Made by a program: the position numbers and the translations under genes. A DNA stretch of 64,000 bases from Phycisphaerales bacterium (GTDB taxonomy: Bacteria; Planctomycetota; Phycisphaerae; Phycisphaerales; UBA1924): NCBI GenBank assembly GCA_029260395.1, contig JAJDDJ010000002.1:145155-209154 (forward strand). The letters are read 5' to 3'. This document shows, one piece after another, positions 1-64,000 of the stretch. How positions within the stretch are numbered: the stretch's first letter is position 1; each line of letters opens with the position of its first letter. Under the pieces are notes generated by a model. The model was not told the origin of the DNA, made no database searches, and worked only from the letters and a program-made list of their open reading frames with translations.

Positions 1-53
1 CCCACGATTCACTGCTGCGTGCGCTCGGCGATTCCGCCAGTACCAACCGCTAA
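1..53 (+). CDS. 3' end of a gene truncated by the left window edge (...HDSLLRALGDSASTNR*); product not identifiable
   Basis: Frame 3 is open from the window edge to TAA at 51-53, with G/C-rich third positions. It lies 60 nt upstream of flgE, so it may be another hook/rod gene. Confidence 0.25.
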   Translation, partial: HDSLLRALGDSASTNR

Positions 54-112
54 CAGACGTACTCCCTGCACGCCCAAGAGCGTGCGTGATGCCATCCGTA
101 AGGACTTTCGCC

Positions 113-1867
113 ATGGCTTCCACCGTCGCACTGCTCACCGGCCTGTCCGGGCTCAACGCCAATGCCCGCAGCATCGAAGTCATCGGCAACAACATCGCCA
201 ACTCTGGAACCACGGGCTTCAAGAGCACCAGGCTGGTTTTCAGCGATTCGCTCAAACGCACGTTCCGCGGCGGTACCGCGCCCTCGCCCGAGAGCGGCGG
301 TACCAACCCCAACCAGGTCGGTCTCGGCGTCAACGTAGCCAGCACCCAGCGCAACTTCAGCCAGGGAGCCGTGGCGCCGACCGGTGATGCTCGAGACATG
401 GCGATCGAGGGTGACGGGTTCTTTATCGTCGAACGCAACGGTGATCGGCACTACACCCGCGACGGCTCGTTCCGCCTCGATGAAGCCGGCAATCTCGTCA
501 CCTCAGCTGGCCAGATTCTCCAAGGTTTCGGCGTGGACGACGACTACAACGTGATCGAGGGCGCACTGCGGGGAATCTCGGTACCCATCGGCGCAAGATC
601 GGTAGCCGAGCAGACTTCGCAGGTGCGGTTTGCGGGCAACCTGAACGCTGCGGGCGCGTTGCCCGGTGGCGGCAGCGTGTTCAACATCAGCTCGACGACC
701 ACAGCTGGATTCTCGCTGATCGCGGGAGCCACCGTTCCGGCGGGCGCTGGCAACCTGCTTGAGACCACCAGCTTGCTCACGGAGATCGAAGACCCGTTGC
801 AGGTCGGTTCGGGGGTTTCGCTCTTCACCCTTGGGCAGATCATCGAGGTTGACGGGATCCAGCGAAATGGCGCAACGCTGCCCACCCAGCGCCTTACGAT
901 CGATGCCACAACCACCGTGCAGGACTACCTCGACCTGCTCTCGTCGGCGATGGCCGTGCTGGGTTCAGGGCCGAACCCTGACGGGCTCACGCCGGGTGTC
1001 ACGCTCGATCCAGCCACAGGCATCATCCAGGCGGTGGGGCACACGGGCGATGTCAACGACCTCGACTTCCCGGGAAGCGCGGTTCGCCTGCTCAACGCCG
1101 ACGGCACACTCAACCGTCTGCCGTTCGCCACATCCGAACTCAGCGAGGCCACGGGCGAGAGCAAACGCACTACGTTTGTGGTGTTCGATTCTCTGGGCTC
1201 GCCGCTGGAGGTCAACCTGACTTTCACGCTCGAAGCTAAGACCAACACAGGCACCACGTGGCGGTACTTCGTCGATTCGCCCGACGATCTCGACGGCTCG
1301 GCGGCCATCACCACCGGAACCGTCGAGTTCGATACGTTCGGATCGCTCATCACCGCTGGGCCTATCGGTGTGCAGCTTGACCGTTCGAACACCGGCGCGC
1401 TGTCGCCCATGGCGTTCAGCATCAACCTCGGCGACGACAACGACCAGGTGACATCGCTCGCCGATGCCGAGTCCGAGCTTGCGGCGGTATTCCGTGACGG
1501 CCGGGAGAGCGGCACGCTTGACAGCTTCGCGGTGGGTCGTGATGGAACGGTCATCGGTACGTTCAGCAACGGTCTGTTCCGGCCACTCGGCCGGGTAGCA
1601 GTCGCCACCTTTACGAACCCCGCTGGTATGGAAGACCTCGGCTCCAATCTATTCCGTCCCAGCGCCAACTCGGGTGATGCGGTCGTCGTCAGCCCGACCA
1701 CATTCGGTTCGGGCGGCGTGATCGGTGGGGCGCTCGAACAGAGCAATGTCGATCTCGGCGGCGAGTTCATCAACCTGATCGTGTCCAGCACCGGCTATTC
1801 CGCGTCCAGCCGGGTGATCCAGACCGCCGATCAGCTTCTGCAAGAACTGCTCAGCATCGCGCGCTGA
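113..1867 (+). CDS. flgE: flagellar hook protein FlgE
   Basis: N-terminal rod/hook motif LSGLNANARSIEVIGNNIANSGTTGFKS and C-terminal GGALEQSNVDLGGEFINLIVSSTGYSASSRVIQTADQLLQELL. Start moved from ORF-track 86 to ATG 113, which has AAGGA just upstream. Confidence 0.9.
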   Translation: MASTVALLTGLSGLNANARSIEVIGNNIANSGTTGFKSTRLVFSDSLKRTFRGGTAPSPESGGTNPNQVGLGVNVASTQRNFSQGAVAPTGDARDMAIEGDGFFIVERNGDRHYTRDGSFRLDEAGNLVTSAGQILQGFGVDDDYNVIEGALRGISVPIGARSVAEQTSQVRFAGNLNAAGALPGGGSVFNISSTTTAGFSLIAGATVPAGAGNLLETTSLLTEIEDPLQVGSGVSLFTLGQIIEVDGIQRNGATLPTQRLTIDATTTVQDYLDLLSSAMAVLGSGPNPDGLTPGVTLDPATGIIQAVGHTGDVNDLDFPGSAVRLLNADGTLNRLPFATSELSEATGESKRTTFVVFDSLGSPLEVNLTFTLEAKTNTGTTWRYFVDSPDDLDGSAAITTGTVEFDTFGSLITAGPIGVQLDRSNTGALSPMAFSINLGDDNDQVTSLADAESELAAVFRDGRESGTLDSFAVGRDGTVIGTFSNGLFRPLGRVAVATFTNPAGMEDLGSNLFRPSANSGDAVVVSPTTFGSGGVIGGALEQSNVDLGGEFINLIVSSTGYSASSRVIQTADQLLQELLSIAR

Positions 1868-1899
1868 TGCAAATCGTGCTTGAGTTGAGCCGGCTCCCA

Positions 1900-1907
1900 G
1901 CCGATAA
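1900..1907 (+). promoter_or_regulatory. possible sigma-28 (FliA)-type -10 element GCCGATAA upstream of flbD-motAB
   Basis: Perfect match to the enterobacterial sigma-28 -10 octamer, 22 nt upstream of the flbD ATG in the flgE-flbD spacer. No convincing TAAA -35 at the expected spacing. The same octamer also occurs elsewhere in the window (see rejected list). Confidence 0.25.
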
Positions 1908-1928
1908 CCGCTGCGGAAGGCTCCGAGC

Positions 1929-2126
1929 ATGATCTCTCTCACACGACTCAACGGCAGGCCCTTCGTGCTCAACGCCGAGCACATCCGCACCGTCGAGGAG
2001 AACCCCGACACCGTCATCACGCTCACTTCCGGCGAGCACCTGCTCGTCCGAGAATCCACGCGTGAGGTGATCGATCGGGTCGTGGAGTACGGAAGAACGC
2101 TCCGCAGGCTGCTGCCCCCGTCGTAA
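1929..2126 (+). CDS. flbD: flagellar FlbD family protein
   Basis: 65 aa. MISLTRLNGRPFVLNAEHIRTVEENPDTVITLTSGEHLLVRES fits the FlbD pattern. Sits directly upstream of motA. Confidence 0.75.
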   Translation: MISLTRLNGRPFVLNAEHIRTVEENPDTVITLTSGEHLLVRESTREVIDRVVEYGRTLRRLLPPS

Positions 2127-2256
2127 CAGACGGCACGGATCGCCCGGCGTCTGACCCCAGCCCGTCAAGCCCGTACGTCCTCGAACCGATGCTTCCATGG
2201 GACAGTCCGCCCGCGTAGCGGCGGGCGATTCTTGGTGAAGCGAGGGGTGCGCACCC

Positions 2257-3033
2257 GTGGACATCGGAACGATCATCGGCGTCGTGCTCGCGGTGGCAGC
2301 GGTCATCTTGGGCATTGTCCTCGGCGGCGGCTCGATCGGCGCGATGATCGATGTCACATCGATCCTCGTTGTGGTCTGCGGGACCATCGGGGCGACCGTC
2401 ATCTCGTTCCCGCTGGCGCGGATGCTCAAGATCCACACCATCGTCCTGAAGGCGTTGTTCACCAAACCATCGAACATGCCCGAGACAATCAAGGACCTTG
2501 TGCGGTACGCCGAGGTCGCACGCCGCGAGGGCATCCTGAGTCTTGAGAACGTCATCGCCGACATGAAGGATCCGTTCATTGTGCGCGGCATCAAGATGGC
2601 CGTCGACGGCACGGACCCTGAACTGATCCGCACCATCATGGAAACCGAGCTTGAATCGCTCATGGATCGTCACACCAACGCCAAGCTGATACTCGACACC
2701 ATCGGGAAGTACGCGCCAGCCTACGGCATGATCGGGACCCTCATGGGCCTCATCTTCATGCTCAAGAACATGGACGACCCGTCCACGATCGGCGGCGGCA
2801 TGGCGGTCGCGCTCATCACGACGCTCTACGGCGCGATGATCGCCAACATGTTCACCGGGCCTATCGCCGAGAAGCTCGCCGCTCGCGATGCCGAGGAAGT
2901 CCTCGCCAAGACCGTCATCATCGCGGGCGTGATGGCCATCCAGTCGGGCGATAACCCGCGCGTCGTCGAGAACAAGCTCCTCACATACCTCCCGCCGACC
3001 GAGCGGGCCGCCGTCTCCAGCGAAGCCGCCTAA
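2257..3033 (+). CDS. motA: flagellar stator protein MotA (MotA/TolQ/ExbB proton channel family)
   Basis: Four predicted TM segments and the conserved C-terminal channel region YGMIGTLMGLIFML...ALITTLYGAMIANMF. Followed by motB. Confidence 0.9.
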   Translation: MDIGTIIGVVLAVAAVILGIVLGGGSIGAMIDVTSILVVVCGTIGATVISFPLARMLKIHTIVLKALFTKPSNMPETIKDLVRYAEVARREGILSLENVIADMKDPFIVRGIKMAVDGTDPELIRTIMETELESLMDRHTNAKLILDTIGKYAPAYGMIGTLMGLIFMLKNMDDPSTIGGGMAVALITTLYGAMIANMFTGPIAEKLAARDAEEVLAKTVIIAGVMAIQSGDNPRVVENKLLTYLPPTERAAVSSEAA

Positions 3034-3042
3034 GGAGCACCC

Positions 3043-3789
3043 ATGGCAAAGAAAAAGCCACCCAAGGGTTCAGACATCCCCGAGTGGGTGCTCACCTATG
3101 GCGACCTCATGTCGCTGTTGCTGTGTTTCTTCATCCTGCTCGCGGCCTTCAGCGAGCTGAAGCAGCCGCGGGAGTACCAGCGGATCATGGACGCCATCAA
3201 GGAAGCGATGGGTGCCACGGGTAACCCCGGCACGATCGACATCTCCGATATCGTCAACACATCGACTCCCAATCCCCACGACGACTTCCGACCCCGCGCT
3301 GATCCCCACATGCGGAGCGCCAAAACCGACGAAAACAACGTCGAAGGCCGGCACTCCAAGGTCGCGATGGTCCACGAGAACGAGCGGCAGGTTATCGGCG
3401 GGGCCTTGCCCTTTGAGCCGGGCGACTCGGAGCTTTCGGCGGAACTCAAACGCCGGCTCGCCAACGACGTCGCCCCCAAGATAAAGGGACTCAGCAGACG
3501 GGTCATCGTTCGTGGGCATTCATGGGGTGTTACGGACACCGCGCCAGACGGCGACCCTGACACGCTGAGCTTCCAGCGTGCAAAGCAAGTCAAACGGTAT
3601 CTCATCGACGAATGCGGCGTCAATCCGCTCACCGTTTCCATCGAAGTCGTGGGGGCATCCGAGCCGCTTAGCGTCCCGACGACCGACATCGAGAACGCGC
3701 CGGCTAACCGCAGGGTCGAGGTGTTCCTCACGGATGTCATGATCGACGAATTGCACCCCGACCCGAATTTCACCGGCAGGAACCGCTGA
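3043..3789 (+). CDS. motB: flagellar stator protein MotB (OmpA-like peptidoglycan-binding C-terminus)
   Basis: N-terminal TM segment with the conserved Asp (WVLTYGDLMSLLLCFFILL). C-terminal OmpA-type motif ...NAPANRRVEVF. Confidence 0.9.
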   Translation: MAKKKPPKGSDIPEWVLTYGDLMSLLLCFFILLAAFSELKQPREYQRIMDAIKEAMGATGNPGTIDISDIVNTSTPNPHDDFRPRADPHMRSAKTDENNVEGRHSKVAMVHENERQVIGGALPFEPGDSELSAELKRRLANDVAPKIKGLSRRVIVRGHSWGVTDTAPDGDPDTLSFQRAKQVKRYLIDECGVNPLTVSIEVVGASEPLSVPTTDIENAPANRRVEVFLTDVMIDELHPDPNFTGRNR

Positions 3790-3804
3790 CGCAGGAGAGC
3801 ACCC

Positions 3805-4332
3805 ATGGCCGACGAAGCCGCCGACAAGCAAGCAGAATCAATCGATAGCGCGGGTAAGCCCTCCAAGAAGATCCTGTTGGTCGTCGGCGCGATCATGGCG
3901 CTCGAGGGAGCCGCCGTGGTCGGCTTCATGATGTTCACCGGCGGGCCGTCCAACGCGAACGCCGCCGCCATCCAGGGCGAGGACCTGGCCCAGCGCGAGC
4001 AGCTCGTCGAGATCGATCTCGTCCGTGATAAGTTTCAGAACATGCACGGCGAACGCATCTGGCTATGGGACACCGAGGTCAAGCTCAAGGTCCGCGAGAA
4101 GAACCGCGAGTGGGTCACGCAGCAGCTCGAGGACCGCCGGGGCGAGATCATCGAGGGCATCAGTCTGATTTTTCGCCGGGCCCAGCCCTCACACCTCAAG
4201 GAGCCGGGCCTCGAAACGCTCAATCGGCAGATCACCGCGTTGCTTGAGCAGATATTCGGCCCACATCCCGATGGCAGCCCGCGTTTCGAGCGTGTGCTGA
4301 TACCGAAGTGCCTTGGTTTCCCGTCCAACTGA
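3805..4332 (+). CDS. fliL: flagellar basal-body-associated protein FliL (probable)
   Basis: Single N-terminal TM segment (ILLVVGAIMALEGAAVVGFMMF) followed by a about 120-aa periplasmic domain. Occupies the canonical position after motB and before the switch gene. Confidence 0.6.
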   Translation: MADEAADKQAESIDSAGKPSKKILLVVGAIMALEGAAVVGFMMFTGGPSNANAAAIQGEDLAQREQLVEIDLVRDKFQNMHGERIWLWDTEVKLKVREKNREWVTQQLEDRRGEIIEGISLIFRRAQPSHLKEPGLETLNRQITALLEQIFGPHPDGSPRFERVLIPKCLGFPSN

Positions 4333-4526
4333 GGCGGGGCTGACGCACTCCATCAACACCGAATCTGAACGCAGGGTCTCAAGAATCGCCGTTATCCAGC
4401 AGGCGATTCCTGCGCGTCGGTTCTTGCCGGTTCGGCAATTCTGGCGGATGGGCCGCCGACGCGCCGATGACCGCTCTTGCGCCGGCGGAGTCCGGCCGAC
4501 CTCCTCGAACGCCGGACGGAGTCCAC

Positions 4527-4976
4527 ATGGCCACCGAAGACGACACCACCCAGCCAACACCTCAAGACCCAGCTAGCCCCGCCGGCTCTCAGGATCAGCC
4601 CTCCGAAGCCGTCGCTGGCGATGAGGCCCGGGCTCCTGATATCGCTGCCACTGAGGGCGATGCCCAGGCCATCACGCTGCCCTCATTCGATGAGGTTGAG
4701 CCGGGCGACGACAGGCCTGCAGGCCTGGACCTGCTCAGCGACGTCAACCTCAACGTCAAGATCGAGCTTGGCCGAACCCGCATGCTGGTTGAGGACGTGC
4801 TGCGCCTCAAAGAGGGCGGCGTCGTGGAACTCGAAAAGCTCGCTGGCGATCCCGTCGACATCTACGTCAACGACCGCCCCGTCGCCCGCGGCGAGGTGCT
4901 TGTGCTCAACGACAATTTCTGCGTGCGCATCAGCGAGATTCTCGACACCGAGAAGGCGGGCAAACGGCCCGCGTAG
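4527..4976 (+). CDS. fliN: flagellar motor switch protein FliN (SpoA domain) with acidic/Pro-rich N-terminal region
   Basis: C-terminus [64 protein letters not shown] is a typical FliN/FliY SpoA domain. ATG 4527 is preceded by GGACGGAG. Confidence 0.85.
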
Positions 4977-5034
4977 CGCAGCGTGGCCGCGATGATCGCG
5001 GCGTGTGGACTGATTCATCGCAGCGGCGGAGCCG

Positions 5035-5760
5035 TTGGAGGATCGCGTGAGACTTTGCCCCTGGGCCATCTTGATCTTCCTCGCCTGTCCCGTCGCCGCT
5101 CTCGGCCAAGGACTCGGCCCGGCGCTCCCGATCGGTGAATCTACTTCGATTCAACCACAGGCGCTCAGCGCCGAAGCTGCTCCAACAGCCGCCAGCCAAG
5201 GCGCGCTGGCCGAAGCCGTCTCGGCTGGTGACAAGCCGCTGGGCGTGCCCAGGCCCGCCCACGAGCAGCGGTCGCTCGCCACGGATATAACAGACGGCAA
5301 AGCCAACTCCGTCGGCTGGTTCCGCGTGCTGGCAGCCCTCGCGGGCACCGTGCTCGTCGCGTTCGGTGCGGCGGCCGCAGCCCGTAAGCTCAGCGGCGGA
5401 CGCATCGGCTTTGCCTCCACCGCTCGTGCGCCTTCGGGATTGGTTGAGGTGCTCGCCCGCTACCCCATCGCGCCGCGTCAGCACTTGCTCGTGCTCAAAC
5501 TCGACCGCCGGGTGCTCGTGCTCTCGCAGAGCGCCGGTGGACGCGGCCAAGCGTCGGGCCTGAGCACGCTCACCGAGATCACCGACCCCGAAGAGGTCGC
5601 CTCGATCCTGCTCAAAACCCGCGACGACGAGGGCGACTCGATCGCTGCCAAATTTCGCGATGCCATGGACCGCCAGCAGTCCGTGCACGAGGCCTTCGCC
5701 ACCGACGAGTCCGACACGATCGAACCCCAGCGGCTCGGCCGGCTCTCGGAGATCGCGTGA
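5035..5760 (+). CDS. fliO: flagellar biosynthesis protein FliO (long form; start uncertain, GTG 5047 also possible)
   Basis: TM segment VGWFRVLAALAGTVLVAFGAAAAA followed by LEVLARYPIAPRQHLLVLKLDRRVLVLSQS, the usual FliO core. Sits directly before fliP, and its stop overlaps the fliP start. Confidence 0.55.
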   Translation: MEDRVRLCPWAILIFLACPVAALGQGLGPALPIGESTSIQPQALSAEAAPTAASQGALAEAVSAGDKPLGVPRPAHEQRSLATDITDGKANSVGWFRVLAALAGTVLVAFGAAAAARKLSGGRIGFASTARAPSGLVEVLARYPIAPRQHLLVLKLDRRVLVLSQSAGGRGQASGLSTLTEITDPEEVASILLKTRDDEGDSIAAKFRDAMDRQQSVHEAFATDESDTIEPQRLGRLSEIA

Positions 5761-6725
5761 TCAAGCTCGCCGCACTCGTCATCGCCATGCTGATCGCGAT
5801 GCCCGCGATAGGCCAGTCGGTCTATGGCCCCGAGCCGCAAGACCCCAACGACCGGCCATCCGTCGTGCTTGCACCACCGACCATGTCGAGCGGGCTCAAT
5901 CCGGTCGAAGTCCTTCAACGCGCGGGCCAGTCGCTTCCGGGCTCCGACGAATCGGGCGGCATCTCGGCAGCCATGAGCGTCATGCTCGTGCTGACGGTCA
6001 TCACGCTGGTGCCCTCGATCATGCTGATGGCCACGAGCTTCATGCGCATCATGATCGTCCTTGGTTTGCTGCGCCAGGCGATGGGAGCCGCGGGCCTGCC
6101 GCCTTCGCAAGTGCTCTCCGCGCTGGCGCTGTTTATGACCATGACGGTGATGGCCCCAACCGCCGAGCGCGTCTGGAACGAGGCCGTGGTGCCTTATCAG
6201 CAAGGCGAGATCACCGACTACGACCAGCTCTGGGCCACCGGCTCCCAGCCCATGCGTGATTTCATGTTCGCCCAGCTCGAGGCTACCGGCAACTGGTCGA
6301 GCCTCTACATGCTCCTCGAATACCGCGGCGTCGACATCTCCGCGCCCGAGAACCTCACCCGCGCGCAGGTAAGCACGCCCACGCTCGTCACCGCGTTCAT
6401 GCTCAGCGAACTCAAGACCGCGTTCTTGATGGGCTTCAAGGTCTACCTGCCGTTTCTGGTGATCGACATGGTCATCGCGAGCATCCTGATCTCGATGAGC
6501 ATGATGATGCTCCCGCCCGTGCTCATCAGCCTGCCCTTCAAGCTGCTGCTCTTCGTGCTCGTCGATGGCTGGACGCTCGTCGTCGGCGGCCTGCTCTACA
6601 GCTTCTCGCCTGACCTGGCTGATGCAACCGTCGCGATCGAGCACGCCGTCCGTCCGGTGATCTCAGGGTTCGTTTGCGAGGCATCGGCCACGGGCACTCT
6701 CATGCAAGGGATGGCCGCCGCATGA
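5757..6725 (+). CDS. fliP: flagellar type III export apparatus protein FliP
   Basis: Conserved MLVLTVITLVPSIMLMATSFMRIMIVLGLLRQAMG and FMLSELKTAFLMGFKVYLPFLVIDMVIASILISMSMMMLPP. GTG start overlaps the fliO stop. Confidence 0.9.
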   Translation: MIKLAALVIAMLIAMPAIGQSVYGPEPQDPNDRPSVVLAPPTMSSGLNPVEVLQRAGQSLPGSDESGGISAAMSVMLVLTVITLVPSIMLMATSFMRIMIVLGLLRQAMGAAGLPPSQVLSALALFMTMTVMAPTAERVWNEAVVPYQQGEITDYDQLWATGSQPMRDFMFAQLEATGNWSSLYMLLEYRGVDISAPENLTRAQVSTPTLVTAFMLSELKTAFLMGFKVYLPFLVIDMVIASILISMSMMMLPPVLISLPFKLLLFVLVDGWTLVVGGLLYSFSPDLADATVAIEHAVRPVISGFVCEASATGTLMQGMAAA

Positions 6726-6982
6726 ACTACGACGAAGCACAGGTCCTTCTGGTACGCGAGACCATGATCATCGCGCTCAAGATCGCAAGCCCGATCCTGC
6801 TGGCGGGCGTGGTCGTGGGGCTCATCATCAGCCTCTTGCAATCGGTCACGAGCATCCAGGACCAGACCCTGAGCTTTGTGCCCAAGATCGCCGCGATGAT
6901 GCTCGTCGCAGCCCTGCTCATCCCGTGGATCGTCATCAAGCTCATCGACTACTCGGTCGAGCTGTTCTCACTCGGCGCATAG
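6722..6982 (+). CDS. fliQ: flagellar export apparatus protein FliQ
   Basis: 86 aa with two TM segments. ...ALKIASPILLAGVVVGLIISLLQSVTSIQDQTLSFVPKI... is typical FliQ. ATG 6722 overlaps the fliP stop (ATGA). Confidence 0.9.
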   Translation: MNYDEAQVLLVRETMIIALKIASPILLAGVVVGLIISLLQSVTSIQDQTLSFVPKIAAMMLVAALLIPWIVIKLIDYSVELFSLGA

Positions 6983-6988
6983 GAGCGG

Positions 6989-7810
6989 TTGTTGAACGGG
7001 CTCGAAAGCCAACTCGACCGCGTGGTGCCGATGCTGCTCGTGCTGTTCCGCATAAGCGGGCTGTTTCTTGCGGTCCCGATGCTCAGCAGCATCAGCGTTC
7101 CGTTTCAAGCCAAGGCATTGGGTGCGCTGATCGCCACCGCTGCGATCTTCCCGTCGGTCGAAGCGTTCGCGCCCGCAGCGCCCGAGGCCTTCACATTGCT
7201 GGGCCTGGTGCCGATGGTCACCGCGGAACTGGCCATCGGATTCGTGCTTGGCGTGCTCGCGTCGCTGCCCGTGATCGCGATGCAGGCCGGCGGGCATGTC
7301 ATGGGCTTTCAGATGGGCTTGTCCATCGCTTCGGTTTACAACCCCGAGCTCGACGCTCAATCCGACCTCGTGGGCGAGCTCATGTACATCGTCGGCGTCG
7401 GCCTGTTCGCCCTGCTCGGCGGTTTCGATGTGCTGCTACTCGCGATCTTTGGCAGCTTCGAGCGCGTCCCGCTGGGCACGCTGGGCGTGCTCGGTGTCGG
7501 TGCCCCGCTCGAGGTGTACCTGGGCGTGCTCACCTCGGGCTTTGAACTGGCGCTTCGCGTCTCGACTCCGGTGACCGCGACCAGCATGCTGCTGCTGCTC
7601 GCGATGGGCTTCGTGATGAAGACCATGCCGCAAATCAACATCCTCACCGTTGGCTTTGCGATGAAGATCATGGTCGGCCTCGCCGCCATCATCGCGGGCC
7701 TGCTCATCATCACCGACGCCGGACACGAGCACACTGTCGAAGCGTTCGACGCGCTGCTCGGCTGGGTCGAGTCGCTCTCCATCCCGGCAGGAGGCACCCG
7801 TGGCCTCTGA
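6989..7810 (+). CDS. fliR: flagellar export apparatus protein FliR
   Basis: Polytopic membrane protein in the fliPQR-flhB position. FRISGLFLAVPML and GFQMGLSIASVYNP motifs. TTG start. Confidence 0.85.
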   Translation: MLNGLESQLDRVVPMLLVLFRISGLFLAVPMLSSISVPFQAKALGALIATAAIFPSVEAFAPAAPEAFTLLGLVPMVTAELAIGFVLGVLASLPVIAMQAGGHVMGFQMGLSIASVYNPELDAQSDLVGELMYIVGVGLFALLGGFDVLLLAIFGSFERVPLGTLGVLGVGAPLEVYLGVLTSGFELALRVSTPVTATSMLLLLAMGFVMKTMPQINILTVGFAMKIMVGLAAIIAGLLIITDAGHEHTVEAFDALLGWVESLSIPAGGTRGL

Positions 7811-8924
7811 CGAGATGGGCGAGAAAACCGAAGACCCAACCTCCAAGCGGCTCAACGAGGCCCGCGACCGAGGCCAGGTCGCCAAGAGCCAGGACCTGTC
7901 GGCGGCGCTCATCCTGCTCGCCGCGGTCGCGATCTTCGCTGGGCTCGGACCGCTCATCGCCAAGCGCATGATGACCGTCACCCGCGGCGGGCTGGAGTCG
8001 TTCGCCTCCGCCGATGCCATCAATCTGCTGCTCGTCGAGGATCTCATCCGCGACATCGCCCGCAGCGCCCTGTTTGCCACGCTGCCGGTCATGGTGCTGA
8101 TGTTCATCGCCGCCGCGGCAGCGAACATCAGCCAGATCGGCTTGATGTTCTCGCCCAAAGCTCTCGAACTCAAGCTCGAACGCATCAGCCCGATCGCGGG
8201 CACCAAGCGGCTCTTTAGCAAACGGAGCCTCGTCAAAACCGGCATCAACCTCGTCAAGCTCGTGGTCATGGTCACCGTTAGTGTCCTGGTCCTCATCACC
8301 CAGGCCGAGCGCGTGCTGGGAATGCCCGGCCTGACCGTCCTCACCGGAATGCTCGAAACGCTCCGCCTGCTTGCTGAACTCGCGATCATCCTTGTGCTCC
8401 TGCTGCTCGTCATGGGCCTCATCGACCTGATCTACCAGAAGTGGCAGCACAAGCAGGACCTCCGCATGTCCAAGCACGAGGTCAAAGAGGAACGCAGGTC
8501 CATGGAAGGCGACCCGCAGATCAAGGGCAGGCGGGCCCGCATGATGCAAGAGATCGCCTCCCAACGCGCGCAGGCCGAGGTGCCCCGGGCGGATGTGATC
8601 GTCACCAACCCCACGCACTATTCCGTCGCTCTGCGCTACGACTCCGCCTCCATGCGAGCCCCGCGCGTCGTCGCCAAGGGCGTCGACCATCTTGCCCTTC
8701 GCATTCGGCTCATCGCGCGAACCCACGGCGTCGCCATCGTCGAGCGCCCGCCGCTGGCGCGCGGCCTGTACTTCGGTGTCGACGTTGGCCGAGAAGTGCC
8801 CGCCGAGTTCTACGAGGCCGTCGCCGAGGTGCTCGCGTTCGTCTACCGCGTCGAGCAAGACGCAGATCGAGCCGCCAAACAAGCCAACCAGCCCGTCCGC
8901 CCGCCCGTGGTCGGTGCCGCTTAA
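7800..8924 (+). CDS. flhB: flagellar export switch protein FlhB
   Basis: N-terminus EKTEDPTSKRLNEARDRGQVAKSQDL and the NPTH autocleavage site (VIVTNPTHYSVAL). Confidence 0.9.
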   Translation: MASDEMGEKTEDPTSKRLNEARDRGQVAKSQDLSAALILLAAVAIFAGLGPLIAKRMMTVTRGGLESFASADAINLLLVEDLIRDIARSALFATLPVMVLMFIAAAAANISQIGLMFSPKALELKLERISPIAGTKRLFSKRSLVKTGINLVKLVVMVTVSVLVLITQAERVLGMPGLTVLTGMLETLRLLAELAIILVLLLLVMGLIDLIYQKWQHKQDLRMSKHEVKEERRSMEGDPQIKGRRARMMQEIASQRAQAEVPRADVIVTNPTHYSVALRYDSASMRAPRVVAKGVDHLALRIRLIARTHGVAIVERPPLARGLYFGVDVGREVPAEFYEAVAEVLAFVYRVEQDADRAAKQANQPVRPPVVGAA

Positions 8925-8948
8925 GCGAACGAGAGGAACCCCTGAGCC

Positions 8949-11105
8949 GTGGCCAAGCCCCCCGCAACTAAAATGGCACCCAAGCCGACCGCTGAACTCC
9001 CGCAATGGCTGCTCAAGCTCAGCGCCCAGCGTGAGCTGATCGCCCCCATCGGCTTTGTCATGCTCCTAGGCGTGATCCTCGTGCCGCTGCCCCCGATGGT
9101 GCTCGACCTGCTCATCAGCCTCAACATCGCGCTCAGCGTGATCGTCCTGCTGACCACCATCTACATGAAGCGGCCGCTCGAGTTCAGCGTCTTCCCCTCG
9201 CTGCTGCTCGCGACGACCATGTTCCGCCTTGTGCTCAACATCGCTTCCACCCGCCTCATTCTCAGCGCGGATGCCTCAACCCCAGAGGAGGCGATGGGTG
9301 TCGCTGGCAAGGTCATCAGCGCCTTCGGAGCGTTTGTCGCTGGCGACTCGCTGTTCGTCGGCGTGGTCATTGCCACCATCATCCTCATTGTCCAGTTTGT
9401 TGTCGTGACCAAGGGTGCCACCCGCGTCAGCGAGGTTGCCGCCCGCTTCACGCTCGATGCCATGCCCGGCAAGCAGATGGCGATCGACTCCGATCTCAAC
9501 GCAGGACTGATCGACGAGAACGAGGCCCGCACCCGTCGCGAAGAAATCCGCCAGGAAGCAGACTTCTTCGGCGCCATGGACGGCTCCAGCAAGTTCGTCC
9601 GGGGCGATGCCATCGCGGGCATTCTCATCCTTGTCATCAACATCATCGGCGGGTTTGCGGTGGGGGCCATCTCCAAGGGCTGGCCCGTCGGCCAGACCGC
9701 CGAGGTCTTCACGACGCTGACCATCGGCGACGGCCTCACCAGCCAGATCCCCAGCTTCATCATCTCGATCGCGGCGGCCCTCATCGTCACCCGCTCGGGT
9801 TCCAAAGAGAACCTCGGCGAGGAGTTCGCCGGCCAACTCACCAGCCAGCCGCGGGGTCTGGTCATCACAGCCGGTTTCCTCGCGGCGCTCTCGTTCACGC
9901 CGCTGCCCACCGTCCCGCTGCTTGTGACTTCGGCCGCACTGGCGGGCATCGCCTACAGCCTCCGTCGAACCGCCCGGCACAAAGAAGAGCAGGCCTCCAT
10001 CAAGCAGTCCTCAGAAGCCCAGAGCGCCTCTGCTCCGCCGCCCATCGAGACCCTGCTCAAGGTGGACACACTCGAACTCGAAGTCGGCTACGGCATCGTC
10101 CCACTCATCGATAAGAACCAAGGCGGCGACCTGCTCGATCGCATCAACGCCATCCGACGCCAACTCGCGGTCGAGCTCGGGCTCGTCATGCCTCCCGTTC
10201 GCATACGTGACAACATGCAGCTCAAATCAAGCGAGTACCGCATCAAGGTGCGAGGGGCCGAGGTCGCCCGATCGCACGTCTACCCCGACATGCTCATGGC
10301 GATGGACCCGGGCATCGCCACGGGCACCCTTGAAGGCGAACCCACCACCGAGCCCGCGTTCGGGCTGAAGGCCATGTGGATCAACCCCCAGCTCCGCCAG
10401 CGGGCCGAGACCCTTAACTACACCGTCGTTGACGCCACCAGCGTGATGGCCACGCATCTCACTGAGCTCGTCAAACAGCACGCCAGCGAGCTGCTCACCC
10501 GCGAAGAAGTCAACAACCTGATCGAGGGCCTCAAGACCCGCGCCCCCAAGCTTTGCGAGGAAGCGATCCCGGCCATCGTCAAGCCCGCCGATCTCCAACG
10601 CGTGCTCCACAATCTCCTCCGCGAGCGTGTCCCGGTCCGCGACATGGAGACCATCGTCGAGACCCTCGCCGACTGGGCGCCCCGCAGCAAAGACATGGAC
10701 ATCCTCACCGAGTACACCCGCAACGCCCTTCGAAGATCCATCTGCGAGCAGCACGCGGTCTCGCAAGACGGCGTACCCAGCCTCGTCTGTGTTACGCTCG
10801 ACCCGAGCTTCGAGGACCAGGTCTCGGCGTACATCGATCGAGGCACCAGCGGCACCACAGTCTCGATGCCCGCCCGCGTGGCCGCCGAACTCGCAGGCCG
10901 AGTCGTCCGGGCGCTCAAGCCGCTCGTCGATGCCGGACATCCACCGCTTGTGCTCGCCTCGCCCCAGGTTCGTGGCCCCGTCTGGCAGATGCTCGAACCT
11001 CACATCAAGTCCGTCGTCGTCCTCGGCTACAACGAGGTGGTCGCGGGAGTCGAGATCGAGTCCCACGGCCTGGTCACCCTTCAGCAAGAAACCGCCGCCG
11101 CATGA
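8949..11105 (+). CDS. flhA: flagellar export gate protein FlhA
   Basis: 718 aa. Conserved FHIPEP region (FVAGDSLFVGVVIATIILIVQFVVVTKGATRVSEVAARFTLDAMPGKQMAIDSDL) and a cytoplasmic C-terminal domain. Confidence 0.95.
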   Translation: MAKPPATKMAPKPTAELPQWLLKLSAQRELIAPIGFVMLLGVILVPLPPMVLDLLISLNIALSVIVLLTTIYMKRPLEFSVFPSLLLATTMFRLVLNIASTRLILSADASTPEEAMGVAGKVISAFGAFVAGDSLFVGVVIATIILIVQFVVVTKGATRVSEVAARFTLDAMPGKQMAIDSDLNAGLIDENEARTRREEIRQEADFFGAMDGSSKFVRGDAIAGILILVINIIGGFAVGAISKGWPVGQTAEVFTTLTIGDGLTSQIPSFIISIAAALIVTRSGSKENLGEEFAGQLTSQPRGLVITAGFLAALSFTPLPTVPLLVTSAALAGIAYSLRRTARHKEEQASIKQSSEAQSASAPPPIETLLKVDTLELEVGYGIVPLIDKNQGGDLLDRINAIRRQLAVELGLVMPPVRIRDNMQLKSSEYRIKVRGAEVARSHVYPDMLMAMDPGIATGTLEGEPTTEPAFGLKAMWINPQLRQRAETLNYTVVDATSVMATHLTELVKQHASELLTREEVNNLIEGLKTRAPKLCEEAIPAIVKPADLQRVLHNLLRERVPVRDMETIVETLADWAPRSKDMDILTEYTRNALRRSICEQHAVSQDGVPSLVCVTLDPSFEDQVSAYIDRGTSGTTVSMPARVAAELAGRVVRALKPLVDAGHPPLVLASPQVRGPVWQMLEPHIKSVVVLGYNEVVAGVEIESHGLVTLQQETAAA

Positions 11106-11214
11106 AGCACGCTGACCACCGGCCAGCCGACCAAATCGACCACTGGCGTGCGCCCAAGCAAGCCGCTACGCTGACCTCTCACCACCACCGGGTTCCCTGC
11201 CAAGGACGGCGAAT

Positions 11215-12699
11215 TTGAACCTCAAAACCTTTCGCGGAAGCTCGATGGCGCAGGCGCTCGCCGAGGTTAAGAAAGACCTCGGACGCGATGCCGTCATTCT
11301 GCACACGCGGACGCTCCGTGTGGGCGGCGTGCTCGGCGTCGGAACCAAAGCCATCATCGAGATCACCGCATCCGATGCGGACCCGTCCGATCTCGGGGTC
11401 AAGCCAAGGCCTAGGCCCCGCGTGCCCACCACCCGCCTGCCCGCGACGATCCCCGCACCCATGCCCGCCTCGGTGCTGGACCGCGCGGAGGAGTTCATCG
11501 CCGCAGCACCCTGGGAGAAGCGGGCGACAGCCCTCAAGACCGGTGCTCCCACCGTGAAGGCTCAAGCGCAACCAGAGCCCGTCGCAGCGCCCATCGCAGA
11601 CGATGGGCGTGCCCCGTCTACCAAGACGATCGAGCCACCGAGTCGACCAGTCGCGATCGACCTGACCGACCACCAAGTCCGCCCGCTTGGTGGGGGGCTA
11701 CCAACAGTCCGCGTCGATCCGTCTGCTTCGCTTTCCGACGAGCTAAGCCAGATCAAGTCCATGCTCGGCCACGTTCTCCGCTCGACTCGCTCGCAAGCGA
11801 TCGATGTCGGCGCGATGCCCTCGGCCCTGCTCGGGGCGTACACATGGCTCATCGAGCAGGAAGTCCCCGATGCCATCGCCGAGGCGCTGCTTACCGAGGT
11901 TCGCGATCGGCTCGACCACGAAGAGCTCGCCTCCCCTCAGGCCGTCAGGCAGGCGGTGCTCGCCCGAATCGCGGCACGCATCAGCACCTGCGACCAGTGG
12001 CCCCCGTCGCGCCGCAGCGGCCGGCCTTCGGTGGTCGCGCTGGTCGGGCCTACCGGTGTTGGAAAGACGACGACTCTTGCCAAACTCGCTGCGGGCCTTC
12101 GGCTCAGGCGAGGCATGCGCGTCGGGCTGGTCACCTGCGATACCTACCGCATCGCCGCCGTCGAACAGCTTAGAACCTACGCCGAGATCATCGGAGTCCC
12201 TCTGAAAGTCGCGCTGTCCGCCAGTGAACTCGCCGACGCCATCACCGCTTTCGGCGACCAGGATCTCGTGCTCGTCGATACCGCCGGTCGCAGCCAGAAC
12301 GACGCCGACCGACTCGCCGAACTCCGCTCTCTCATCGAAGTCGCCAAGCCCGACCAGACCCATCTCGTGCTGTCGTCCGCATCCAGCCCGGGTGTGCTCC
12401 GCCGAGCCTGCGAGAAATTCGCGGTCCTCGGCCCCGACCGTCTGCTCCTGACCAAAGTTGACGAAGCCGTCGGCCTTGGCCCAGTGCTCGATGTGCTCGA
12501 ACGCACTCGCCTCCCGATGAGCTTCATCTCGACCGGCCAAGAAGTGCCCGATCACATCGAACGCGCTCAGCCAGAGCGACTCGCTCGGCGGATCATGGGC
12601 TCGGCGATTCAACCAGGCGAATCGGCCAATCCAGAACGAGACTCGCTCGCAGAGCCGCACGCTGTCGCGGTGGGGCATGAAGCAGGGCCGTCGAGGTGA
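11215..12699 (+). CDS. flhF: flagellar biosynthesis SRP-type GTPase FlhF
   Basis: N-terminus MNLKTFRGSSMAQALAEVKKDLGRDAVIL. G motifs GPTGVGKTTTLAKLAA, DTAGRSQ and LTKVDE. TTG start. Confidence 0.85.
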   Translation: MNLKTFRGSSMAQALAEVKKDLGRDAVILHTRTLRVGGVLGVGTKAIIEITASDADPSDLGVKPRPRPRVPTTRLPATIPAPMPASVLDRAEEFIAAAPWEKRATALKTGAPTVKAQAQPEPVAAPIADDGRAPSTKTIEPPSRPVAIDLTDHQVRPLGGGLPTVRVDPSASLSDELSQIKSMLGHVLRSTRSQAIDVGAMPSALLGAYTWLIEQEVPDAIAEALLTEVRDRLDHEELASPQAVRQAVLARIAARISTCDQWPPSRRSGRPSVVALVGPTGVGKTTTLAKLAAGLRLRRGMRVGLVTCDTYRIAAVEQLRTYAEIIGVPLKVALSASELADAITAFGDQDLVLVDTAGRSQNDADRLAELRSLIEVAKPDQTHLVLSSASSPGVLRRACEKFAVLGPDRLLLTKVDEAVGLGPVLDVLERTRLPMSFISTGQEVPDHIERAQPERLARRIMGSAIQPGESANPERDSLAEPHAVAVGHEAGPSR

Positions 12700-13583
12700 C
12701 CGCTGCCAGCTCCGATCAGGCTGCTCGCCTCCGCAAGCTCTTTGAGGCTCACCTGCCAACACCCGCTGTGAGTCTGGCGCCCGTTCCAGTCGGGCCGGTC
12801 GCACCGATGCTGACAATCGCCTCTGGCAAGGGCGGTGTCGGTAAGACCTCACTCGCGGTCAACCTCTCGATCGCCCTCACCCAGCTCGGCTGCCGAACCA
12901 CGCTGCTCGATGCCGACATCGGGACCGCCAACGCTGATGTGCTCTGCGGGCTCAACCCACGCAAGCGCCTCGATACGCTCCTCAACCGTGCGGATAGCTC
13001 CGATCAGATCGCCCTCGAAGCTCCGGGCGGGTTCCTGCTGCTACCCGGCGCCGTCGGACTGACCCGACTTGGCCACCTGAACGACGACGACCGCGACCGC
13101 GTGCTCCGCAGGCTCACCGAGCTGGAGTTCCGCACCGATGCGTTCCTCATCGACGCAGGCGCGGGCGTAGGCCCGGATGTCCAGACCTTCGTCGAGGCCG
13201 CCGACGCGACCCTGCTCGTCGTAACCCCTGAGCCAACCTCGATCGCCGACGCCTACGCGCTGGTCAAGAGCGTCTGGGCACGCAGGCGATCGATGCCCTC
13301 AATCGGGCGCTCGCCAAAATGGTGGGTCGTCGTCAATTCCGCAGCCCACGAGGCCGAGGCCCTGGCGACGCATCACAAACTCGCCTCATGCGCGCACCGG
13401 TTCTTGGGGCAGAGCCTGCCGCTGCTGGGCTGGGTGCACGCCGACCGCCGAGTCGCGCAAGCCGTGCGCCGTCGTCGGCCATTCTTGCTCGGCTCGCGCC
13501 ACAGTCGGCCATCGCGCGAGGTCCGCGTTCTGGCCCGCAGCGTGCTACGTCTTACCCAGTCCATGGGCCCGCCTGCAAGCTGA
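12696..13583 (+). CDS. flhG: MinD/ParA-type ATPase FlhG (YlxH)
   Basis: Deviant Walker A IASGKGGVGKTSLAVNL. Follows flhF with a start/stop overlap. Confidence 0.85.
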   Translation: MTAASSDQAARLRKLFEAHLPTPAVSLAPVPVGPVAPMLTIASGKGGVGKTSLAVNLSIALTQLGCRTTLLDADIGTANADVLCGLNPRKRLDTLLNRADSSDQIALEAPGGFLLLPGAVGLTRLGHLNDDDRDRVLRRLTELEFRTDAFLIDAGAGVGPDVQTFVEAADATLLVVTPEPTSIADAYALVKSVWARRRSMPSIGRSPKWWVVVNSAAHEAEALATHHKLASCAHRFLGQSLPLLGWVHADRRVAQAVRRRRPFLLGSRHSRPSREVRVLARSVLRLTQSMGPPAS

Positions 13584-13740
13584 CCACCTGCATCTTGTGG
13601 TTCTCGGTCGTTTGATTCGGCCCATGCCGCAACCGCTTGCGAGTGCGTGTCGATAATCGCAACGATCCGCACAAGTCGGCTCATGTGCTCGCCGATGGAG
13701 TGGTACTGGTTCTTGCGGAATCGCATCAAGAGGGAGAACG

Positions 13741-14028
13741 ATGCACCGGACTCAGGACATGATCGCCGCGACACTGGCCATCAGCGGCTTTACCGCTGCG
13801 GTGGTCGCTGGCATGGCCGCCTCCAACGCCCCGCTCGGGGTGGTGGCGCGGGCACTCTTTGCCATGATCCTCTGCTGGATCGTCGGGCAATTCCTGGGCA
13901 AAACCGCCAACGTGGCTATTGATGAGCACATCCGCATGTTTACTTCGTCGCGGCCGGTCCCGGCCATGATCGATGCGGATGACGACGTGATCGACGTAGA
14001 TCCCGAGTTGTCTGTGGACAACTCGTGA
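13741..14028 (+). CDS. small membrane protein (two predicted TM segments, acidic tail), unknown function
   Basis: 95 aa. AGGGAGA Shine-Dalgarno 5 nt before ATG 13741. TM-like stretches IAATLAISGFTAAVVAGMAA and ALFAMILCWIVGQFLG, with tail DADDDVIDVDPELSVDNS. Sits between flhG and fliA. Confidence 0.45.
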   Translation: MHRTQDMIAATLAISGFTAAVVAGMAASNAPLGVVARALFAMILCWIVGQFLGKTANVAIDEHIRMFTSSRPVPAMIDADDDVIDVDPELSVDNS

Positions 14029-14171
14029 ATAAAGGTGCGCCGGGTTTCCGGGCGCGCGCGCACTTGGTATATTCCAGTCGGCCGAGGGCAAGGATCGCCC
14101 AGCAGGCCGACCAAAGGCATCGATGCCTGGCTCGATTTTGAGCAATGGTCGAATGGTCAAGGAGACGACCC

Positions 14172-15041
14172 ATGGCAGCTTCCAGCATTAGCGCACCGTT
14201 CCGTGGCAGGCTCGCTCGTCGAGGCGCCCGTCATGCCGAGGCATCCGGCCTGCCCACCAGGTTCGACGACACGCCCATGGTCGAGGTCTGGACGCAATAC
14301 AAGACCGAGCCCACCGAGGAAATTCGCAATTTCCTCATGGAGAAGTTCCTCCCGCTCGTGCGCTACAACGCCGATCGCATCTACGCCCGCTTGCCCGACG
14401 AGGTCGACATCGAGGACTTGATGTCCGCTGGCCTGTTCGGCCTGATGGACGCGATCGATGCCTTCGATCTCACACGCCAGGTCAAGTTCGAGACGTTCAG
14501 CGCGGCCCGCATCCGCGGGGCCATCCTGGATGAACTTCGCGCGATGGACTGGGTACCGCGGCTTGTCCGCCACCGCACGAGCAAGGTCGACCACGCCCGC
14601 CAACAGATCGAGATGCGCACCGGCACGCCCGCTACCGAGGACCAGGTTTCCAAATTCCTCGACCTCGACAGCGAGCAGTTCGACAAGTACCTCCGCGATT
14701 CGCACTCGGTCTCAACCATCAGCCTCACCCGCCGGTGCTTCGGCTCCGATGGCGCCAAGGAAGTCCGCGAGATCGATGTCATCCGCGACACCTCGCAGAC
14801 CAACCCGCTCTCAGAAGTCCAGCGCAAGGACCTCAAACACCTGCTGACCAAGGGCCTGAGTCGAGCCGAGCGCCTCATCGTCATCCTCTACTACTACGAG
14901 GCCATGACCATGAAGGAGATCGGCGCCACGCTCGACCTCTCCGAGAGCCGCGTCAGCCAGATGCATAGCTCGATCCTCGCCCGTCTCAAGGCCCAGATGC
15001 AGCATCGCATGCGAGAACTCGAGCCAGTCGCCAAGCCGTGA
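14172..15041 (+). CDS. fliA: flagellar sigma factor FliA (sigma-28, WhiG/FliA family)
   Basis: Sigma-70 region 2 (LPLVRYNADRIYARLPDEVDIEDLMSAGLFGLMDAIDAFD) and region 4 (LSRAERLIVILYYYEAMTMKEIGATLDLSESRVSQMHS). AAGGAG lies 8 nt before ATG 14172. Confidence 0.85.
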   Translation: MAASSISAPFRGRLARRGARHAEASGLPTRFDDTPMVEVWTQYKTEPTEEIRNFLMEKFLPLVRYNADRIYARLPDEVDIEDLMSAGLFGLMDAIDAFDLTRQVKFETFSAARIRGAILDELRAMDWVPRLVRHRTSKVDHARQQIEMRTGTPATEDQVSKFLDLDSEQFDKYLRDSHSVSTISLTRRCFGSDGAKEVREIDVIRDTSQTNPLSEVQRKDLKHLLTKGLSRAERLIVILYYYEAMTMKEIGATLDLSESRVSQMHSSILARLKAQMQHRMRELEPVAKP

Positions 15042-15121
15042 CCCTTACCTGATTCTTTGCCGCCCGGCTCGGGATGCTCCCCGGGTCGGGCCGGCTGTAC
15101 GAAAAATCCAGTCCTCGGTGG

Positions 15122-15158
15122 CGTCGTTGGGACTTCGGTCTCAACGACGTTTTTTTTT
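15122..15158 (+). terminator. intrinsic terminator closing the flagellar operon
   Basis: CGTCGTTGGGAC-TTCG-GTCTCAACGACG forms a about 12-bp stem (one G.T) with a UUCG tetraloop, followed immediately by nine T residues (15150-15158). Confidence 0.8.
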
Positions 15159-15193
15159 GTGCGCACGCTGGGCGCGGTCGACGTCTTACCCTC

Positions 15194-15706
15194 ATGGCGC
15201 TCATGCCTAAGTCCCTACGAAATCCCGCTCAAGCCGCGATCGCGCTGGGGTCGAACCTCGGCAACCGCCGGCGTCATCTCGATGCAGCGGTCGCAGCGCT
15301 CGCCCGCGCCGCTGGCGTGGAAGTTATCGAAACATCAACTTTCATCGAGACTCCCCCCTTCGGCCCGCGGGGCCAACGCGACTACTTCAACGCCGCGTGC
15401 CTCGTGCGCACAACGCGATCGCCTCACTCGCTGCTCAGGCTTTTGCGCCGAATCGAGTGCAGGCGAGGTCGCGACCGCATCAACGGCCACCGGTGGGGGC
15501 CGCGCACGCTCGATCTCGACCTCCTGCTGTACGATGCTGTCGTGATAGACACCTCCGATCTCACAGTCCCGCACCAGAGGCTGCACTCTCGGCGGTTCGT
15601 GCTCGAACCACTCGCCGAGATCGCACCGAACTTGGCCGTGCCCACGTTCAATCGGACGGTGCGAGAATTGCTAGCCGAACTCGATGCCTGCGAGGCCGGG
15701 GCATGA
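15194..15706 (+). CDS. folK: 2-amino-4-hydroxy-6-hydroxymethyldihydropteridine diphosphokinase (HPPK)
   Basis: AAIALGSNLGNRRRHLDAAVAAL..., GPRTLDLDLLLYD and LTVPHQRLHSRRFVLEPLAEI are HPPK signatures. Start placed downstream of the fliA terminator. Confidence 0.85.
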   Translation: MALMPKSLRNPAQAAIALGSNLGNRRRHLDAAVAALARAAGVEVIETSTFIETPPFGPRGQRDYFNAACLVRTTRSPHSLLRLLRRIECRRGRDRINGHRWGPRTLDLDLLLYDAVVIDTSDLTVPHQRLHSRRFVLEPLAEIAPNLAVPTFNRTVRELLAELDACEAGA

Positions 15707-16866
15707 CCAGCATCGTCGCGATGTTCATGCTGTTGCACGCCTGGTGGACCGCCGCCACGGCTCCCAGCGCCGAACGTGTTGAGATCACCGTGACCTTAGC
15801 GAATGGCGAGTTTGAAAGCTCGTCGTATGCCGTGTGGTTCGAGCCGCTCACATCTGAGCTGGCACTCGCTATCGGGCCTCTCGTGATCGAAGCGGGCGAA
15901 GCCGGTCTCTGGGCCGCCCACCAACGCGACCCGACGACCGTGGCGGTGCTCACGAGTGAACCCGTGCGCACGCTCGGTGCCCTCGGCGTGTACCTCCCCC
16001 CGACGCCCACGCCCGCTGCTTCTCTCGCGATGGCCCGGCCCGACGAACCGTGGCTCCCCATCCCTCAAGCCAATCGTACCACTTGGGAGGCAGCCGACAT
16101 CCTGCTCCGAGGCCCGTGGCGCATCCCTGTTGGAGTTCGGCTCACCGGCACCTGCGAAGCTGGAAGTTTGGTGGCGGTCGTTCGCTGGGGCCACGTCGAA
16201 TCGCTCACACTCACGCCAAAGACGCGAGCTGGCCAGCCGCGGGGAGTACATTCCATTGAAGTACGCGCTTCCCACCAGATCATCCGCGAGCGGGTCCGGC
16301 TGGACCGAGGCGCGGCCCGAGTCACCAGCTTATTTTCACTGCGGCCTCTGGGGCCAGCCATCGGCCGTGGCCAGCGCATCCCGCACGGGCTAACCATCAA
16401 CGATGGTGAACGCCCCGCTCGTTACGACGAGCTGCCTTGGCCGGACAACGCCAACACCCGGCTGACCGTCATCGTGCGCGCCGATGCCATCGAAGCACAA
16501 GCCACGCTGCTTGCTGAGCTCGATTCGATCCTCGCCGAAGTAAGCCAACAGCTCGCCGGTGATGGCTTCACACCCATCGCCTTGCTCGACGGGCCTATAA
16601 CGGCGGACCCCGCTTCGCGCGCACGCTCGGCCGCCGAAGCACTCAAAGGTGCTAAAGCCTTTGCGGGCGTGTACGCGATCACCGATCAGCGCTTGCTCAT
16701 CGAGCGCATGGAGCAACAGCCCGGCCAGCAGCGCAGCCGGGCCATCGCTGTTCTTGCGGGCAGGGACGGCATCATCCGTTCAGGTCTCTCGCTCGACGGC
16801 GACCGCGATGCGGTGCGATCGGCACTGATCGATGCGATGAGGTCCGACTCGGCACGGGGCCGCTGA
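15703..16866 (+). CDS. hypothetical protein (N-terminal hydrophobic/signal-like segment)
   Basis: ATG 15703 overlaps the folK stop (ATGA). GC3-rich frame. No family recognised. Confidence 0.5.
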   Translation: MTSIVAMFMLLHAWWTAATAPSAERVEITVTLANGEFESSSYAVWFEPLTSELALAIGPLVIEAGEAGLWAAHQRDPTTVAVLTSEPVRTLGALGVYLPPTPTPAASLAMARPDEPWLPIPQANRTTWEAADILLRGPWRIPVGVRLTGTCEAGSLVAVVRWGHVESLTLTPKTRAGQPRGVHSIEVRASHQIIRERVRLDRGAARVTSLFSLRPLGPAIGRGQRIPHGLTINDGERPARYDELPWPDNANTRLTVIVRADAIEAQATLLAELDSILAEVSQQLAGDGFTPIALLDGPITADPASRARSAAEALKGAKAFAGVYAITDQRLLIERMEQQPGQQRSRAIAVLAGRDGIIRSGLSLDGDRDAVRSALIDAMRSDSARGR

Positions 16867-16909
16867 GAGACAAGAGCCGGAAAGCAGCCGAAAGAAAGTG
16901 TGAGGCGGC

Positions 16910-17935
16910 TCAGCTCGCCTCAGCCCGAGGGTGGGCGTTGCGGTAGCTGTCTCGCAAGCGCTGGGCGGTCAGGTGGGTGTAGACCTGCGTGGTGCTGAGC
17001 GACTGGTGCCCGAGCAGTTCCTGCACGCTTCGCAGGTCCGCTCCGTTGTCGAGCAGGTGCGTCGCGAAGCTATGCCGAAGCGTGTGCGGGCTGATCGAGG
17101 GATCCAGACCCACCGAGCGCAGGTACTTGTCGAGCTTGCGGCGGACCGAGCGCGAACTCAGACGCTTGCCGTGCTTGTTGACAAAAAGCGGCGTGGTCGG
17201 GCTGGCGCTACCCATCGCGGCGGCGTACCGGGCATCCTGGTGCAGCAGCTCGAGATACCGGTTGATCGCGTGGATCGCGTGGCGGCCCATCGGGACCATG
17301 CGTTCCTTCTTGCCCTTGCCGCGGACTCGCAACGATTCGGTCTCGATGTCTAAGTCGCCCACGTTCAGATCGACCAATTCGCTAACGCGGAGGCCGGTCG
17401 AGTAGAGCGTTTCGAGCATGGCCCGGTCGCGCCGGCCCAGCACGTCCGTATCAGACGGGGCAGCCAGAAGCTGCTCGACCTGCTCGACCGTGATCGCCTT
17501 GGGCAAACGCTTGTTCTGCCTGGGCGTTCGGATGAGGGTCATCGGGTTGGTTACGGCAAAGCCCCGACGCTCGGCCCACTTGTAGAACGATCGCAGCGTC
17601 GCGATCTTGCGGGCCACTGTGGCAGCCGAGTAGTTCTGCTCATCAAGGAACAGGAGGTACTTACGGATCTGGTCCGCATCGGCCTCGCAGATAAGCTTGG
17701 TGAGCGTGGGCTTGGCCGAACCGTTGTTGGTGCCGTTGTTGGCCCCGTTACTAGCGGTCCGGTTCTCAAGGGCGGCACGCTCAGCGGGCTCATCAATCTC
17801 GATCCCATGCTCGGCGATCAGATGCTCGATGTGCTGGCGAAGGTCCGCGCCGTAGCAGCGGGCCGTGTATGGGCTGAAGCGGCGTTCCTCGGTGAGGTAA
17901 ACGCCGAATGCTTCGGTGAGTGGCAGCGTGGACAT
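16910..17935 (-). CDS. tyrosine recombinase, XerC/XerD family
   Basis: N-terminal SAM-like domain (FGVYLTEERRFSPYTARCYGADLRQ). Catalytic region with R...HxxR...Y (HTLRHSFATHLL, LGHQSLSTTQVYTH). AAGGAG lies before ATG 17935. Cannot distinguish xerC from xerD. Confidence 0.85.
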   Translation of the reverse strand: MSTLPLTEAFGVYLTEERRFSPYTARCYGADLRQHIEHLIAEHGIEIDEPAERAALENRTASNGANNGTNNGSAKPTLTKLICEADADQIRKYLLFLDEQNYSAATVARKIATLRSFYKWAERRGFAVTNPMTLIRTPRQNKRLPKAITVEQVEQLLAAPSDTDVLGRRDRAMLETLYSTGLRVSELVDLNVGDLDIETESLRVRGKGKKERMVPMGRHAIHAINRYLELLHQDARYAAAMGSASPTTPLFVNKHGKRLSSRSVRRKLDKYLRSVGLDPSISPHTLRHSFATHLLDNGADLRSVQELLGHQSLSTTQVYTHLTAQRLRDSYRNAHPRAEAS

Positions 17936-18177
17936 CACCGCGGGCTCCTTGCCGATCGTCTGGGCCGATCCTTGGCCAAATGGGGTCACGAAGGCAGCCG
18001 GGCAAACCCCGCTGCACACTCGTTATCGGCAGACGAATCGTCGGACTTGGGGCCCAAAGACCACTCTGGCGATAATGGCCCAAATGGGTCCAAGAACTAC
18101 CGCCTTGGAGGCCAGATCCCGGGTCGGCAAGGCCGATTCTGCGCACCCGTCGCCGACTCAAGATTATCGAGGTTGTA

Positions 18178-18978
18178 TTAGCGGGCCGCAGCGCTGGCGA
18201 CGGCCTGGGCATCCGCTTCAACCGGTGGGGGCGGGGCCACCCGGAGGTGCTCGCGGGCGAGCAGTTGACCGACCGCCTCGTGGGCTGCGAACTCGACGTA
18301 CATCGGCATCGCGATGACGTACTTCCGCCAACCGACCGCCCCGGCATCGTCGTGCCGACCCGTCGCGTAGGAGCGCACAGCAGCCAGCGTCGCGTGGTTA
18401 CGGGCGTCCAGGTGCAAGCTCGCCACAGCGGTGGGGCGGTCGTCGAAGCTCGATGGCGAGGCGAAGCCGACATCGCTGGTGGCGAGCGTGAGATCGCGCG
18501 GGTTGAGAGTGGTCCGCTGTGCGGTGACACCGACCGCTTCTGTGCGCGCGTGCAGCGCCAGCGTGATGCCTACCTTGGGCGGGTCGTACGGGTCCCAGGC
18601 GGTGACAGTCGGAATCACGAGGCCATCTACCCCCAAGGCTTTGGCCAGCGCCTTGGCCTCGGTGGGCGTGCTGACACTCGCCATCTGCAACGCGGCCATC
18701 GCGGCGAGCGTCCGGTCGAGCGGCAGGCAATCAAGCCCGCGCGTCTGCTGAACCGCGGCCACGAGGGCATCGCCCACCTGTTCGGTATCGGCGAGCGTGG
18801 TGCCAGAGGCGTTCGACGGGGGCACAACCGCCCAGAGGGGCTCGCCCACGTCGGTCGAGTAGGGCGATCGCAGCTCGTTGGGCTTGTACAGCGTCTCCCG
18901 CTGCGACGAGGCGCAGCCGGCAAGTGAGCAAGCCATCAGCGAAATCAGGAGCGAGACCATTAGGCCAGAGCGAGCCAT
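18178..18978 (-). CDS. lipoprotein of unknown function
   Basis: Lipobox MARSGLMVSLLISLMACSLAGC at the start chosen (ATG 18978). Lies downstream of the TolB-like gene. No OmpA/Pal motif seen. Confidence 0.6.
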   Translation of the reverse strand: MARSGLMVSLLISLMACSLAGCASSQRETLYKPNELRSPYSTDVGEPLWAVVPPSNASGTTLADTEQVGDALVAAVQQTRGLDCLPLDRTLAAMAALQMASVSTPTEAKALAKALGVDGLVIPTVTAWDPYDPPKVGITLALHARTEAVGVTAQRTTLNPRDLTLATSDVGFASPSSFDDRPTAVASLHLDARNHATLAAVRSYATGRHDDAGAVGWRKYVIAMPMYVEFAAHEAVGQLLAREHLRVAPPPPVEADAQAVASAAAR

Positions 18979-19049
18979 GCGCGAACCTCCGCGTGCAAGA
19001 GCAACCAAGGGGAGCTCTCGCAAGCAGCGTGCCGGGCGCAGCCGCTGCC

Positions 19050-20231
19050 TCAATCCGTCGGTGCCGTGGCGAAGGTGTTGGGATTGGCGGACTCGCCCGA
19101 GGCCGCCATCAGGGCCGGCCTGGCATCCAGCGCCCAGATGTTTTCGCGCCCTGCACGGGCTGAGACAAAGTAGATGTTGTGGTCGTTGCCCCAGACCGGC
19201 ATCAGATCGCGGGCAGATCCTTGCGTGAGGTTCACCAGCCCGTTGCCGGTGGTCTGCATCATCCACAGGTCCGCTTGCGCGGTTTGGCCCGCAGGCTCGC
19301 GGATCGAGGCGAAGACCACTTGCAGCCCGTCGGGTCCCCACGAGGGATTCACGAACGCCTCATCGGCGCTGGCCATCAGCTCGGTCGGACTCCCGACCTG
19401 GCCGTTGGCGTAGTCGATGGTCCAGATGGCGAACTGCCGATCGCCCCGCTCGCGAGGGCGTTGGAACACAATCTGGTCGGCGCCATCGAGCCCGGTGCCG
19501 GGCACTGGGCACCACTCGGGGAAAAGGCCGTGGCCTATGGCGTGGGTCACGGTCGGGTTTGAGACATCAACCACCCACAGTTCCCACTGGCCGGACTGCT
19601 CGCCGAGCCTGCAAAACACGAGCGATGACCCGTCGGGCGACCATGACGGGTGCAGTTCGTGCGCCGGATCAGTGGTGATCTGCACTGCTTTGCCGCCCGC
19701 TGCGGGCATCACGAAGATGTCCCACTGGCCGCCGCGGTCGCTGGCGAACGCGATGCGCCGTCCATCAGGGCTGATCGAGGGCATTACGTCCTCAGCCGGA
19801 TGGTTAGTGAGCTGGGTGATGACGCTCGCATCGGAGCGCTTGAAGTAGATGTCAGCGGTGGTCCGGTGCTGGGTGGAGGCGAAGACCATGAACGTGCCGT
19901 CGGTGCTCATGTCCGGATCGAAATCCGCGCCGACCGAAGCGGTTGTGATTTGGCGAAGGCTCCCTGCTGAGCCCTGCGAGACCTCCGAGTCCGCCGCCTT
20001 AGTCGTTCCGATCTCACCGAACACGCTTCGTGTTTCGGGGCCGGGCTTGGTCCCGGTCTCGGGGCGGGTTCGGCTGGAGGGCGTCGCGGTCGTCGCTGGC
20101 GCGGTGGTGGGAACCAGCGTCGGGTCGTACTCGACAGGATGCATCTGAGCGGCGGCCAGGCCTGCGCTACCCACAAGGACCGATGCGAGCACGAGGTGGC
20201 GTAAGGCGAAGCGGGTCGAGCGAGCGGGCAT
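19050..20231 (-). CDS. TolB-like periplasmic beta-propeller protein (PD40/WD40-like repeats)
   Basis: Signal peptide MPARSTRFALRHLVLASVLVGSAGLAAA. Repeated PD40 motifs (ISPDGRRIAFASDRGGQWDIFVM, PSWSPDGSSLVF, PSWGPDGLQVVFAS, IYFVSARAGRENIWAL). Confidence 0.8.
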   Translation of the reverse strand: MPARSTRFALRHLVLASVLVGSAGLAAAQMHPVEYDPTLVPTTAPATTATPSSRTRPETGTKPGPETRSVFGEIGTTKAADSEVSQGSAGSLRQITTASVGADFDPDMSTDGTFMVFASTQHRTTADIYFKRSDASVITQLTNHPAEDVMPSISPDGRRIAFASDRGGQWDIFVMPAAGGKAVQITTDPAHELHPSWSPDGSSLVFCRLGEQSGQWELWVVDVSNPTVTHAIGHGLFPEWCPVPGTGLDGADQIVFQRPRERGDRQFAIWTIDYANGQVGSPTELMASADEAFVNPSWGPDGLQVVFASIREPAGQTAQADLWMMQTTGNGLVNLTQGSARDLMPVWGNDHNIYFVSARAGRENIWALDARPALMAASGESANPNTFATAPTD

Positions 20232-20353
20232 GGCGGTGTCTCCGATAACGTGGGCCAAAGAGCGGGCAGCCGTTGGCCGTGTATCGGCGGATGTGGGCTC
20301 TCGATCGAGCGGATGCCCCGGGCGAGGGGCAGAAACCCGGCTGGCCCGGCGGG

Positions 20354-20686
20354 CTACTGCTCGGTCTCGAACGAGACGATCGCGCGGGAATCGCCCGGCC
20401 TGATCCACCCTGACGATCGGCCGCGAGGGCCGCTCGCGACATCGAGGTGTTCAAGGTACCGATGCAGCGAGGCGGTCTCGAAGCGTTCGAGGAACGCCGA
20501 GGTCGCCGAGGTGTTGATGGTGACGATCCGGTCGATCACTTGCTCGCGGTTGAGCCGGCGGTCGGCCTGAGGGGTCGCGATTTCGGGCTTGTTGGCCCGG
20601 ATCGAAGCAGCTTGGCTCGCGGACTGACTCGCGGGCCGGCGGTCGAGAATATCGTTGAAGGTGGCCTGATACGGATCGTGCTGCAT
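20354..20686 (-). CDS. hypothetical protein
   Basis: 110-aa ORF with GC3-rich codons upstream of the TolB-like gene. No family recognised. Confidence 0.4.
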   Translation of the reverse strand: MQHDPYQATFNDILDRRPASQSASQAASIRANKPEIATPQADRRLNREQVIDRIVTINTSATSAFLERFETASLHRYLEHLDVASGPRGRSSGWIRPGDSRAIVSFETEQ

Positions 20687-20801
20687 GGTGACTCCGAGGT
20701 ACTGACACTGGGCGAGGCGCTCGCCGCGACACCAGCTATCGGGGCGAGCGGCCTAGCGCGATGAACGGATGAGAGCGCAATATTTGCGCAGATAGGTTTG
20801 C

Positions 20802-21428
20802 ATGCCCCATGCGCAATACTCGCTGACCTGGACCGGGTACCCGGACGCGGGCGATATCCGCGAAAAGCAAGGCTCGCTTTGGGGGACCTACGCAGGCGAA
20901 CTGCTTGGCTCGGCCGGGAGAGAACTGCCCAAGGTCGGTCGAGTCATTGTCCGCAGCGGCTCGCTTGACGGACCGGCGTTCGAGACGTGGGGGCCAAAGG
21001 GCTGGGAGGCGCTGGAAACAAGGTGCGAAGGGGTCGCGGGATCGGGGGCCGAGCTCTTGGTGCTGCCGCACGCTGGGGACGTGTTGAGCGATGTCCAGCG
21101 GTGCCTGAAGTTTCTCGACCGCTGGGCGGAGGCGAGCGAGCCGATTGGGCTGATCGTCGACCCTGCCGCGATGATGACGGATTCCATGCTCAATCGTGCG
21201 GCCGACCACCTCGGGCGGATGGCGGCTTCGCTGCTGAGCAGACGTGGTGTGAGAGCGGTGGTGGTGCCCGTGGGCGGTGACGCTGAGCGAATCCCTGCCG
21301 GTGCCTGGGAGCCCATGCTGACAGCTGCCCGCGCGCACAGGGTGCCGGTGATCGCGGTAGCGCAGGCTGCCATTCCAGCAAGCCAGACGAGTTCCCAAGC
21401 CCCGACCGAACGCGATGAGAGCCCCTAG
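20802..21428 (+). CDS. hypothetical protein
   Basis: 208-aa ORF ending 9 nt before nuoC. No NuoA/NuoB motifs and no family recognised. Confidence 0.5.
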   Translation: MPHAQYSLTWTGYPDAGDIREKQGSLWGTYAGELLGSAGRELPKVGRVIVRSGSLDGPAFETWGPKGWEALETRCEGVAGSGAELLVLPHAGDVLSDVQRCLKFLDRWAEASEPIGLIVDPAAMMTDSMLNRAADHLGRMAASLLSRRGVRAVVVPVGGDAERIPAGAWEPMLTAARAHRVPVIAVAQAAIPASQTSSQAPTERDESP

Positions 21429-21437
21429 ACTGCGTCC

Positions 21438-22052
21438 ATGAGCGAAACGCCCAAAGCCAACTCCTCCGCCCAGGCAGCGCCTCAGCAAGCAACGCCTCAA
21501 TCGGTCTCGATCGAGCAGAGCCCGGTGCTGGCTGCGGTCAAGTCGGCGTTTGGCTCAGCCAAGCTTCGGGCGACCCGGTTCCGGGGCCAGACCACGCTGA
21601 TCGTCGAGCCCAAGGATCTACACGCGGTGATGGCTGTCCTCAAGAGCGATGGGCGCTGCGGATTTGACCTGCTCTCGGATGTCGGGGGCGTGGACTACCT
21701 CGACTACCCCGCCGAGACCATCGCCCGATTCGCGGTGGTCTACAACCTTGTCAGCACCACGCTCGATCAGCGCGTGTTCGTCAAGACGTTCGTCGATCCT
21801 TCCATCCCGACCGATGGCATCGTCGAAGACCCGGCGTTGTGGGTCGATAGCGTGACGGACTTGTGGCCCGGCGCGGAGTGGATGGAGCGCGAGGTCTTTG
21901 ACATGTTTGGCATCCGCTTCGCGAATCATCCGGACCTTCGGCGGATCCTCACGTGGGAGGAGTACCCGGGCCACCCGCTCCGCAAGGACTACCCGTTACG
22001 AGGTCGGGGCGAACGTGACAACTTCGGCGTGGTCGATCGCTCGACTTCCTGA
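21438..22052 (+). CDS. nuoC: NADH-quinone oxidoreductase subunit C (30-kDa subunit)
   Basis: VDYLDYP...RFAVVYNLVS...WPGAEWMEREVFDMFGIRFANHPDLRRILT...YPLRKDYPLRG matches the NuoC family. Confidence 0.85.
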   Translation: MSETPKANSSAQAAPQQATPQSVSIEQSPVLAAVKSAFGSAKLRATRFRGQTTLIVEPKDLHAVMAVLKSDGRCGFDLLSDVGGVDYLDYPAETIARFAVVYNLVSTTLDQRVFVKTFVDPSIPTDGIVEDPALWVDSVTDLWPGAEWMEREVFDMFGIRFANHPDLRRILTWEEYPGHPLRKDYPLRGRGERDNFGVVDRSTS

Positions 22053-22084
22053 GGTTTGTCTGAGTGATTGAGCGTGTCCGCCGA

Positions 22085-25000
22085 TCACGGCGATCCGCGG
22101 AACGGGCCAGCATCCATGATGTCGATTCGGTCGTTCGCCAGATCCCAGAAAATGCGCCCCGCACGAATCGGCACGCCCGAGCGGGCGGTGTCGATGATCG
22201 TGACGTAGCCGCCAGGCCTTCCCATGAGCGTGGCCGAGGCATTGGCAGCGTTGTAATCAACGGTGTCCGCCAGCGCCTCACGCGTACCGCTCTTCATGGA
22301 GACGTTGCCCTGTGCGCGCGCTGAGCGCAGCTGGGCTTCAGTCGTTGGGTCCGCGTTGAGATCGCCACGCTGGGGGTCGAGCAGGACCGCATCAAGGCGG
22401 TCGCAGTCGATGAGCGTGACCGAACCGTCGCCGCGCCGGCGGTGGTGGGTCTTGACGTTGCCGATCATGGTCGCCTGCCCGGTGTTGCGGTTGTGAACGA
22501 ACGATTCGTTCCACGAGAACAGCGCGAGCGCCTGCCGCTCGGGCGGAAGCTGCTGGCGTTGGTCGCTGACCAGCAGCGAACCCGGACCTTGCACATCGAC
22601 GACGCCAGCGCGCTGGTCAAGCGAGACGATTGGGCCGGTGAGGCGCAGCGCGCGCGCCAGCATGGGTTCAGCGCCGGGCTTTACCTCGAACCGAGCTGAT
22701 TCGACGGCGGCCTGCGTCTGGCTCTCGCCGTTGGAACGAGCGATAAAGGTGAGCACCTCGCGGTCCTCGCGGGGGGCGTCCTCGCCCTCGTCTTGCTCGC
22801 GGTAGGGCTCGAAGGTGGCGGTCACCTCATCGCCCAGCACCGCGTCGCGGCGGGTGGGGTCGGGCGCGTGGACAGCCTGCACATCGCCCATGCAGTGCAG
22901 CGTGCCGGCATAGTCATCGAACGTCATGGACTGCGACCACGCAGCGGTGAGCAGGCCGGTGGTGCCATCGGGATTGGTCGAAGCGCGCGAGAATGAGCCC
23001 GCGCCCGCGACCGAGCCGTTTCGGCCCGTGCCGTCAAGGTCGATCACGTCATCTGGACCGACCGCGGTGATGCGCACGCCGTCGCGCTGGGCAACAGCGT
23101 TGGGGCCCTGGACGCGGACGCTCTGGCGGTCGTCGTGCATGAGCACATCTCCGCCTGAAACGAGCAGGTTGTCGCGTGCGCGAACGATCTGCGTGGCGCC
23201 CATGGTGTGCAGTCGCTGGATGCGCGCGCCGCCGTCCTGTTCGCCGCCTTGGCCGTCGCCCGGGCTTGCGGGCTTGAGGGTGGCGTCGATGATTTCGGCC
23301 TCGATGGTGTCCGGGCCGTCGTTAAACTTCGCGGTGCCCCTTGCGAGCAGGTCGGTGGGGACGGGGTCGTCGCCGTTGGTGCTGGTGTCGAACAGCACGT
23401 CGAGCGCCTCGCAGGTGCCGCCCGCATTTCTGCCGTCGCTCGCTCTGACCTGGCCCCGTGCGGCGAGGCGCTGGAGCCGAAGATCGCCGCCCGGCCCGTT
23501 GGTGAACGTGGTGCGGAGGAAGTCGCTTTCAAGGGTGGATTCGTCGCGGCGTGCGCGCACCGCGCCCGAGCACATGGCCTCCTGCAACACGCCGGTGATG
23601 CCGTTGCGATCGACTTCAAAGACAAGGTCGGCTTGCTCGTTCCAGGTGACGGTGCCCGATGCGGCGTCGTTTTGCACGAGGCCCGCACCGGGCGCGTACC
23701 CGATGCCGGTGTCGAGGTTGAGTTCGAGGCTGCCGAACCGTGCGAGCCCGTCGCCGTCGCTGACGAGTTCGACGCCGGTCATGCCTTGGGAGGCCATCAC
23801 GATGTGCCGGCGGGTGGCGTAGTAATCGAGCACGCCGGTGGAGCCGCGAGCCTGGGCGTTTGGGTCTTCGAGCAGCACCCGGCCTGACCTGCTTGCGGTG
23901 AAGCGGGCGGCGACCTCGTCTTTAGCGAGTTCCTCAGGGCGGGAGGTTGACGGGCGAATCTCGGCGACGCCGGTCCAAGTAAGCAGGATGTCGTCGCTCG
24001 CTGGATCGACTGCTGGGAGTTCGGGCGAGCCGGCGGGTGGCCCTGAAGGCTGGCTGGGCTGGTCTTCGCCGCTGGCAATGCGCACGGGCTCGGATGGGCT
24101 AGAACGCGTATTGCCGTGTGGATCAGCCGTAGGGGCATCGGGTTCGCTCGAGTTGCGTTCGAGAGCCCCATCGGCGAGCTTGTTATCAACGAGCCTCGCC
24201 CACAGGTCGAGCTGGTCGCCCTTGATGGTTCGGCCTCGATCGAGCAGCACAACGTTGTCCTTGAAGACAGCGCGGTAGAACGACTCGAGCGGGTCGGGCG
24301 CGGTCTTGGGCGCCGACAGCGTGGCGCCATCGGCGTTCGCAACAGACGGCTGGTCGTGCGGCGCCATTGCTGGCTGCTGGATTGCGGGTTCGGGTTCAGC
24401 GGACTTAGACCTGCTGATGCGCAGGTACTCGCCCTGCTGAAGGCGGAAAAGCTCGATGCGCTCGAGCGGCTCGTTGATGTTCATCCGCAGATCGGTGCCC
24501 GCGAGTTCACCCATCGTGGAGGTGACGACGACGCGGTCGGGCGTGGCGACCTCGCCGAGCGTGAGATCGAACGTAAGCGTATCGCTCTTGAAGGTGGCTT
24601 CGGGCTCGTCGTTGTCGGCATCGGCTCGTCGGCCCAGGTTGGGGTACCGGCGGATGACCACACCGCCGGTGAGCGTGCCCTGCTCGGGCTCGCGCGCGCG
24701 GTCGGGCAGCACCAGGGTTCCCTCGGCTGCGGTGATGGAGACGCTGGAGCCGTCTTTCATGAAGACCCAGGCGCGGGGTGTATCGACTCGGTAGAGGTCG
24801 GGGCCGATGGGGTCCATCTGCGCCGAGCGGAGTTCCATGGCAATGCGGTCTGGGTTGTTCTTGTCGGTGATCTGGATGAACAGGCCGCTGCCGCCGGTGG
24901 AGCCCGTGCCTCCGGCCTGGTTGCCCCCGATGAGCGGCTCAAAGAGCCCAGCCCCGGTGTCGCCGTCGGCCGGGTCGGGGTTGCTTGAACCGCTGCCACG

Positions 25001-25090
25001 CACGATGAGCACGATCATGACGGTGGCGAAGAGCAGGCTGAGCCCTGCTGCGATGAACATGAGCTTTCTGCGTGGATCGGTGGATGCCAT
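22085..25090 (-). CDS. 1001-aa membrane-anchored periplasmic protein, putative giant LptC/LptA(OstA)-like LPS-transport protein
   Basis: N-terminal TM anchor KLMFIAAGLSLLFATVMIVLIV. Lies immediately downstream of kdsD-kdsC, the position of lptC-lptA in the E. coli kdsD-kdsC-lptC-lptA-lptB locus. Recurring beta-rich segments resemble OstA modules (e.g. GNVKTHHRRRGDGSVTLIDCDRLDAVLL, AQGNVSMKSGTREALADTVDYNAANASATLMG). The product call is inference. Confidence 0.7.
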   Translation of the reverse strand: MASTDPRRKLMFIAAGLSLLFATVMIVLIVRGSGSSNPDPADGDTGAGLFEPLIGGNQAGGTGSTGGSGLFIQITDKNNPDRIAMELRSAQMDPIGPDLYRVDTPRAWVFMKDGSSVSITAAEGTLVLPDRAREPEQGTLTGGVVIRRYPNLGRRADADNDEPEATFKSDTLTFDLTLGEVATPDRVVVTSTMGELAGTDLRMNINEPLERIELFRLQQGEYLRISRSKSAEPEPAIQQPAMAPHDQPSVANADGATLSAPKTAPDPLESFYRAVFKDNVVLLDRGRTIKGDQLDLWARLVDNKLADGALERNSSEPDAPTADPHGNTRSSPSEPVRIASGEDQPSQPSGPPAGSPELPAVDPASDDILLTWTGVAEIRPSTSRPEELAKDEVAARFTASRSGRVLLEDPNAQARGSTGVLDYYATRRHIVMASQGMTGVELVSDGDGLARFGSLELNLDTGIGYAPGAGLVQNDAASGTVTWNEQADLVFEVDRNGITGVLQEAMCSGAVRARRDESTLESDFLRTTFTNGPGGDLRLQRLAARGQVRASDGRNAGGTCEALDVLFDTSTNGDDPVPTDLLARGTAKFNDGPDTIEAEIIDATLKPASPGDGQGGEQDGGARIQRLHTMGATQIVRARDNLLVSGGDVLMHDDRQSVRVQGPNAVAQRDGVRITAVGPDDVIDLDGTGRNGSVAGAGSFSRASTNPDGTTGLLTAAWSQSMTFDDYAGTLHCMGDVQAVHAPDPTRRDAVLGDEVTATFEPYREQDEGEDAPREDREVLTFIARSNGESQTQAAVESARFEVKPGAEPMLARALRLTGPIVSLDQRAGVVDVQGPGSLLVSDQRQQLPPERQALALFSWNESFVHNRNTGQATMIGNVKTHHRRRGDGSVTLIDCDRLDAVLLDPQRGDLNADPTTEAQLRSARAQGNVSMKSGTREALADTVDYNAANASATLMGRPGGYVTIIDTARSGVPIRAGRIFWDLANDRIDIMDAGPFRGSP

Positions 25091-25142
25091 GGCGTGATCC
25101 TACAGGGGGCAGCCCAGGGAAGCTGGTGGCGGCGAGAGTGTG

Positions 25143-25688
25143 TTACGAACGCAGCGAACTGCCCGCGTGGCTGGCCTCGCGGGCGGCATCGAGCAGGTTG
25201 CGGGCGCTGAGCAGGTGCTCGACCGCGTCCCGCACCGCGCCCCGCCCGCCGGGAGAGGGCGTGACAAAGTGCGCCCGGGCGCGGAGGTCGGCGTGCGCAT
25301 CGGCGGGTGCGATCGAGTAGCCCGCGAGGGCGAACATGGCCAGGTCGGGCCAGTCGTCACCCATGACAGCGGTCTCTTCGAGGGCGGTGCCGGTGTCGGC
25401 GGCAAGTTGTTCCAGTGCGGCCCGCTTGTCGTTCGAACTCTCGATCAAGTGCTTGATGCCGAGTTCGCCCGCCCTTCGCGCCAGCGCGGGCCCGCCGCGA
25501 CCCGTGATGATGGCCGCCTCAAAGCCGGCGTTCATCCACGCGCGAAGACCGAGCCCGTCGCGGACGTTGAAGGCTTTGAGTTCGTGGCCTCGGTCGTCGT
25601 AGATGATGGAGCCATCGGTGAGCACGCCGTCGCAGTCGAGCACGAGCAGGCGAATGCGGGCAGCGATGGCTGGTTCGTGGGCCTTCAT
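25143..25688 (-). CDS. kdsC: 3-deoxy-D-manno-octulosonate 8-phosphate phosphatase KdsC
   Basis: HAD motif LLVLDCDGVLTDG, KAFNVRDGLG, and AVMGDDWPDLAMFALAGYSIAPADA. Confidence 0.85.
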   Translation of the reverse strand: MKAHEPAIAARIRLLVLDCDGVLTDGSIIYDDRGHELKAFNVRDGLGLRAWMNAGFEAAIITGRGGPALARRAGELGIKHLIESSNDKRAALEQLAADTGTALEETAVMGDDWPDLAMFALAGYSIAPADAHADLRARAHFVTPSPGGRGAVRDAVEHLLSARNLLDAAREASHAGSSLRS

Positions 25689-26734
25689 GGTTCGTCGCTC
25701 ACGAGCCGGGCTGCGATGAGGTCCTGCACATCGAGCAGGCCGACGGGTTTGCCATCGTTGTCGACGACCGGGATCTCGTCGGCGCGGTGCTCGCGGACCA
25801 TCGCAACGGCGTCACGGCCGAGCGCCGAGGCGGGCAGCGTGCGCGGGTTGCGGGACATCACGGTGGCGATGGGCGCATCGAGCGAGTCGCCCCTGAGCAC
25901 CAGCCGCCGCAGGTCGCCATCGGTGAAGATGCCTGTGAGACGGCCCGTTTGATCGATTAACAGAAGCGCGCCGGGCCTGCGGGTGGTCTGCTCGGCCTGC
26001 CTGAGCGCCTCGGCGATGCTGAGCGTGTCGAGGGCGACGGGGGCGTTAACGCCCGCGCGGAAGCGGAGCAGTTCGGTGACGGGGCGAAGCAGCCCGCCGA
26101 GCGAGCCGCCCGGGTGGCGCTTGGCAAAGTCAGCGGTGGTGAAGTTCATCTGGCGTGCTGCGGCGAGCGCCATTGCATCGCCCAGCGCGAGCGTCGCGGT
26201 TGTTGAGGTGGTGGGGGCCGCGAGTGCATCGCCGCCGGCTTCTTGCAGGTCGCCCACATGCAGGGCGATCGTGGCGATGCGCGGCAGGGCGAGTTCGGTG
26301 TCAGCCGAGGTGCCGCCGGTGATGGAGATGATGGGCAGGCCGTCTTGGCGAAGGATGGCCGCGAGGTTGACGACCTCTTGCGTTCGGCCCGAGTGGCTTA
26401 GCGCGATGACGAGGTCGCGCTTGCGGAAACGGCCCAGGTCGCCGTGGGCGGCTTCGGAAGGGTGGACCGCGTGCGACGGGATGCCCAGCGACGCGAGGGT
26501 GGCGGAGAGCTTGGCCCCAATGAGCCCGCTCTTGCCCAGCCCGCTGACGAGCACGGTGCCCTCGTTGCGCGCGCACTGGACGATCGCCTCGACCGCGGCC
26601 TCGAAGGGCGGACCCAGGTCGGTGGCCAGGCGATCAGCCAGGGCGTCGAGCGCGCGAGCGGACAGCCGAAGGTCGTCGGCGGCCCGTTCAAGCGTGGCAT
26701 CGGCGGCTCGTGGGGCCCGGGTGTCGGTGGCCAT
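25685..26734 (-). CDS. kdsD: arabinose-5-phosphate isomerase KdsD (SIS + tandem CBS domains)
   Basis: SIS domain (VLVSGLGKSGLIGAKLSATLASLGIPS...ALSHSGRTQEV) and a C-terminal CBS pair. Start/stop overlap with kdsC. Confidence 0.9.
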   Translation of the reverse strand: MATDTRAPRAADATLERAADDLRLSARALDALADRLATDLGPPFEAAVEAIVQCARNEGTVLVSGLGKSGLIGAKLSATLASLGIPSHAVHPSEAAHGDLGRFRKRDLVIALSHSGRTQEVVNLAAILRQDGLPIISITGGTSADTELALPRIATIALHVGDLQEAGGDALAAPTTSTTATLALGDAMALAAARQMNFTTADFAKRHPGGSLGGLLRPVTELLRFRAGVNAPVALDTLSIAEALRQAEQTTRRPGALLLIDQTGRLTGIFTDGDLRRLVLRGDSLDAPIATVMSRNPRTLPASALGRDAVAMVREHRADEIPVVDNDGKPVGLLDVQDLIAARLVSDEP

Positions 26735-26781
26735 GGACAGAGGGTAGACTGCAAACGCTGGCCACCAAAGGAGCGAATCGC

Positions 26782-27609
26782 TTGGAAACGCAGGGGTACA
26801 CCGTCCGTTTGGAGTCGTTTCAGGGGCCTTTGGACCTGCTGCTGTACTTGATTCGACGGGCCGAGGTGGACATCCACGACATCCCGATCGGGACGATCAC
26901 CGAGCAGTTCATGGCGTTTCTCGCGGAGATCGAGCGGATCGACATGGACGCAGCGGGCGAGTTCCTGCTGATGGCGGCCACGCTGATGGAGATCAAGTCG
27001 AGGTCGCTCAGCCCGGAATCCCAGCAGACCGAACATGCCGAGCGAGCCTCCGCGACGCCCGAAGACCCCCGGCGGGAACTCGTCACGCAGCTCTTGGAGT
27101 ACCGGCGGACCCGCGCCGCAGCGGACGACCTCGAGCGCCGATTCGAGAGCTGGAAGGGCCGGCGCGGCGGTGGGGGCGCGATGGTCGGGAGCGAGCCCGA
27201 CGAAGATGACGAACGGGCGGTCGAGCTCGACGACCTCCACATCATGGATCTGGTCGAGGCGTTCAACACGATCATCGAGGCGGTCGATTTCAGCCGCATG
27301 GGCGAGCACGAGATCGTCGACGACGAGACGCCGATGGAGCTGCACGCCGCGGACATTGTGGACCGGCTCGAGCGAGGGATGGGCGAGGGCCATGGGTCGA
27401 TGCCGTTGGGCTCGTTGTTCGAGGGCCGGCGGCGGGTCGAGATGATCGGGCTGTTCCTAGCGACGCTGGAACTGGTGCGCAATCGGCGGGTCGCGGTTCA
27501 GCAGGACGAGCAGGGACGCATCAGCCTGGCGCTGCGCGAGCCGGAAACGTTGGACGAAGAGTCAGCGGCAGACGTGCGAGTCGAGGGCGCTAGCGCCGAC
27601 GGCGCGTGA
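26782..27609 (+). CDS. scpA: segregation and condensation protein A (ScpA)
   Basis: LESFQGPLDLLLYLIRRAEVDIHDIPI is the ScpA N-terminal signature. TTG 26782 lies 8 nt after AAAGGAG. Confidence 0.8.
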   Translation: METQGYTVRLESFQGPLDLLLYLIRRAEVDIHDIPIGTITEQFMAFLAEIERIDMDAAGEFLLMAATLMEIKSRSLSPESQQTEHAERASATPEDPRRELVTQLLEYRRTRAAADDLERRFESWKGRRGGGGAMVGSEPDEDDERAVELDDLHIMDLVEAFNTIIEAVDFSRMGEHEIVDDETPMELHAADIVDRLERGMGEGHGSMPLGSLFEGRRRVEMIGLFLATLELVRNRRVAVQQDEQGRISLALREPETLDEESAADVRVEGASADGA

Positions 27610-28204
27610 GCACGAGGCCGCCGCTGAAGGCGAGAAGCGCGAAGGCACCGGGCGCTGGGACCTGCCGAGCGAAGAAGCCATCGAAACCGACGCCGTCGGT
27701 GTCGTCGGACCATTCGAGCGTGACGAAGCCGAAGACCTCGCCGGGGCCAGCCTGGTACGAGAAGAAGTTGTTCTCGTTGGGGTTGGAGTCGCTGAGGACG
27801 AAGCTGCCGACGTTGCCAAAGTTGAGGGTGATGTCGGACCATTCGAGGTCGGAGTAGTAGAAGCCGAACTCGGTGAGGCGTTCATCGCCGAAGTCGATGC
27901 GGACGTGGTCGGCGCGGAGCTTCCAGAAGTTGCTGCCATCGAGGCCGACGGCGCCGAAGCCATCGCCGCCGCTGAACACCTGGTTCGAGAGAGGCGATCG
28001 GCCAGCGAACGAAACCGTCGCGGGCAGACCGCCAAAGTCGAGGTTTTGCACGGTCGAACCGGCTTGCGCGGCGTCAAAGCCGAAGCTCTGCGTGCCGACG
28101 AAGTTGTAGCCGGTGTCGTCCTGCTGGATGATGTCGGCGTTGGCGAAGCTGGCGGAGGCGCCAGCGATGAGGGCAGCAGCGGTGAAGGTGGTTTTGCGGT
28201 GCAT
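27590..28204 (-). CDS. PEP-CTERM sorting-domain protein (secreted, unknown function)
   Basis: Signal peptide, then a C-terminal VPAPGAFALLAFSGGLVLTRRRR (PEP-like motif + TM + Arg cluster). Confidence 0.8.
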   Translation of the reverse strand: MHRKTTFTAAALIAGASASFANADIIQQDDTGYNFVGTQSFGFDAAQAGSTVQNLDFGGLPATVSFAGRSPLSNQVFSGGDGFGAVGLDGSNFWKLRADHVRIDFGDERLTEFGFYYSDLEWSDITLNFGNVGSFVLSDSNPNENNFFSYQAGPGEVFGFVTLEWSDDTDGVGFDGFFARQVPAPGAFALLAFSGGLVLTRRRR

Positions 28205-28399
28205 CAGTCGGCTCCGGTGCGAGTGGTGAGGCGGCGCGGCTGCACCCAGCAGCCTTAATGCGACACAAGAGGTTGTTCCCCGCGGTAAGCGTCCAAAGCG
28301 ATGCCGAGCCGTGCGAACAGGCTTGGCCGATTCGGTTCCCGCTTGATTGGCTTGGGCGGACGTGGAGTCCGAGAACCGCCCGGAGGTTGCTGCGTTGGC

Positions 28400-29635
28400 C
28401 TACTTGAGCGAGCCGAGGAACTCGCCGAACCGGGCCATGCCTTGGCGGATCTGGTCTTCGCTGCACGCGAAGCTGATGCGGACGCAGTCCTCGCCGCAGC
28501 CGCCGAAATCTTCGCCGGGCACAAAGGCAACGTGGGCCTGTTCCAGCAGGGCGTTGCAGAGGTCGAGCGAGGAGCCGATGGTCTTGCCGTCGGGGGTGGC
28601 CCTGCCGAAGTAATCGCTCACGTCCGGGAACGCGTAGAACGCGCCGGTGGGCTTGGGGCAGACGAGGCCCGGAATCTTGGCGAGTTCCTCGGTGATAACG
28701 ACGGCTCGCTTGGCAAACGCCTGTCGCATCGTCTCGACCTCGGCGGCGCACTCGGTCAGCGCGGTGCGGATGGCCGGGTAGACGAACGAGGTGATGTTGG
28801 TGGTCATCTGCCCCTGGAGCGTGCCCATGGCTTTGATGAGCTTGGCGCCCTCGCTGCCGGGCATGGCGGCGTAACCCACTCGCCATCCGGTCATGCTAAA
28901 GGCCTTGCTCAGCCCGTTGACGGTGAGCGTGCGCTCCGCGACCTCCGGCAGCGAGCCTATGGACAGGTGCTCGTGGTCTCCGAAGATGATCTTCTCGTAG
29001 ATCTCGTCGGTGAGGATGGTCAGGCCCGGCGCGCGGTCGCTCGCGGCGTTCGCGATGGCAGCGGCGACGGCGCGGAGTTCGTCTGGCGAGTACATGGTGC
29101 CACAGGGGTTGGACGGGGTGTTGAGAATGACCATCTTGGTCTTGGGCGTGATGGCGGCGTCGAACTGCTCGGGCGTGGCCTTGAAGTCGCTGGCCGCGTC
29201 GGTCGGGATCTCGACGACCGACGCCCCGGCTAGCTCGGCGATGGGCCGGTAGCTGACCCAAGCCGGCACCGGGAACACGACCTCATCGCCCGGCTCGAGC
29301 AGGCACTGGCAGGCGACGTAGAGGACATGCTTGCCGCCGGCGGCTATGGCTACATGGTCGCCCGTAAGGCCCTGGATGCGGTTCTCATTCGTGAGCTTGT
29401 CAGCGATGGTCTGGCGGGTCAGCGGGTCGCCTAGCGTCGGCATGTACTTGGTCTGGCCGGCTCTGAGGGCCGTGATCGCGGATTCCTTGATGCGGTCGGG
29501 GGTGTCGAAATCCGGCTCGCCGAGGCTGAAGCTGAGCACATCGATCCCGGCCTGCTTCATGGCCTTGGCCCGGTTGCCAAAGGCGATGGTGACCGAGGGC
29601 TGGAGCTGAGCGACACGCTTGGCGAGGGTGGGCAT
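28400..29635 (-). CDS. PLP-dependent aminotransferase, class I (aspartate aminotransferase-like)
   Basis: GEPDFDTP, NTPSNPCG and the Lys motif NGLSKAFSMTGWRVGY. Start ATG 29635 (MPTLAKRV...). Confidence 0.9.
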   Translation of the reverse strand: MPTLAKRVAQLQPSVTIAFGNRAKAMKQAGIDVLSFSLGEPDFDTPDRIKESAITALRAGQTKYMPTLGDPLTRQTIADKLTNENRIQGLTGDHVAIAAGGKHVLYVACQCLLEPGDEVVFPVPAWVSYRPIAELAGASVVEIPTDAASDFKATPEQFDAAITPKTKMVILNTPSNPCGTMYSPDELRAVAAAIANAASDRAPGLTILTDEIYEKIIFGDHEHLSIGSLPEVAERTLTVNGLSKAFSMTGWRVGYAAMPGSEGAKLIKAMGTLQGQMTTNITSFVYPAIRTALTECAAEVETMRQAFAKRAVVITEELAKIPGLVCPKPTGAFYAFPDVSDYFGRATPDGKTIGSSLDLCNALLEQAHVAFVPGEDFGGCGEDCVRISFACSEDQIRQGMARFGEFLGSLK

Positions 29636-29712
29636 GAGGGGACGATACCGCCCACGGACGGACTGCGGCCAGCCGAGGCCAGCCAAACGGGGTTTGGTGG
29701 GGGGAGCTCGCT

Positions 29713-29740
29713 TTGATCGTCTCAGGTGGAGGCCTATTAT
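29713..29740 (+). promoter_or_regulatory. candidate sigma-70-type promoter of rpsO (TTGATC-N16-TATTAT)
   Basis: Two AT-rich hexamers with 16-nt spacing, about 95 nt upstream of the rpsO ATG in an otherwise GC-rich spacer. Pattern match only. Confidence 0.35.
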
Positions 29741-29834
29741 CTGCGGACGAGGCTCCGCCTCTGAGATGGCGGCGTCGAGCCTGACCCGGATTTACGGGTC
29801 GAAACCAAGCCCATAAGCGAAGGACCGAACACGC

Positions 29835-30101
29835 ATGATCGCGGCTGAAGCAAAGCAGAAGGTGATTTCCGACAGCGCACGCCACGACGGCGACAGCGGG
29901 TCGCCCGAGGTGCAGATCTCGATTCTCACGGCTCGCATCCGCGAACTGAGCGAGCATCTGAAAGTGCACCGCAAGGACTTCCACAGCCGGCGCGGTCTGA
30001 TCCTGATGGTCAGCAAGCGCAACAAGCTGCTGCGATACATCGCGAGGACCGATCGGCCCCGCTATCTGGAAACGCTCCAGAAGCTCGGCCTGCGTAAGTA
30101 A
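29835..30101 (+). CDS. rpsO: 30S ribosomal protein S15
   Basis: 88 aa. [48 protein letters not shown] is canonical S15. Confidence 0.95.
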
Positions 30102-30112
30102 ACGAACCATCG

Positions 30113-30147
30113 CCCGCTGGCCGAAACGCCGGCGGGTTGTTTTTTGT
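30113..30147 (+). terminator. intrinsic terminator/attenuator between rpsO and pnp
   Basis: CCCGCTGGC-cgaaac-GCCGGCGGG (9-bp stem with one G.T) followed by TTGTTTTTTGT. Confidence 0.7.
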
Positions 30148-30328
30148 ACGAACCAACCAGGCCCCCCGAGTCGAAGCGACGGTGGGCGACGCGCAGCACA
30201 ATCTGCTGCACGACGCCTTCTGCCTCTCGGCGCTGCGGCGGGGGCCCGGCGGTCCAACTGATGATTCGGCATCGTCCGCTGTGGGCGCTCGGCCGGGTCG
30301 CGACCGTCGAGCACTGAGAAAGCAGACC

Positions 30329-32530
30329 ATGACACAACCCGTGAAAGCTCCCATCGTGATCGAACGTGAGTTCGGCGGCCGCACGCTGCGCATCGAGACG
30401 GGGCTTGTCGCCCGTCAGGCCGATGCCGCGGTGCTCATTACCCTCGGCGGCACGACCGTGCTCGCGACGGTGGTGCGTGCCGACCCGCGTGAGGGCCTCG
30501 ACTTCTTCCCACTGACGGTCGACTACCGCGAGCGGACCTCGGCTGCGGGCAAGTTCCCCGGCGGCTTCCGCAAGCGTGAGGGCGCTCCCAACGAGAAAGA
30601 AATCCTGACGATGCGGATGATCGATCGCCCGATCAGGCCGCTGTTCCCCGATGGGTTCATCGACGAGATTCAGATCCAGTGCTGGGTGATGAGCCACGAC
30701 ACCGAAAACGACGGCGATGTGCTGGCGTGTACCGGTGCTGCGGCCGCGCTGGCGCTGACCGATGCGCCGTTCGAGGGCCCGCTGGCCACCGTTCGCGTCG
30801 CGCGGATTCATACCGACGACGGCATCGCGCACGTCGTCAACCCGACCATCAGCCAGCTCGAATACTCCGATATCGATCTGGTGCTCTCGGGCCACCGTGA
30901 CGGCGTGAACATGATCGAAGTCGGCGCGGCCGAGGTTCCCGAGAAGGAAGTCCTCGACTGCATCAAGTACGGTCAGGAGCAGATCGCGATCATCCTGGAC
31001 ATGATCGAAGAGCTCGCCTCCAAGGCCGGCAAAGAGAAGCGTTTGGGCAACCTCGCGCTGCCTTCCGATGAGATCATGGCCAAGGTCAAAGAGGTCGCCG
31101 ACGCGAAGCTCACCGAGGCACGCCAGATCCCCGGCAAGCAGGAACGCAACGACCGCGTGGGCCAGCTCCGCAACGAGATTCTCGATGCCCACTTCCCGGT
31201 CAACGAGGACGGCAACTACGGCGAGTACAAGCGCAGCGCCAAGGCCCGCGCCGATGCCAAGGAAGCCTTCCGCACGCTTGAGAAGAAGGTCACCCGCAGG
31301 CTCATCAGCGAGCAGCAGATCCGTGCCGACGGCCGGGCCCCGACGCAGATCCGCGAGTTGCTCATGGGCGTGAGCCAGTTCGAGCGCACGCACGGCTCGT
31401 CGTTCTTCCAACGGGGCGAGACGCAGAGCCTCGTGACCTGCACGCTGGGCACCGCCCGCGACGAGCAGATCGTCGATGGCCTGATGCCCGAGTACAGCAA
31501 GAAGTTTGTGCTGCACTACAACTTCCCGCCCTTCTCGGTCGGTGAGGCCAAGCGCATCATGGGCCCGGGCCGGCGCGAGATCGGCCACGGCGCGCTCGCC
31601 GAGCGGTCGCTCTTGGCGATCCTGCCCGACCCTTCCGACTTCCCTTACACCATCCGCCTGGTCAGCGACATCACCGAATCCAACGGCAGCTCGTCGATGG
31701 CCTCGGTGTGCGGCGGCTGTTTGGCGCTCATGGACGCGGGTGTTCCGATCCACGCGACGTGCGCCGGTATCAGCGTCGGCTGGTTCAAGAACGAAGCGGG
31801 CGACAAGGAGCTGTTCGTCACCGACATCATCGGTGAGGAGGACTTCTTCGGCGACATGGACTTCAAGGTCTGCGGCACGCGCGAGGGCATCACGGGCATC
31901 CAGCTCGACCTCAAGGCTCGCGGCCTGAATGCCGACCAGATCGAAGTCATCTTTGAGCAAGCCCGAATCGGCCGGCTCGACATCATCGACCAGATGGAAG
32001 CGGTCATTCCCGCGCCGCGTACCGAGATGTCGGTGTACGCGCCTCGCATGATCTCGCTGCAAATCAACCCGGAGAAGATCGGCCGGCTCATCGGGCCCGG
32101 CGGCAAGATCATCCGCGCGCTGCAGGACAAGTGGGGCGTCAACATCGACGTCGAAGACGACGGCACCGTGCTCGTCTCGGCCACCAGCGGCGAGGTCATC
32201 GAGCAGGCCCGCGCCGAGATCGAGGCCATCACCGAAGAGATTAAGGTTGGCACGGTCTACAACGGCAAGGTTGTCTCGACCAAGGACTTTGGTGCGTTCG
32301 TCGAGCTGGCGCCCGGCACCGACGGCATGTGCCACATCTCCGAGCTCGCCGATGGATTCGTCAAGTCGGTCAGCGACGTGGTCAAGGTCGGCGACGAGGT
32401 GAAGGTCAAGGTCATCATGGTGGACGACCAGGGCCGCATCAAGCTGAGCCGGAAGCAGGCCATGTCGCCAGAAGAGCGTGAAGCCAACCGGGAGGCACAG
32501 GGCTCGCAGGAGCCCGCTGAGACCACCTAA
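30329..32530 (+). CDS. pnp: polyribonucleotide nucleotidyltransferase (PNPase)
   Basis: Two RNase PH domains, KH, and S1 (GTVYNGKVVSTKDFGAFVELAPGTDGMCHISEL). Start ATG 30329 (MTQPVKAPIVIEREFGGRTL). Confidence 0.95.
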   Translation: MTQPVKAPIVIEREFGGRTLRIETGLVARQADAAVLITLGGTTVLATVVRADPREGLDFFPLTVDYRERTSAAGKFPGGFRKREGAPNEKEILTMRMIDRPIRPLFPDGFIDEIQIQCWVMSHDTENDGDVLACTGAAAALALTDAPFEGPLATVRVARIHTDDGIAHVVNPTISQLEYSDIDLVLSGHRDGVNMIEVGAAEVPEKEVLDCIKYGQEQIAIILDMIEELASKAGKEKRLGNLALPSDEIMAKVKEVADAKLTEARQIPGKQERNDRVGQLRNEILDAHFPVNEDGNYGEYKRSAKARADAKEAFRTLEKKVTRRLISEQQIRADGRAPTQIRELLMGVSQFERTHGSSFFQRGETQSLVTCTLGTARDEQIVDGLMPEYSKKFVLHYNFPPFSVGEAKRIMGPGRREIGHGALAERSLLAILPDPSDFPYTIRLVSDITESNGSSSMASVCGGCLALMDAGVPIHATCAGISVGWFKNEAGDKELFVTDIIGEEDFFGDMDFKVCGTREGITGIQLDLKARGLNADQIEVIFEQARIGRLDIIDQMEAVIPAPRTEMSVYAPRMISLQINPEKIGRLIGPGGKIIRALQDKWGVNIDVEDDGTVLVSATSGEVIEQARAEIEAITEEIKVGTVYNGKVVSTKDFGAFVELAPGTDGMCHISELADGFVKSVSDVVKVGDEVKVKVIMVDDQGRIKLSRKQAMSPEEREANREAQGSQEPAETT

Positions 32531-32583
32531 AGGGCTCTGCGGCAAGAACTTGACACCGCCCGGCTACCCGGGCGTGGCGGGAG

Positions 32584-32607
32584 AGCCAAGGGCAACCTTG
32601 GCTTTTT
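32584..32607 (+). terminator. intrinsic terminator after pnp
   Basis: AGCCAAGG-GCAA-CCTTGGCT (8-bp stem, GNRA loop) followed by TTTTC. Confidence 0.7.
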
Positions 32608-32688
32608 CGCTACGTTCGGGTATCGTGCGTGCTGGTCCGGAGCGTTCTGTTCTTGGATAGGTGCGGATTCGTGGAAGGTCGGTGCCCT

Positions 32689-32982
32689 ATGCCTGAGGCG
32701 CGTGACGACACGGTGCTCGGAAAACTCGATGCGGTGGTCGGTGAGGTCAAATGGTTCGACCCGCGCAAGGGGTTCGGCTTTATTGTTGGCCCAGAGGGTC
32801 AGGACATCTTCGCGCACTACTCGGTCATCCAGGGCGATGGCTTCCGCGTGCTGCACGATTCCACGCGGGTCGAGTACGACGCGGTAGAAACGCCCAAGGG
32901 CTGGAAAGCGACGCGGGTGGTTCGCGAGGATCCCGAGATCGTCGTCAAGACCGACCACACGCGAAGCCCGAGGCGGACGTGA
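32689..32982 (+). CDS. cold-shock domain protein (CspA family core with N- and C-terminal extensions)
   Basis: GEVKWFDPRKGFGFIVGPEGQDIFAHYSVIQGDGFRVL carries the RNP-1/RNP-2 motifs. ATG 32689. Confidence 0.85.
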   Translation: MPEARDDTVLGKLDAVVGEVKWFDPRKGFGFIVGPEGQDIFAHYSVIQGDGFRVLHDSTRVEYDAVETPKGWKATRVVREDPEIVVKTDHTRSPRRT

Positions 32983-32989
32983 CGGTCGC

Positions 32990-33898
32990 ATGATCGGATT
33001 CGTTTCGATTGATTCGTTTCTGGTGACGGCCTTGGTTGTGGCGATCGCCGTTGGCGCGGTCGCCTTGGGTATCGGCGCGGGGCTGTGGCTTGGACGAGCG
33101 CGAAGGGCCGAGGTCGAGGGACGGATCGAGCGAGAGCTAGCGGCGAGGCTCGCCAGTGAGCATGCGCGGAGTGGAACCGACGAGCGGCTGCGCGAGATCG
33201 CGCAGATGACCGGCGGGCTCGCGCACGAGATCAAGAACCCTCTGTCGACGATCGGGCTCAACACCCGTTTGCTATCCGAGATGATCGACGATCTTGATTT
33301 GCCCACCGACGAGGCCAGCCGGCTGGGCAGGCGCGCCGATGCGCTGAGCCGAGAGGTGGAGCGGCTTGAAGGCATCCTGACGGACTTTCTTGAATACGCC
33401 GGCGAGCTCCGGTTGGACGTGCAGGAGACTGACCTCAACACGCTTGTGCGCGACGTGACGGATTTCTTCTCGCCTCAAGCCGAGCAGCGGGGCATCCGGC
33501 TGCGGGTGCAGTTTGTGGAAACGGAACTGCTCGCACGTGTCGATCCCGGCCAGCTCAAGCAGGCTGTCCTCAACCTGATGCTCAACGCGGTGCAGGCGAT
33601 GGAGGCCGAGCCTCAGATCGACCGCGCCAACGGAGGGGGCGAGCTGATCGTGCGAACAGCGGGCGGGGATGGGACGGCGGTGATCCACGTAACCGACACC
33701 GGGCCGGGGATGGACGCAAAGACGCTCTCACGGGTGTTTGAACCCTACTTCACGACCAAGGCCGGGGGCTCGGGGCTCGGGCTCCCGATCACGCGCAAGC
33801 TGATCGAGGCCATGGGCGGACGGTTCGAGCTGCACTCTGAACCCGGCTTAGGGACCGATGCGACTCTCGCTTTCGCGAGCGCATCACCCACTTCGTAA
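32990..33898 (+). CDS. sensor histidine kinase (TM + HisKA + HATPase_c)
   Basis: H-box GGLAHEIKNPLS, N-box LNLMLNAVQAM, and G-boxes DTGPGM / GGSGLGL. Confidence 0.85.
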   Translation: MIGFVSIDSFLVTALVVAIAVGAVALGIGAGLWLGRARRAEVEGRIERELAARLASEHARSGTDERLREIAQMTGGLAHEIKNPLSTIGLNTRLLSEMIDDLDLPTDEASRLGRRADALSREVERLEGILTDFLEYAGELRLDVQETDLNTLVRDVTDFFSPQAEQRGIRLRVQFVETELLARVDPGQLKQAVLNLMLNAVQAMEAEPQIDRANGGGELIVRTAGGDGTAVIHVTDTGPGMDAKTLSRVFEPYFTTKAGGSGLGLPITRKLIEAMGGRFELHSEPGLGTDATLAFASASPTS

Positions 33899-33921
33899 GC
33901 CGCGGCGATCGGGGAGAGCAC

Positions 33922-34848
33922 TTACTCCTTGCCGAGGTTGGTATCGATGTCGCCGTAGCCCGTGCTGATGGTCCATGCGGGTGCGCTCGGATCGCCTGAG
34001 ATGGTGGCGCTGCGCTTCTTGTTAGTAGTGGGGCGGCCAGACGTGAGCCCTTGCCGGCTGAGATCGATGTCGCCGTACCCGGTCTTGATGACGACCTCGC
34101 CCGCGGTCATGGTCGGGGAGCGCAGGTCGATATCTCCATAGCCGGTACTGATCGTGAGCCCGCCAGTGAAGTCGTCGGCGAGCGAGAGATCGAGATCGCC
34201 GTACCCGCTGGTGAGGTTGATCGGGCCCGCTGCGCGTGCGATGCCGACATCGCCGTAGCCGGTGTTGATGTCGGTCGCTCCGTGTGTGTCCGCGATGTTC
34301 ACGTCGCCGTACCCGGTCTTAATCTGCGCTGATTCGTGGGGGAGCGAAATGTCCACATCGCCGTAGCCAGTCCTGAGGGCAACGGCTCCGAGCTCGTAAG
34401 GCGTGCGAATGGCAAAGTAGACCGCGTCCTTGGATTTGCCAACCTGGGCAGGCCACTGCGGGTCGAGCGTGAGCGTGCCACCAACGAGCGTCGGCGTAAA
34501 GGTGACCTGTTCGAGGCGTTCGGCGTGCGAGGAGCGGAACCACGCGACCACGACCGTTTCGCCTTCGGTGGCAGCGATCGTTCCCGTACCCCCATCATTC
34601 TGTGTCCACGCCGGCAGCGGGGCATCCCGGCCTGCAATATCGACATCGCCATAGGTGGAGGAGAGATTGATCGCGGTGCCCGGCGGAACCGTGATGACGT
34701 ACGCTTTCATCTCGCCGACGGTGAAGGTCTCGTAGCTGAAGCAGCCAGCTATGCCGAGCGTGCCAGCGAGTGCGAGCGTCAGCAGGGCGGGACGGGCAAA
34801 CCGGATGAACGGGCGAGCGAGCGAGTAAGTGGGGGCGTGGGTGGTCAT
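33922..34848 (-). CDS. DUF4097-like beta-helical lipoprotein (putative adhesin)
   Basis: Lipobox LAGTLGIAGC. About 10 reiterations of the TGYGDVDI/TGYGDIDL motif. Confidence 0.75.
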   Translation of the reverse strand: MTTHAPTYSLARPFIRFARPALLTLALAGTLGIAGCFSYETFTVGEMKAYVITVPPGTAINLSSTYGDVDIAGRDAPLPAWTQNDGGTGTIAATEGETVVVAWFRSSHAERLEQVTFTPTLVGGTLTLDPQWPAQVGKSKDAVYFAIRTPYELGAVALRTGYGDVDISLPHESAQIKTGYGDVNIADTHGATDINTGYGDVGIARAAGPINLTSGYGDLDLSLADDFTGGLTISTGYGDIDLRSPTMTAGEVVIKTGYGDIDLSRQGLTSGRPTTNKKRSATISGDPSAPAWTISTGYGDIDTNLGKE

Positions 34849-34983
34849 GGTGGTCTCTGGCCTGGGGTGCGCGAGAGCGCCCGGGGGCGCGTTGCCCGTG
34901 AGCTGCTATGAGCGTATTAGGAGGCGGCGTGTGCTGCTTTCAGGGGCGAAGCAGGGCTAGAGGACGAGCCGGGTGTCGGTCAG

Positions 34984-35790
34984 CTACTTCGCGGGTTCGA
35001 GCAGGGTGCGAACATCCCAGAGCTCGGGGAAGAACCGGCGGTCCACGATGCTGCGGAGGTAGTCGACCCCGGCTGTGCCGCCCGTGCCGCGCTTGAACCC
35101 GATGACTCGCTCGACCACTTTGACGTGCCTGAACCGCCAAAGCGCCCATTGCTCGTCGATGTCGACGAGCTTCTCACACATCTCGTAGAGCTCCCAGTGC
35201 TCGCCGGTACCCTCGTAGATCGTCTTGAAGACCGGCATCAAAGACTCGTTGGGCTCGTAGGCCTGCGTGACATCGCGCTCGAGCACTTCCTTGGGCACGG
35301 GCATGCCCCGGCGTGCGAGCAGGCGAAGGAACTCGTCGTAGAGGCTGGGGCTCTTGATGGCCTCGTCGAGCACGGCGTAGGCATCCGGCTGCTCCTTCTG
35401 GTACGAGAGCGCCGCGGGGCTCTTGAGCCCGAGGATGCATTCGACCAGACGGAACTGGCTGCTTTGGAACCCGCTGGCAGAACCGAGAACATGGCGGAAC
35501 TGCAGGTATTCGGGGGGCGTGAGCGTGGCGAGCACGCTCCACTGGTTCAAAATCTGCGCGGTGATGTGCTTGACGCGCGACAGGATTTTGAAGCACGGCC
35601 CGAGTTGATCGGTCTTGACCAACTCGACAGCGGCCCGCAGCTCGTGAAGCATCAGCTTGAACCACAGCTCGGTAGTCTGATGCTGGATGATGAACAGCAA
35701 CTCGTCGTGGTGCTCGGGCTGGGAGCGCGGATGTTGGGCTGCGAGCAGCGTGTCGAGGTCGAGATAGTCGGCGTAGTGACTGGTGGCCAT
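34984..35790 (-). CDS. kynA: tryptophan 2,3-dioxygenase
   Basis: [18 protein letters not shown]...[24 protein letters not shown] and [11 protein letters not shown] match bacterial TDO. ATG 35790. Confidence 0.85.
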
Positions 35791-35861
35791 GGTCCGCTTC
35801 CTTGGGTGAGGGAATCGGAACAAGCCTAGCCGGGCGAGGTGGGTTGCAGAGCCGAGCGGTG

Positions 35862-36050
35862 TCAGTCGGTGGGCGCCGCGGCGAACGTGCTCGGGCTCGC
35901 GCTGGGCTGCACGAAGAAGCCGCGGAGTGTGTAGTAGTCCGATCGGGCCGACGTGCCGCTGCACCCGGTGAGCAGGGCCGCGCCGCCGGTGACGCAGAGC
36001 ACCAGGATGATTCTTGGAGCGAGACGGTTTTCGACGACGGTACGAAGCAT
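35862..36050 (-). CDS. possible small lipoprotein (62 aa)
   Basis: [30 protein letters not shown] lipobox, with GGGAG before ATG 36050. Short and uncorroborated. Confidence 0.3.
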
Positions 36051-36321
36051 CGGGGAAGCTCCCTCGGCTCTTGCCGCGGAGTAATTCGTCCTATCGCTGG
36101 CGGATCCTTGAGCCCAAGCGAGCGAATTCCCCGTTCTCCGGACCCAGCCGGCCAGCCTTGCGGGTTGCACGGGCATTATCTGCCGTGAATCACGCCGAAC
36201 TTGCCGATCGTTCGCGGGCTGAGGTCTTGGCCGATACTGGTTCGAAGGGGTATTGACGGCCCGCCCAGCCGCCGTACGATCGTCTACCGCTGGCCGCACT
36301 GAGGCCGCGCTAGGAGTAACG

Positions 36322-37203
36322 ATGTTCAAGCTCGCGTTCAGCACCGTGGCCTGCCCCGACCGGACCCTCGAAGAAGCCTTCGAGCTCGCGGTCGAATGCG
36401 GCTACGACGGAATCGAGCTACGAACGTTCGGCACCAACGACCCGACGCTGTTGTGCGAGCCCTCGCTGACGGGCTCTGAGAAGATTCGCAGACTCGCGGT
36501 GACCCGAGGTGTCGAGCTCGCGTGCTTGTCGACATCGTGCACGTTTGATGCGCCGATCTGGCCGCCCGTGCTTGGCCGGGCGCTGCCGACCTTCGCGCAC
36601 CGTTCGCGGTCGGTGCAGCGTGTCATCGATGCAGCCGACGACATTGAATGCGAACTGGTTCGCGTGTTTGGCTTTGAGGTACCCAAGGGCGAACGCCGCC
36701 AGCAGACCATAAAGCGGATCGCGGGCGCCCTGCTGCCCGTGCTCGATTCGGCGCGCGCGAGGCGAGTCAACGTCGGCATGGAGAACGGCGGCTCATTCCA
36801 GAAGGCTTCTGAACTACTCGAGATCTTCGAGGCGTGCGAGCAGCATCCGAACCTGCGCGCAGTCTACGACGTTTCGGTCGGTGCGAGCGCGGGCGAATCG
36901 CTCGGCGAAGCGCTGGCCCTGCTTGGACAAAACCTTGCGATGGTGCGGGCTCGCTCGCTCGATGACCACGGCATGCCCAAACCGATCAGCCCGGCGCAGG
37001 TCCGCACGGTTGTTCCCGAGCTGGTTGAAGCTTGTTTCGAGGGCTGGCTGAGCGTGGACTGGCCCATCGCATGGCTGCCCGAACTCGCGGAGCGCCACGG
37101 CGCGACGCCCGCGGTGCTTTCCAATGCGGCCGACGCGATCCGCAGCGCGATGCCCAAGGCCACCACGCTCGTGAAAGACCCGCGCGTGGCGATCGGCGTT
37201 TGA
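36322..37203 (+). CDS. sugar phosphate isomerase/epimerase (xylose isomerase-like TIM barrel)
   Basis: MFKLAFSTVACPDRTLEEAFELAVECGYDGIELR is a typical N-terminus of this family. AGGAG lies before ATG 36322. Confidence 0.7.
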   Translation: MFKLAFSTVACPDRTLEEAFELAVECGYDGIELRTFGTNDPTLLCEPSLTGSEKIRRLAVTRGVELACLSTSCTFDAPIWPPVLGRALPTFAHRSRSVQRVIDAADDIECELVRVFGFEVPKGERRQQTIKRIAGALLPVLDSARARRVNVGMENGGSFQKASELLEIFEACEQHPNLRAVYDVSVGASAGESLGEALALLGQNLAMVRARSLDDHGMPKPISPAQVRTVVPELVEACFEGWLSVDWPIAWLPELAERHGATPAVLSNAADAIRSAMPKATTLVKDPRVAIGV

Positions 37204-37233
37204 ACCTCAACAGCTGAACTCGGGAGCAACCCG

Positions 37234-38331
37234 ATGCGTGAGCCCGCGCAGCCGGACGCGGAAGAACTCGGCCGGCGCGTGGCCGCCATGTGCATCGATG
37301 CGGGCTTTGACCGCGCCGGCATCGCCACGCTCGAGCCACTGGATACGGCGGGGCACCTGCAATCGTGGCTTGGCGCTGGCAAGCACGGCGAGATGGATTG
37401 GCTCGCCGACACCGCCCAAAAGCGCCTTCACCCAGGCTCGCTGCTTGAAGGAGCGACCGCGGCGGTGATGGTCGCGGACCACTACCACAGGCCCGGCGAC
37501 GCTGACGACTGTGGGGGGCCACCGATGCACGGCCGCGTTGCTCGTTACGCGCGGACGGATGACTACCACAGACGCCTCAAGAAGCGGCTCATGGCTGTCT
37601 GCGATGCGTTGAAAGCGGAGTTTCCGGGCTCGCGTTCGCGCGTGTTCGCGGATACCGCGCCCGTGGCCGAGCGCGAGCTCGCTCGGCGCGCGGGTCTTGG
37701 CTGGACCGGCAAGCACACGCTGGCGATCGATCCTGAGAACGGGAGCTGGTTCGTGCTCGGCGGGTTCCTGACCACGCTCGACGTGCGAGCGCCCGCTACC
37801 CAACCGGTGGTCACCGACCATTGCGGCACGTGCACGCGGTGCATCGATGCCTGCCCGACGGGCGCGATCTCGCCCTACTCGGTTGATGCGTCGCGGTGCG
37901 TGAGCTATCTGACCATCGAGCACGGCAGCGAGATCTCGCCGGAACTTGCCGGGGGTATCGGCGACTGGTTCGCGGGCTGTGATGTGTGCCAGGAAGTCTG
38001 CCCGCACAATCGGCCAAGAGAGTCGCTGGCTCCGCGCAGCCCAGCCGGGGCGAGGGAAGGTTTCGATCTACTCGATGTGCTCGGCTGGGACGAAGCGACC
38101 CGCAGGGCGCGGTTTGCGGGCAGCGCGCTCAAGCGGATTTCGCTTGCCCAGGCGCACCGCAACGCAGCGATCAACGTGGCCAACCTGCTGCGGTCGGGCC
38201 AGCTTGATGCAGCGCGCAAGCGCGCCCTTCGCGCAGCGATAGAACGGCTCGCGTGGAACGCGCAGGCGTCCGAACTGGCGCGGAGCACCGCTCGTCAAGC
38301 GCTCGCGATGACGGAGTCGGCAACGGGCTAG
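37234..38331 (+). CDS. queG: epoxyqueuosine reductase QueG
   Basis: Ferredoxin-type clusters CGTCTRCIDACPTGA and CDVCQEVCPHN. C-terminal HEAT-like region. Confidence 0.85.
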   Translation: MREPAQPDAEELGRRVAAMCIDAGFDRAGIATLEPLDTAGHLQSWLGAGKHGEMDWLADTAQKRLHPGSLLEGATAAVMVADHYHRPGDADDCGGPPMHGRVARYARTDDYHRRLKKRLMAVCDALKAEFPGSRSRVFADTAPVAERELARRAGLGWTGKHTLAIDPENGSWFVLGGFLTTLDVRAPATQPVVTDHCGTCTRCIDACPTGAISPYSVDASRCVSYLTIEHGSEISPELAGGIGDWFAGCDVCQEVCPHNRPRESLAPRSPAGAREGFDLLDVLGWDEATRRARFAGSALKRISLAQAHRNAAINVANLLRSGQLDAARKRALRAAIERLAWNAQASELARSTARQALAMTESATG

Positions 38332-38358
38332 GGTCCGAGGGCTTGCGCCCTCGGCTAG

Positions 38359-39927
38359 TCACGACAGTAGCTGGCGGGGGTCACTCAGCAGTTGGATGAT
38401 CTCGGCCAGCGCCAAGGCTGCGGTCGCGCCATCGACGACTCGATGGTCGCAGGCGAGGCTCATGGGCATGACCTTGGCCACCACGGCTTGCCCGTCGCGG
38501 ACCACCACGCCGTCGTACGCCTTGCCCACCGCGAGGATCGCCACCTCGGGCACGTTGATGACCGGCGTCGCGTACCGACCCGCCCGGCTGCCCACGTTGC
38601 TGATGGTGAACGTCGAGCCCATGAGACGGTCGCGTGCGATCGACCGGTCGCGGGCCGACGCGGCGGTCGACGCGATCTGCTGACCCAGCGCGAGGACATC
38701 AAGCTTGTGCGCATCGCGGATGACCGGGACCATCAGGCCCGATTCGGTATCGGTCGCGACGCCCAGATGGACCGCGCCGTGCTGAACGATCTCCTGGGCT
38801 TGCTCATCGACTCTGGCGTTGAGCGCGCCGAATCGACCGCCCCGCTCGGAAGCGAGCGCTCGGCAGACCGCTGCAGCGACGAACGGCAGGAAGGTCACCT
38901 TCTGGCCCGTCTGCGCGGTGAGCTGCTTGCGGAGCTCATCGATCGCGGTGACGTCGCACTCGTCCATCACGGTGAAGTGGACCGCGGTATCGACGCTCGA
39001 ACGCAGGCGATCCGCGATTGTTCGGCGAACGCCTCTGAACGGGATGTGCGCATCGGGCGTCGCGGTCTGCGCGGGGTCGGGTACGGGCGACATGCCCTGT
39101 GTGGGCACGAAGCCCGGCGCGTACGGCACGCCACCACCACCCCCGCCGTAGGGCATGGGCACGGGGATGTAGATCGGCATGTACGCCATCGGCATGCCCT
39201 GCATGCCCTGCATGCCCTGCATGGGCTGGGGCATCATGCCCGGCATCGCCATTGGCTGCTGAGGCATATGGCCCGGCGCGAACTGCTGCTGGGGATAGTG
39301 CTGGGGGACTTGCTGCTGGTGCTGAACAGGCATCGGTCGGCGGGTCTCGGTTGAGGGATTGCCAGCAGGCGAGACGCTTGCTCCACCAGACCCAGTGCGG
39401 GCGGAAGCACCGCCGGAGGCTGCGAACGTCTCGACATCGTTCTTTGTGACGCGTCCACCGATGCCCGAGCCGGGCACCTCATCGATGTTCACGCCCACGT
39501 CGCGGGCCATGCGCCGAACCGCGGGCGTGGCCAGCGCCTTGCCCTCGGACCGCGTCATGCCGGGGGTGTCCGCGCTCATCGCGCCGACGACCGTGCCCGC
39601 GTCTTCTTCCTTGGCGGGCGCACCATTGGAGCCCGCGTCGGACTTGGGAGCTTGCGGCGGTGCCGAGCCGTCGCCCTCGAACTCGACGAACAGCGCGCCG
39701 ACCTTGAGCGTCGTGCCTTCCTCGCCGTGGACAGCCTTGATGGTGCCGCTGCGGGGGCTGGTGACCTCGGTGAGCGCCTTGTCGGTTTCGACCTCGGCCA
39801 GCGCATCGGTCGCATTGATCGTGTCGCCCGGCTTGACGAGCCACTTGATCAGTTCGGCCTCGGTGAGGCCCTCGCCGATGTCGGGCAGGAGGAACATGTT
39901 GGGATCGGATGAGACTTTGCCAGCCAT
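38359..39927 (-). CDS. 2-oxoacid dehydrogenase E2 (dihydrolipoamide acyltransferase; lipoyl + E3-binding + catalytic domains)
   Basis: Lipoyl motif EVETDKALTEV, PSBD ATPAVRRMARDVGVNIDEVPGSG, and catalytic LSLACDHRVVDGA. Confidence 0.9.
   Translation of the reverse strand: MAGKVSSDPNMFLLPDIGEGLTEAELIKWLVKPGDTINATDALAEVETDKALTEVTSPRSGTIKAVHGEEGTTLKVGALFVEFEGDGSAPPQAPKSDAGSNGAPAKEEDAGTVVGAMSADTPGMTRSEGKALATPAVRRMARDVGVNIDEVPGSGIGGRVTKNDVETFAASGGASARTGSGGASVSPAGNPSTETRRPMPVQHQQQVPQHYPQQQFAPGHMPQQPMAMPGMMPQPMQGMQGMQGMPMAYMPIYIPVPMPYGGGGGGVPYAPGFVPTQGMSPVPDPAQTATPDAHIPFRGVRRTIADRLRSSVDTAVHFTVMDECDVTAIDELRKQLTAQTGQKVTFLPFVAAAVCRALASERGGRFGALNARVDEQAQEIVQHGAVHLGVATDTESGLMVPVIRDAHKLDVLALGQQIASTAASARDRSIARDRLMGSTFTISNVGSRAGRYATPVINVPEVAILAVGKAYDGVVVRDGQAVVAKVMPMSLACDHRVVDGATAALALAEIIQLLSDPRQLLS
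39193..39228 (-). repeat. 9-bp tandem repeat (CATGCCCTG x3 + CATGGGCTG) inside the E2 linker, encoding QGM-QGM-QGM
   Basis: Read directly from the sequence. In frame within the E2 gene. Confidence 0.85.
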
Positions 39928-39941
39928 GTTGAACCTCTAAC

Positions 39942-40916
39942 TTAGTACGCCAAACATTCGCGAACGCCCTTGCCGATCCGCTCGGCGTCGGGAAGGTAGC
40001 TCAGTTCGAGCTTGTAGTACGGCATCACGGTATCAAACCCGGTCACCCGCTGAACCGGGGCCTCCAGGTGCAGGAAGCACTGCTCCTGAATCCTTGCGGA
40101 GAGTTCGGCGCCCAGGCCGCAGGTCAGCGGGGCCTCGTGGACGATAACGCACCGGCCGGTTTTCTCGACGCTGCGGGCGACCGCGTCCATGTCGAACGGG
40201 TAGATGCTGCGGAGGTCGATCAGTTCGATCGAGACATCGTCGGGCAGGTGGTCCATCGCTTCGAGCGCCTGGAACACGCTCGCGCCCCAGGTGACGAGCG
40301 TGAGGTCGTCGCCCTCGCTGACGAGCTTCGCCTCGCCGATGGGGATGGTGTAGTCGCCCTCGGGGACTTCTTCCTTGAAGCTGCGATAGACGCGCTTGGG
40401 CTCGAAGAAGATGACGGGATCAGGATCGCGGATCGCGCTGAGCAAGAGGCCCTTGGCGTCGTAGGGCGTGCATGGCATCACGATCTTGAGCCCGGGCGTG
40501 TGGGCGTAGATGGCCTCGGGGCTGTCGGAGTGCAGCTCGGGGGCGTGGATGCCGCCGCCCACGGGCACGCGGACGGTCAGCGGGATGGGAATCGCGCCTC
40601 GCGTCCGGTTGCGGTAGCGGGCGCCGTGGTTGACGAGCTGGTCGTACGCGGGTCCAAGGAAGCCCTCGAACTGGATCTCGGGGATGGGCCGCATATCGGC
40701 CATGGCGAGACCGATAGCGACACCCATGATGCCGGATTCATCCAGCGGGGTGTTCTGCACGCGGTGGCCGCCGTGCTTGGCGGCGAGTCCCTCGGTGACG
40801 CGGAACACGCCGCCGTTGGCACCGACGTCCTCACCGAGACAGACGACGCGGCTGTCGCGTGTCATCTCCTGGTCGAGGGCCTGGTTGATCGCTTGTACGA
40901 GGTTGAGTTCTGGCAT
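39942..40916 (-). CDS. 2-oxoacid dehydrogenase E1 component beta subunit
   Basis: Transketolase-like pyrimidine-binding and C-terminal domains (VCLGEDVG..GGVFRVT, NTPLDESGIMGVAIG). Confidence 0.9.
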   Translation of the reverse strand: MPELNLVQAINQALDQEMTRDSRVVCLGEDVGANGGVFRVTEGLAAKHGGHRVQNTPLDESGIMGVAIGLAMADMRPIPEIQFEGFLGPAYDQLVNHGARYRNRTRGAIPIPLTVRVPVGGGIHAPELHSDSPEAIYAHTPGLKIVMPCTPYDAKGLLLSAIRDPDPVIFFEPKRVYRSFKEEVPEGDYTIPIGEAKLVSEGDDLTLVTWGASVFQALEAMDHLPDDVSIELIDLRSIYPFDMDAVARSVEKTGRCVIVHEAPLTCGLGAELSARIQEQCFLHLEAPVQRVTGFDTVMPYYKLELSYLPDAERIGKGVRECLAY

Positions 40917-40931
40917 GGTTCTTTCGTCTTA

Positions 40932-41192
40932 TTAGATCACACCCGCAGCGAGCAGGGTGAGCATCTCGGTCTGGTCGGCGGCATCGGGCGACTCGGCTGG
41001 CAGGGCATCGACGATCGGCATGGCGGAGTTGACCACGTCGGCCACCTTGTCCATCGGGTGCTCGACGAACACTGCGTGGTTCTGGCCCGCGACCCAGATC
41101 TCGGTCTTGCCCTTGCGGTCACGCAGCAGCCGGACGTACGTCGGGTTGATCCACCGCTCGGTTCCTTTGTGGTCGCGGACCTTGAACAGCAT
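40932..41192 (-). CDS. 86-aa hypothetical protein inserted between E1 alpha and E1 beta
   Basis: GC3-rich ORF. ATG lies 3 nt after the E1-alpha stop, and its stop lies 15 nt before the E1-beta ATG. No family recognised with confidence. Confidence 0.6.
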   Translation of the reverse strand: MLFKVRDHKGTERWINPTYVRLLRDRKGKTEIWVAGQNHAVFVEHPMDKVADVVNSAMPIVDALPAESPDAADQTEMLTLLAAGVI

Positions 41193-41195
41193 GGG

Positions 41196-42335
41196 TTACA
41201 CCCGCTCCGCTTGTGCGCGCAGGCCGGCCTGCTCGGGGTTCTGGCCGATCGAACTGGTACGCATGGTGTCACGCTGCCTGCGGAGGTCGCCCGGAATCTC
41301 GGCGAACATGTGGTCGAAGAACTGGTCGGTGGTGGGAGCGTCGATGCCGTCGGCAGCGGCGACGATCTCGCTCGTGATGGTCGCGGCTCGCTCGTCGAGC
41401 TTGGCCTGGGTCTTATCGTCCCACACCTTGCGCATCTCGAGGTACATGCGGGTGCGGATGAGCGGGTCGCGGCCGAGCCACGCCTCGACCTCGGCCGGGT
41501 CGCGGTAACGCTTGGCATCGTCGGCCGTGGTGTGGTCGGCAAGGCGGTACGTCACGCCCTCGATGAAGCTCGGGCCTTCGCCCGCGACCGCACGCTCGCG
41601 GGCCTGCTTGGTGGCGAGGTAGGTCGCGAAGATGTCGTTGCCGTCGACGCGGACAGTCGGCATCTCGTAGGCGAGGGCCTTCTGAGCCACGGTCTTGGAG
41701 GCCATCTGCTGGCTGCGCGGCACGCTGATCGCCCATTGGTTGTTCTGGCAGTAGAACACGACGGGCACCTTGAGCGTGCTCGCGAAGTTCATCGCGCCGT
41801 GGAAGTCGCCTTCGCTGGTTGCGCCATCACCAAAGTACGTGATCGCGGCGCGATCCTTCTCGCCCCGCAGCTTGAACGCCCACGCGATGCCCGTCGCGTG
41901 CATCATGTGCGTGCCGATCGGCACGCTCAGCGGCGTGACGTTGACGCCCTCGGGGATCTGGTTGCCGCGCTCGTCGCCCATCCAGTGCAGCAGGATCATG
42001 TGGTAAGGCAGGCCATGCATGAACATCGCCGCGTTCTCGCGGTAGCAAGGCACGACCCAGTCGTTGCCCTTCTTCATGGCCAGCGCCGAGCCCACCGCGT
42101 TGGCCTCCTGGCCCTTGTTCTGCGGGTAGGTGCCCATGCGGCCCGACCGCTGGAGCTTGTAGGCGGTTTCGTCGAGCTTGCGACAGATCGACATTTGCTC
42201 GTAGAGATGAATGACCTCTTCATCGGAGAGGATCGGCTTGCCGCCGGGCGCGCCGAGGGCTTTGTCGAACTTGCCGTGCTCATCGAGTATCGAGATGTGC
42301 TCGATCTTCGCTTCGTAAGCGGTGGTAACGGGCAT
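41196..42335 (-). CDS. 2-oxoacid dehydrogenase E1 component alpha subunit (TPP-dependent)
   Basis: TPP-binding region YFGDGATSEGDFHGAMNFASTLKVPVVFYCQNNQWAIS. ATG 42335. Confidence 0.9.
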   Translation of the reverse strand: MPVTTAYEAKIEHISILDEHGKFDKALGAPGGKPILSDEEVIHLYEQMSICRKLDETAYKLQRSGRMGTYPQNKGQEANAVGSALAMKKGNDWVVPCYRENAAMFMHGLPYHMILLHWMGDERGNQIPEGVNVTPLSVPIGTHMMHATGIAWAFKLRGEKDRAAITYFGDGATSEGDFHGAMNFASTLKVPVVFYCQNNQWAISVPRSQQMASKTVAQKALAYEMPTVRVDGNDIFATYLATKQARERAVAGEGPSFIEGVTYRLADHTTADDAKRYRDPAEVEAWLGRDPLIRTRMYLEMRKVWDDKTQAKLDERAATITSEIVAAADGIDAPTTDQFFDHMFAEIPGDLRRQRDTMRTSSIGQNPEQAGLRAQAERV

Positions 42336-42413
42336 GGGTCTTCTCCGGCCGGTGCGTTCAATCAGCACCGCGGTCGGCGTGATCGGGCTGGTTGCTAACA
42401 AACTCTCAGACGT

Positions 42414-44363
42414 TCAGCGATACTGCGCTGGATGGGCCTCGTCCGCGACGTAAGGCTCGCCGTGGCCCGGGAACTGACGCACGCCGTTCTGACGCGGGAC
42501 TCGGCCCTTGCCCTTGAATTCGGTGGGCGTCTGCTCGGGGATGATGAAGTCGCTCGCGGGCAGCGTGTCGCTGTGCGCCAAGGCGGCCTCGGCTGCGGCG
42601 AACAGCGAGTCGTCCGCGTGGTAGTACAGCTCGCGGATGTTGCGGTCGATCTCGAGCTCGGCCAGGTCAAAGAAGTGCAGGGCCGCGGCCTTGTCGCGTG
42701 CGAACTCGGGCCCGCCGTTGTCGCCGTGGTGGCGGATGTCGCGGTCGAGCTTGCTGAGCGTGCAGGTCCAGGCGTGCAGCCAGATGGCATTGAGCGCGAG
42801 GCGGCTCTGGGGGATCTGACGCGCGACGAGCGCCGCGTCGTATCGTTTACTGGTCTGCTTGAACTGGTAGGTGTGCTCACTGATGAGTCTGGCGAGCCGC
42901 TGGGCGTGGGGGCGCAGGCTCTCGTGGACCCTGTCGATCGCGGGCGGCTTGCGACGGATGCCGCCGAACACTTCGATCGCGAGCGGGATGGCCTGCTTGA
43001 GGAAGCTGGGCTTCATCTTGGTGGTGACGGGGGCCTCGCGGATGCCGAGCATCCACTCGCCGAGCTGCTTGCCGCCGTAGGCAAAGATGAACGACCACAT
43101 GAGATCGTTGGAGCCCTCGACGATGGTGTTGATGCGAGAGTCGCGGAAGATGCGGTCGATCTCGTTCTCGGTCATGTACGACTCGCCGCCCATAATCTGA
43201 ACCGCGTCGTTGACCGCCCGCCAGCCCATCTCGGAGCAGAACACCTTGCACATGGCCGTCTCGACCATGATGTCCTTGTCGCCCCGGTCGAGCATGCCGG
43301 TGGTCATGTAGAGCACCGCGTCCATGGCGTAAGTCATGGCGGCCATGTGGGCGATGCGCTGCTTGACGAGGTCCTTGTCGCTGAGTGGGTCGCCGAACTG
43401 GTAGCGGGTCTGGCTCCACTTGATGGCCTGGTCCATCGCTCGCTTCGCCCCGCCCGTCATGCCGGCGCTGAGCGTGCACCGGCCGTAGTTCAGGCAGGTC
43501 AGCGCGACGTTGAGGCCCCGGCCTTCCTTGTGCAGAAGGTTCTCCTTGGGCACATGGACATTGGTCAGCTTGATCCGGGCCTGCCAGGTGCCGCGGATGC
43601 CGCACTTGGAGCGGTTCTTCTGGAAGATGTCCACGCCCTCCATGTCGGGCGTGCAGACGAGGGCCGTGACCTTCTCTTTGCCGTCTTCCATCGTTTGCTT
43701 GCACATCACGGTGAAAATGCTTGCGAGCGCGGCCGAGGTGGACCACTTCTTCTCACCGTTGAGGATGAAATCGCCCTCGGGAGTCTTCTCGCAGTGTGTT
43801 TCCTGGCCGCCGGCATCGCAGCCCACGTTGGGCTCGCTGAGGCAGAACGCGCTAAGGCGTTCGCGTGCGACGATCGGCAGCCACCGCTGCTTCTGCTCGT
43901 CGTTGCCGAACAGCATGATGGCCTTGCACCCGATGGACTGGTGGGCGCTGACCATGACCGCCGTCGAGCCGCAGTAGCGGCCGATCATCTCGAGCACACG
44001 GTTGTAGCTGGTGATTCCGAACCCCAGGCCGCCAAAGTCGGTCGGTACCGTGCAGCCCAGCGCGCCCATCTTGAACAGCCGATCGATGCACCACTGCGGG
44101 ATCTCTTCGAGCTGGTCGATCATGATCGACGGGTGCTCGTTCTTGAGGTAGTCCTCAAGCTCGGCGAGCAGCTGGTCGCACCGCGCGGTTTCGTCGGTGG
44201 GGGTTTCCGGGTACGGCAGCACAAGATCCTCGCGGAACCGCCCCCAGAACAGGTTCTTCGCGAAGCCCATCTCCGAGGGCTCTGGCCCCATCAGCGTCTC
44301 GGCTTCTGCGATCAATGCGCGGTCTTTTTCCGACACGCCCTTCATCGACTTGAGGTCTGCCAT
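42414..44363 (-). CDS. long-form acyl-CoA dehydrogenase (about 650 aa, with C-terminal extension domain)
   Basis: ACAD N, middle and C-terminal domain motifs (AFCLSEPNVGCDAGG, GGESYM..E..RIFRDSRINTIVEGSN), plus a about 200-aa C-terminal extension. Confidence 0.9.
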   Translation of the reverse strand: MADLKSMKGVSEKDRALIAEAETLMGPEPSEMGFAKNLFWGRFREDLVLPYPETPTDETARCDQLLAELEDYLKNEHPSIMIDQLEEIPQWCIDRLFKMGALGCTVPTDFGGLGFGITSYNRVLEMIGRYCGSTAVMVSAHQSIGCKAIMLFGNDEQKQRWLPIVARERLSAFCLSEPNVGCDAGGQETHCEKTPEGDFILNGEKKWSTSAALASIFTVMCKQTMEDGKEKVTALVCTPDMEGVDIFQKNRSKCGIRGTWQARIKLTNVHVPKENLLHKEGRGLNVALTCLNYGRCTLSAGMTGGAKRAMDQAIKWSQTRYQFGDPLSDKDLVKQRIAHMAAMTYAMDAVLYMTTGMLDRGDKDIMVETAMCKVFCSEMGWRAVNDAVQIMGGESYMTENEIDRIFRDSRINTIVEGSNDLMWSFIFAYGGKQLGEWMLGIREAPVTTKMKPSFLKQAIPLAIEVFGGIRRKPPAIDRVHESLRPHAQRLARLISEHTYQFKQTSKRYDAALVARQIPQSRLALNAIWLHAWTCTLSKLDRDIRHHGDNGGPEFARDKAAALHFFDLAELEIDRNIRELYYHADDSLFAAAEAALAHSDTLPASDFIIPEQTPTEFKGKGRVPRQNGVRQFPGHGEPYVADEAHPAQYR

Positions 44364-44469
44364 CGGTTCGCTCCCTCGTGCTCGCGGTCGCCGGTCATCG
44401 GCGCGCCTGGTTCATGTTCTGTCGTCGGTCGTTGCGGCCGGCCCCGGGGCGCGGTCCGCTTGAGTCTTG

Positions 44470-45375
44470 TCAGCCCTTGGACTTGGCAAAGAACGCCTCG
44501 ATCGCGGCTTTCGCATCGTCGGTGTGACGAAGCGCCACGAGCCTTCTTCGCTCTTCGGCCAGCGCCTCGTGCCAGCCGTGCTGGAGGCCCGCACGCACAC
44601 TCGCTGCCACTGCTGCGGCTGGCTGCGTTGACGCATCCAGCGCGTCAACAGCTGCTTGAGCAGCCTGCTTCACATCGTCGCGCCCGATCCACCGCGACGG
44701 CGCACCGTCGCGAGCCGGGCACTGCATCGCTTCCAGCCTTTGGGCAGCGGTCTGTAGGAGCTCGGTTGGCTCATCGGTCCAGGCATCAAAGAGGTCCGCG
44801 TCCCTGGCATCATCGACCTTCATGGGCCTGCCGAGGGCGGTCTGCTGCATCGCCGAGGCCGAGTCGATACGCGCGGGCAGCATGTTCGTCCCACCCCATC
44901 CCGGGCACAGTCCGAGCCCCGCTTCGGGCAAGCCGATCGGGTAGGGCTTGACGGCCGGGCAGCCCACGAGCAAATCGCAGTGCATCGCGAGTTCGAGCCC
45001 TCCGCCGAGCGTGGCCCCGTGGATCGCTGCGGCGGTAGGAAAGGGCAGTTGGCTCAGCCTGCCAAACACATCCTGCCCTCGCGCTAGGTAGGCATCGAGG
45101 TCGCCGTCGTTCATCTTGAGAATGCTTTTGAGGTCCGCCCCCGCGACGAACGCCCGGGGCGCATCGGAGGCCAGGATCAGGCCAGTGGTGCCCTCGGGCA
45201 GCGCGTCGAGCGTGGCATCGAGCCGATCGATCAACTCGGCATCGAGCACCACGACAGGCCGAAGGCCATCGGGGCCGTGCTGGGCGAGCCGGAGCACGAC
45301 GATGCTCGAATCAGGCCCGGCGGCAACAGGATCGAGGGCGAAGGGTGTGGTCATGGAACAGGCCGTCAGCGACAT
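44470..45375 (-). CDS. enoyl-CoA hydratase/isomerase (crotonase) family protein with C-terminal extension
   Basis: AFVAGADLKS and HGATLGGGLELAMHCD oxyanion-hole motifs. Confidence 0.8.
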   Translation of the reverse strand: MSLTACSMTTPFALDPVAAGPDSSIVVLRLAQHGPDGLRPVVVLDAELIDRLDATLDALPEGTTGLILASDAPRAFVAGADLKSILKMNDGDLDAYLARGQDVFGRLSQLPFPTAAAIHGATLGGGLELAMHCDLLVGCPAVKPYPIGLPEAGLGLCPGWGGTNMLPARIDSASAMQQTALGRPMKVDDARDADLFDAWTDEPTELLQTAAQRLEAMQCPARDGAPSRWIGRDDVKQAAQAAVDALDASTQPAAAVAASVRAGLQHGWHEALAEERRRLVALRHTDDAKAAIEAFFAKSKG

Positions 45376-45382
45376 CAGGCCT

Positions 45383-45432
45383 GCCTATCAGCAGGCCAAA
45401 ATAGAGTGGGTGAAAAACATCGGATGATAGGC
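45383..45432 (-). promoter_or_regulatory. 8-bp inverted repeat (GCCTATCA ... TGATAGGC) bracketing an AT-rich 34-nt spacer just upstream of the crotonase gene start
   Basis: Read directly from the sequence. Lies in the 151-nt gap between two crotonase genes, 8 nt upstream of the start codon at 45375. Confidence 0.25.
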
Positions 45433-45526
45433 TGAGCCGTGGCAAAAACCGAGTTCTGGCCCTCTTGACGGCCTCAAACGCCTGTTCAAACAGTTGAGCA
45501 ATGCGTCCGATCTTGGCTCTGGCGGG

Positions 45527-46282
45527 TCACCCGCCGAATCGGGCCTTGAGCCGCTGCTGTGCATCCTGGCTTGCGAGCACGCTTGCTGACAGTTCAGCGC
45601 CGCGAACGAGGTCCGCGTCCTGGTCCGACCCATCGAGTTCATTGAGCAACTGCTTGGTCGCGCGGAGCGCTCCAGGGCCAGCCGCCTTGAGCGATTCGAC
45701 GAGCTTCTCGGCTGCTTCGTCGAGGCGGTGGGAGGTCGGCAGCGACCTCGTCACCAGCCCGATTTCAGCGGCCCTCGCGCCCGTAACCGTGCCGCCCGCC
45801 AGCAAGAGCTGACGCGCGGGACCGGCCCCGAGCCTTCGTACCACCCACGGGGCGACCACGGCCGGGCAGAGACCAAGGTCCACCTCCGGGAAGCCGAGCA
45901 CCGCGTCGTCATGGGTGAGCGCAAAGTCGCACACGCACGCGAAGCCGCACCCGCCCCCGATCGCGGCACCCTTTACCACGCCGACAACCGCCATCGGCAG
46001 CGTGCGCACGCGGTGTGTCAGCTTGCCCAGCGAGCTGAGCAGTTCGTGACCGGCTTTGGCATCGCCCATCACCTGCTTGAGGTCCATGCCCGCGCAGAAG
46101 CTCTTGCCCGCTCCAGTGATGGTGAGCACGTGGACATCGCCGAGTTTCTCGAGTTCGTCAATCTTCGCGTGCAACGCACTGAGCAGGTCGAGGCTGAACG
46201 CGTTGCGTTTGTCGCCGCGGTTGAGCGTGAGCGTGGCGCAGCAGCCGTCTACATCGAGCAGGGCGAGCTGGTCGGTCGTCAT
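45527..46282 (-). CDS. enoyl-CoA hydratase family protein (possible methylglutaconyl-CoA hydratase)
   Basis: GAGKSFCAGMDLK and GAAIGGGCGFACVCDF motifs. Context next to HMG-CoA lyase. Confidence 0.8.
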   Translation of the reverse strand: MTTDQLALLDVDGCCATLTLNRGDKRNAFSLDLLSALHAKIDELEKLGDVHVLTITGAGKSFCAGMDLKQVMGDAKAGHELLSSLGKLTHRVRTLPMAVVGVVKGAAIGGGCGFACVCDFALTHDDAVLGFPEVDLGLCPAVVAPWVVRRLGAGPARQLLLAGGTVTGARAAEIGLVTRSLPTSHRLDEAAEKLVESLKAAGPGALRATKQLLNELDGSDQDADLVRGAELSASVLASQDAQQRLKARFGG

Positions 46283-47031
46283 GGTCTGGGTTCCTTGCGT
46301 GCGCGCAAGGCGGCACGGAGCATGGTCTGTTGTTCATCTGAACCGACGAGCGATCGCGAAGCCGCCAGTGCTCTCGGCCCCTGTTGACCGACGGCGTCGA
46401 GTTGATGCACCCAGCTGGCGGTTTGCGCTTGGGCATGGGTACTTGGCTTGCACAGCGTGCGAGCTCGCTGGATGGCAGCGGGCAGCACGCCGCTCGGGTC
46501 GCCGACGATCTCGTCCACAAGGCCGATCTCATGCGCGCGCGAACCGTCAATCAAATCGGGCCTGAGCATCAGTTCGCGCGCACGGGCGGTGCCGATGCGG
46601 GGCGCGAGCGTCGGAGCCGAGACCGCGGGGCTGACCCCTATCCGTAAGACTGGATAGCCGAGCTTGGCAGAGGCGTGGCTAACGACTACATCGGCAGCGC
46701 CGAGCAGGGCGCAGCCGCCCGCGACCGCAGCCCCCTGCACCGCCATCACCACCGGCTGGCGCGCGGCTCGCAGCGTGTCGATGGCCCGTGCGAGGCCGAC
46801 GAGCAGCGCATCGAGCACCGCCAGATCGGCATCGCAGGCATCCAGATCGAACCCCGCGCAGAACGTGGGTCCGTTGCCCGCGACCACGAGTGCGCGCGCC
46901 GTCGAGTCCTCCACAGCTTGGGCGAGCGATCCGAGCATGTCGGGCAGCATGGCGTTGCGTTTGTCCGGCCGATCGAGGCTGATGACCTCAATCGAACCGT
47001 TCTCGTCCTCGAACAGCTCGCGGGCGATCAT
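46279..47031 (-). CDS. enoyl-CoA hydratase/isomerase family protein
   Basis: GNGPTFCAGFDL and GAAVAGGCALLGAADV motifs. Start/stop overlaps with both neighbours. Confidence 0.8.
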   Translation of the reverse strand: MIARELFEDENGSIEVISLDRPDKRNAMLPDMLGSLAQAVEDSTARALVVAGNGPTFCAGFDLDACDADLAVLDALLVGLARAIDTLRAARQPVVMAVQGAAVAGGCALLGAADVVVSHASAKLGYPVLRIGVSPAVSAPTLAPRIGTARARELMLRPDLIDGSRAHEIGLVDEIVGDPSGVLPAAIQRARTLCKPSTHAQAQTASWVHQLDAVGQQGPRALAASRSLVGSDEQQTMLRAALRARKEPRP

Positions 47032-47954
47032 GAGGCGGCCTCCCGCTTGGAGGCGGCAGAGACGATGTCCGCAGCGAGGCGTGAGGCCTCGCTGAGCTTC
47101 TCACGATCGATTCCCGTGGTCATGCCCGCTGCGTCGATGGCCTCGAGCAGCGCCGCGGTCGAGATGTTGCCCGGCGCCCGCTTGCCCGGCGTGGACGCAT
47201 ACGGGCAGCCGCCCAGCCCGCCCGCCGAGCTATCGAAGGAGCGAAGGCCCATGTCCAGAGCCGTGCGCACGCACGAGGCCGCTTTGCCGTGGGTGTCGTG
47301 GAGGTGCAGTACGAGCCGGCTTGCATCGACCGCTTCCAAGACCGCTTGAAGCATGGCCCTCGTGGAATCGGGCGTGGCGTCGCCGATGGTGTCGCCTAAG
47401 TCGATCTCGTTGACTCCGAGATCGAGGAGTTGCTGGCTTAGCCGGGCGACTGCCGCGGGCTCGATCGCGCCCTCAAACGGGCACGCGATGGCGCACGAAA
47501 TGTAGCCCCGAACCGCGAGCGCGTGCGACTTGGCGGCTTCGATGACGGGCACAAAGCGTTCGAGCGTTTCGGCGATACTCGCGTTGGTGTTCTTCTGGCT
47601 GAATGTTTCGCTGGCGGCCGTAAACACGCTGACTTTGTCGATGAGCATGAAGCCGGCGCGCTCGTTGACATCGATCAGGCGGTCCATGCCTTTGGCGTTT
47701 GGCACCAAAGCGGAGAAGCACATCGGGCTGAGGGCATTGGCCTTGCAATCTACGACACGTTCGAGCAGTTCGGCGGCGTCTCCGAGCTGGGGGATCCATT
47801 TCGGGCTCACGAAGCTGGTGACCTCGATCTCGTCAACGCCCGCGAGGCACAGGGCTTCGATGAGCCGGGCCTTATCGTCGGTGGGCACAAGGGCGGCCTC
47901 GTTCTGAAGCCCGTCGCGGGGGGCGACGTCCGTAATGCGCACGCGGTCGGTCAT
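47028..47954 (-). CDS. hydroxymethylglutaryl-CoA lyase
   Basis: ITDVAPRDGLQNE, EVTSFVSPKWIPQ, HLHDTHG and GGLGGCPYA motifs. Confidence 0.9.
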   Translation of the reverse strand: MTDRVRITDVAPRDGLQNEAALVPTDDKARLIEALCLAGVDEIEVTSFVSPKWIPQLGDAAELLERVVDCKANALSPMCFSALVPNAKGMDRLIDVNERAGFMLIDKVSVFTAASETFSQKNTNASIAETLERFVPVIEAAKSHALAVRGYISCAIACPFEGAIEPAAVARLSQQLLDLGVNEIDLGDTIGDATPDSTRAMLQAVLEAVDASRLVLHLHDTHGKAASCVRTALDMGLRSFDSSAGGLGGCPYASTPGKRAPGNISTAALLEAIDAAGMTTGIDREKLSEASRLAADIVSAASKREAAS

Positions 47955-48042
47955 GGTGCCATGCTATTCGCCCCTGGCGAAGAATTATCGCCAGGATGGT
48001 GAACCGGCCCGCGTCGGGCGGCGACTGGATGCTGAGCACACC

Positions 48043-48609
48043 ATGAAACGCACCGCCGCACAAGTCGCTGAAGAACTCCTCGTGCTCCGCACGCAGGCGG
48101 GCGACGAGGACTCGTTGCGGCTGTTGGTTCGGCTCTGGACGCCGAGGCTCGTTCGGCACGCGGCCCGGCTTGTGCGGGATGTGCACTTGGCACGGGACGC
48201 GGTGCAGGAAGCATGGGTGGCGATCGCGTCAGGCGTGCGAAGGCTCGACGATCCAGCGCTGTTCGGGCCGTGGGCGTACCGGATCGTGCACCACAAGGGC
48301 GTGGACATGGTCCGCCGAGAGAGCCGGCACGCTTCGGCTGTGCGGCGGTCTGCACGGGCGGAAGCACCATCCAAGAACGAATCGCCGATCGAGCGACACG
48401 AAGACGGCGAGCCGCTTCGAGCTGCGCTTCGGGCGATGGAAGCCGAGCAGCGGGCGATGTTGTGCCTGTTCTACATCGATGAACTCACCGTCAGCCAGCT
48501 CGCGGTGGTGCTGGGCGTGCCGTCCGGCACGGTCAAGAGCCGACTGTTCAATGCACGCAAGCAACTCAAACAGAGCCTCCCACGAGAGACCCAAGGAGAA
48601 TCGCCATGA
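48043..48609 (+). CDS. ECF-type RNA polymerase sigma factor
   Basis: Region 2 (DAVQEAWVAIASGVRRL...WAYRIVHHKGVDMVRR) and region 4 (MLCLFYIDELTVSQLAVVLGVPSGTVKSRLFNARKQL). ATG 48043. Confidence 0.85.
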   Translation: MKRTAAQVAEELLVLRTQAGDEDSLRLLVRLWTPRLVRHAARLVRDVHLARDAVQEAWVAIASGVRRLDDPALFGPWAYRIVHHKGVDMVRRESRHASAVRRSARAEAPSKNESPIERHEDGEPLRAALRAMEAEQRAMLCLFYIDELTVSQLAVVLGVPSGTVKSRLFNARKQLKQSLPRETQGESP

Positions 48610-48983
48610 GAAACCTCGACGACAGCATCAAGCAGGCTTTGGAGCAGGAAGACCGGGAATGGTTCGATTCGCTCGCAGAGCCATCGCCGCTGGGCCAGGT
48701 GCTCGATAGCTTCAAGTCCCGCAACCGGCTGATGATCGCCGTCTCGATGGTATTCGGGCTGGTGATGACCGCGCTGTCGTTCTGGTTCGCGTTCCGGATG
48801 TTCCAGGCCGGCGACGTTCGGACCACCGTGCTGTGGTCGGCGGGGCTGGTCCTCGCCATCCACGGGATCAGCATGATGAAGCTGTGGTACTTCATGGAGC
48901 TGCAGAAGAACACGACCATCCGCGAGATCAAGCGCGTCGAGCTGCAAGTCGCGCGACTTCAGTCAAAGCTCAATGGGCCATGA
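48606..48983 (+). CDS. two-TM membrane protein co-transcribed with the ECF sigma factor (candidate anti-sigma/partner)
   Basis: ATGA overlap with the sigma gene. TM stretches LMIAVSMVFGLVMTALSFWFAF and VLWSAGLVLAIHGISMM. The function call is positional inference. Confidence 0.6.
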   Translation: MRNLDDSIKQALEQEDREWFDSLAEPSPLGQVLDSFKSRNRLMIAVSMVFGLVMTALSFWFAFRMFQAGDVRTTVLWSAGLVLAIHGISMMKLWYFMELQKNTTIREIKRVELQVARLQSKLNGP

Positions 48984-49125
48984 ACGATGGCTCCACCCGT
49001 GCAAGGCGGGGTCTCTGCCTTGGTGCCACCGCTGGCTTGTGCAGCGGTGGCGGCTTTGTGGCACATCGCACCGGCTGCCCCCCATCAAGCTGCCAGTGCC
49101 ACCCGGGCATGCGAAGACTCTTCCT

Positions 49126-49160
49126 CCCTCTCCCGCGCCCCGTGGGAGAGGGTCTTTTCT
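49126..49160 (+). terminator. candidate intrinsic terminator in the convergent gap
   Basis: CCCTCTCCC-gcgccccgt-GGGAGAGGG (9-bp stem) followed by TCTTTTCT. A second 9-bp hairpin (CCACCGCTG/CAGCGGTGG) lies at 49026-49050. Confidence 0.45.
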
Positions 49161-49175
49161 CCGCCCACTGCCGTC

Positions 49176-50567
49176 TTACGGGCACGGCCCGATGAGGCCG
49201 AGCAAGGCGAGGAAGTCGCCGAAGCTCACCATGCCGTCGTAACCGATGATGCCGAAGTCGTCGGCGATGTCGCCCGTGCAGCCGGGCACGCCGCGGGGGC
49301 AAGGTCCGACGAGCCCGAGCATCGCAAGAAAATCGCCGAAGCTGACCATGCCATCACTGCCGAGCGTGCCGAAGTCGTCAGCGATATCGCCGTAGCATGG
49401 CGCAGCGGGGAGTTCGAAGGTATAGGCCGCGCCAGATTCCTCGCCCGCGTACTCGGCGCGAGGTGCCCCGATGATCGCGACGCCGTCGGAGAGTCCTACT
49501 GACCTGCCGGCGTTGCCGAACACCCAAAGGTCCGCAAGATCAGACGACTCGAGCCGATACAGCCACTGCCCGGTGCCAGCGTCGAATGCGTGAGCCGCAC
49601 CCTCAACGCCATCACCGCCCCATGCCTCGCCAACGAGGATGATGTCGCCGGATACTGCAACGGACGAACCGAATTCGGCCTGTGCGTGGACTCCGGGCCT
49701 AGAAAGCTCAAAGAGCCACTGGCCCGTGGAGGCGTCGAATACATGCGCAGAACCATGGGTGTTGTTCGCTCCAGTTCCAACCACCGCCGTCGTCTCGGAG
49801 ATCGCCACGGAATAGCCGAAATTGCGAGCATTCCCCGAGTCTGGGATGAGCTCGAAGAGCTGCTGGCCGGTCGTGGCATCAAAGACATATGCCGCTTCGC
49901 CGTCGAGGCCTCGTGTACCGACAACTACGGTGGTCCCCGAAATGGCTACGGAGGAGCCGAACTGACTGTGGTCCGCGGCATCTGACGCGGTCAGCTTGAA
50001 GAGCTGCTGGCCGGTGGTGGTGTCAATGACGTATGCCGCGCCGGTGCCGAAGCCTATGCCCGCGTCGTCAAATCGCGCGCCCACGACAGCAATGGTGCCA
50101 GAGATCGCCACGGAAAAGCCGAAATGTTCGCTGAGCGCTCCGTCACCCGCGCTGAACTTGCGGAGCTGCTGGCCGGTCGTCGTGTCGAAGAGGTACGCCA
50201 CGCCAGCACCGTCATCGTTCTGGCTCGCATAGGGTGCTCCGACAATAGCGGTAGTGCCGTCGATGGCCACGGACAAGCCGAAACTGTCGCCCTGGCTCAG
50301 GTCGGAAGGGATGAGCTTGAAGAGCTGCTGGCCGGTGGTCATGTCAAAGACGTAGACAGCGCCATTCTCGACAACGTAACCGTCAATATGGCCGTCGCCG
50401 TACGCCCCGACGATGGCGGTGGTGCCGGAGACACCCACGGAAAAGCCGAAGTGGTCATCCGCCGCGGTATCAGTTCCCAGGAGCCTGAAATCCTCTGTGA
50501 GCTGTCCGCTGGCGAGGGGGGCGGCGGTAGCAAAGCTCAGGGCGATCGTCGCATACGTCAGTTTCAT
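49176..50567 (-). CDS. secreted FG-GAP-like seven-bladed beta-propeller protein with two C-terminal Cys-bounded dockerin-like modules
   Basis: Signal peptide. Six or seven repeats of FG.SVA.SG.TA.VGA...GAAYVFD..TGQQLFKL. Tandem modules C.GDIADDFG..G.DGMVSFGDFLA.LGL.GPCP occur twice at the C-terminus. Confidence 0.85.
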   Translation of the reverse strand: MKLTYATIALSFATAAPLASGQLTEDFRLLGTDTAADDHFGFSVGVSGTTAIVGAYGDGHIDGYVVENGAVYVFDMTTGQQLFKLIPSDLSQGDSFGLSVAIDGTTAIVGAPYASQNDDGAGVAYLFDTTTGQQLRKFSAGDGALSEHFGFSVAISGTIAVVGARFDDAGIGFGTGAAYVIDTTTGQQLFKLTASDAADHSQFGSSVAISGTTVVVGTRGLDGEAAYVFDATTGQQLFELIPDSGNARNFGYSVAISETTAVVGTGANNTHGSAHVFDASTGQWLFELSRPGVHAQAEFGSSVAVSGDIILVGEAWGGDGVEGAAHAFDAGTGQWLYRLESSDLADLWVFGNAGRSVGLSDGVAIIGAPRAEYAGEESGAAYTFELPAAPCYGDIADDFGTLGSDGMVSFGDFLAMLGLVGPCPRGVPGCTGDIADDFGIIGYDGMVSFGDFLALLGLIGPCP

Positions 50568-50665
50568 CGCGGGCTCCTCACAGGGGCGGGGGGTTTGAAC
50601 GCCCAGCCTACCCGAAGCGGCGGGTCCGGCTCTAGGGCTTTTTACTCGCTTTGATGCCGCATTGG

Positions 50666-50938
50666 AGCCACCTGATGGGCCGTCAGGCCACCCTGATGCA
50701 GCATCAGGTCCACCGGACAGAGCATCAGGTCAACCGGATGGAGCATCAGGTCCACCAGATGGAGCATCTGGTCAACCTGCAGCTCTTGCAGGCTGGCCTA
50801 CAGCTCTTGTAGGTCAAGCAACAACGAGCGTAGAGCAACCACACACGACCGTAGAGGGCTCTATCACTCTCGTATAGCAGCGCACGATGACCGTAGAGCA
50901 GCGCACAACGACCGTAAAGCAACCAACAACAACCCTCG
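50666..50938. repeat. array of 13 exactly phased 21-nt units; units 0-6 are CC...GG stem-loops and units 7-12 are direct repeats
   Basis: Hand alignment. Unit n starts at 50666+21n. Hairpin 5' arms start at 50671, 50692, 50713, 50734, 50755, 50776 and 50797. See findings. Confidence 0.9.
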
Positions 50939-51028
50939 ACGGCACAAAAACGAACTCCCAATGAGTGATCGGCAACGTTCGTTCAAGTGATGGAGCGTCC
51001 GCGTCGATCAGGGCGAGCGAAGAACGAC

Positions 51029-51079
51029 GGGCCAGATGCCCATCCCACTGGAAGAACACGGGCGGGACGCCCGTGCCAC
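51029..51079. repeat. two copies of a 20-nt hairpin motif (GGGCCAGATGCCCATCCCAC, GGGCGGGACGCCCGTGCCAC)
   Basis: Copies at 51029-51048 and 51060-51079. The second extends to a perfect CACGGGCG-GGA-CGCCCGTG hairpin. Confidence 0.75.
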
Positions 51080-51282
51080 AAGCAGCGGCCCATCGCTCAC
51101 GCTCAGGGCTCCTTCTTCACAAGGTCCCCTCTTCCTCGATGCCCACTGAGCCCACCATCTCTGTGGTGAAGCTTCTTGAAGAGGCCATGGGGCTCCCGCC
51201 CCGGGCTCGAAAGCAAGCACGCTCTCCTCGGCGGGCTCTGCGTCTTCGCTCAGCGTCGCTGCGTTCGGGATCACCACTCGAT

Positions 51283-51302
51283 GGGCAAGATGCCCGTCCC
51301 AC
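51283..51302. repeat. third copy of the 20-nt hairpin motif (GGGCAAGATGCCCGTCCCAC)
   Basis: Same GGGC-N-RGA-Y-GCCC-RT-SCCAC pattern, 65 nt upstream of the methyltransferase ATG. Confidence 0.7.
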
Positions 51303-51367
51303 CGCAGGCGGCTCAACCCGCTGGCGGCCAAGGGCGTACGATCGGTTCTCACGCACGGAGGAGCCAA

Positions 51368-52540
51368 ATGGCCGACGATCAGCAGCAAGCCCCCCCCCAG
51401 CCGGCCGACTCATCCCCAAGTGCCGACGCCCGCAAGCCGGTCGTGCCCGCGGCGGCGGCACCTCTGCCGAGGATGCTCGGGGCGCTGCCGGGGGATCTGC
51501 GGGCCAAGCTCCGCGAGCGGCTGCGGGGCACCTTCGACCAGTTCTTCGATACCTACCTGGAGCCGTGGTACCTCCGGCGCCAGCAGTTCGCCAAGCAGCA
51601 GCCGGACAAGACGCTGGACTACTACTACGAGGCCCGGTGGGCGCTCGAGCAGCTCTACTCGCCCTTTAGCGATGCCAAGCGCAACCCGGTCAAGGCGTTC
51701 GAGAAGCACTACGTGATCCCCAAGGCCGAGCCCAACGGCCCGGTCGATCCGGTCGACGGCCTGCCGATCGTGCCGACCTCGATGTGCACGCCCTTCCACG
51801 CGAAAGACTCGGCCACGCTGTTGCAAGTCGGGCGGGACAACGTCGCCAAGATGCGGACGGTCCTCCGCGACGGCAAGGCCAAGGGCGGCGACGGCGACCT
51901 GTCGCCCGACAGCAGGATCCTCGACTTCGGCTGCTACTGCGGCAACATGATGCGCGCTCTGGGCGAGTTCACGGACGAGGGCGAGGTGTGGGGCGCTGAC
52001 CTTGATGGCGACCCTGTGACGTGGGCGATGACGCACCTGACGCCCAAGTACAGGTTCATGTTCACGAGCTCTTCGGCGCACCTGCCGTTCGAGGACCGGT
52101 ACTTCGACCTGATCTACTGCGGCAGCGTCTTCAGCCACATCGAAGCGCCCGATGCGTGGCTCGCCGAGCTGTCGCGGATCCTGCGGCCCGGCGGGCAGCT
52201 GTACGTCACGATGATCGATAAGCCCGCGCTGGCGAAGTACATCAAGGAATGGCCGGACGTATCCATCGCGCGCGAGGCCACGGGCTTCATGACCAAAGAG
52301 CAGCTCGAGAGCGACTACGCGCAGATGGTCATCAACCGTTCGCCGTGGCAGCACGCGATCTTCGACCGCGAGTTCTTCCTGAACAAGGCGCGCCAGACGT
52401 TCGATGTGGTGAGCGTGGCACCGTTCGTGTACAGCTACCAGACCGCGGTGCTGCTGACCAAGCGGGATACCGCACGCCGGCGGCCGGCCGCGAACACCCA
52501 GGCTGAGATCAAGCCCGCGGGCGCTACCGCTGGGGTGTAG
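51368..52540 (+). CDS. class I SAM-dependent methyltransferase with a about 190-aa N-terminal extension
   Basis: Motif I region RILDFGCYCGNMM and post-I/II YFDLIYCGSVFSHI...LRPGGQLYVT. GGAGGA lies before ATG 51368. Confidence 0.8.
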   Translation: MADDQQQAPPQPADSSPSADARKPVVPAAAAPLPRMLGALPGDLRAKLRERLRGTFDQFFDTYLEPWYLRRQQFAKQQPDKTLDYYYEARWALEQLYSPFSDAKRNPVKAFEKHYVIPKAEPNGPVDPVDGLPIVPTSMCTPFHAKDSATLLQVGRDNVAKMRTVLRDGKAKGGDGDLSPDSRILDFGCYCGNMMRALGEFTDEGEVWGADLDGDPVTWAMTHLTPKYRFMFTSSSAHLPFEDRYFDLIYCGSVFSHIEAPDAWLAELSRILRPGGQLYVTMIDKPALAKYIKEWPDVSIAREATGFMTKEQLESDYAQMVINRSPWQHAIFDREFFLNKARQTFDVVSVAPFVYSYQTAVLLTKRDTARRRPAANTQAEIKPAGATAGV

Positions 52541-53102
52541 CCGGATCCGCTGGGGCAGAGGGAGCCGGTTCCGCAGGAGCTGGCTCTGCCGGTACGGGCT
52601 CGGTTGGTGCTGGTTTGGCGGGCGTTGGCTCGGCTGGCTCCGCAGCATCCGGTTCCGTTGCGGCTGGTTCGGCTTCGAGGGCTTCGCTCTCTTCCTCGCT
52701 GTCGCCGGAGATCTTCAGGAACGGGATCGTGGAATCGATGTTGTTGATCGTCTTGCGGAGGCTGGCGAGGCTCTTGTCCACGCTCGCAAGGTTTGTGTCC
52801 ACGGTGGTGAGAGTCGTGTCGACGGTCGCGAGGTTGGAGTCGACCGTCGTGAGGGTCTCGCCGATAGGCCCGAGCTTGGCATCGATCTGCGTGAGCGAGG
52901 CGTCGATGCTCTGGAGCGACTGCTCGATGGATGCGAGCTTGGTGAGCCGTTCCTCGTTGATCGACTTGAGCTGGGCATCAACGGCGACCAGCCGCTGATT
53001 GGTTGTTTGCATCTCGGCATAGATGTCGTTGACGACACATCCGGTCATGGGCAGCGAGGCCAAGAGAGCAACGAATGTCACGATGAGGCGTGCGTGTGGC
53101 AT
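52524..53102 (-). CDS. coiled-coil lipoprotein with about 10 (S/T)(V/I)DxxLx heptads and a Pro/Ala/Glu-rich tail
   Basis: Lipobox LLASLPMTGC. SIEQSLQ-SIDASLT-QIDAKLG-PIGETLT-TVDSNLA-TVDTTLT-TVDTNLA-SVDKSLA... Tail EPAATEPDAAEPAEPTPAKPAPTEPVPAEPAPAEP. Confidence 0.7.
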   Translation of the reverse strand: MPHARLIVTFVALLASLPMTGCVVNDIYAEMQTTNQRLVAVDAQLKSINEERLTKLASIEQSLQSIDASLTQIDAKLGPIGETLTTVDSNLATVDTTLTTVDTNLASVDKSLASLRKTINNIDSTIPFLKISGDSEEESEALEAEPAATEPDAAEPAEPTPAKPAPTEPVPAEPAPAEPAPSAPADPATPQR

Positions 53103-53115
53103 AGCTGCATGGTAA

Positions 53116-54060
53116 TCAGTCCGCAGGAGGGGCCGCAGATGGACCACTCAGCGGCTGGGGCGACGGGCCCTCGGGGGCGGCTTGGTCCTCTGCCGGGGGG
53201 GCGGCTGGCCGCTCGGCCCAGACGGCTCCCTGAGCGATCCACTCGCGGAGGATCTCGATATCACTTTCTTCGAGCGGGTCGTCGCCCTCGGGCATTCGAA
53301 TGTCCGGGTGTTCGCCTGTGATTGTCTGGAAAAGCAGACTCGCAACAGGATCGCCCGGCACGATGGCAGGACCGCTCTCGCCGCCCGCGAGAAGGCCTGC
53401 AGGCGTGGAGAGATCGAGGTCGGCATCGGGCCGATCACCCACGGTGTGGCAGCCCATGCACCGGTCGTAGAGCAGCGGGTAGACCGCGGTCACAAAGAAC
53501 TCACCGCGCGGATCAGCGAGCGTGATGTGTTGCTGGGGGTCTGTGCCTTCGCTGCCTTGTATGTCGTCGATGGTTACGGGGTTGGGCGTGCCCACGCCGA
53601 AGTCGTACACGAGCGAGCCACCCAGGTGCGCGGCGTACGAAGTCCAGCCCGCGCCGCCCACGGCGGCGAGCAGCGTTGCGACCTTGCTGATCTTGGCGAA
53701 GCGCGGGGCTTTGGCCAGGCCGCCCAGGCACAGCACGCTCGCGGCCAGTGCGAAGTACCAGATCTTCTCGGCGGCCTCTTCGTGCTCGTGGATCTGCTCG
53801 CGGATGGTCTGAGGCGGCGAACCGACGCGGCCCTCTGCTGGCTCGCCGCTGAGCACGCCGCCCCAAGCCGCTGCGATGAGCAAGACGTAGATGCTGAGCG
53901 TGACGACCACCGGTGCCCGTCCGAGCTTGGTGCAGAGGCTGAGTGCGGCGGGGATCAGGCCGAGCATCGCGAGCGCGACCGGAAGGTGGACGAGCGCGGC
54001 GTGTCGCATCTGCGGATCGGAGAACACATCGAACATCGAAGAAGCAGCGGGGGTCGTCAT
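53116..54060 (-). CDS. membrane protein with N-terminal multi-TM region and C-terminal Planctomycete-cytochrome-C (PSCyt1-like) domain
   Basis: Four or five TM segments, then YPLLYDRCMGCHTVG...LDLSTPAGLLAGGESGPAIVPGDPVASLLFQTI (CxxCH haem-binding motif). Confidence 0.75.
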   Translation of the reverse strand: MTTPAASSMFDVFSDPQMRHAALVHLPVALAMLGLIPAALSLCTKLGRAPVVVTLSIYVLLIAAAWGGVLSGEPAEGRVGSPPQTIREQIHEHEEAAEKIWYFALAASVLCLGGLAKAPRFAKISKVATLLAAVGGAGWTSYAAHLGGSLVYDFGVGTPNPVTIDDIQGSEGTDPQQHITLADPRGEFFVTAVYPLLYDRCMGCHTVGDRPDADLDLSTPAGLLAGGESGPAIVPGDPVASLLFQTITGEHPDIRMPEGDDPLEESDIEILREWIAQGAVWAERPAAPPAEDQAAPEGPSPQPLSGPSAAPPAD

Positions 54061-54159
54061 AGAGGAGGTTTACCTTGAACGGGCGGCGTGGATGCTCGGG
54101 CGCGAGCGATTGAGCGTAGTGGAAGCGGGCCGGGCGTGCTTCGCGCCCGCGGTGAGCCG

Positions 54160-54726
54160 CTAGCGCTCCATGGCGGCGAGCTTTCGCTTGTTGCTCCGCA
54201 GGTCGCCCGGGTTCATTTTGTCGATGATGAGAACGCCGTCGAGGTGGTCATTCTCGTGCTGCCAGCAGCGAGCGAGCAGGCCCGCCCCAACGCGGGTGAA
54301 GGTGTTGCCATCGCGGTCGAGCGCGGTGATTCGGACGGTCTCGGGCCTGAGCACATCGCCGCGAATATCCGGCAGACTCAGGCAGCCCTCGTTGAAAGGG
54401 GTGACCTGTCGGTCCACAAACTCGATGACGGGGTTGATGTAGACCTCCGGGCCAGTGGTCGAGGTGAGCACCGGCTCGCTGCCCATCGCGGGGGCTGGCG
54501 GTGGCGGAGCTTCGGGGTCTTCGGGCACATCGGCGACGAACATGCGGACGGTCAGTCCTACCTGCTGGGCGGCCAGGCCGACTCCTTCGTGCTCGACCAT
54601 GAGTTCGATCATGCGACCCGCTAGCTCTCGGACACGGTCATCCACGGCCTCGATGGGCTGGGCCTTGATCCTCAGGATCGGCTGCGGGTAGTACTGAAGT
54701 GCGAGTTGGCTCGGTTCGGGCAGCAC
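54160..54726 (-). CDS. def: peptide deformylase
   Basis: EGCLSLP and QHENDHLDG metal-binding motifs. GVGLAAQQVG. Confidence 0.9.
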   Translation of the reverse strand: MLPEPSQLALQYYPQPILRIKAQPIEAVDDRVRELAGRMIELMVEHEGVGLAAQQVGLTVRMFVADVPEDPEAPPPPAPAMGSEPVLTSTTGPEVYINPVIEFVDRQVTPFNEGCLSLPDIRGDVLRPETVRITALDRDGNTFTRVGAGLLARCWQHENDHLDGVLIIDKMNPGDLRSNKRKLAAMER

Positions 54727-54907
54727 GGGGCATGGTAGAGTGCCGAAACCGGCCCGTCAGCGCCCGGATGAGCAGGCGAGCAAGTCAGCGGTGGGCGTGG
54801 CGAGAGGGGCAGACGGGGAGCGATCGGCTACGATGGAGGCTGCACCGGGCTGCAACCGGTTGGGTATGGGTTCAGGACCGGATTCGGTCAGCGAGAGGAC
54901 GGAGCGC

Positions 54908-56431
54908 GTGGCTTTATTCGGCAAGAAGAAGAAGGGCGACGAAGGCGAGGCCGAGGGGTCGGCGGATGCCGAGGTCGAGCAGCTCGATGTGGGCACGCTC
55001 CAGGTCCAGCCAGACAAAGCTCGCCAGTTCTTTGACCGGGCCAAGGCCATCGAGCAGACCGGCCAGAATGAGTACGCGCTGACGCTCTGGATCGGCGGGT
55101 TGAGGCTGGACCCCAACCACGAGCCCGCGATGGAGAAGGTCGTTGGTCTTGCTTCTCTCGTGTCCCAGAAGAACAAGGGCAAGCCGACGAAAGACTCGCT
55201 CGCGGCCACGCAAGGCGGCAAGGCCGAGCACAAGGTCATCAACAAGTGGCTCGACGCGCTCGTGCGGTGGGGGGCCAAGCTCAACGATCCAATCGCTGCA
55301 GTGCGGGCGTGCGAACTGGCGGGCAAGCTCTCGCTCGGAGAGCAGACATACTGGATCGGCGAGAAAGCCCTGCGGATCGCGCTTAATGACAAGAAGCCCT
55401 CCAAGGAGCTACTGGTCAAGCTGATGGACGCGTTCTCGAAGGTCGGGGCCTTCGATCTGGCGGTCCAGGCGGGCGATGCGGCCGTACGGCTCGACCCCGC
55501 CGATGGTCCGCTCAGCGCCGAGGTGCGGAACATGTCCGCCCAAGCAACCATGAGCCGAGGCGGGTTTGATCAGACGGGTGAGAAGGGCGGCTTCCGCGCC
55601 AACGTGAAGGACGCGGATAAGCAGCGGCAGCTCGAAGAAGGCGAGCGGCTGGTCAAGACCGACGAGGTCAAGGACAGGCTCGTCAACGAGGCCGAAAAGC
55701 AGTTCCAAGAGCGGCCCGACGACATGCCGTCGATGCAGCAACTCGTCCGCAGGCTTCTCGAACGCGGCAGGCCCGAAGACGAGGAACGCGCCAAAAAGCT
55801 ACTTATGCGAGCCTACGAGCAAACCAAGCAATTTGGCTTCCGACTGGAGGCGGGCAAAATCCATCTTCGTATCGCGGCGCGCACGCTTGAGCAGTACCGG
55901 CTTAACGCCGAGGCCAAGCCCGATGATGCGGCCGCAGTGGGCAAGTACAAAGAGGCTCGCACCAAGTTCCTGCAGATGGAAGTCAGTGAGCTCAAGGCGA
56001 CCGTGGCCGAGTACCCGACCGACCTGCGGTACAAATACGAACTCGGGCGCCGGTACTACTCGCTTGAACTGTACAACGAGGCCATCCCACTCTTGCAGGA
56101 TGCGGCGAGCGACTCCAAAGTGCGGGCCCGCGCTCTGGGCATGCTCGCGCGGTCGTTCAAGGAGATCGACTTCGTTGACGAAGCCGTGCAGACCTTCCGC
56201 GACGCGGTCGAGGCGCACCCCATACCCGACGACGAGACCGGCATGGACCTGCGGTACGGGCTGATGGAATCGCTCCGCGCCAAGGCCGAGGAGGAGCAGG
56301 AGCTTGAGGCCGCCAAAGAGGCCGAGAAGATTGCTTCCTCCATCGCGATCAAGCAGATCGACTTCCGCGACATCCGCGACCAACGGGTGAGCCTCAAGGA
56401 ACTCGTCCGCACGCTGCGGGACTCAGGCTGA
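54908..56431 (+). CDS. TPR-repeat protein (start uncertain; GTG 54908 preferred over ORF-track 54740)
   Basis: AGGACGGAG lies before GTG 54908 (VALFGKKKKGDEGE...). Helical repeat content throughout. Confidence 0.65.
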   Translation: MALFGKKKKGDEGEAEGSADAEVEQLDVGTLQVQPDKARQFFDRAKAIEQTGQNEYALTLWIGGLRLDPNHEPAMEKVVGLASLVSQKNKGKPTKDSLAATQGGKAEHKVINKWLDALVRWGAKLNDPIAAVRACELAGKLSLGEQTYWIGEKALRIALNDKKPSKELLVKLMDAFSKVGAFDLAVQAGDAAVRLDPADGPLSAEVRNMSAQATMSRGGFDQTGEKGGFRANVKDADKQRQLEEGERLVKTDEVKDRLVNEAEKQFQERPDDMPSMQQLVRRLLERGRPEDEERAKKLLMRAYEQTKQFGFRLEAGKIHLRIAARTLEQYRLNAEAKPDDAAAVGKYKEARTKFLQMEVSELKATVAEYPTDLRYKYELGRRYYSLELYNEAIPLLQDAASDSKVRARALGMLARSFKEIDFVDEAVQTFRDAVEAHPIPDDETGMDLRYGLMESLRAKAEEEQELEAAKEAEKIASSIAIKQIDFRDIRDQRVSLKELVRTLRDSG

Positions 56432-56437
56432 TCCGCC

Positions 56438-57247
56438 GTGAAGCAACCAGTTAAAGCCATCGCGATCATCCCGGCCCGGTTGGGATCGGTGCGGTTCCCA
56501 CGCAAGGTGCTCGCGGCCGAGACCGGCAGGCCGATGGTGCTGCACGTTTGTGAGCACGCCGCCAAAGCGAAACTCGTGAGCAAGGTCGTGGTCGCCACCG
56601 ACGCGGACGAGGTCGCGGAAGCCGTGCGCTCGGCTGGCTACGAGGTGGTGCTCACGAGCCCCGACCACCCCAACGGCACAAGCCGGCTTGCCGAGGCAGC
56701 AGCCAAGCTCGGCTTGAAACCCAGCGCGATCGTTGTCAATGTGCAGGGCGATGAGCCGGAGATCGAGCCGAACCTGATTGACGGGGCGATCGAGGCTGCG
56801 AGTTGCGCGCTTGGTTGGTCCCACGCCGACCCGCCCGTCGCGGTCGGGACGGTGGCCTCGCCGCTGGCGGACGCGGATCAAATCGCCAGCCCGAACATCG
56901 TCAAGGTCGTCTGCGGCGCGGCAGACGGTCCGGACGGGGAGGTGGGCATTCGGCGCGCGATGTACTTCTCGCGTTCAGCCATTCCCCACGACCGCGACGG
57001 CGACGGGCATGGGGGTTACCTCAGGCACGCTGGGGTGTACGCCTACACGCGGGCCTCGCTGGAGTGCTATCTGACGCTGGCCGAGACACCCTGCGAGTTG
57101 GCCGAGCGGCTTGAGCAGCTCCGCTGGCTGGAGCATTCGGTGCCGATCGGGGTCGCTGAGCGGGATTCCGAGTTTGGCGGCATCGACACGCCCGAGCAGT
57201 ACGCAGCGTTCGTCGAGCGGTGGAGAGCGCGGCAGTCTGGGCTCTGA
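56438..57247 (+). CDS. kdsB: 3-deoxy-manno-octulosonate cytidylyltransferase (CMP-KDO synthetase)
   Basis: AIAIIPARLGSVRFPRKVL, NVQGDEP and LEQLRWLE motifs. Confidence 0.9.
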   Translation: MKQPVKAIAIIPARLGSVRFPRKVLAAETGRPMVLHVCEHAAKAKLVSKVVVATDADEVAEAVRSAGYEVVLTSPDHPNGTSRLAEAAAKLGLKPSAIVVNVQGDEPEIEPNLIDGAIEAASCALGWSHADPPVAVGTVASPLADADQIASPNIVKVVCGAADGPDGEVGIRRAMYFSRSAIPHDRDGDGHGGYLRHAGVYAYTRASLECYLTLAETPCELAERLEQLRWLEHSVPIGVAERDSEFGGIDTPEQYAAFVERWRARQSGL

Positions 57248-57298
57248 AGGGGGCTGAAAGCCTTCCGCACGGCTCGGCCCGCTTTGATACACTGGGAC

Positions 57299-59269
57299 AT
57301 GCCCGAACCCAGTCAGCCGTCCAAGCGTGGATCCCAGCATCCGACCGCGGCGACCCGCCCGGATGATGAAGCCGACGGCTCCGGGCTGCTCGCCAAGGCG
57401 GGCGCTTCTTCCCACTCCACCGAGTTCTATTCGCCGATCCCCTCTGGCTACGTCAAGGGCCGGCACAAGTACGTCATCGTGCTGGGCACGGTGATGAGCG
57501 GGCTGGGCAAGGGCATCTTCGCTTCCAGCTTGGCGCGCATGCTCAAAGACAAAGGCCTGTGCGTGGCTCCGATCAAACTCGAAGGCTACCTCAACATCGA
57601 TTCGGGCACGCTCAACCCGTATCGCCATGGCGAGGTGTTCGTGCTCGATGATGGAACCGAGTGCGACATGGACTTGGGCACGTACGAACGGATGCTCGAC
57701 CAGAACTTGTCGACGGTCAACTTCACCACGTCGGGGCGCATCTACTCTGAGATCCTCAACCGCGAGCGCCAGGGTGCGTACCTCGGGCGCGATGTGCAGA
57801 TGATCCCGCACGTCACGGGCGAGGTGAAACGCAAGCTCCGCCAGCTGGCGATGCGGGGCGACGGCGAACGGCCCGCCGATGTGGTATTTGTCGAAGTCGG
57901 CGGCACGGTGGGGGACTACGAGAACCTGTTTTACATAGAAGCGCTCCGCGAACTGGCCTTTGAAGAGGGCGAGAACGCGGTGTGCTTTGTGGCGCTGACG
58001 TACGTGATTGAGCCGCCCACGCTGGGTGAGCAGAAATCAAAGCCCGCACAGCTGGGCATCAAGCGGCTGCTCGAAGCTGGCATTCAGCCGCACATCCTCG
58101 CCTGCAGGGCGACAAGGCCAGTGCAACCCTCGGTGCTCGAGAAAATCGCGATGTTCTCGAACGTGCCGCTGCACCGGGTGTTCAGCCTGCACGACCGCGA
58201 GAGCATCTACCAGATTCCCGAAGAAATGCGATCAGAAGGCCTCGACCGGGAGATTCTCTCCAAGCTGGACCTGCACGGATCTGTGGATGCCGTGCACGAG
58301 GACAACGCCCGCCAGCGATGGGCCTCGTTTACGTCGTCGCTCAGGCGCCGCCCAGAGTGGAGAGTCCGTATTGGGGTCGCGGGCAAGTACTCCGAGCTGC
58401 GCGATGCCTACGCCTCGATCGACAAGGCACTCGAGCACTGCGGCGCGCACCACGGGTGCGAGATCGAGCAAGTGTGGCTCGATACATCAACGATCACGCC
58501 GGACAATACAGAGCAGACCCTCGAAGGCCTTGATGCGATCATCGTGCCCGGCGGGTTTGGCAGCCGGGGTGTAGCGGGCAAGATGGAGTGCGCTCGGCAC
58601 GCTCGGCTCAGCAGGCTGCCCTACCTCGGGATCTGCCTGGGCTTTCAGGTCGCGGTCGTCGAGTTTGCGCGCAGCGTGCTGCGATTGCCTGATGCGAGCA
58701 GCAGTGAGTGGGCCCCCGACGGCGACACGCTGGTCATCAGCGAACTGCCCGACCAGAAGAAGATCGAGGGGCTGGGCGGCACGATGCGGCTAGGTGGACA
58801 GGCCGTGCAGATCACGCCCGACTCGCTCGCTGCTTTCCTGTACCAAGAGCGACTCGACCGCCAAGCCGACGGCAGGCTGACCGTTCGCGAGCGCTTCCGC
58901 CACCGATACGAGGTCGAGCCCGCGTTCATCGAACGGCTTGAGGCCAGCGGGCTGACTTTCTCAGGCAGGCACCCGTCGTCGCCCATTATGCAGGTGCTCG
59001 AGCTACCCTTTGGCGTACGAAGCGAAGCTGACAAGGACGATCCGCGTTCGAGCATCACGCACCCGTACTTTGTGGCGGCGCAGTTCCACCCCGAGCTCAC
59101 GGGTCGGCCGCTGCGGCCGCAGCCGATGTTCATGGGCCTCGTGGCGGCGGCGCTGCACAGGCGATACGCCGGTCAAGGCGATGCCTGGCCCAAGATTAAG
59201 GACACGCCGGTCATGAAGCGGTGGCTTCGCCCCGAGCTGCGCCAGGTTCAGCAGCACGTCCAGCGTTAG
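57299..59269 (+). CDS. pyrG: CTP synthase (long form)
   Basis: KYVIVLGTVMSGLGKGI, DLGTYERM and the GATase triad region GICLGFQ...HRYEV...FHPE. Confidence 0.95.
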   Translation: MPEPSQPSKRGSQHPTAATRPDDEADGSGLLAKAGASSHSTEFYSPIPSGYVKGRHKYVIVLGTVMSGLGKGIFASSLARMLKDKGLCVAPIKLEGYLNIDSGTLNPYRHGEVFVLDDGTECDMDLGTYERMLDQNLSTVNFTTSGRIYSEILNRERQGAYLGRDVQMIPHVTGEVKRKLRQLAMRGDGERPADVVFVEVGGTVGDYENLFYIEALRELAFEEGENAVCFVALTYVIEPPTLGEQKSKPAQLGIKRLLEAGIQPHILACRATRPVQPSVLEKIAMFSNVPLHRVFSLHDRESIYQIPEEMRSEGLDREILSKLDLHGSVDAVHEDNARQRWASFTSSLRRRPEWRVRIGVAGKYSELRDAYASIDKALEHCGAHHGCEIEQVWLDTSTITPDNTEQTLEGLDAIIVPGGFGSRGVAGKMECARHARLSRLPYLGICLGFQVAVVEFARSVLRLPDASSSEWAPDGDTLVISELPDQKKIEGLGGTMRLGGQAVQITPDSLAAFLYQERLDRQADGRLTVRERFRHRYEVEPAFIERLEASGLTFSGRHPSSPIMQVLELPFGVRSEADKDDPRSSITHPYFVAAQFHPELTGRPLRPQPMFMGLVAAALHRRYAGQGDAWPKIKDTPVMKRWLRPELRQVQQHVQR

Positions 59270-59317
59270 CTGAGCGCTTCGAGTTCTGGCGAGCCGGGAC
59301 CGCGCAGGAGCGGTCTT

Positions 59318-59992
59318 TCAGACCTCCAACGCGAGCGCCTCGGCTGCGTCAAGCAGGATGGCGGCCGAAACCGCTTCGGGCGTGCCCCCGCCGGTCATGC
59401 GCGCATTGTGGTAGAGCGTCTGGGCGTGCAGGTCGGCGTGCGCCCAAAGAGGGTCCATCGAGAGGACGACAAACACATGTGCTGCCCACGGCCTGTTGGT
59501 CGCGTTGTCCGGCTGGAGTTCCTCGACGTGCCATGCGGCGGCGTCCAGCGCGCGATGGCGCAGACCTACATCATTGCGGAGCGCTGCGATCCACCACAGC
59601 GCGTGCAGGCCTCGCAGCTCGGTGAGTGTCCATGACTCGATGCCTTCGCGCGATCCATCGGGCCAGAGCGGGCCAAGTGCGTCCGAGAACAGGCCAGCCG
59701 TGTTCAGCAAGGGATCGAGGACCGCGTGCCAGAGCCTTGAGTCGACCGATGCCGGTGCTGGGGGCTCTGGGAGCCGCTGCACGCCGAACAGCCGGGCCAG
59801 CAGGGCGCTGTTGGCCCAGTGGTGCTGGCCTGAGGCATCGCGGTAAGCCAGAAGGGCTTCGAGTGAACGGAAGTCATCGCCCAATAGAGGGCTTTCCCGC
59901 AGGCCTGCCTGGCCTGCCAAATGAAATCGCCGGTGCCAATCGGCGAGCGGGGCGGGCAGTCGGTGAGTTGGTTCTTTTCGGGACGGGTCCAC
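59318..59992 (-). CDS. hypothetical protein (Trp/Leu-rich, probably all-helical)
   Basis: 224-aa GC3-rich ORF. No family recognised. Confidence 0.5.
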   Translation of the reverse strand: MDPSRKEPTHRLPAPLADWHRRFHLAGQAGLRESPLLGDDFRSLEALLAYRDASGQHHWANSALLARLFGVQRLPEPPAPASVDSRLWHAVLDPLLNTAGLFSDALGPLWPDGSREGIESWTLTELRGLHALWWIAALRNDVGLRHRALDAAAWHVEELQPDNATNRPWAAHVFVVLSMDPLWAHADLHAQTLYHNARMTGGGTPEAVSAAILLDAAEALALEV

Positions 59993-60072
59993 GGCGGTAA
60001 TCTAGGACGATGGCTGGGAGAGATACACAGTTGGTGCGCCGTGCGCCCGTGCGAGGCTTTCGGGCTCGGCCA

Positions 60073-60288
60073 ATGGACCCTCGGCGGAGGCGATGCGTGG
60101 CGTGCGGGTTTGACGACCAGGCGTTTCAGTCACGCGGACCCCTCAAGTGGTACGTGTGCGATTCCTGCGGCTGCGACTTGTACGTCAGGCCGCCACGCAG
60201 CTACCACGAGATGGAGGGGATAGAGCCACGCCGAGCGAGTCGCGGCCGCGTGCTCGCGCGGCTCTTGCGAGGGATCATCCGCCGATGA
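60073..60288 (+). CDS. possible small zinc-ribbon protein
   Basis: CVAC-N17-CDSC arrangement (RRRCVACGFDDQAFQSRGPLKWYVCDSCGCDLYV). Short, no clear RBS, and the 3' end overlaps the convergent glycosyltransferase. Confidence 0.3.
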   Translation: MDPRRRRCVACGFDDQAFQSRGPLKWYVCDSCGCDLYVRPPRSYHEMEGIEPRRASRGRVLARLLRGIIRR

Positions 60289-61153
60289 TTTCGATCGATG
60301 GCTCGGCCTGCTCATCGGGCGTTGACCAGCCGAGATGCGCGCTCGCGGGTCGCTTCTGTGCGAACAGTGCGTAGCCCGGCGCGGATGTGGGCCGCTTGGG
60401 CGCGCGCGTCGGGTGCCAGAGGTGGAACGCGAACGCTTGATGGGTAAGCACGGCCCACTCGGGCAATGGGCGGAGCCGGTTCAGGCGGCTTGCGAGGTCG
60501 TCGTCGTCGTAGCCGTAGCCGATGTACGCCTCGTCGTACCCGTTGATGGTGCGCAGCAGGCCCGCGAGAACGGCGTGATGCCCGCCGAGCAGCTTGGGCT
60601 TGTGGCGTTTTTGGAACCAGCGGGCGACGGGCGTGGCACGCACGCCGAGCTGGCGTTGGTGCCTGCGGTCGCGATGGGCAAGGCGCTCTCGCTGCTGGGG
60701 CGTGGTCCATGCGTCGGTCTCGGCGAGGGCGCCCTGACGGATCGCGTGCTCGGTCAGCTCGGAGGTCTTGGCTTCGGTGAGGTCGAAGCGGTGGGCGGTG
60801 GTGACGCCGACGGCGTGCTTGCGATGGATGGCCAGGGCCGAGGGGTGGAGGGCGGTGTCGCCATCGAGCACGAGCACGAGGTCGTCATTCCGCAGGGCGG
60901 ATGATCGGTCGAGCGCGCGCAGGGCGTTGTTGCGGACCTGGTTGAGGCTGGCGACATCGCGGTGCGGCCGCATGGTAACGATGAGCGGCGGTCCGCCGGC
61001 GTTGGCGGGCCACACCCGCCGGGCGAGTTCGAGGATGGCGGGGTCCGTGTTGTCGACGGAGAGGCAGACCGCATCGGGCGGGGAAGTCTGGGTGAGCAGC
61101 GACGCCAGGCAGCACGCCAGGTGCCGAGTGGTGTGGGTGGGCACGGCCACCAT
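60275..61153 (-). CDS. glycosyltransferase family 2-like protein (start uncertain; ATG 61153 or GTG about 30 nt upstream)
   Basis: MVAVPTHTTRHLACCLASLLTQT...VDNTD...LVLVLDGDT...GYGYDDDDLASRL resembles GT2 with the C-terminal galactosyltransferase-type motif. The longer ORF-track start would overlap panC. Confidence 0.7.
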   Translation of the reverse strand: MVAVPTHTTRHLACCLASLLTQTSPPDAVCLSVDNTDPAILELARRVWPANAGGPPLIVTMRPHRDVASLNQVRNNALRALDRSSALRNDDLVLVLDGDTALHPSALAIHRKHAVGVTTAHRFDLTEAKTSELTEHAIRQGALAETDAWTTPQQRERLAHRDRRHQRQLGVRATPVARWFQKRHKPKLLGGHHAVLAGLLRTINGYDEAYIGYGYDDDDLASRLNRLRPLPEWAVLTHQAFAFHLWHPTRAPKRPTSAPGYALFAQKRPASAHLGWSTPDEQAEPSIEIIGG

Positions 61154-61236
61154 GACGCGCTGCTTTGTTGGGCCGGTCAAGACCACCAGCGTAGCGGCTT
61201 GACTCGGCGCGATGGGCGTGCGACGGTGGATGAACC

Positions 61237-62112
61237 ATGCTGGTGCGCACGATCCATGACCTGAGGCCCGCTCCGCACACTCGGCGAGTGCTGGTGCCCA
61301 CGATGGGGGCGCTGCATGTGGGGCATCAACGGTTGATCGAGCGGGCACGGGAGCTCGCGGGCAGCGCCGATTCCGGCGGCGAAGTGGTGGTGTCCGTGTT
61401 TGTGAACCCGTCGCAGTTCAACGAGCCGAGCGACTTCGAGCGATACCCGCGGGATCTGGATCGCGATGTGGCGATGGCGATGGCGGCTGGCGCGAGCTGG
61501 GTGTATGCGCCGGCGGTGGATGAGGTGTACCCACCGGGGGGGCGCGTGGAGGTCGGGGAGCTGCCCTTGGTGGCGACGCAGCCCGGGCTCGAGGACTCGT
61601 TTCGGCCCGGGCACTTTGCGGGGGTTGTGCGGGTGGTCCGCCGACTGTTCGAGTTGGTGGAGCCTGCGTCGGCGTGCTTCGGGGAGAAGGACTGGCAGCA
61701 GCTCGCGGTGGTTCGGGCGATGAGTGAGGCGGAGGGGCTTGGCGTGCGCATCGAGCCGGTGGCCACGGTGCGCGAGGCGAGCGGGCTGGCGATGAGCAGC
61801 CGCAACCGGTTGCTGTCGGCGGCGGGACTCGCTCAGGCCTCGGCGATCGGGCGGGGGCTGCGGTCGGCTCGGGGTGCGGCCACGCCCGGCGAGGCGCAGC
61901 AAGCGATGGTTGAGGCGCTGGCAGAGGTCGAGATCGAGGCGGAATACGCAGCGGTGCGGGACGCCTGGACACTCATGCCTGTCGAGGAGCACCGGGGGCC
62001 GACCGCCCCGGTGCGCGGGCTGGTGGCTGCGTGGGTGGAGGGGGTGCGGCTGATCGACAACGCCGAGGTGTGCGTGGGTGAGGGGCTACCGTTCCATTCG
62101 AACGCAGAATGA
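61237..62112 (+). CDS. panC: pantoate--beta-alanine ligase
   Basis: VPTMGALHVGHQRLIERA, SVFVNPSQF, FGEKDWQQ and LAMSSRN motifs. Confidence 0.9.
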   Translation: MLVRTIHDLRPAPHTRRVLVPTMGALHVGHQRLIERARELAGSADSGGEVVVSVFVNPSQFNEPSDFERYPRDLDRDVAMAMAAGASWVYAPAVDEVYPPGGRVEVGELPLVATQPGLEDSFRPGHFAGVVRVVRRLFELVEPASACFGEKDWQQLAVVRAMSEAEGLGVRIEPVATVREASGLAMSSRNRLLSAAGLAQASAIGRGLRSARGAATPGEAQQAMVEALAEVEIEAEYAAVRDAWTLMPVEEHRGPTAPVRGLVAAWVEGVRLIDNAEVCVGEGLPFHSNAE

Positions 62113-62160
62113 GACCTCCGCCCTACGAACAGAGTGCCCGCGCACGCAGGAGCCAAGCCG

Positions 62161-63300
62161 ATGACCGCGACCCTGATCCAGAGCCCGTTGCACGAGTTGC
62201 ACACCCAGCACGGCGGCCAGATGGTGGACTTTGCGGGGTGGGAGATGCCGCTGCGGTACGGCAGCATCATCGATGAACACAACGCGGTGCGCACGCGCGG
62301 TGGCGTGTTCGATGTTTCACACATGGGGCGGGTGGCGATCAAGGGTCGGCATGCCCGGCGGCTTTTGGAGATCGCGTGCAGCCGCAAGATCTACGACATG
62401 GAGGAGGGCCAGTGCCGGTACAGCCTGATGTGCAACGAGCGGGGCGGAGTGAAGGACGACGTGCTGGTGTACCGGCACGACTCGGACGACTTTTTGGTCG
62501 TGGTGAACGCATCGAACCGGGTGAAGATTCTTGAGCATCTGGCAGCGCTGGTGGCGGAGCGCGATCTGACATGCGCGATTGACGACCAGACGCTTTCGAC
62601 CGCGATGATCGCGGTGCAAGGCCCCAAGGTGATGGACTTCATCTCGGGGTTTTCGAGCGAGATTCCGGCGCTCAAGCGGTACCGCTTTACGACCAAGAAC
62701 CTGATGGTGATGAAGGTGCTGGTATCGCGGACGGGGTACACGGGCGAGAACGGGGTCGAGGCGATTCTGCCGGCCAAGGCGGTTGGGATGGCGATGAAGC
62801 TGATCCTCAAGGACGTGGACCTCGATGCAGCCGACGCTCCGGTGAAGCTGGCAGGACTGGGCGCTCGCGACTCGCTGAGGCTTGAAGCGGGCATGCCGCT
62901 GTATGGCCATGAGTTGGGCGAAGACATCAACGCGCTGGCGAGCGGTTTGGGCTTCGCGATCAGCCTCGATAAGATGGACGACGATCGCGGCGAGGCGTTC
63001 GTGGGCATGGAGGCGCTGCGGGCGACGCGCGATGCGGGCGGGCCAGAGCGTGTGCTCGTTGGGCTGAAGCTCGAAGGCAAGCGTGTGGCTCGAGGCGGCG
63101 CGGTCGTGCAGGCTTCGGGTGCGGACGTTGGCGAGGTAACGAGCGGTTGTTTGAGCCCCACGCTGGGCTACCCGATCGCGATGGCGTACGTGGACCGTGC
63201 GCAGTGCGAGATCGGGAACGGGCTCGTGGTTTCCACGGGCCGGGCGGAGATCAAGTCGGAGGTCGTGGCGATGCCGTTCTACAAGGCACCCAAGGCTTAG
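62161..63300 (+). CDS. gcvT: glycine cleavage system aminomethyltransferase (T protein)
   Basis: SPLHELHTQHGGQMVDFAGWEMPLRYGSIIDEHNAVRTRGGVFDVSHMG and RTGYTGENGVE. Confidence 0.95.
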   Translation: MTATLIQSPLHELHTQHGGQMVDFAGWEMPLRYGSIIDEHNAVRTRGGVFDVSHMGRVAIKGRHARRLLEIACSRKIYDMEEGQCRYSLMCNERGGVKDDVLVYRHDSDDFLVVVNASNRVKILEHLAALVAERDLTCAIDDQTLSTAMIAVQGPKVMDFISGFSSEIPALKRYRFTTKNLMVMKVLVSRTGYTGENGVEAILPAKAVGMAMKLILKDVDLDAADAPVKLAGLGARDSLRLEAGMPLYGHELGEDINALASGLGFAISLDKMDDDRGEAFVGMEALRATRDAGGPERVLVGLKLEGKRVARGGAVVQASGADVGEVTSGCLSPTLGYPIAMAYVDRAQCEIGNGLVVSTGRAEIKSEVVAMPFYKAPKA

Positions 63301-63308
63301 GGCTTGGC

Positions 63309-63710
63309 TCAGCCGATGCGGGTGCGTTGGGGCTCGGCGAAGTTGAGTTCGAGGTAGCAGGCGATGTAGTCGACGATGGAGCTGGCCTGGGGGATGTCCG
63401 GGTTGCTGGTGGGTCCCATCGGTTCGAACCGCATGCCCTTGAAGCGGGCGACGGCGTCCTCGATGCTCAGGCCGTGCTGCATGGCGAGTGAGAACGCTCG
63501 GCAGAATGCCTGACAAAAGCCGGACAATGCCGAGCCTTCCTTGGCGACCTTGAGAAAGATTTCGCCCGGGGTGCCGTCGGGGTAGAGCCCGATGGTGAGG
63601 TATCCCTCGTGGCGATCCACGGTGAATTTGTGGGTGAGCGAGTTGCGGGTGCTGGGCAAGGCCTTGCGGCTGGCGATCATGGGGGCTTCCTCTGGCCTGG
63701 GCTCGTGCAT
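63309..63710 (-). CDS. stand-alone ribonucleotide-reductase C-terminal (TSCPD-like) domain protein
   Basis: LTHKFTVDRHEGYLTIGLYPDGTPGEIFLKVAKEGSALSGF...SLAMQHGLSIEDAVARFKGMRFEP closely parallels the C-terminal domain of class II (B12-dependent) RNR. ATG 63710. Confidence 0.7.
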   Translation of the reverse strand: MHEPRPEEAPMIASRKALPSTRNSLTHKFTVDRHEGYLTIGLYPDGTPGEIFLKVAKEGSALSGFCQAFCRAFSLAMQHGLSIEDAVARFKGMRFEPMGPTSNPDIPQASSIVDYIACYLELNFAEPQRTRIG

Positions 63711-63862
63711 GTGCGGCGAGTGTACGCGGATTCGCGGCGCACAATGGCTATCGGACAGTCGGGGGTCAGCGGTCCACAAGGTGGACATAGGCCAGAGGCG
63801 CGGGTCTGGCGGGTGAGCAATCCACCGGGAATGTTTGCTTGCGGCCCGCAAGAGGCCGATAC

Positions 63863-64000
63863 TTAGGGCGTGACCCGCGATTGTGCACGCCAACCGGTTC
63901 GGACCGACAGCCCGCTGGGCTTGCAACTGGGCTGGGTGGTGCTGATGGCGACGCTGTGCTCGGCTTCGCTGGCATCGGCTTCGACGCCGATGGCTCGGGG
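63863..64000 (-). CDS. 3' end of a gene truncated by the right window edge (...AIGVEADASEAEHSVAISTTQPSCKPSGLSVRTGWRAQSRVTP*)
   Basis: A GC3-rich frame is open from the window edge to TAA at 63863-63865. Too short to be in the ORF track. Confidence 0.3.
   Translation of the reverse strand, partial: PRAIGVEADASEAEHSVAISTTQPSCKPSGLSVRTGWRAQSRVTP

Follow-up and report, generated by a model that had tools for sequence, protein, structure and literature searches.

A 1001-residue Lpt-fold protein encoded behind kdsD-kdsC: a candidate single-chain LPS transport bridge in Phycisphaerales

The gene that follows kdsD and kdsC in the genome of this uncultured Phycisphaerales bacterium encodes a membrane-anchored protein of 1001 residues, which we propose, with a probability of roughly 0.75, to be the periplasmic part of the bridge for lipopolysaccharide (LPS) transport, made as a single polypeptide. 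Its layout of one LptC-like module and a chain of LptA-like modules, about four to six LptA/jellyroll equivalents in all, is probably a single-chain version of the LptC-LptA bridge.

Gene and locus

The gene order in E. coli and Proteobacteria is kdsD-kdsC-lptC-lptA-lptB, lptC and lptA being two small genes for the periplasmic bridge by which LPS reaches the outer membrane. The first-pass annotation had placed a single 1001-residue open reading frame (ORF) in the lptC-lptA position, 52 nt behind kdsD-kdsC and on the same strand, with a convergent nuoC and no lptB following. The ORF coordinates in the window (the whole 64,000-nucleotide stretch of DNA analyzed) bear out this arrangement, and the features discussed below are as follows:

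21438..22052, plus strand: NuoC, convergent with the 1001-residue ORF
22085..25090, minus strand: whole gene of the 1001-residue bitopic LptC-LptA(n)-like protein (ORF and translation, ATG start)
22106..23992, minus strand: uninterrupted beta region with LptA-like repeats, residues 367-995, 49 strands (DSSP on the AlphaFold2 model)
22220..22492, minus strand: C-terminal LptA/LptD_N-like module, residues 867-957 (PF03968)
23021..23368, minus strand: middle LptA-like module, residues ~575-690 (family profile against the PDB)
23993..24187, minus strand: disordered Pro/Ser-rich loop 2, residues 302-366 (low pLDDT)
24188..24286, minus strand: long, conserved beta-hairpin, residues 269-301 (pLDDT 95-98)
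24287..24415, minus strand: disordered Pro/Ala/Ser/Glu-rich loop 1, residues 226-268 (low pLDDT)
24416..24892, minus strand: LptC-like beta-jellyroll module, residues ~67-225 (PF06835, AlphaFold2, Foldseek)
24995..25075, minus strand: predicted N-terminal transmembrane anchor, residues 6-32, N-in (sequence and AlphaFold2)
25143..25688, minus strand: kdsC, Kdo-8-phosphate phosphatase (TIGR01670, 144.8 bits), directly upstream of the ORF
25685..26734, minus strand: kdsD/kpsF, arabinose-5-phosphate isomerase (TIGR00393, 215 bits; SIS and CBS)

Neither lptA nor lptB lies downstream of the ORF; lptB was located on contig 9. The sequence AGGA stands ~10 nt ahead of the ATG, no promoter- or terminator-like site was found in the 52-nt gap, and an Rfam scan of the window returned no match. 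The ORF and kdsC are probably co-transcribed. Conservation in the family alignment spans the full length of the protein down to 25-30% identity, and we therefore regard the ORF as a real gene.

Domain architecture and predicted fold

A single-sequence AlphaFold2 run was unusable (pLDDT 34), and a confident model was obtained only from an alignment of 103 sequences (pLDDT 86.9, pTM 0.71), comprising a transmembrane helix and about 63 beta-strands. Foldseek matched this model to LptD, LptC and LptA with a probability of 1.0 (LptD E = 3.7e-7). The predicted fold is the OstA-type beta-jellyroll of the Lpt proteins, for which the first-pass annotation had suggested looking.

At the N-terminus, residues 10-30 are hydrophobic with RRK just ahead of them, and a helix spanning residues 6-32 was predicted in both the single-sequence and the 103-sequence model. 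The LptC-like module behind it consists of 12 strands at residues 71-225 (pLDDT >90) and was matched to the LptC chains 6mit_C, 4b54 and 3my2 with a Foldseek probability of 1.0 and TM scores of 0.56-0.71 (about 0.7 for 4b54 and 3my2). By sequence, PF06835 (LptC) matched residues 98-215 with a marginal 25.1 bits (cut-off 21), the LptC equivalog model TIGR04409 fell short of its cut-off of 38 with 27.1 bits, and five of six close orthologues carried an LptC Pfam match.

The chain is broken up by two disordered loops, 43 and 65 residues long. The first has a pLDDT of 46-53 over residues 231-260 and varies in length across orthologues, and the second has a pLDDT of about 41-57 over residues 311-360, with many indels among orthologues. 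Between them lies the hairpin, in which Y272 is invariant across the 103 sequences. The anchor, the Pro/Ser/Glu-rich linkers between beta-rich segments and the C-terminal OstA/LptA-like modules had all been read from the letters in the first-pass annotation, and this domain reading is supported by the computations here.

The beta region of residues 367-995 was modeled with a pLDDT mostly above 90. The 103-sequence family profile, searched against the PDB, retrieved LptA 8onu_A at E = 8.1e-6 via the middle module, then 7zax_A (9e-4), E. coli LptA 2r19 (6e-3) and LptD N-terminal domains, with nothing other than LptA and LptD N-terminal chains at E ≤ 10; a profile built from six sequences gave no match, so that the larger alignment was required. 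When residues 366-520 and 640-800 were searched as separate sub-profiles, the only matches, none of them significant, were to LptA or LptH. PF03968 marginally passed its cut-off at residues 867-957 (22.0 versus 20.4 bits) and was matched as LptD_N in three of six close orthologues (best E = 4.3e-6), and the middle module of one orthologue reached 32.6 bits on the same model (mapped to about residues 541-640). The LptA equivalog TIGR03002 was not reached (12.2 bits; cut-off 71.7). Structurally, the LptA chains 2r19_A (TM 0.71, rmsd 3.3) and 2r1a_H (TM 0.81) were both matched with a probability of 1.0. Repeats within the chain were detected by hhalign (674-787 with 817-929, 97.5%; 398-489 with 626-724, 95%; 595-701 with 893-998, 94%), and module HMMs cross-matched within the protein at 35.6, 27.3 and 19.9 bits (HMMER).

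Compared with LptC (E. coli YrbK; PF06835, TIGR04409; 3MY2, 4B54, 6MIT chain C), the protein has in common the single N-in N-terminal anchor, the membrane-proximal jellyroll, matched by fold and, marginally, by sequence, and a gene directly after kdsD-kdsC. Whereas LptC is a single small domain of about 190 residues, the protein described here adds ~800 residues of Lpt-fold modules, misses the TIGR04409 cut-off and has no lptA-lptB behind its gene. Its middle and C-terminal modules match LptA (E. coli YhbN; PF03968, TIGR03002; 2R19/2R1A) and P. aeruginosa LptH (4UU4), with E = 8e-6 and TM up to 0.81, and their repetition mimics the head-to-tail oligomer of LptA. LptA, however, is a secreted, soluble, self-associating periplasmic monomer of 16 strands, whereas the modules here are covalently joined, membrane-anchored and fixed in number by the gene, and some of their strands, at 13-19 residues, are much longer. 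The LptD N-terminal jellyroll (4Q35, 5IV9, 9KN3) has the same OstA-clan fold and provided the top Foldseek matches, but the outer-membrane beta-barrel of LptD is absent from the 1001-residue protein.

Other Lpt genes and alternative readings

The genome, which is 93% complete, encodes lptB, lptF/G, lptD, lpxC and waaA elsewhere, with lptB and lptFG (both on contig 9) not adjacent to the 1001-residue gene and a separate LptD of about 1165 residues on contig 13. The periplasmic domain of LptF is ~200 residues larger, and LptD carries an N-terminal extension of ~370 residues. In one unlikely reading, the protein is only the lineage's LptC, an anchored receiver of LPS with a long beta-rich extension, and a separate, highly divergent LptA, undetected or encoded in the missing 7%, builds the rest of the bridge. 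Besides the incompleteness of the assembly, this reading can draw on the insensitivity of the Pfam LptA model in this lineage, since PF03968 scored above its cut-off in just 10 of the 61 genomes searched from the order. The first-pass annotation would have taken a lack of significant LptC/OstA matches and a fold unrelated to the Lpt jellyroll, together with canonical separate lptC and lptA genes elsewhere in the genome, as refuting its proposal. None of the three was observed, and separate lptC or lptA genes were found neither in this genome nor in 60 others of the same order. The 1001-residue ORF was the sole LptC match in its genome and PF03968 matched nowhere else; HMMs of the lineage's own modules found no other resembling ORF (all others E ≥ 0.17); and the neighbors of lptB on contig 9 were, as judged by reading, unrelated membrane or other proteins. 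No short stand-alone LptA was seen in the 60 related genomes, several of which are closed. Across the 61 genomes, PF03968 matches sit in frames of about 740-1160 residues, the exceptions being a frame truncated at the end of its contig and a match below significance, and none lies in a complete short LptA-sized frame. The extension itself, moreover, matches LptA by both sequence and fold.

A similarly small chance attaches to the idea that the protein is an Lpt-fold envelope tether or spacer, or carries a lipid other than LPS (a lipoprotein, for instance, or a different glycolipid). Two reports connect Lpt-like systems with the sorting of lipoproteins to the surface (PMC12065857; bioRxiv 10.1101/2022.12.21.521298), and that lptB and lptFG are not adjacent to the gene would fit such a role. 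Against it stand the position of the gene behind the Kdo precursor genes, with kdsC immediately preceding it in 12 of the 19 related loci that were checked (and kdsD alone in one more), and the fact that this is the only LptC/LptA candidate in a genome whose lpxC, waaA, lptB, lptF/G and lptD need such a bridge. It is most improbable that we are dealing with a beta-rich envelope protein that has no relation to Lpt (an AsmA/TamB-type lipid bridge, adhesin or beta-solenoid) and that the Lpt matches arose by chance. The marginal Pfam scores and a few large beta-rich proteins among the Foldseek matches (Tc toxin shell, teneurin), all of low probability, are what this explanation has in its favor, but Pfam, the PDB profile search, Foldseek (probability 1.0, TM 0.6-0.8 on LptA and LptC chains) and synteny all independently indicate Lpt. 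We rejected the AsmA/TamB reading, and that of an adhesin, as no such family or structure appeared in any search: with E ≤ 1 as the limit, neither Pfam nor NCBIfam gave an AsmA/DUF490-type match, and no AsmA, TamB or beta-taco structure was among the listed Foldseek matches.

Spread in Planctomycetota and proposed role in LPS transport

Grouped at 50% identity, the family of the 1001-residue protein forms at least 1625 clusters, of about 1000 residues each, and its members are called 'hypothetical protein' wherever a source name exists. The linkage to kdsC/kdsD in those loci extends to orthologues with as little as about 25% identity. A 956-residue protein of another Phycisphaerae order showed collinear homology (97.8%), and LptC-LptA(n) fusions of 630-1112 residues were found across Planctomycetota, among them clear fusions of LptC with two to three LptA modules outside this lineage. 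The proteins read from four such loci (630-664 and 981-1112 residues) share the anchor, the LptC module and several LptA modules with the protein described here, and differ from it in that they score much more clearly in Pfam (LptD_N 55-78 bits, LptC 37-69 bits). The profile of the Phycisphaerales family aligned with one such fusion at only 84% hhalign probability and, because the family is so divergent, failed to retrieve these fusions in the genome search. The LptC-LptA(n) architecture is thus phylum-wide in Planctomycetota and not particular to this genome, and given the clearer fusions elsewhere, the Phycisphaerales family is a divergent branch of it. Our literature search, which covered few subscription journals and is therefore weak evidence of absence, turned up no account of naturally occurring LptC-LptA fusions in Planctomycetota.

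Taking the single-chain bridge as our preferred reading, the transmembrane helix would serve, like that of LptC, as an inner-membrane anchor, and the membrane-near jellyroll may dock on the LptB2FG extractor and take over LPS. Past the two loops and the hairpin, ~630 residues of LptA-like beta-structure would extend a putative continuous hydrophobic groove, and the last module may pass LPS on to LptD at its N-terminal jellyroll. The protein would therefore stand in for LptC and the self-associating LptA subunits, for which no separate genes were found in the lineage.

For E. coli, debate continues over the stoichiometry and dynamics of LptA within the LPS bridge. A four-jellyroll Lpt bridge has been estimated at about 16 nm, and a dynamic assembly dependent on the width of the periplasm has been proposed (PMC5575297). 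More tentatively, and with rather less than even confidence, we suggest that the trans-envelope LPS machine of Phycisphaerales as a whole is lengthened and hard-wired, with a gene-fixed covalent LptC-LptA(n) chain in place of a variable LptA oligomer, together with the larger LptF and LptD. Were this the case, bridge length would be set genetically, possibly matching a wide periplasm, and nature would here have put to the test how many jellyrolls an Lpt bridge requires, a question still open.

A natural single-chain bridge with a fixed number of modules would give structural studies a well-defined target and allow the length of the bridge to be related to the geometry of the envelope. The LptC-LptA(n) fusion would also explain why lptC and lptA seem 'missing' in genome surveys of Planctomycetota, and would assign a putative function to a large family so far without a descriptive name.

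The kdsD-kdsC locus and the giant gene

The first-pass annotation had placed a single 1001-aa ORF 52 nt after kdsD-kdsC on the same strand, followed by a convergent nuoC, and suggested that it could be a covalently continuous periplasmic LPS bridge. This gene order was borne out, with profile matches identifying both upstream genes and nuoC found converging from downstream.

Features of the locus (window coordinates)
22085-25090, minus strand: giant gene, 1001-aa ORF with ATG start
25143-25688, minus strand: kdsC, directly upstream of the giant gene (TIGR01670, 144.8 bits)
25685-26734, minus strand: kdsD/kpsF, upstream with kdsC (TIGR00393, 215 bits; SIS and CBS)

An AGGA motif lies ~10 nt before the ATG of the giant ORF, and because inspection of the short gap to kdsC revealed no promoter- or terminator-like site, the two genes are likely co-transcribed. 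In the synteny survey that the annotation had suggested, 19 related loci were checked: in 12 of them kdsC immediately precedes the orthologue, and a further one has kdsD without kdsC. The association persists at orthologue identities down to ~25%; neither kdsC nor kdsD was found in the flanking sequence retrieved for the Tepidisphaera and P. mikurensis loci. At 20802-22052, nuoC and an unknown ORF of 208 aa form a pair that converges on the giant gene, and four of the related loci (L013, L014, L015 and L018) keep this pair beside it. A plus-strand ORF divergent from kdsD (26710-27609), labeled scpA-like from reading alone, is kept beside kdsD in five related loci.

Domain content and predicted fold

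The presence of LptC and OstA/LptA modules, until then a pattern-level reading, was supported by Pfam, with both PF06835 (LptC; residues 98-215, 25.1 bits vs. a cut-off of 21) and PF03968 (LptD_N/LptA; residues 867-957, 22.0 bits vs. 20.4) above threshold. The stricter NCBIfam equivalog models both scored under cut-off (LptC 27.1 vs. 38 bits; LptA 12.2 vs. 71.7). Among six orthologues, LptC was matched in five and LptD_N in three; in orthologue G225, a middle module (~residues 541-640 by our own mapping) reached 32.6 bits on PF03968. Searched against all PDB sequences, the 103-member family profile returned LptA, LptH and LptD chains only (best match LptA 8onu_A, E = 8.1e-6; E. coli LptA 2r19 at 6e-3), all falling on the middle module (~residues 570-690), and sub-profiles of residues 366-520 and 640-800 matched LptA/LptH only, at non-significant levels. 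Internal repeats were detected by hhalign (674-787 with 817-929, 97.5%; 398-489 with 626-724, 95%; 595-701 with 893-998, 94%), and HMMER module profiles cross-matched other modules at 35.6, 27.3, 19.9 and 17.5 bits.

The proposed N-terminal membrane anchor corresponds to RRK followed by ~22 hydrophobic residues, with a TM helix predicted at residues 6-32. AlphaFold2 gave a pLDDT of 34 from the single sequence, and a mean pLDDT of 86.9 (pTM 0.71) with the 103-sequence alignment.

Predicted elements of the giant protein (AlphaFold2 model)
Residues 6-32: helix
Residues 31-66: disordered stretch
Residues 71-225: 12 strands
Residues 226-268: disordered loop
Residues 269-301: long conserved hairpin (pLDDT 95-98, invariant Y272)
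Residues 302-366: second disordered loop
Residues 368-993: 49 strands, uninterrupted

Loops 226-268 and 302-366 of this model may act as true hinges, or may simply be inserted between one hairpin and the next. Foldseek against the PDB recovered the anticipated Lpt beta-jellyrolls, each at probability 1.0: LptD as top match (9kn3_A, 3.7e-7), LptC within LptB2FGC (6mit_C), LptA (2r19_A, TM 0.71, rmsd 3.3; 2r1a_H, TM 0.81), LptH, and isolated LptC (4b54 and 3my2, TM ~0.7). No AsmA/TamB-type structure was among the PDB matches listed.

Family distribution and the remaining pathway

Only 7 relatives came up in a word-indexed search. When 1.84 billion cluster representatives were scanned in full with HMMER, 1625 passed E <= 1e-3, and 711 of them also E <= 1e-30; the top 150 are nearly all ~950-1200 aa, and most of these match end-to-end. 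Members in named genome records come from Phycisphaeraceae MAGs, Tepidisphaera and Phycisphaera mikurensis. Wherever a source gives a family protein a name, that name is 'hypothetical protein'. Across 401 Planctomycetota genomes (E <= 1e-5), the family profile matched 15 of the 16 that belong to the same order and no others; a protein of 956 aa in a different order of the class nevertheless shows collinear homology (hhalign 97.8%, residues 98-557). Among 61 genomes of the same order as the giant gene's, PF03968 never matched a complete short frame of LptA size; its matches lie in ~740-1160-aa frames, the two exceptions being a frame truncated at a contig end and a match below significance.

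Separate lptC and lptA genes elsewhere, named beforehand as evidence against the proposal, were not found in the organism's own genome (3.2 Mb, 23 contigs, 93% complete; window on contig 2) with either Pfam or lineage-specific HMMs. The giant ORF is its sole LptC match, PF03968 gave no match at a genome-wide E <= 0.01, and HMMs from eight stretches of the giant protein retrieved no second ORF among 29,804 six-frame ORFs (others E >= 0.17). The genome also carries lpxC, waaA and, ~5 kb from lptF/lptG on contig 9, lptB (313 bits), whose neighbouring ORFs, judged by reading alone, include nothing recognisable as lptA or lptC.

Transport genes on other contigs of the genome
C9:294135-295862, plus strand: lptF (locus L002)
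C13:599133-602633, minus strand: LptD-like gene (locus L004 covers part)

LptF (~559 aa) is roughly 200 residues longer than its E. coli counterpart, the surplus lying in the periplasmic domain between the TM segments, and LptG (~380 aa, from reading the ORF) has the usual length; between the two genes lies one for a glycosyltransferase-like membrane protein. Read from its N-terminus, the LptD-like protein (~1165 aa, vs. 784 aa in E. coli) has a signal peptide, a small beta-rich segment and a ~170-aa Pro/Ala-rich low-complexity stretch ahead of its jellyroll and barrel, with Pfam LptD covering only residues 675-948. Its N-terminal hairpin bears a weak, non-significant likeness to giant-protein hairpin 269-301 (E = 0.26).

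A recurring fusion and a putative covalent bridge

Throughout 251 Planctomycetota genomes, Pfam LptC occurs almost always within long open frames (~660 aa in one family, 500-1700 aa elsewhere), the only short one being 178 aa. Six long frames were read individually. Two, of 630-664 aa, combine LptC with three stretches matching LptD_N (72-78 bits), and one of 1112 aa combines it with two. In a frame of 981 aa the LptD_N match accompanying LptC stays below threshold, and in another, of 956 aa, Pfam recognises only LptC. The sixth, a 1705-aa ORF (L036:2776-7890; genome G069, another Planctomycetota family), joins a hydrophobic anchor at its N-terminus to an LptC-like module just under cut-off (20.7 bits) and a C-terminal DUF3769/LptD-like region, and may run as a single chain from inner-membrane anchor to outer-membrane barrel. 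The long LptC frames, together with the LptC/LptD_N fusions among those read, indicate that the LptC-LptA(n) architecture is phylum-wide in Planctomycetota; of its branches compared here, the Phycisphaerales family diverges most.

E. coli LptA has 16 strands (PDB 2R19), so the 63 strands of the model correspond to ~4 LptA units, and its ~815 structured residues to ~5-6 by residue count. Given these equivalents and the ~16 nm estimated for a four-jellyroll assembly (PMC5575297), the modeled protein could reach ~16-24 nm if straight. In the putative mechanism, LPS extracted by LptB2FG would first reach the anchored LptC-like module and then slide to LptD along a groove made by the covalently joined LptA-like modules; fusion would set the stoichiometry, and LptA self-assembly would no longer be needed.

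Our literature search found no paper on natural LptC-LptA fusions in Planctomycetota, and a survey from 2012 relied on LptD, BamA and TonB only as outer-membrane markers for planctomycetes (PMC3422733). The component families are well known; the new element is their fused multi-module arrangement, of which the giant gene's locus is not a unique instance but one further, divergent case of a recurring architecture.

Follow-up and report, generated by a model that had tools for sequence, protein, structure and literature searches.

The DNA analysed here is a stretch of 64,000 nucleotides from a Phycisphaerales genome (hereafter the window), whose longest gene-free gap (50568-51367, with open reading frames (ORFs) picked by third-codon-position G+C) harbors an array of short tandem repeats. 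The array begins 99 nt from the start of an FG-GAP repeat gene (50567) and ends 430 nt before the ATG of a methyltransferase gene (51368). An ECF sigma factor gene and a DUF6768 gene (Table 1) form the syntenic anchor in all three array-bearing lineages, with the array downstream of the pair. Gene order and shared motifs indicate that a homologous array is present at the same locus in three related uncultured Phycisphaerae lineages, viz., that of the window and two others, L001 and L137, which have in common a run of ACAD, three ECH, HMGL, sigma and DUF6768 genes, followed by a variable gene and then the array. The FG-GAP gene, which fills the variable slot in the window and for whose protein an exact look-up returned no record, is missing in L001 and L137, where unrelated genes occupy the slot, and the gene downstream of the array in L137 is a peptidase. 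These differences do not support the link between the array and its two flanking genes suggested in the original prediction, and by gene order the array belongs to the part of the locus that holds ECF-sigma/DUF6768.

Table 1. Features of the array locus in window coordinates
Feature	Position	Strand	Basis or remark
ECF sigma factor gene (likely start 48043) and DUF6768 gene (48606-48983)	48043-48983	+	Pfam, synteny
FG-GAP repeat gene, variable slot between DUF6768 and array	49176-50567	-	Pfam, synteny
Whole array	50666-50938	.	Layout, Tandem Repeats Finder, lag-21 self-identity
Type-A hairpin units 0-4, CCNGAYG-NNN-CRTCNGG, 4-nt linkers	50671-50771	+	Pattern, pairing, fold energies
Type-B hairpin units 5-6, CCTGCA/CCTACA-GCTCT-TGCAGG/TGTAGG	50776-50813	+	Orthologous in L001, related in L137
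Tail units 7-12, non-palindromic, A- and C-rich, mostly ending CGTAG	50813-50938	+	Sequence, L001 identity
Degenerate last unit	50939-50961	+	Ends in in-frame TGA 50959-50961
Conserved non-coding spacer, array to methyltransferase start codon	50962-51367	+	L001 identity
19-nt palindrome GACGGGCCAGATGCCCATC, then CCCAC	51026-51044	.	
Motif TCGCTCACGCTCAGGGCT	51093-51110	+	Single copy in window and L001; amplified in L137 to 8, as 42-nt repeats
Second copy of 19-nt palindrome, GATGGGCAAGATGCCCGTC, then CCCAC	51280-51298	.	
Class I SAM-dependent methyltransferase gene, downstream of spacer	51368-52540	+	Domain search

The relatives were reached through the methyltransferase, and L001 was found to carry the array; the seven L001-type assemblies are 100% identical and thus add no variation. 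L004 and L005 (73-74% relatives) have neither the array nor a homologous spacer. The DUF6768 protein shares 78% amino-acid identity between lineages, with far-diverged synonymous sites. The window's copy of the array is known from one assembly, the sole other contig of the same strain ending at about 51053. Five lineages conserve, upstream of their sigma gene, the motif GTGAACC-N15-GGCGACT, a candidate ECF sigma promoter motif, which was not found in the array gaps. Within the gap no promoter-like site was detected, nor was a plus-strand terminator-like site found between the array and the next gene; the one minus-strand terminator-like site in the gap is no more than shuffled sequences contain. 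A Pfam scan of about 8 kb on either side found no gene for mobility, replication or partition, in line with the original prediction, which saw no reverse transcriptase, transposase or replication gene nearby. The window holds no tRNA, and a tRNA or attachment-site origin was rejected on this ground.

The array is made up of 13 ungapped 21-nt units with starts at 50666+21n, of which units 0-6 are hairpins with 5' arms at 50671, 50692, 50713, 50734, 50755, 50776 and 50797. The coordinates and sequences of the original prediction, including the 13-unit phase and the seven arm starts, all check out, and recomputation gave the same G+C count (157/273, i.e., 57.5%, as against 65.3% for the window), flank distances (about 100 and 430 nt) and longest gap. 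Self-identity at lag 21 is 0.64, compared to a maximum of 0.378 over lags 5-59 in 2000 shuffles, and Tandem Repeats Finder reports a period of 21/42 at 50667-50777 and of 21 at 50871-50934 with 0% indels. The unit types differ at more than half of their positions, yet there is not a single indel in 13 + 11 + 11 units. The pattern CCNGAYGNNNCRTCNGG has four matches in the window, all within the array, where 0.13 would be expected.

As RNA, units 0-6 fold at -8.4, -8.7, -1.6, -5.4, -10.0, -8.9 and -9.8 kcal/mol, respectively, and tail units at -0.8 and -2.4 kcal/mol. The low value for unit 2 agrees with the earlier remark that this unit pairs badly; it is a poor, degenerate hairpin, which we count against a function for the hairpins. 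Over the seven window units and two orthologous L001 units, 93.7% of stem cells are paired as against 74.3% in shuffles, and the covariation score is 0.599 as against 0.274, neither value being reached in 500 shuffles, though copies inside one array are non-independent events. Pairing falls to 30-46% when the register is slid by 1-3 columns. Both sides have changed at four of the seven stem pairs among units 0-6, and in units 5 and 6 of L001 all five stem substitutions preserve pairing. Across the three lineages, the type-B pair at alignment columns 5/19 is CG in four units and GC in four, that at columns 6/18 is CG in four, UA in three and GU in one, and the covariation score is matched by none of 500 shuffles. 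Both outer pairs of type A have gone from CG to UA in L137; more generally, the basal pairs covary between lineages (CC..GG to TT..AA; T-A/C-G to C-G/G-C). The loop GCTCT, by comparison, is unchanged in all 10 type-B units of the three lineages, and the apical core GACAGAGCATC of window unit 2 recurs in phase in L137. Thus the proposal that pairing, rather than a fixed sequence, is kept finds support within the array, in L001 and in L137, and hairpin-preserving substitutions of the kind that the prediction looked for in relatives are present in both. The compensatory changes on which it relied are real as covariation, but they do not imply selection since template switching can produce them in one step (PMC8794818). 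Mismatches of the G.T and A.C kinds show no strand bias (three and two single events), so that RNA and DNA are indistinguishable on that basis.

The number of hairpin units is seven in the window versus about 2.5 in L001, from which the type-A part left of 50756 is absent, and the tails of the two differ by one 21-nt indel. The motifs GACAGAGCATC, GCTCTTGTA and GTAAAGCAAC lie at unit positions 8/11/17 in the window and 7/10/16 in L137, i.e., at the same relative offset, and the apical motifs GACAGAGCATC and GCTCTTGT are likewise retained in phase between lineages. The shared 11-mer and 10-mer occur nowhere else in 0.99 Mb of compared sequence. A local alignment of the window and L137 arrays alone does not rise above controls, and we consider the two homologous because of the shared in-phase motifs together with synteny. 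The L137 hairpins are weak (-2.9 and -5.3 kcal/mol), and two of six GCTCT units there lack a hairpin. In L001 and L137 the array is bordered by inverted copies of its units, with 17-nt arms (94% complementary) in the former and 74-nt arms (85%) in the latter, which points to DNA-level rearrangement. With the array in only three lineages, the independent events are few.

Conservation is highest outside the hairpins. Sequence identity with L001 amounts to 76% at the third codon positions of 13 genes and to 81-85% in the remaining intergenic DNA; against this neutral yardstick, the shared hairpin units (87%) are near neutral intergenic DNA and are the least conserved part, units 7-9 reach 93.7%, and the spacer of about 400 nt reaches 95.3% (97.2% and 93.8% for its halves), above the level at first and second codon positions in some of the neighbouring genes. 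No conserved ORF was found in the spacer, and the tail carries GTAAAGCAAC in the same phase as L137. By these comparisons the tail and spacer are constrained at the level of nucleotides and not of codons. The tail is strongly asymmetric between strands (54 A and 15 T in 50813-50961; AT skew 0.57, GC skew -0.23). In a plus-strand consensus fold of the spacer there are one compensatory and four wobble-compatible changes, and six of six substitutions in predicted helices keep pairing, two of them making a G-C to U-A double change. Both the tail asymmetry and the pairing-preserving spacer substitutions hint at a single-stranded, plus-strand role.

No known family of RNAs, repeats or genes was found to match the array. 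When the gaps of the window and of L137 were scanned against Rfam (E limits of 10 and 1), the best hits had 10-23 bits with E of at least 0.04, far under gathering scores. CRISPR repeats are 23-50 nt long and parted by unique spacers of similar length, whereas the units here abut head to tail without spacers, and neither Pfam nor PADLOC finds cas genes within about 8 kb on either side; a CRISPR array was rejected, in line with the original prediction. There is some likeness to REP, BIME and REPIN elements, short imperfect intergenic palindromes that sometimes form tandem clusters, have covarying stems and can influence RNA stability or bind proteins. These elements, unlike the array, have tens to hundreds of dispersed copies per genome and a RAYT transposase. 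The array is confined to one locus (no copies outside it in the 64-kb window or in 21 + 12 kb of relatives), no RAYT (IS200/IS605-like) transposase is found within about 8 kb on either side, the 21-nt phase is strict and half of the units are non-palindromic; within this scope the array is not a REP or BIME cluster.

The array also resembles ToxI, in which short direct repeats in tandem upstream of a gene are transcribed as one RNA, each repeat being a functional module. In ToxI arrays the repeats are followed by a terminator hairpin and directly downstream by an endoribonuclease toxin gene of the ToxN/AbiQ type (PMC8860590). A type III toxin-antitoxin system was rejected since there is no terminator and the next gene, 430 nt off, is a methyltransferase (a peptidase in L137); PADLOC finds no defence-family protein, only a generic methyltransferase-domain match. 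Tandem direct repeats at about two helical turns are likewise seen in plasmid iterons and in sopC, each unit of which holds an inverted repeat, but the array sits amid chromosomal housekeeping genes and its stems covary in sequence. As the neighbouring genes are housekeeping with no rep or par, an iteron origin or sopC-like centromere was rejected; blastn against 72,556 plasmids and 50,697 phages found no match. The locus shows no cumulative GC-skew minimum and no DnaA-like box in 50400-51500, and oriC was rejected for these reasons. The MIRU VNTRs of mycobacteria likewise repeat in tandem between genes, have periods divisible by three, are traversed by ORFs and vary in copy number among strains. 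However, MIRUs are 40-100 bp long, scattered across many loci and not made up of hairpins, in contrast to the 21-nt hairpin modules at one locus described here.

The observations to be explained are a strictly phased array with paired and covarying stems, homologous in three lineages, lacking a coding signal and belonging to no known family. We hypothesize, with a probability of roughly 40%, that it is a modular non-coding element acting as a single-stranded nucleic acid, probably a plus-strand RNA. The conserved apical sequences together with the covarying basal pairs suggest that the modules work in single-stranded form. Such an element would be vertically inherited and locus-specific, and would have arisen from one 21-nt module that diversified into two hairpin families and an unstructured A/C-rich tail family. 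In the simplest case a plus-strand transcript would have the array as its 5' part and continue into the conserved 400-nt spacer. The reiterated hairpins would offer their loops (GAG; GCUCU) several times over to some partner molecule, or else give the RNA its shape or protection, while slipped-strand mispairing of modules would alter the copy number in steps of exactly 21 nt. This picture presumes that the array is transcribed, that the plus strand is the transcribed sense and that a partner binds it. The strict 21-nt period is not explained by an RNA hairpin array and counts against an RNA. A more specific version, which we regard as doubtful, would make the array and spacer an undescribed modular non-coding RNA locus of Phycisphaeraceae tied to ECF-sigma/DUF6768, in which the repeated mini-hairpins with their fixed apical loops (GAG, GCUCU) and the A/C-rich segments would serve as a multivalent scaffold or sponge for an RNA-binding protein, with the module number tuned by 21-nt slippage.

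The main rival, somewhat unlikely in our estimate, is a functionless quasi-palindromic minisatellite, similar to a VNTR, that turns over by slippage and has its arms restored by template switching or gene conversion and not by selection; its 21-nt repeat was possibly left from an old heptad-coding sequence. The array does behave as a simple VNTR, with head-to-tail units and a copy number that differs between close relatives (window and L001), and the exact 21-nt copy-number steps, the hairpin units lost in L001, the near-neutral identity of those retained, the synteny break and variable gene slot exactly at the array, the inverted unit copies in L001 and L137 and the wobble mismatches without strand bias all fit such turnover. 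Replication template switching is also documented to create and repair stems and to make multi-base 'compensatory' changes in a single event (PMC8794818). Unrelated palindromic 21-nt arrays do exist in metagenomes: a search with a 1.5-unit pattern returned at least 120 matches, mostly chance, with few real 21-nt arrays, all non-homologous, whereas viral contigs gave one chance match. Among the metagenome arrays, L135 has direct and inverted copies, and those of L013/L083 and L053 lie in frame inside genes; wobble-to-wobble stem pairs in such unrelated arrays are complementary in only about half of cases. A neutral array, however, should not hold apical motifs of 10 to 12 nt in phase across far-diverged lineages, and the loops, which have no repair template, are yet the most conserved part of the hairpins. 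Clear constraint on units 7-9 and the adjoining spacer and the lack of indels among such divergent units also argue against this reading.

We consider it improbable that the units are sites in double-stranded DNA, spaced by two helical turns in the manner of operators or iterons, on which a nucleoprotein complex controls one or both flanking promoters. The strict 21-bp period, held without indels across unit types and lineages, speaks for such sites, as do the dyad-symmetric units with variable positions symmetric about the dyad, the divergent gene about 100-200 bp from the array (which lies upstream of it) in the window and L137, the operator-like look of the palindromic 19-mers in the spacer and the constant nearness of an ECF sigma gene. 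Base-swapping covariation (CC..GG to TT..AA; C-G to G-C) is, on the other hand, unexpected for sequence-specific recognition of a duplex. The centres of the conserved inner half-sites GATG/CATC are separated by only 7 bp, a short distance for a helix-turn-helix dimer, and no motif is common to tail and hairpin units. Moreover, the ECF sigma factor is the only regulator conserved nearby and GTGAACC-N15-GGCGACT is absent from the gap, which offers no rep, par or DnaA-box context either.

A period of 21 nt without indels equals seven codons, and the plus-strand frame of 50668 indeed reads PPDGASG..., PTALVG... and QxTTTVE..., which raises the question of a heptad-repeat ORF, present or recent, that has become a pseudogene in the window. 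Variation in units 0-4 touches all seven third positions but four of the 14 remaining ones (permutation p = 0.005). The three codon positions have 70/65/37% G+C in the array as a whole and 83/80/10% in 50700-50789. There is also periodicity at lag 3, and in the homologous frame L001 has 193 codons without a stop and L137 about 264. The heptads of a neighbouring coiled-coil lipoprotein are similar to those of the tail ([ST]-V-E), with an alignment score of 57 that 1.4% of column-permuted controls reach; a copy of that gene was rejected, as there is no DNA similarity and only a modest resemblance at the heptad level. A palindrome with a 3-nt loop maps wobble onto wobble, which halves the independent evidence for 3-base periodicity. 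A conserved start codon, a ribosome-binding site and a signal peptide are all lacking, and in the window the frame is stopped at TAG 50875-50877 and TGA 50959-50961. Between the window and L001, four codon changes are synonymous and 13 non-synonymous although the DNA is 94-97% conserved, with radical changes (P to F, G to K, P to R, G to H) exactly at covarying stem pairs; differences between the window and L137 fall 7/7/13 by codon position without third-position enrichment. The L001 'ORF' contains reverse-complement units, the spacer motif common to the window and L137 is in different frames, and third-position G+C (10-37%) is far under the 70-90% of all native genes. There is no Pfam match, and no true homologue was found among 5.8 billion clusters or 1.84 billion representatives. 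A word-indexed protein search returned just the L001 ORF and two chance low-complexity matches, and the 38 HMMER matches among the 1.84 billion representatives are the L001 ORF (P0086) or heterogeneous SGxPDxx and other low-complexity sequences, the tail being covered by P0086 only. The original prediction had named an intact heptad-repeat gene elsewhere as one of its refutations, and these searches did not find one. We hold a coding reading, present or recent, to be quite improbable, and on the evidence of the frame the array is not a gene today.

Least probable is the suggested sponge RNA of the CsrB/RsmZ type, in which reiterated GGA hairpins sequester CsrA: the hairpins are small and reiterated as in the modular RNAs CsrB/RsmZ and CrcZ, whose small hairpins or A/C-rich motifs vary in number among relatives, and units 3 and 4 read AUGGAGCAU with an apical GGA while unit 2 has GGA in its 5' arm, but GGA near the apex in any form is limited to three of seven hairpins and is not conserved in the loops, AUGGAGCAU survives once, truncated, in L001 with its 2.5 hairpin units, GGA is missing from the L137 units (GACAGAGCAUC, GCUCUU), the AAnAAnAA motif of the CrcZ type occurs once, Rfam gives no CsrB/RsmX/Y/Z match even at E = 10, and csrA was not found among the genes examined.

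If the modules of the proposed single-stranded element are functional, they would represent a new kind of regulatory RNA or single-stranded DNA element built from repeats, in which module number is a simple evolutionary knob. To our knowledge, almost no non-coding RNAs are known in the host phylum, and a functional array would also provide a first handle on the control targets of the widespread ECF-sigma/DUF6768 pair. Should the array instead be a mere self-maintaining palindromic minisatellite, it would be a natural example of covariation-like patterns that arise and persist without selection, and a warning to those who discover RNAs by their structure. In both cases, the 400-nt spacer stands as a concrete candidate regulatory element that lacks annotation.

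With regard to the relation between stems and reading frame, the T-A to A-T change that distinguishes unit 1 from unit 4 falls on wobble positions of the open frame (CCT/CCA, TCA/TCT), and the G-C to A-T change between units 5 and 6 would alter two amino acids (Ala to Thr and Ala to Val). A peptide of the PDGASG type alone encodes five of the seven stem pairs.

The 21-nt units form a real array, which has been inherited within a small clade of Phycisphaeraceae with its 21-nt phase preserved. When 50400-51500 was read and laid out from 50666 in steps of 21 nt, all the units and hairpin arms described in the original prediction were reproduced, and the array lies, as stated there, in the longest gene-free gap of the window (50568-51367; ORFs picked by third-codon-position G+C). 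Tandem Repeats Finder reports periods of 21 and 42 at 50667-50777 and of 21 at 50871-50934, free of indels. The self-identity of the array is 0.64, 0.55 and 0.50 at lags of 21, 42 and 63, respectively, and the best-lag value stays at or below 0.378 in all 2000 shuffles. A generic hairpin pattern has four matches in the 64 kb, all within the array, against an expected 0.13, and the window holds no copies of the hairpin or tail units outside the array. The G+C content is 57.5% (157/273) as compared to 65.3% for the window, and the tail (units 7-12) is strongly asymmetric, A and C exceeding T and G (54 A vs 15 T over 50813-50961).

The closest relative with the array, L001, is an uncultured Phycisphaeraceae MAG, the sole genome relative from the methyltransferase search (89% amino-acid identity), with a locus identical in seven independent assemblies. 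Its homology to the window runs from inside unit 4 (50756) rightward to the methyltransferase gene, and the place of window 48988-50755, comprising the FG-GAP gene and units 0-3, is taken by unrelated DNA. The L001 array consists of half a type A unit (the type of hairpin units 0-4), both type B units (5-6) and five tail units, i.e., one 21-nt unit fewer, and has on its left side 2.5 reverse-complement tail-type units that are missing from the window. From the latter come inverted repeats of 15-19 nt and 74-94% complementarity (L001 9362-9411 vs 9517-9563; the best being 15-17 nt and 93-94%), which enclose the hairpin units. A CACAGAGG(G/C) repeat at L001 9235-9258 is probably dispersed and assembly-breaking, since three independent Logan contigs (L010-L012) all stop there.

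Folded as RNA, hairpin units 0-6 reach -8.4, -8.7, -1.6, -5.4, -10.0, -8.9 and -9.8 kcal/mol, and the tail units do not fold. The seven units were aligned with the two orthologous L001 units and a 7-bp helix was counted; 93.7% of helix cells are paired vs 74.3% in shuffled alignments and the covariation score is 0.599 vs 0.274, neither value being reached in 500 shuffles, with both-sided changes at four of the seven stem pairs. Shifting the helix register by 1-3 columns leaves only 30-46% paired. Type A follows CCNGAYG-NNN-CRTCNGG and type B CCTRCA-GCTCT-TGYAGG, with two further stem pairs changed on both sides between them, and all five type B stem substitutions of L001 keep pairing (T-A to G.U, G-C to A-U and A-U to G.U, in two units). 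Thus, pairing and covariation above shuffles and the both-sided changes between the types confirm the paired units with compensatory changes noted earlier, and do so more strongly than they had been put.

A third array-bearing lineage (L137/L138) was found using the DUF6768 protein (78% identity). L137 shares the synteny of the window (ACAD, three ECH, HMGL, ECF sigma, DUF6768), followed by an FkbM-family methyltransferase gene on the minus strand and a 950-nt gap, which holds an indel-free 21-nt array of 11 units (7676-7906); about eight 42-nt hairpin repeats, mostly after the array, and a downstream peptidase S9 gene complete the locus. These 42-nt repeats, with the motif TCGCTYACRCNNRGGGCT, span 7473-8420, two inverted to the left and six direct to the right of the array, and a 74-nt inverted repeat (7519-7592 / 8120-8193; 85% complementary) surrounds it. 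The window and L137 arrays are taken to be homologous and in register, not from plain local alignment, which is not above controls, but from three same-strand motifs common to both, GACAGAGCATCA (12 nt), GTAAAGCAAC (10 nt) and GCTCTTGTA (9 nt), from their rarity (the shared 11-mer and 10-mer have no other occurrence in 0.99 Mb of sequence searched) and from the equal relative spacing of their offsets in the unit (8/11/17 in the window, 7/10/16 in L137). The spacer motif TCGCTYACRCNNRGGGCT has one copy in the window (51093-51110), one in L001, eight in L137 and none outside the locus. Between lineages, the hairpin tips are conserved and the bases of the stems covary: the type A stem base changes from CC..GG (window) to TT..AA (L137) and that of type B from T-A to C-G and C-G to G-C, with the GCTCT loop invariant in 10/10 units. 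The pair-count score is reached by 0/500 shuffles for type B and by 11/500 for type A. In L137, the hairpins fold weakly (-2.9 and -5.3 kcal/mol), and of the six units with GCTCT two do not form a hairpin. Among the other relatives, L004 and L005 (methyltransferase 73-74%) lack both the array and any homologous spacer, and L140 and L142 (61% identity) have compact loci in which the array is absent.

Features flanking or within the gene-free gap, with identity between the window and L001
Feature	Position	Strand	Identity to L001	Remark
FG-GAP repeat gene	49176-50567	minus		flanks array gap
Shared hairpin units	50759-50812		87%	
Tail units 7-9			93.7%	
Units 10-13			88.7%	plus 21-nt indel
Spacer, first part	50962-51140		97.2%	
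Spacer, second part	51141-51367		93.8%	
19-nt palindromes in spacer	51026-51044 and 51280-51298			each followed by CCCAC
Spacer hairpin	51056-51076			
Class I SAM methyltransferase gene	51368-52540	plus		flanks array gap

The baselines for the comparison with L001 are an identity of 76% at the third codon positions of 13 flanking genes and of 81-85% in three other intergenic stretches. The hairpin section is the most dynamic part of the array; the tail and spacer are constrained, independently of codon position. The 406-nt spacer ahead of the methyltransferase gene (50962-51367) has an identity of 95.3%, compared with ~76-85% at neutral sites, and contains no conserved ORF; besides its two 19-nt palindromes it has other hairpins. 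When it is folded as a plus-strand consensus, predicted pairs contain 6 of the 19 substitutions, none of which disrupts pairing; among them are one G-C to U-A double change and four wobble-compatible changes. These substitutions and the A/C asymmetry of the tail are hints, not proof, of a plus-strand single-stranded role, and the spacer may be an unannotated regulatory RNA or an operator region.

We rank as most likely, with a probability of about 0.4, that the array works in single-stranded form as a modular non-coding element, probably within a plus-strand transcript that continues into the spacer; module number would then shift by 21-nt slippage. The main rival, itself rather unlikely, is a functionless quasi-palindromic minisatellite in which replication template switching (PMC8794818) renews the complementarity of the arms; it fits the unstable number of hairpins, the divergence of these units at a near-neutral level, and the synteny break and inverted duplications seen at the array. 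A phased array of duplex-DNA binding sites is improbable.

Still less probable is a coding or ex-coding heptad repeat. The plus-strand frame from 50668 reads PPDGPSG HPDAASG PPDRASG QPDGASG PPDGASG QPAALAG WPTALVG over units 0-6 and QATTSVE QPHTTVE GSITLV* QRTMTVE QRTTTVK QPTTTLD over the tail. In favour of coding, variation in units 0-4 touches 7/7 third positions vs 4/14 others (p = 0.005), the three codon positions at 50700-50789 have a G+C of 83/80/10%, and no stop interrupts the homologous frame over 193 codons in L001 and ~264 in L137. In addition, the T-A to A-T example of compensatory change in the original prediction amounts to two wobble changes in frame (CCT/CCA, TCA/TCT), whereas its G-C to A-T example would change two amino acids, and the tail heptads are weakly like those of a coiled-coil lipoprotein encoded nearby (score reached by 1.4% of column-permuted controls). 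However, a palindrome with a 3-nt loop places wobble on wobble positions, which halves the independent weight of the periodicity evidence; the P-D-G-A-S-G peptide alone encodes 5/7 stem pairs, and the third-position G+C is opposite to that of every native gene (70-90%). Between the window and L001, 13 codon changes are non-synonymous and 4 synonymous, about what neutrality predicts, despite 94-97% DNA conservation, and radical replacements (P to F, G to K, P to R, G to H) coincide exactly with covarying stem pairs. Moreover, the L001 'ORF' contains reverse-complement units, and the spacer motif common to the window and L137 is read in differing frames. Pfam gave no match for the frame, a word-indexed protein search nothing beyond the L001 ORF and two low-complexity matches due to chance, and HMMER against 1.84 billion representatives 38 matches, i.e., the L001 ORF itself and heterogeneous low-complexity sequences; neither protein search yielded the intact heptad-repeat gene that had been considered earlier. 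A present-day gene is rejected, given the in-frame stops of the window (TAG at 50875, TGA at 50959), the lack of a conserved start codon or ribosome-binding site, the codon changes and the lack of an intact homologue, though the 21-nt period may be of ancient coding origin. A second repeat of 21-nt period, at 52765-52854 in the minus-strand gene 52524-53147, encodes the lipoprotein heptads (TVDTNLA and similar) and has no DNA similarity to the array.

The CsrB-type sponge RNA of the original prediction is barely credible as GGA loops are not conserved. Rfam gave no match, and the array is indeed not a CRISPR, having no spacers between units and no cas genes within about 8 kb on either side. 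It is not REP/BIME-like since it is not dispersed in the 64 kb searched, nor a type III antitoxin since no terminator plus ToxN-type gene follows it, and an iteron or centromere array is rejected for want of rep, par or DnaA context, a skew minimum and plasmid/phage similarity.

Unrelated 21-nt palindromic arrays, found by a metagenome pattern scan and HMMER search, are rare and non-homologous. In contigs L013/L083 (~2576-2640 in L083), palindromic units (CCTGACGgagCGTCAGG) lie in frame in a surface loop of an AnmK kinase gene, and in contig L053 a gene for a transporter-like membrane protein (family judged by eye) has a C-terminal tail made of three CCCGACGatgCGTCGGG units; both are examples of hairpin repeats tolerated within genes. 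The 783-nt Tara Oceans contig L135 has five direct 21-nt units (TTGCCGGATGnAnnATCGGGA) and then four inverted, the whole being a long palindrome, either a natural foldback element or an assembly/amplification chimera.

The locus is anchored in all three array-bearing lineages by the DUF6768 and ECF sigma genes, and a variable gene slot separates the DUF6768 stop codon from the array (window 48984-50755, L001 8448-9413, L137 6382-7675). It holds the minus-strand FG-GAP gene in the window, an unrelated plus-strand 209-aa ORF in L001 and the FkbM-family gene in L137, and one of its breakpoints falls inside array unit 4. Within the FG-GAP gene, a 117-nt tandem duplication (49180-49391; 1.8 copies, 78% identity) encodes two C-terminal GDIADDFG...DGMVSFGDFLA modules, dockerin-like in look, for which Pfam gave no dockerin match at E up to 0.01. 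Five lineages (window, L001, L137, L140, L142) share a conserved promoter-like motif, GTGAACC-N15-GGCGACT (47999-48030 in the window), ahead of the ECF sigma gene. This motif is probably the autoregulated promoter of the sigma factor; it was not found in the array or spacer. The GC skew of the window turns from negative to positive at ~16000-18000, where genes switch from the plus to mostly the minus strand, and thus seems to track gene orientation in this genome and not replication.
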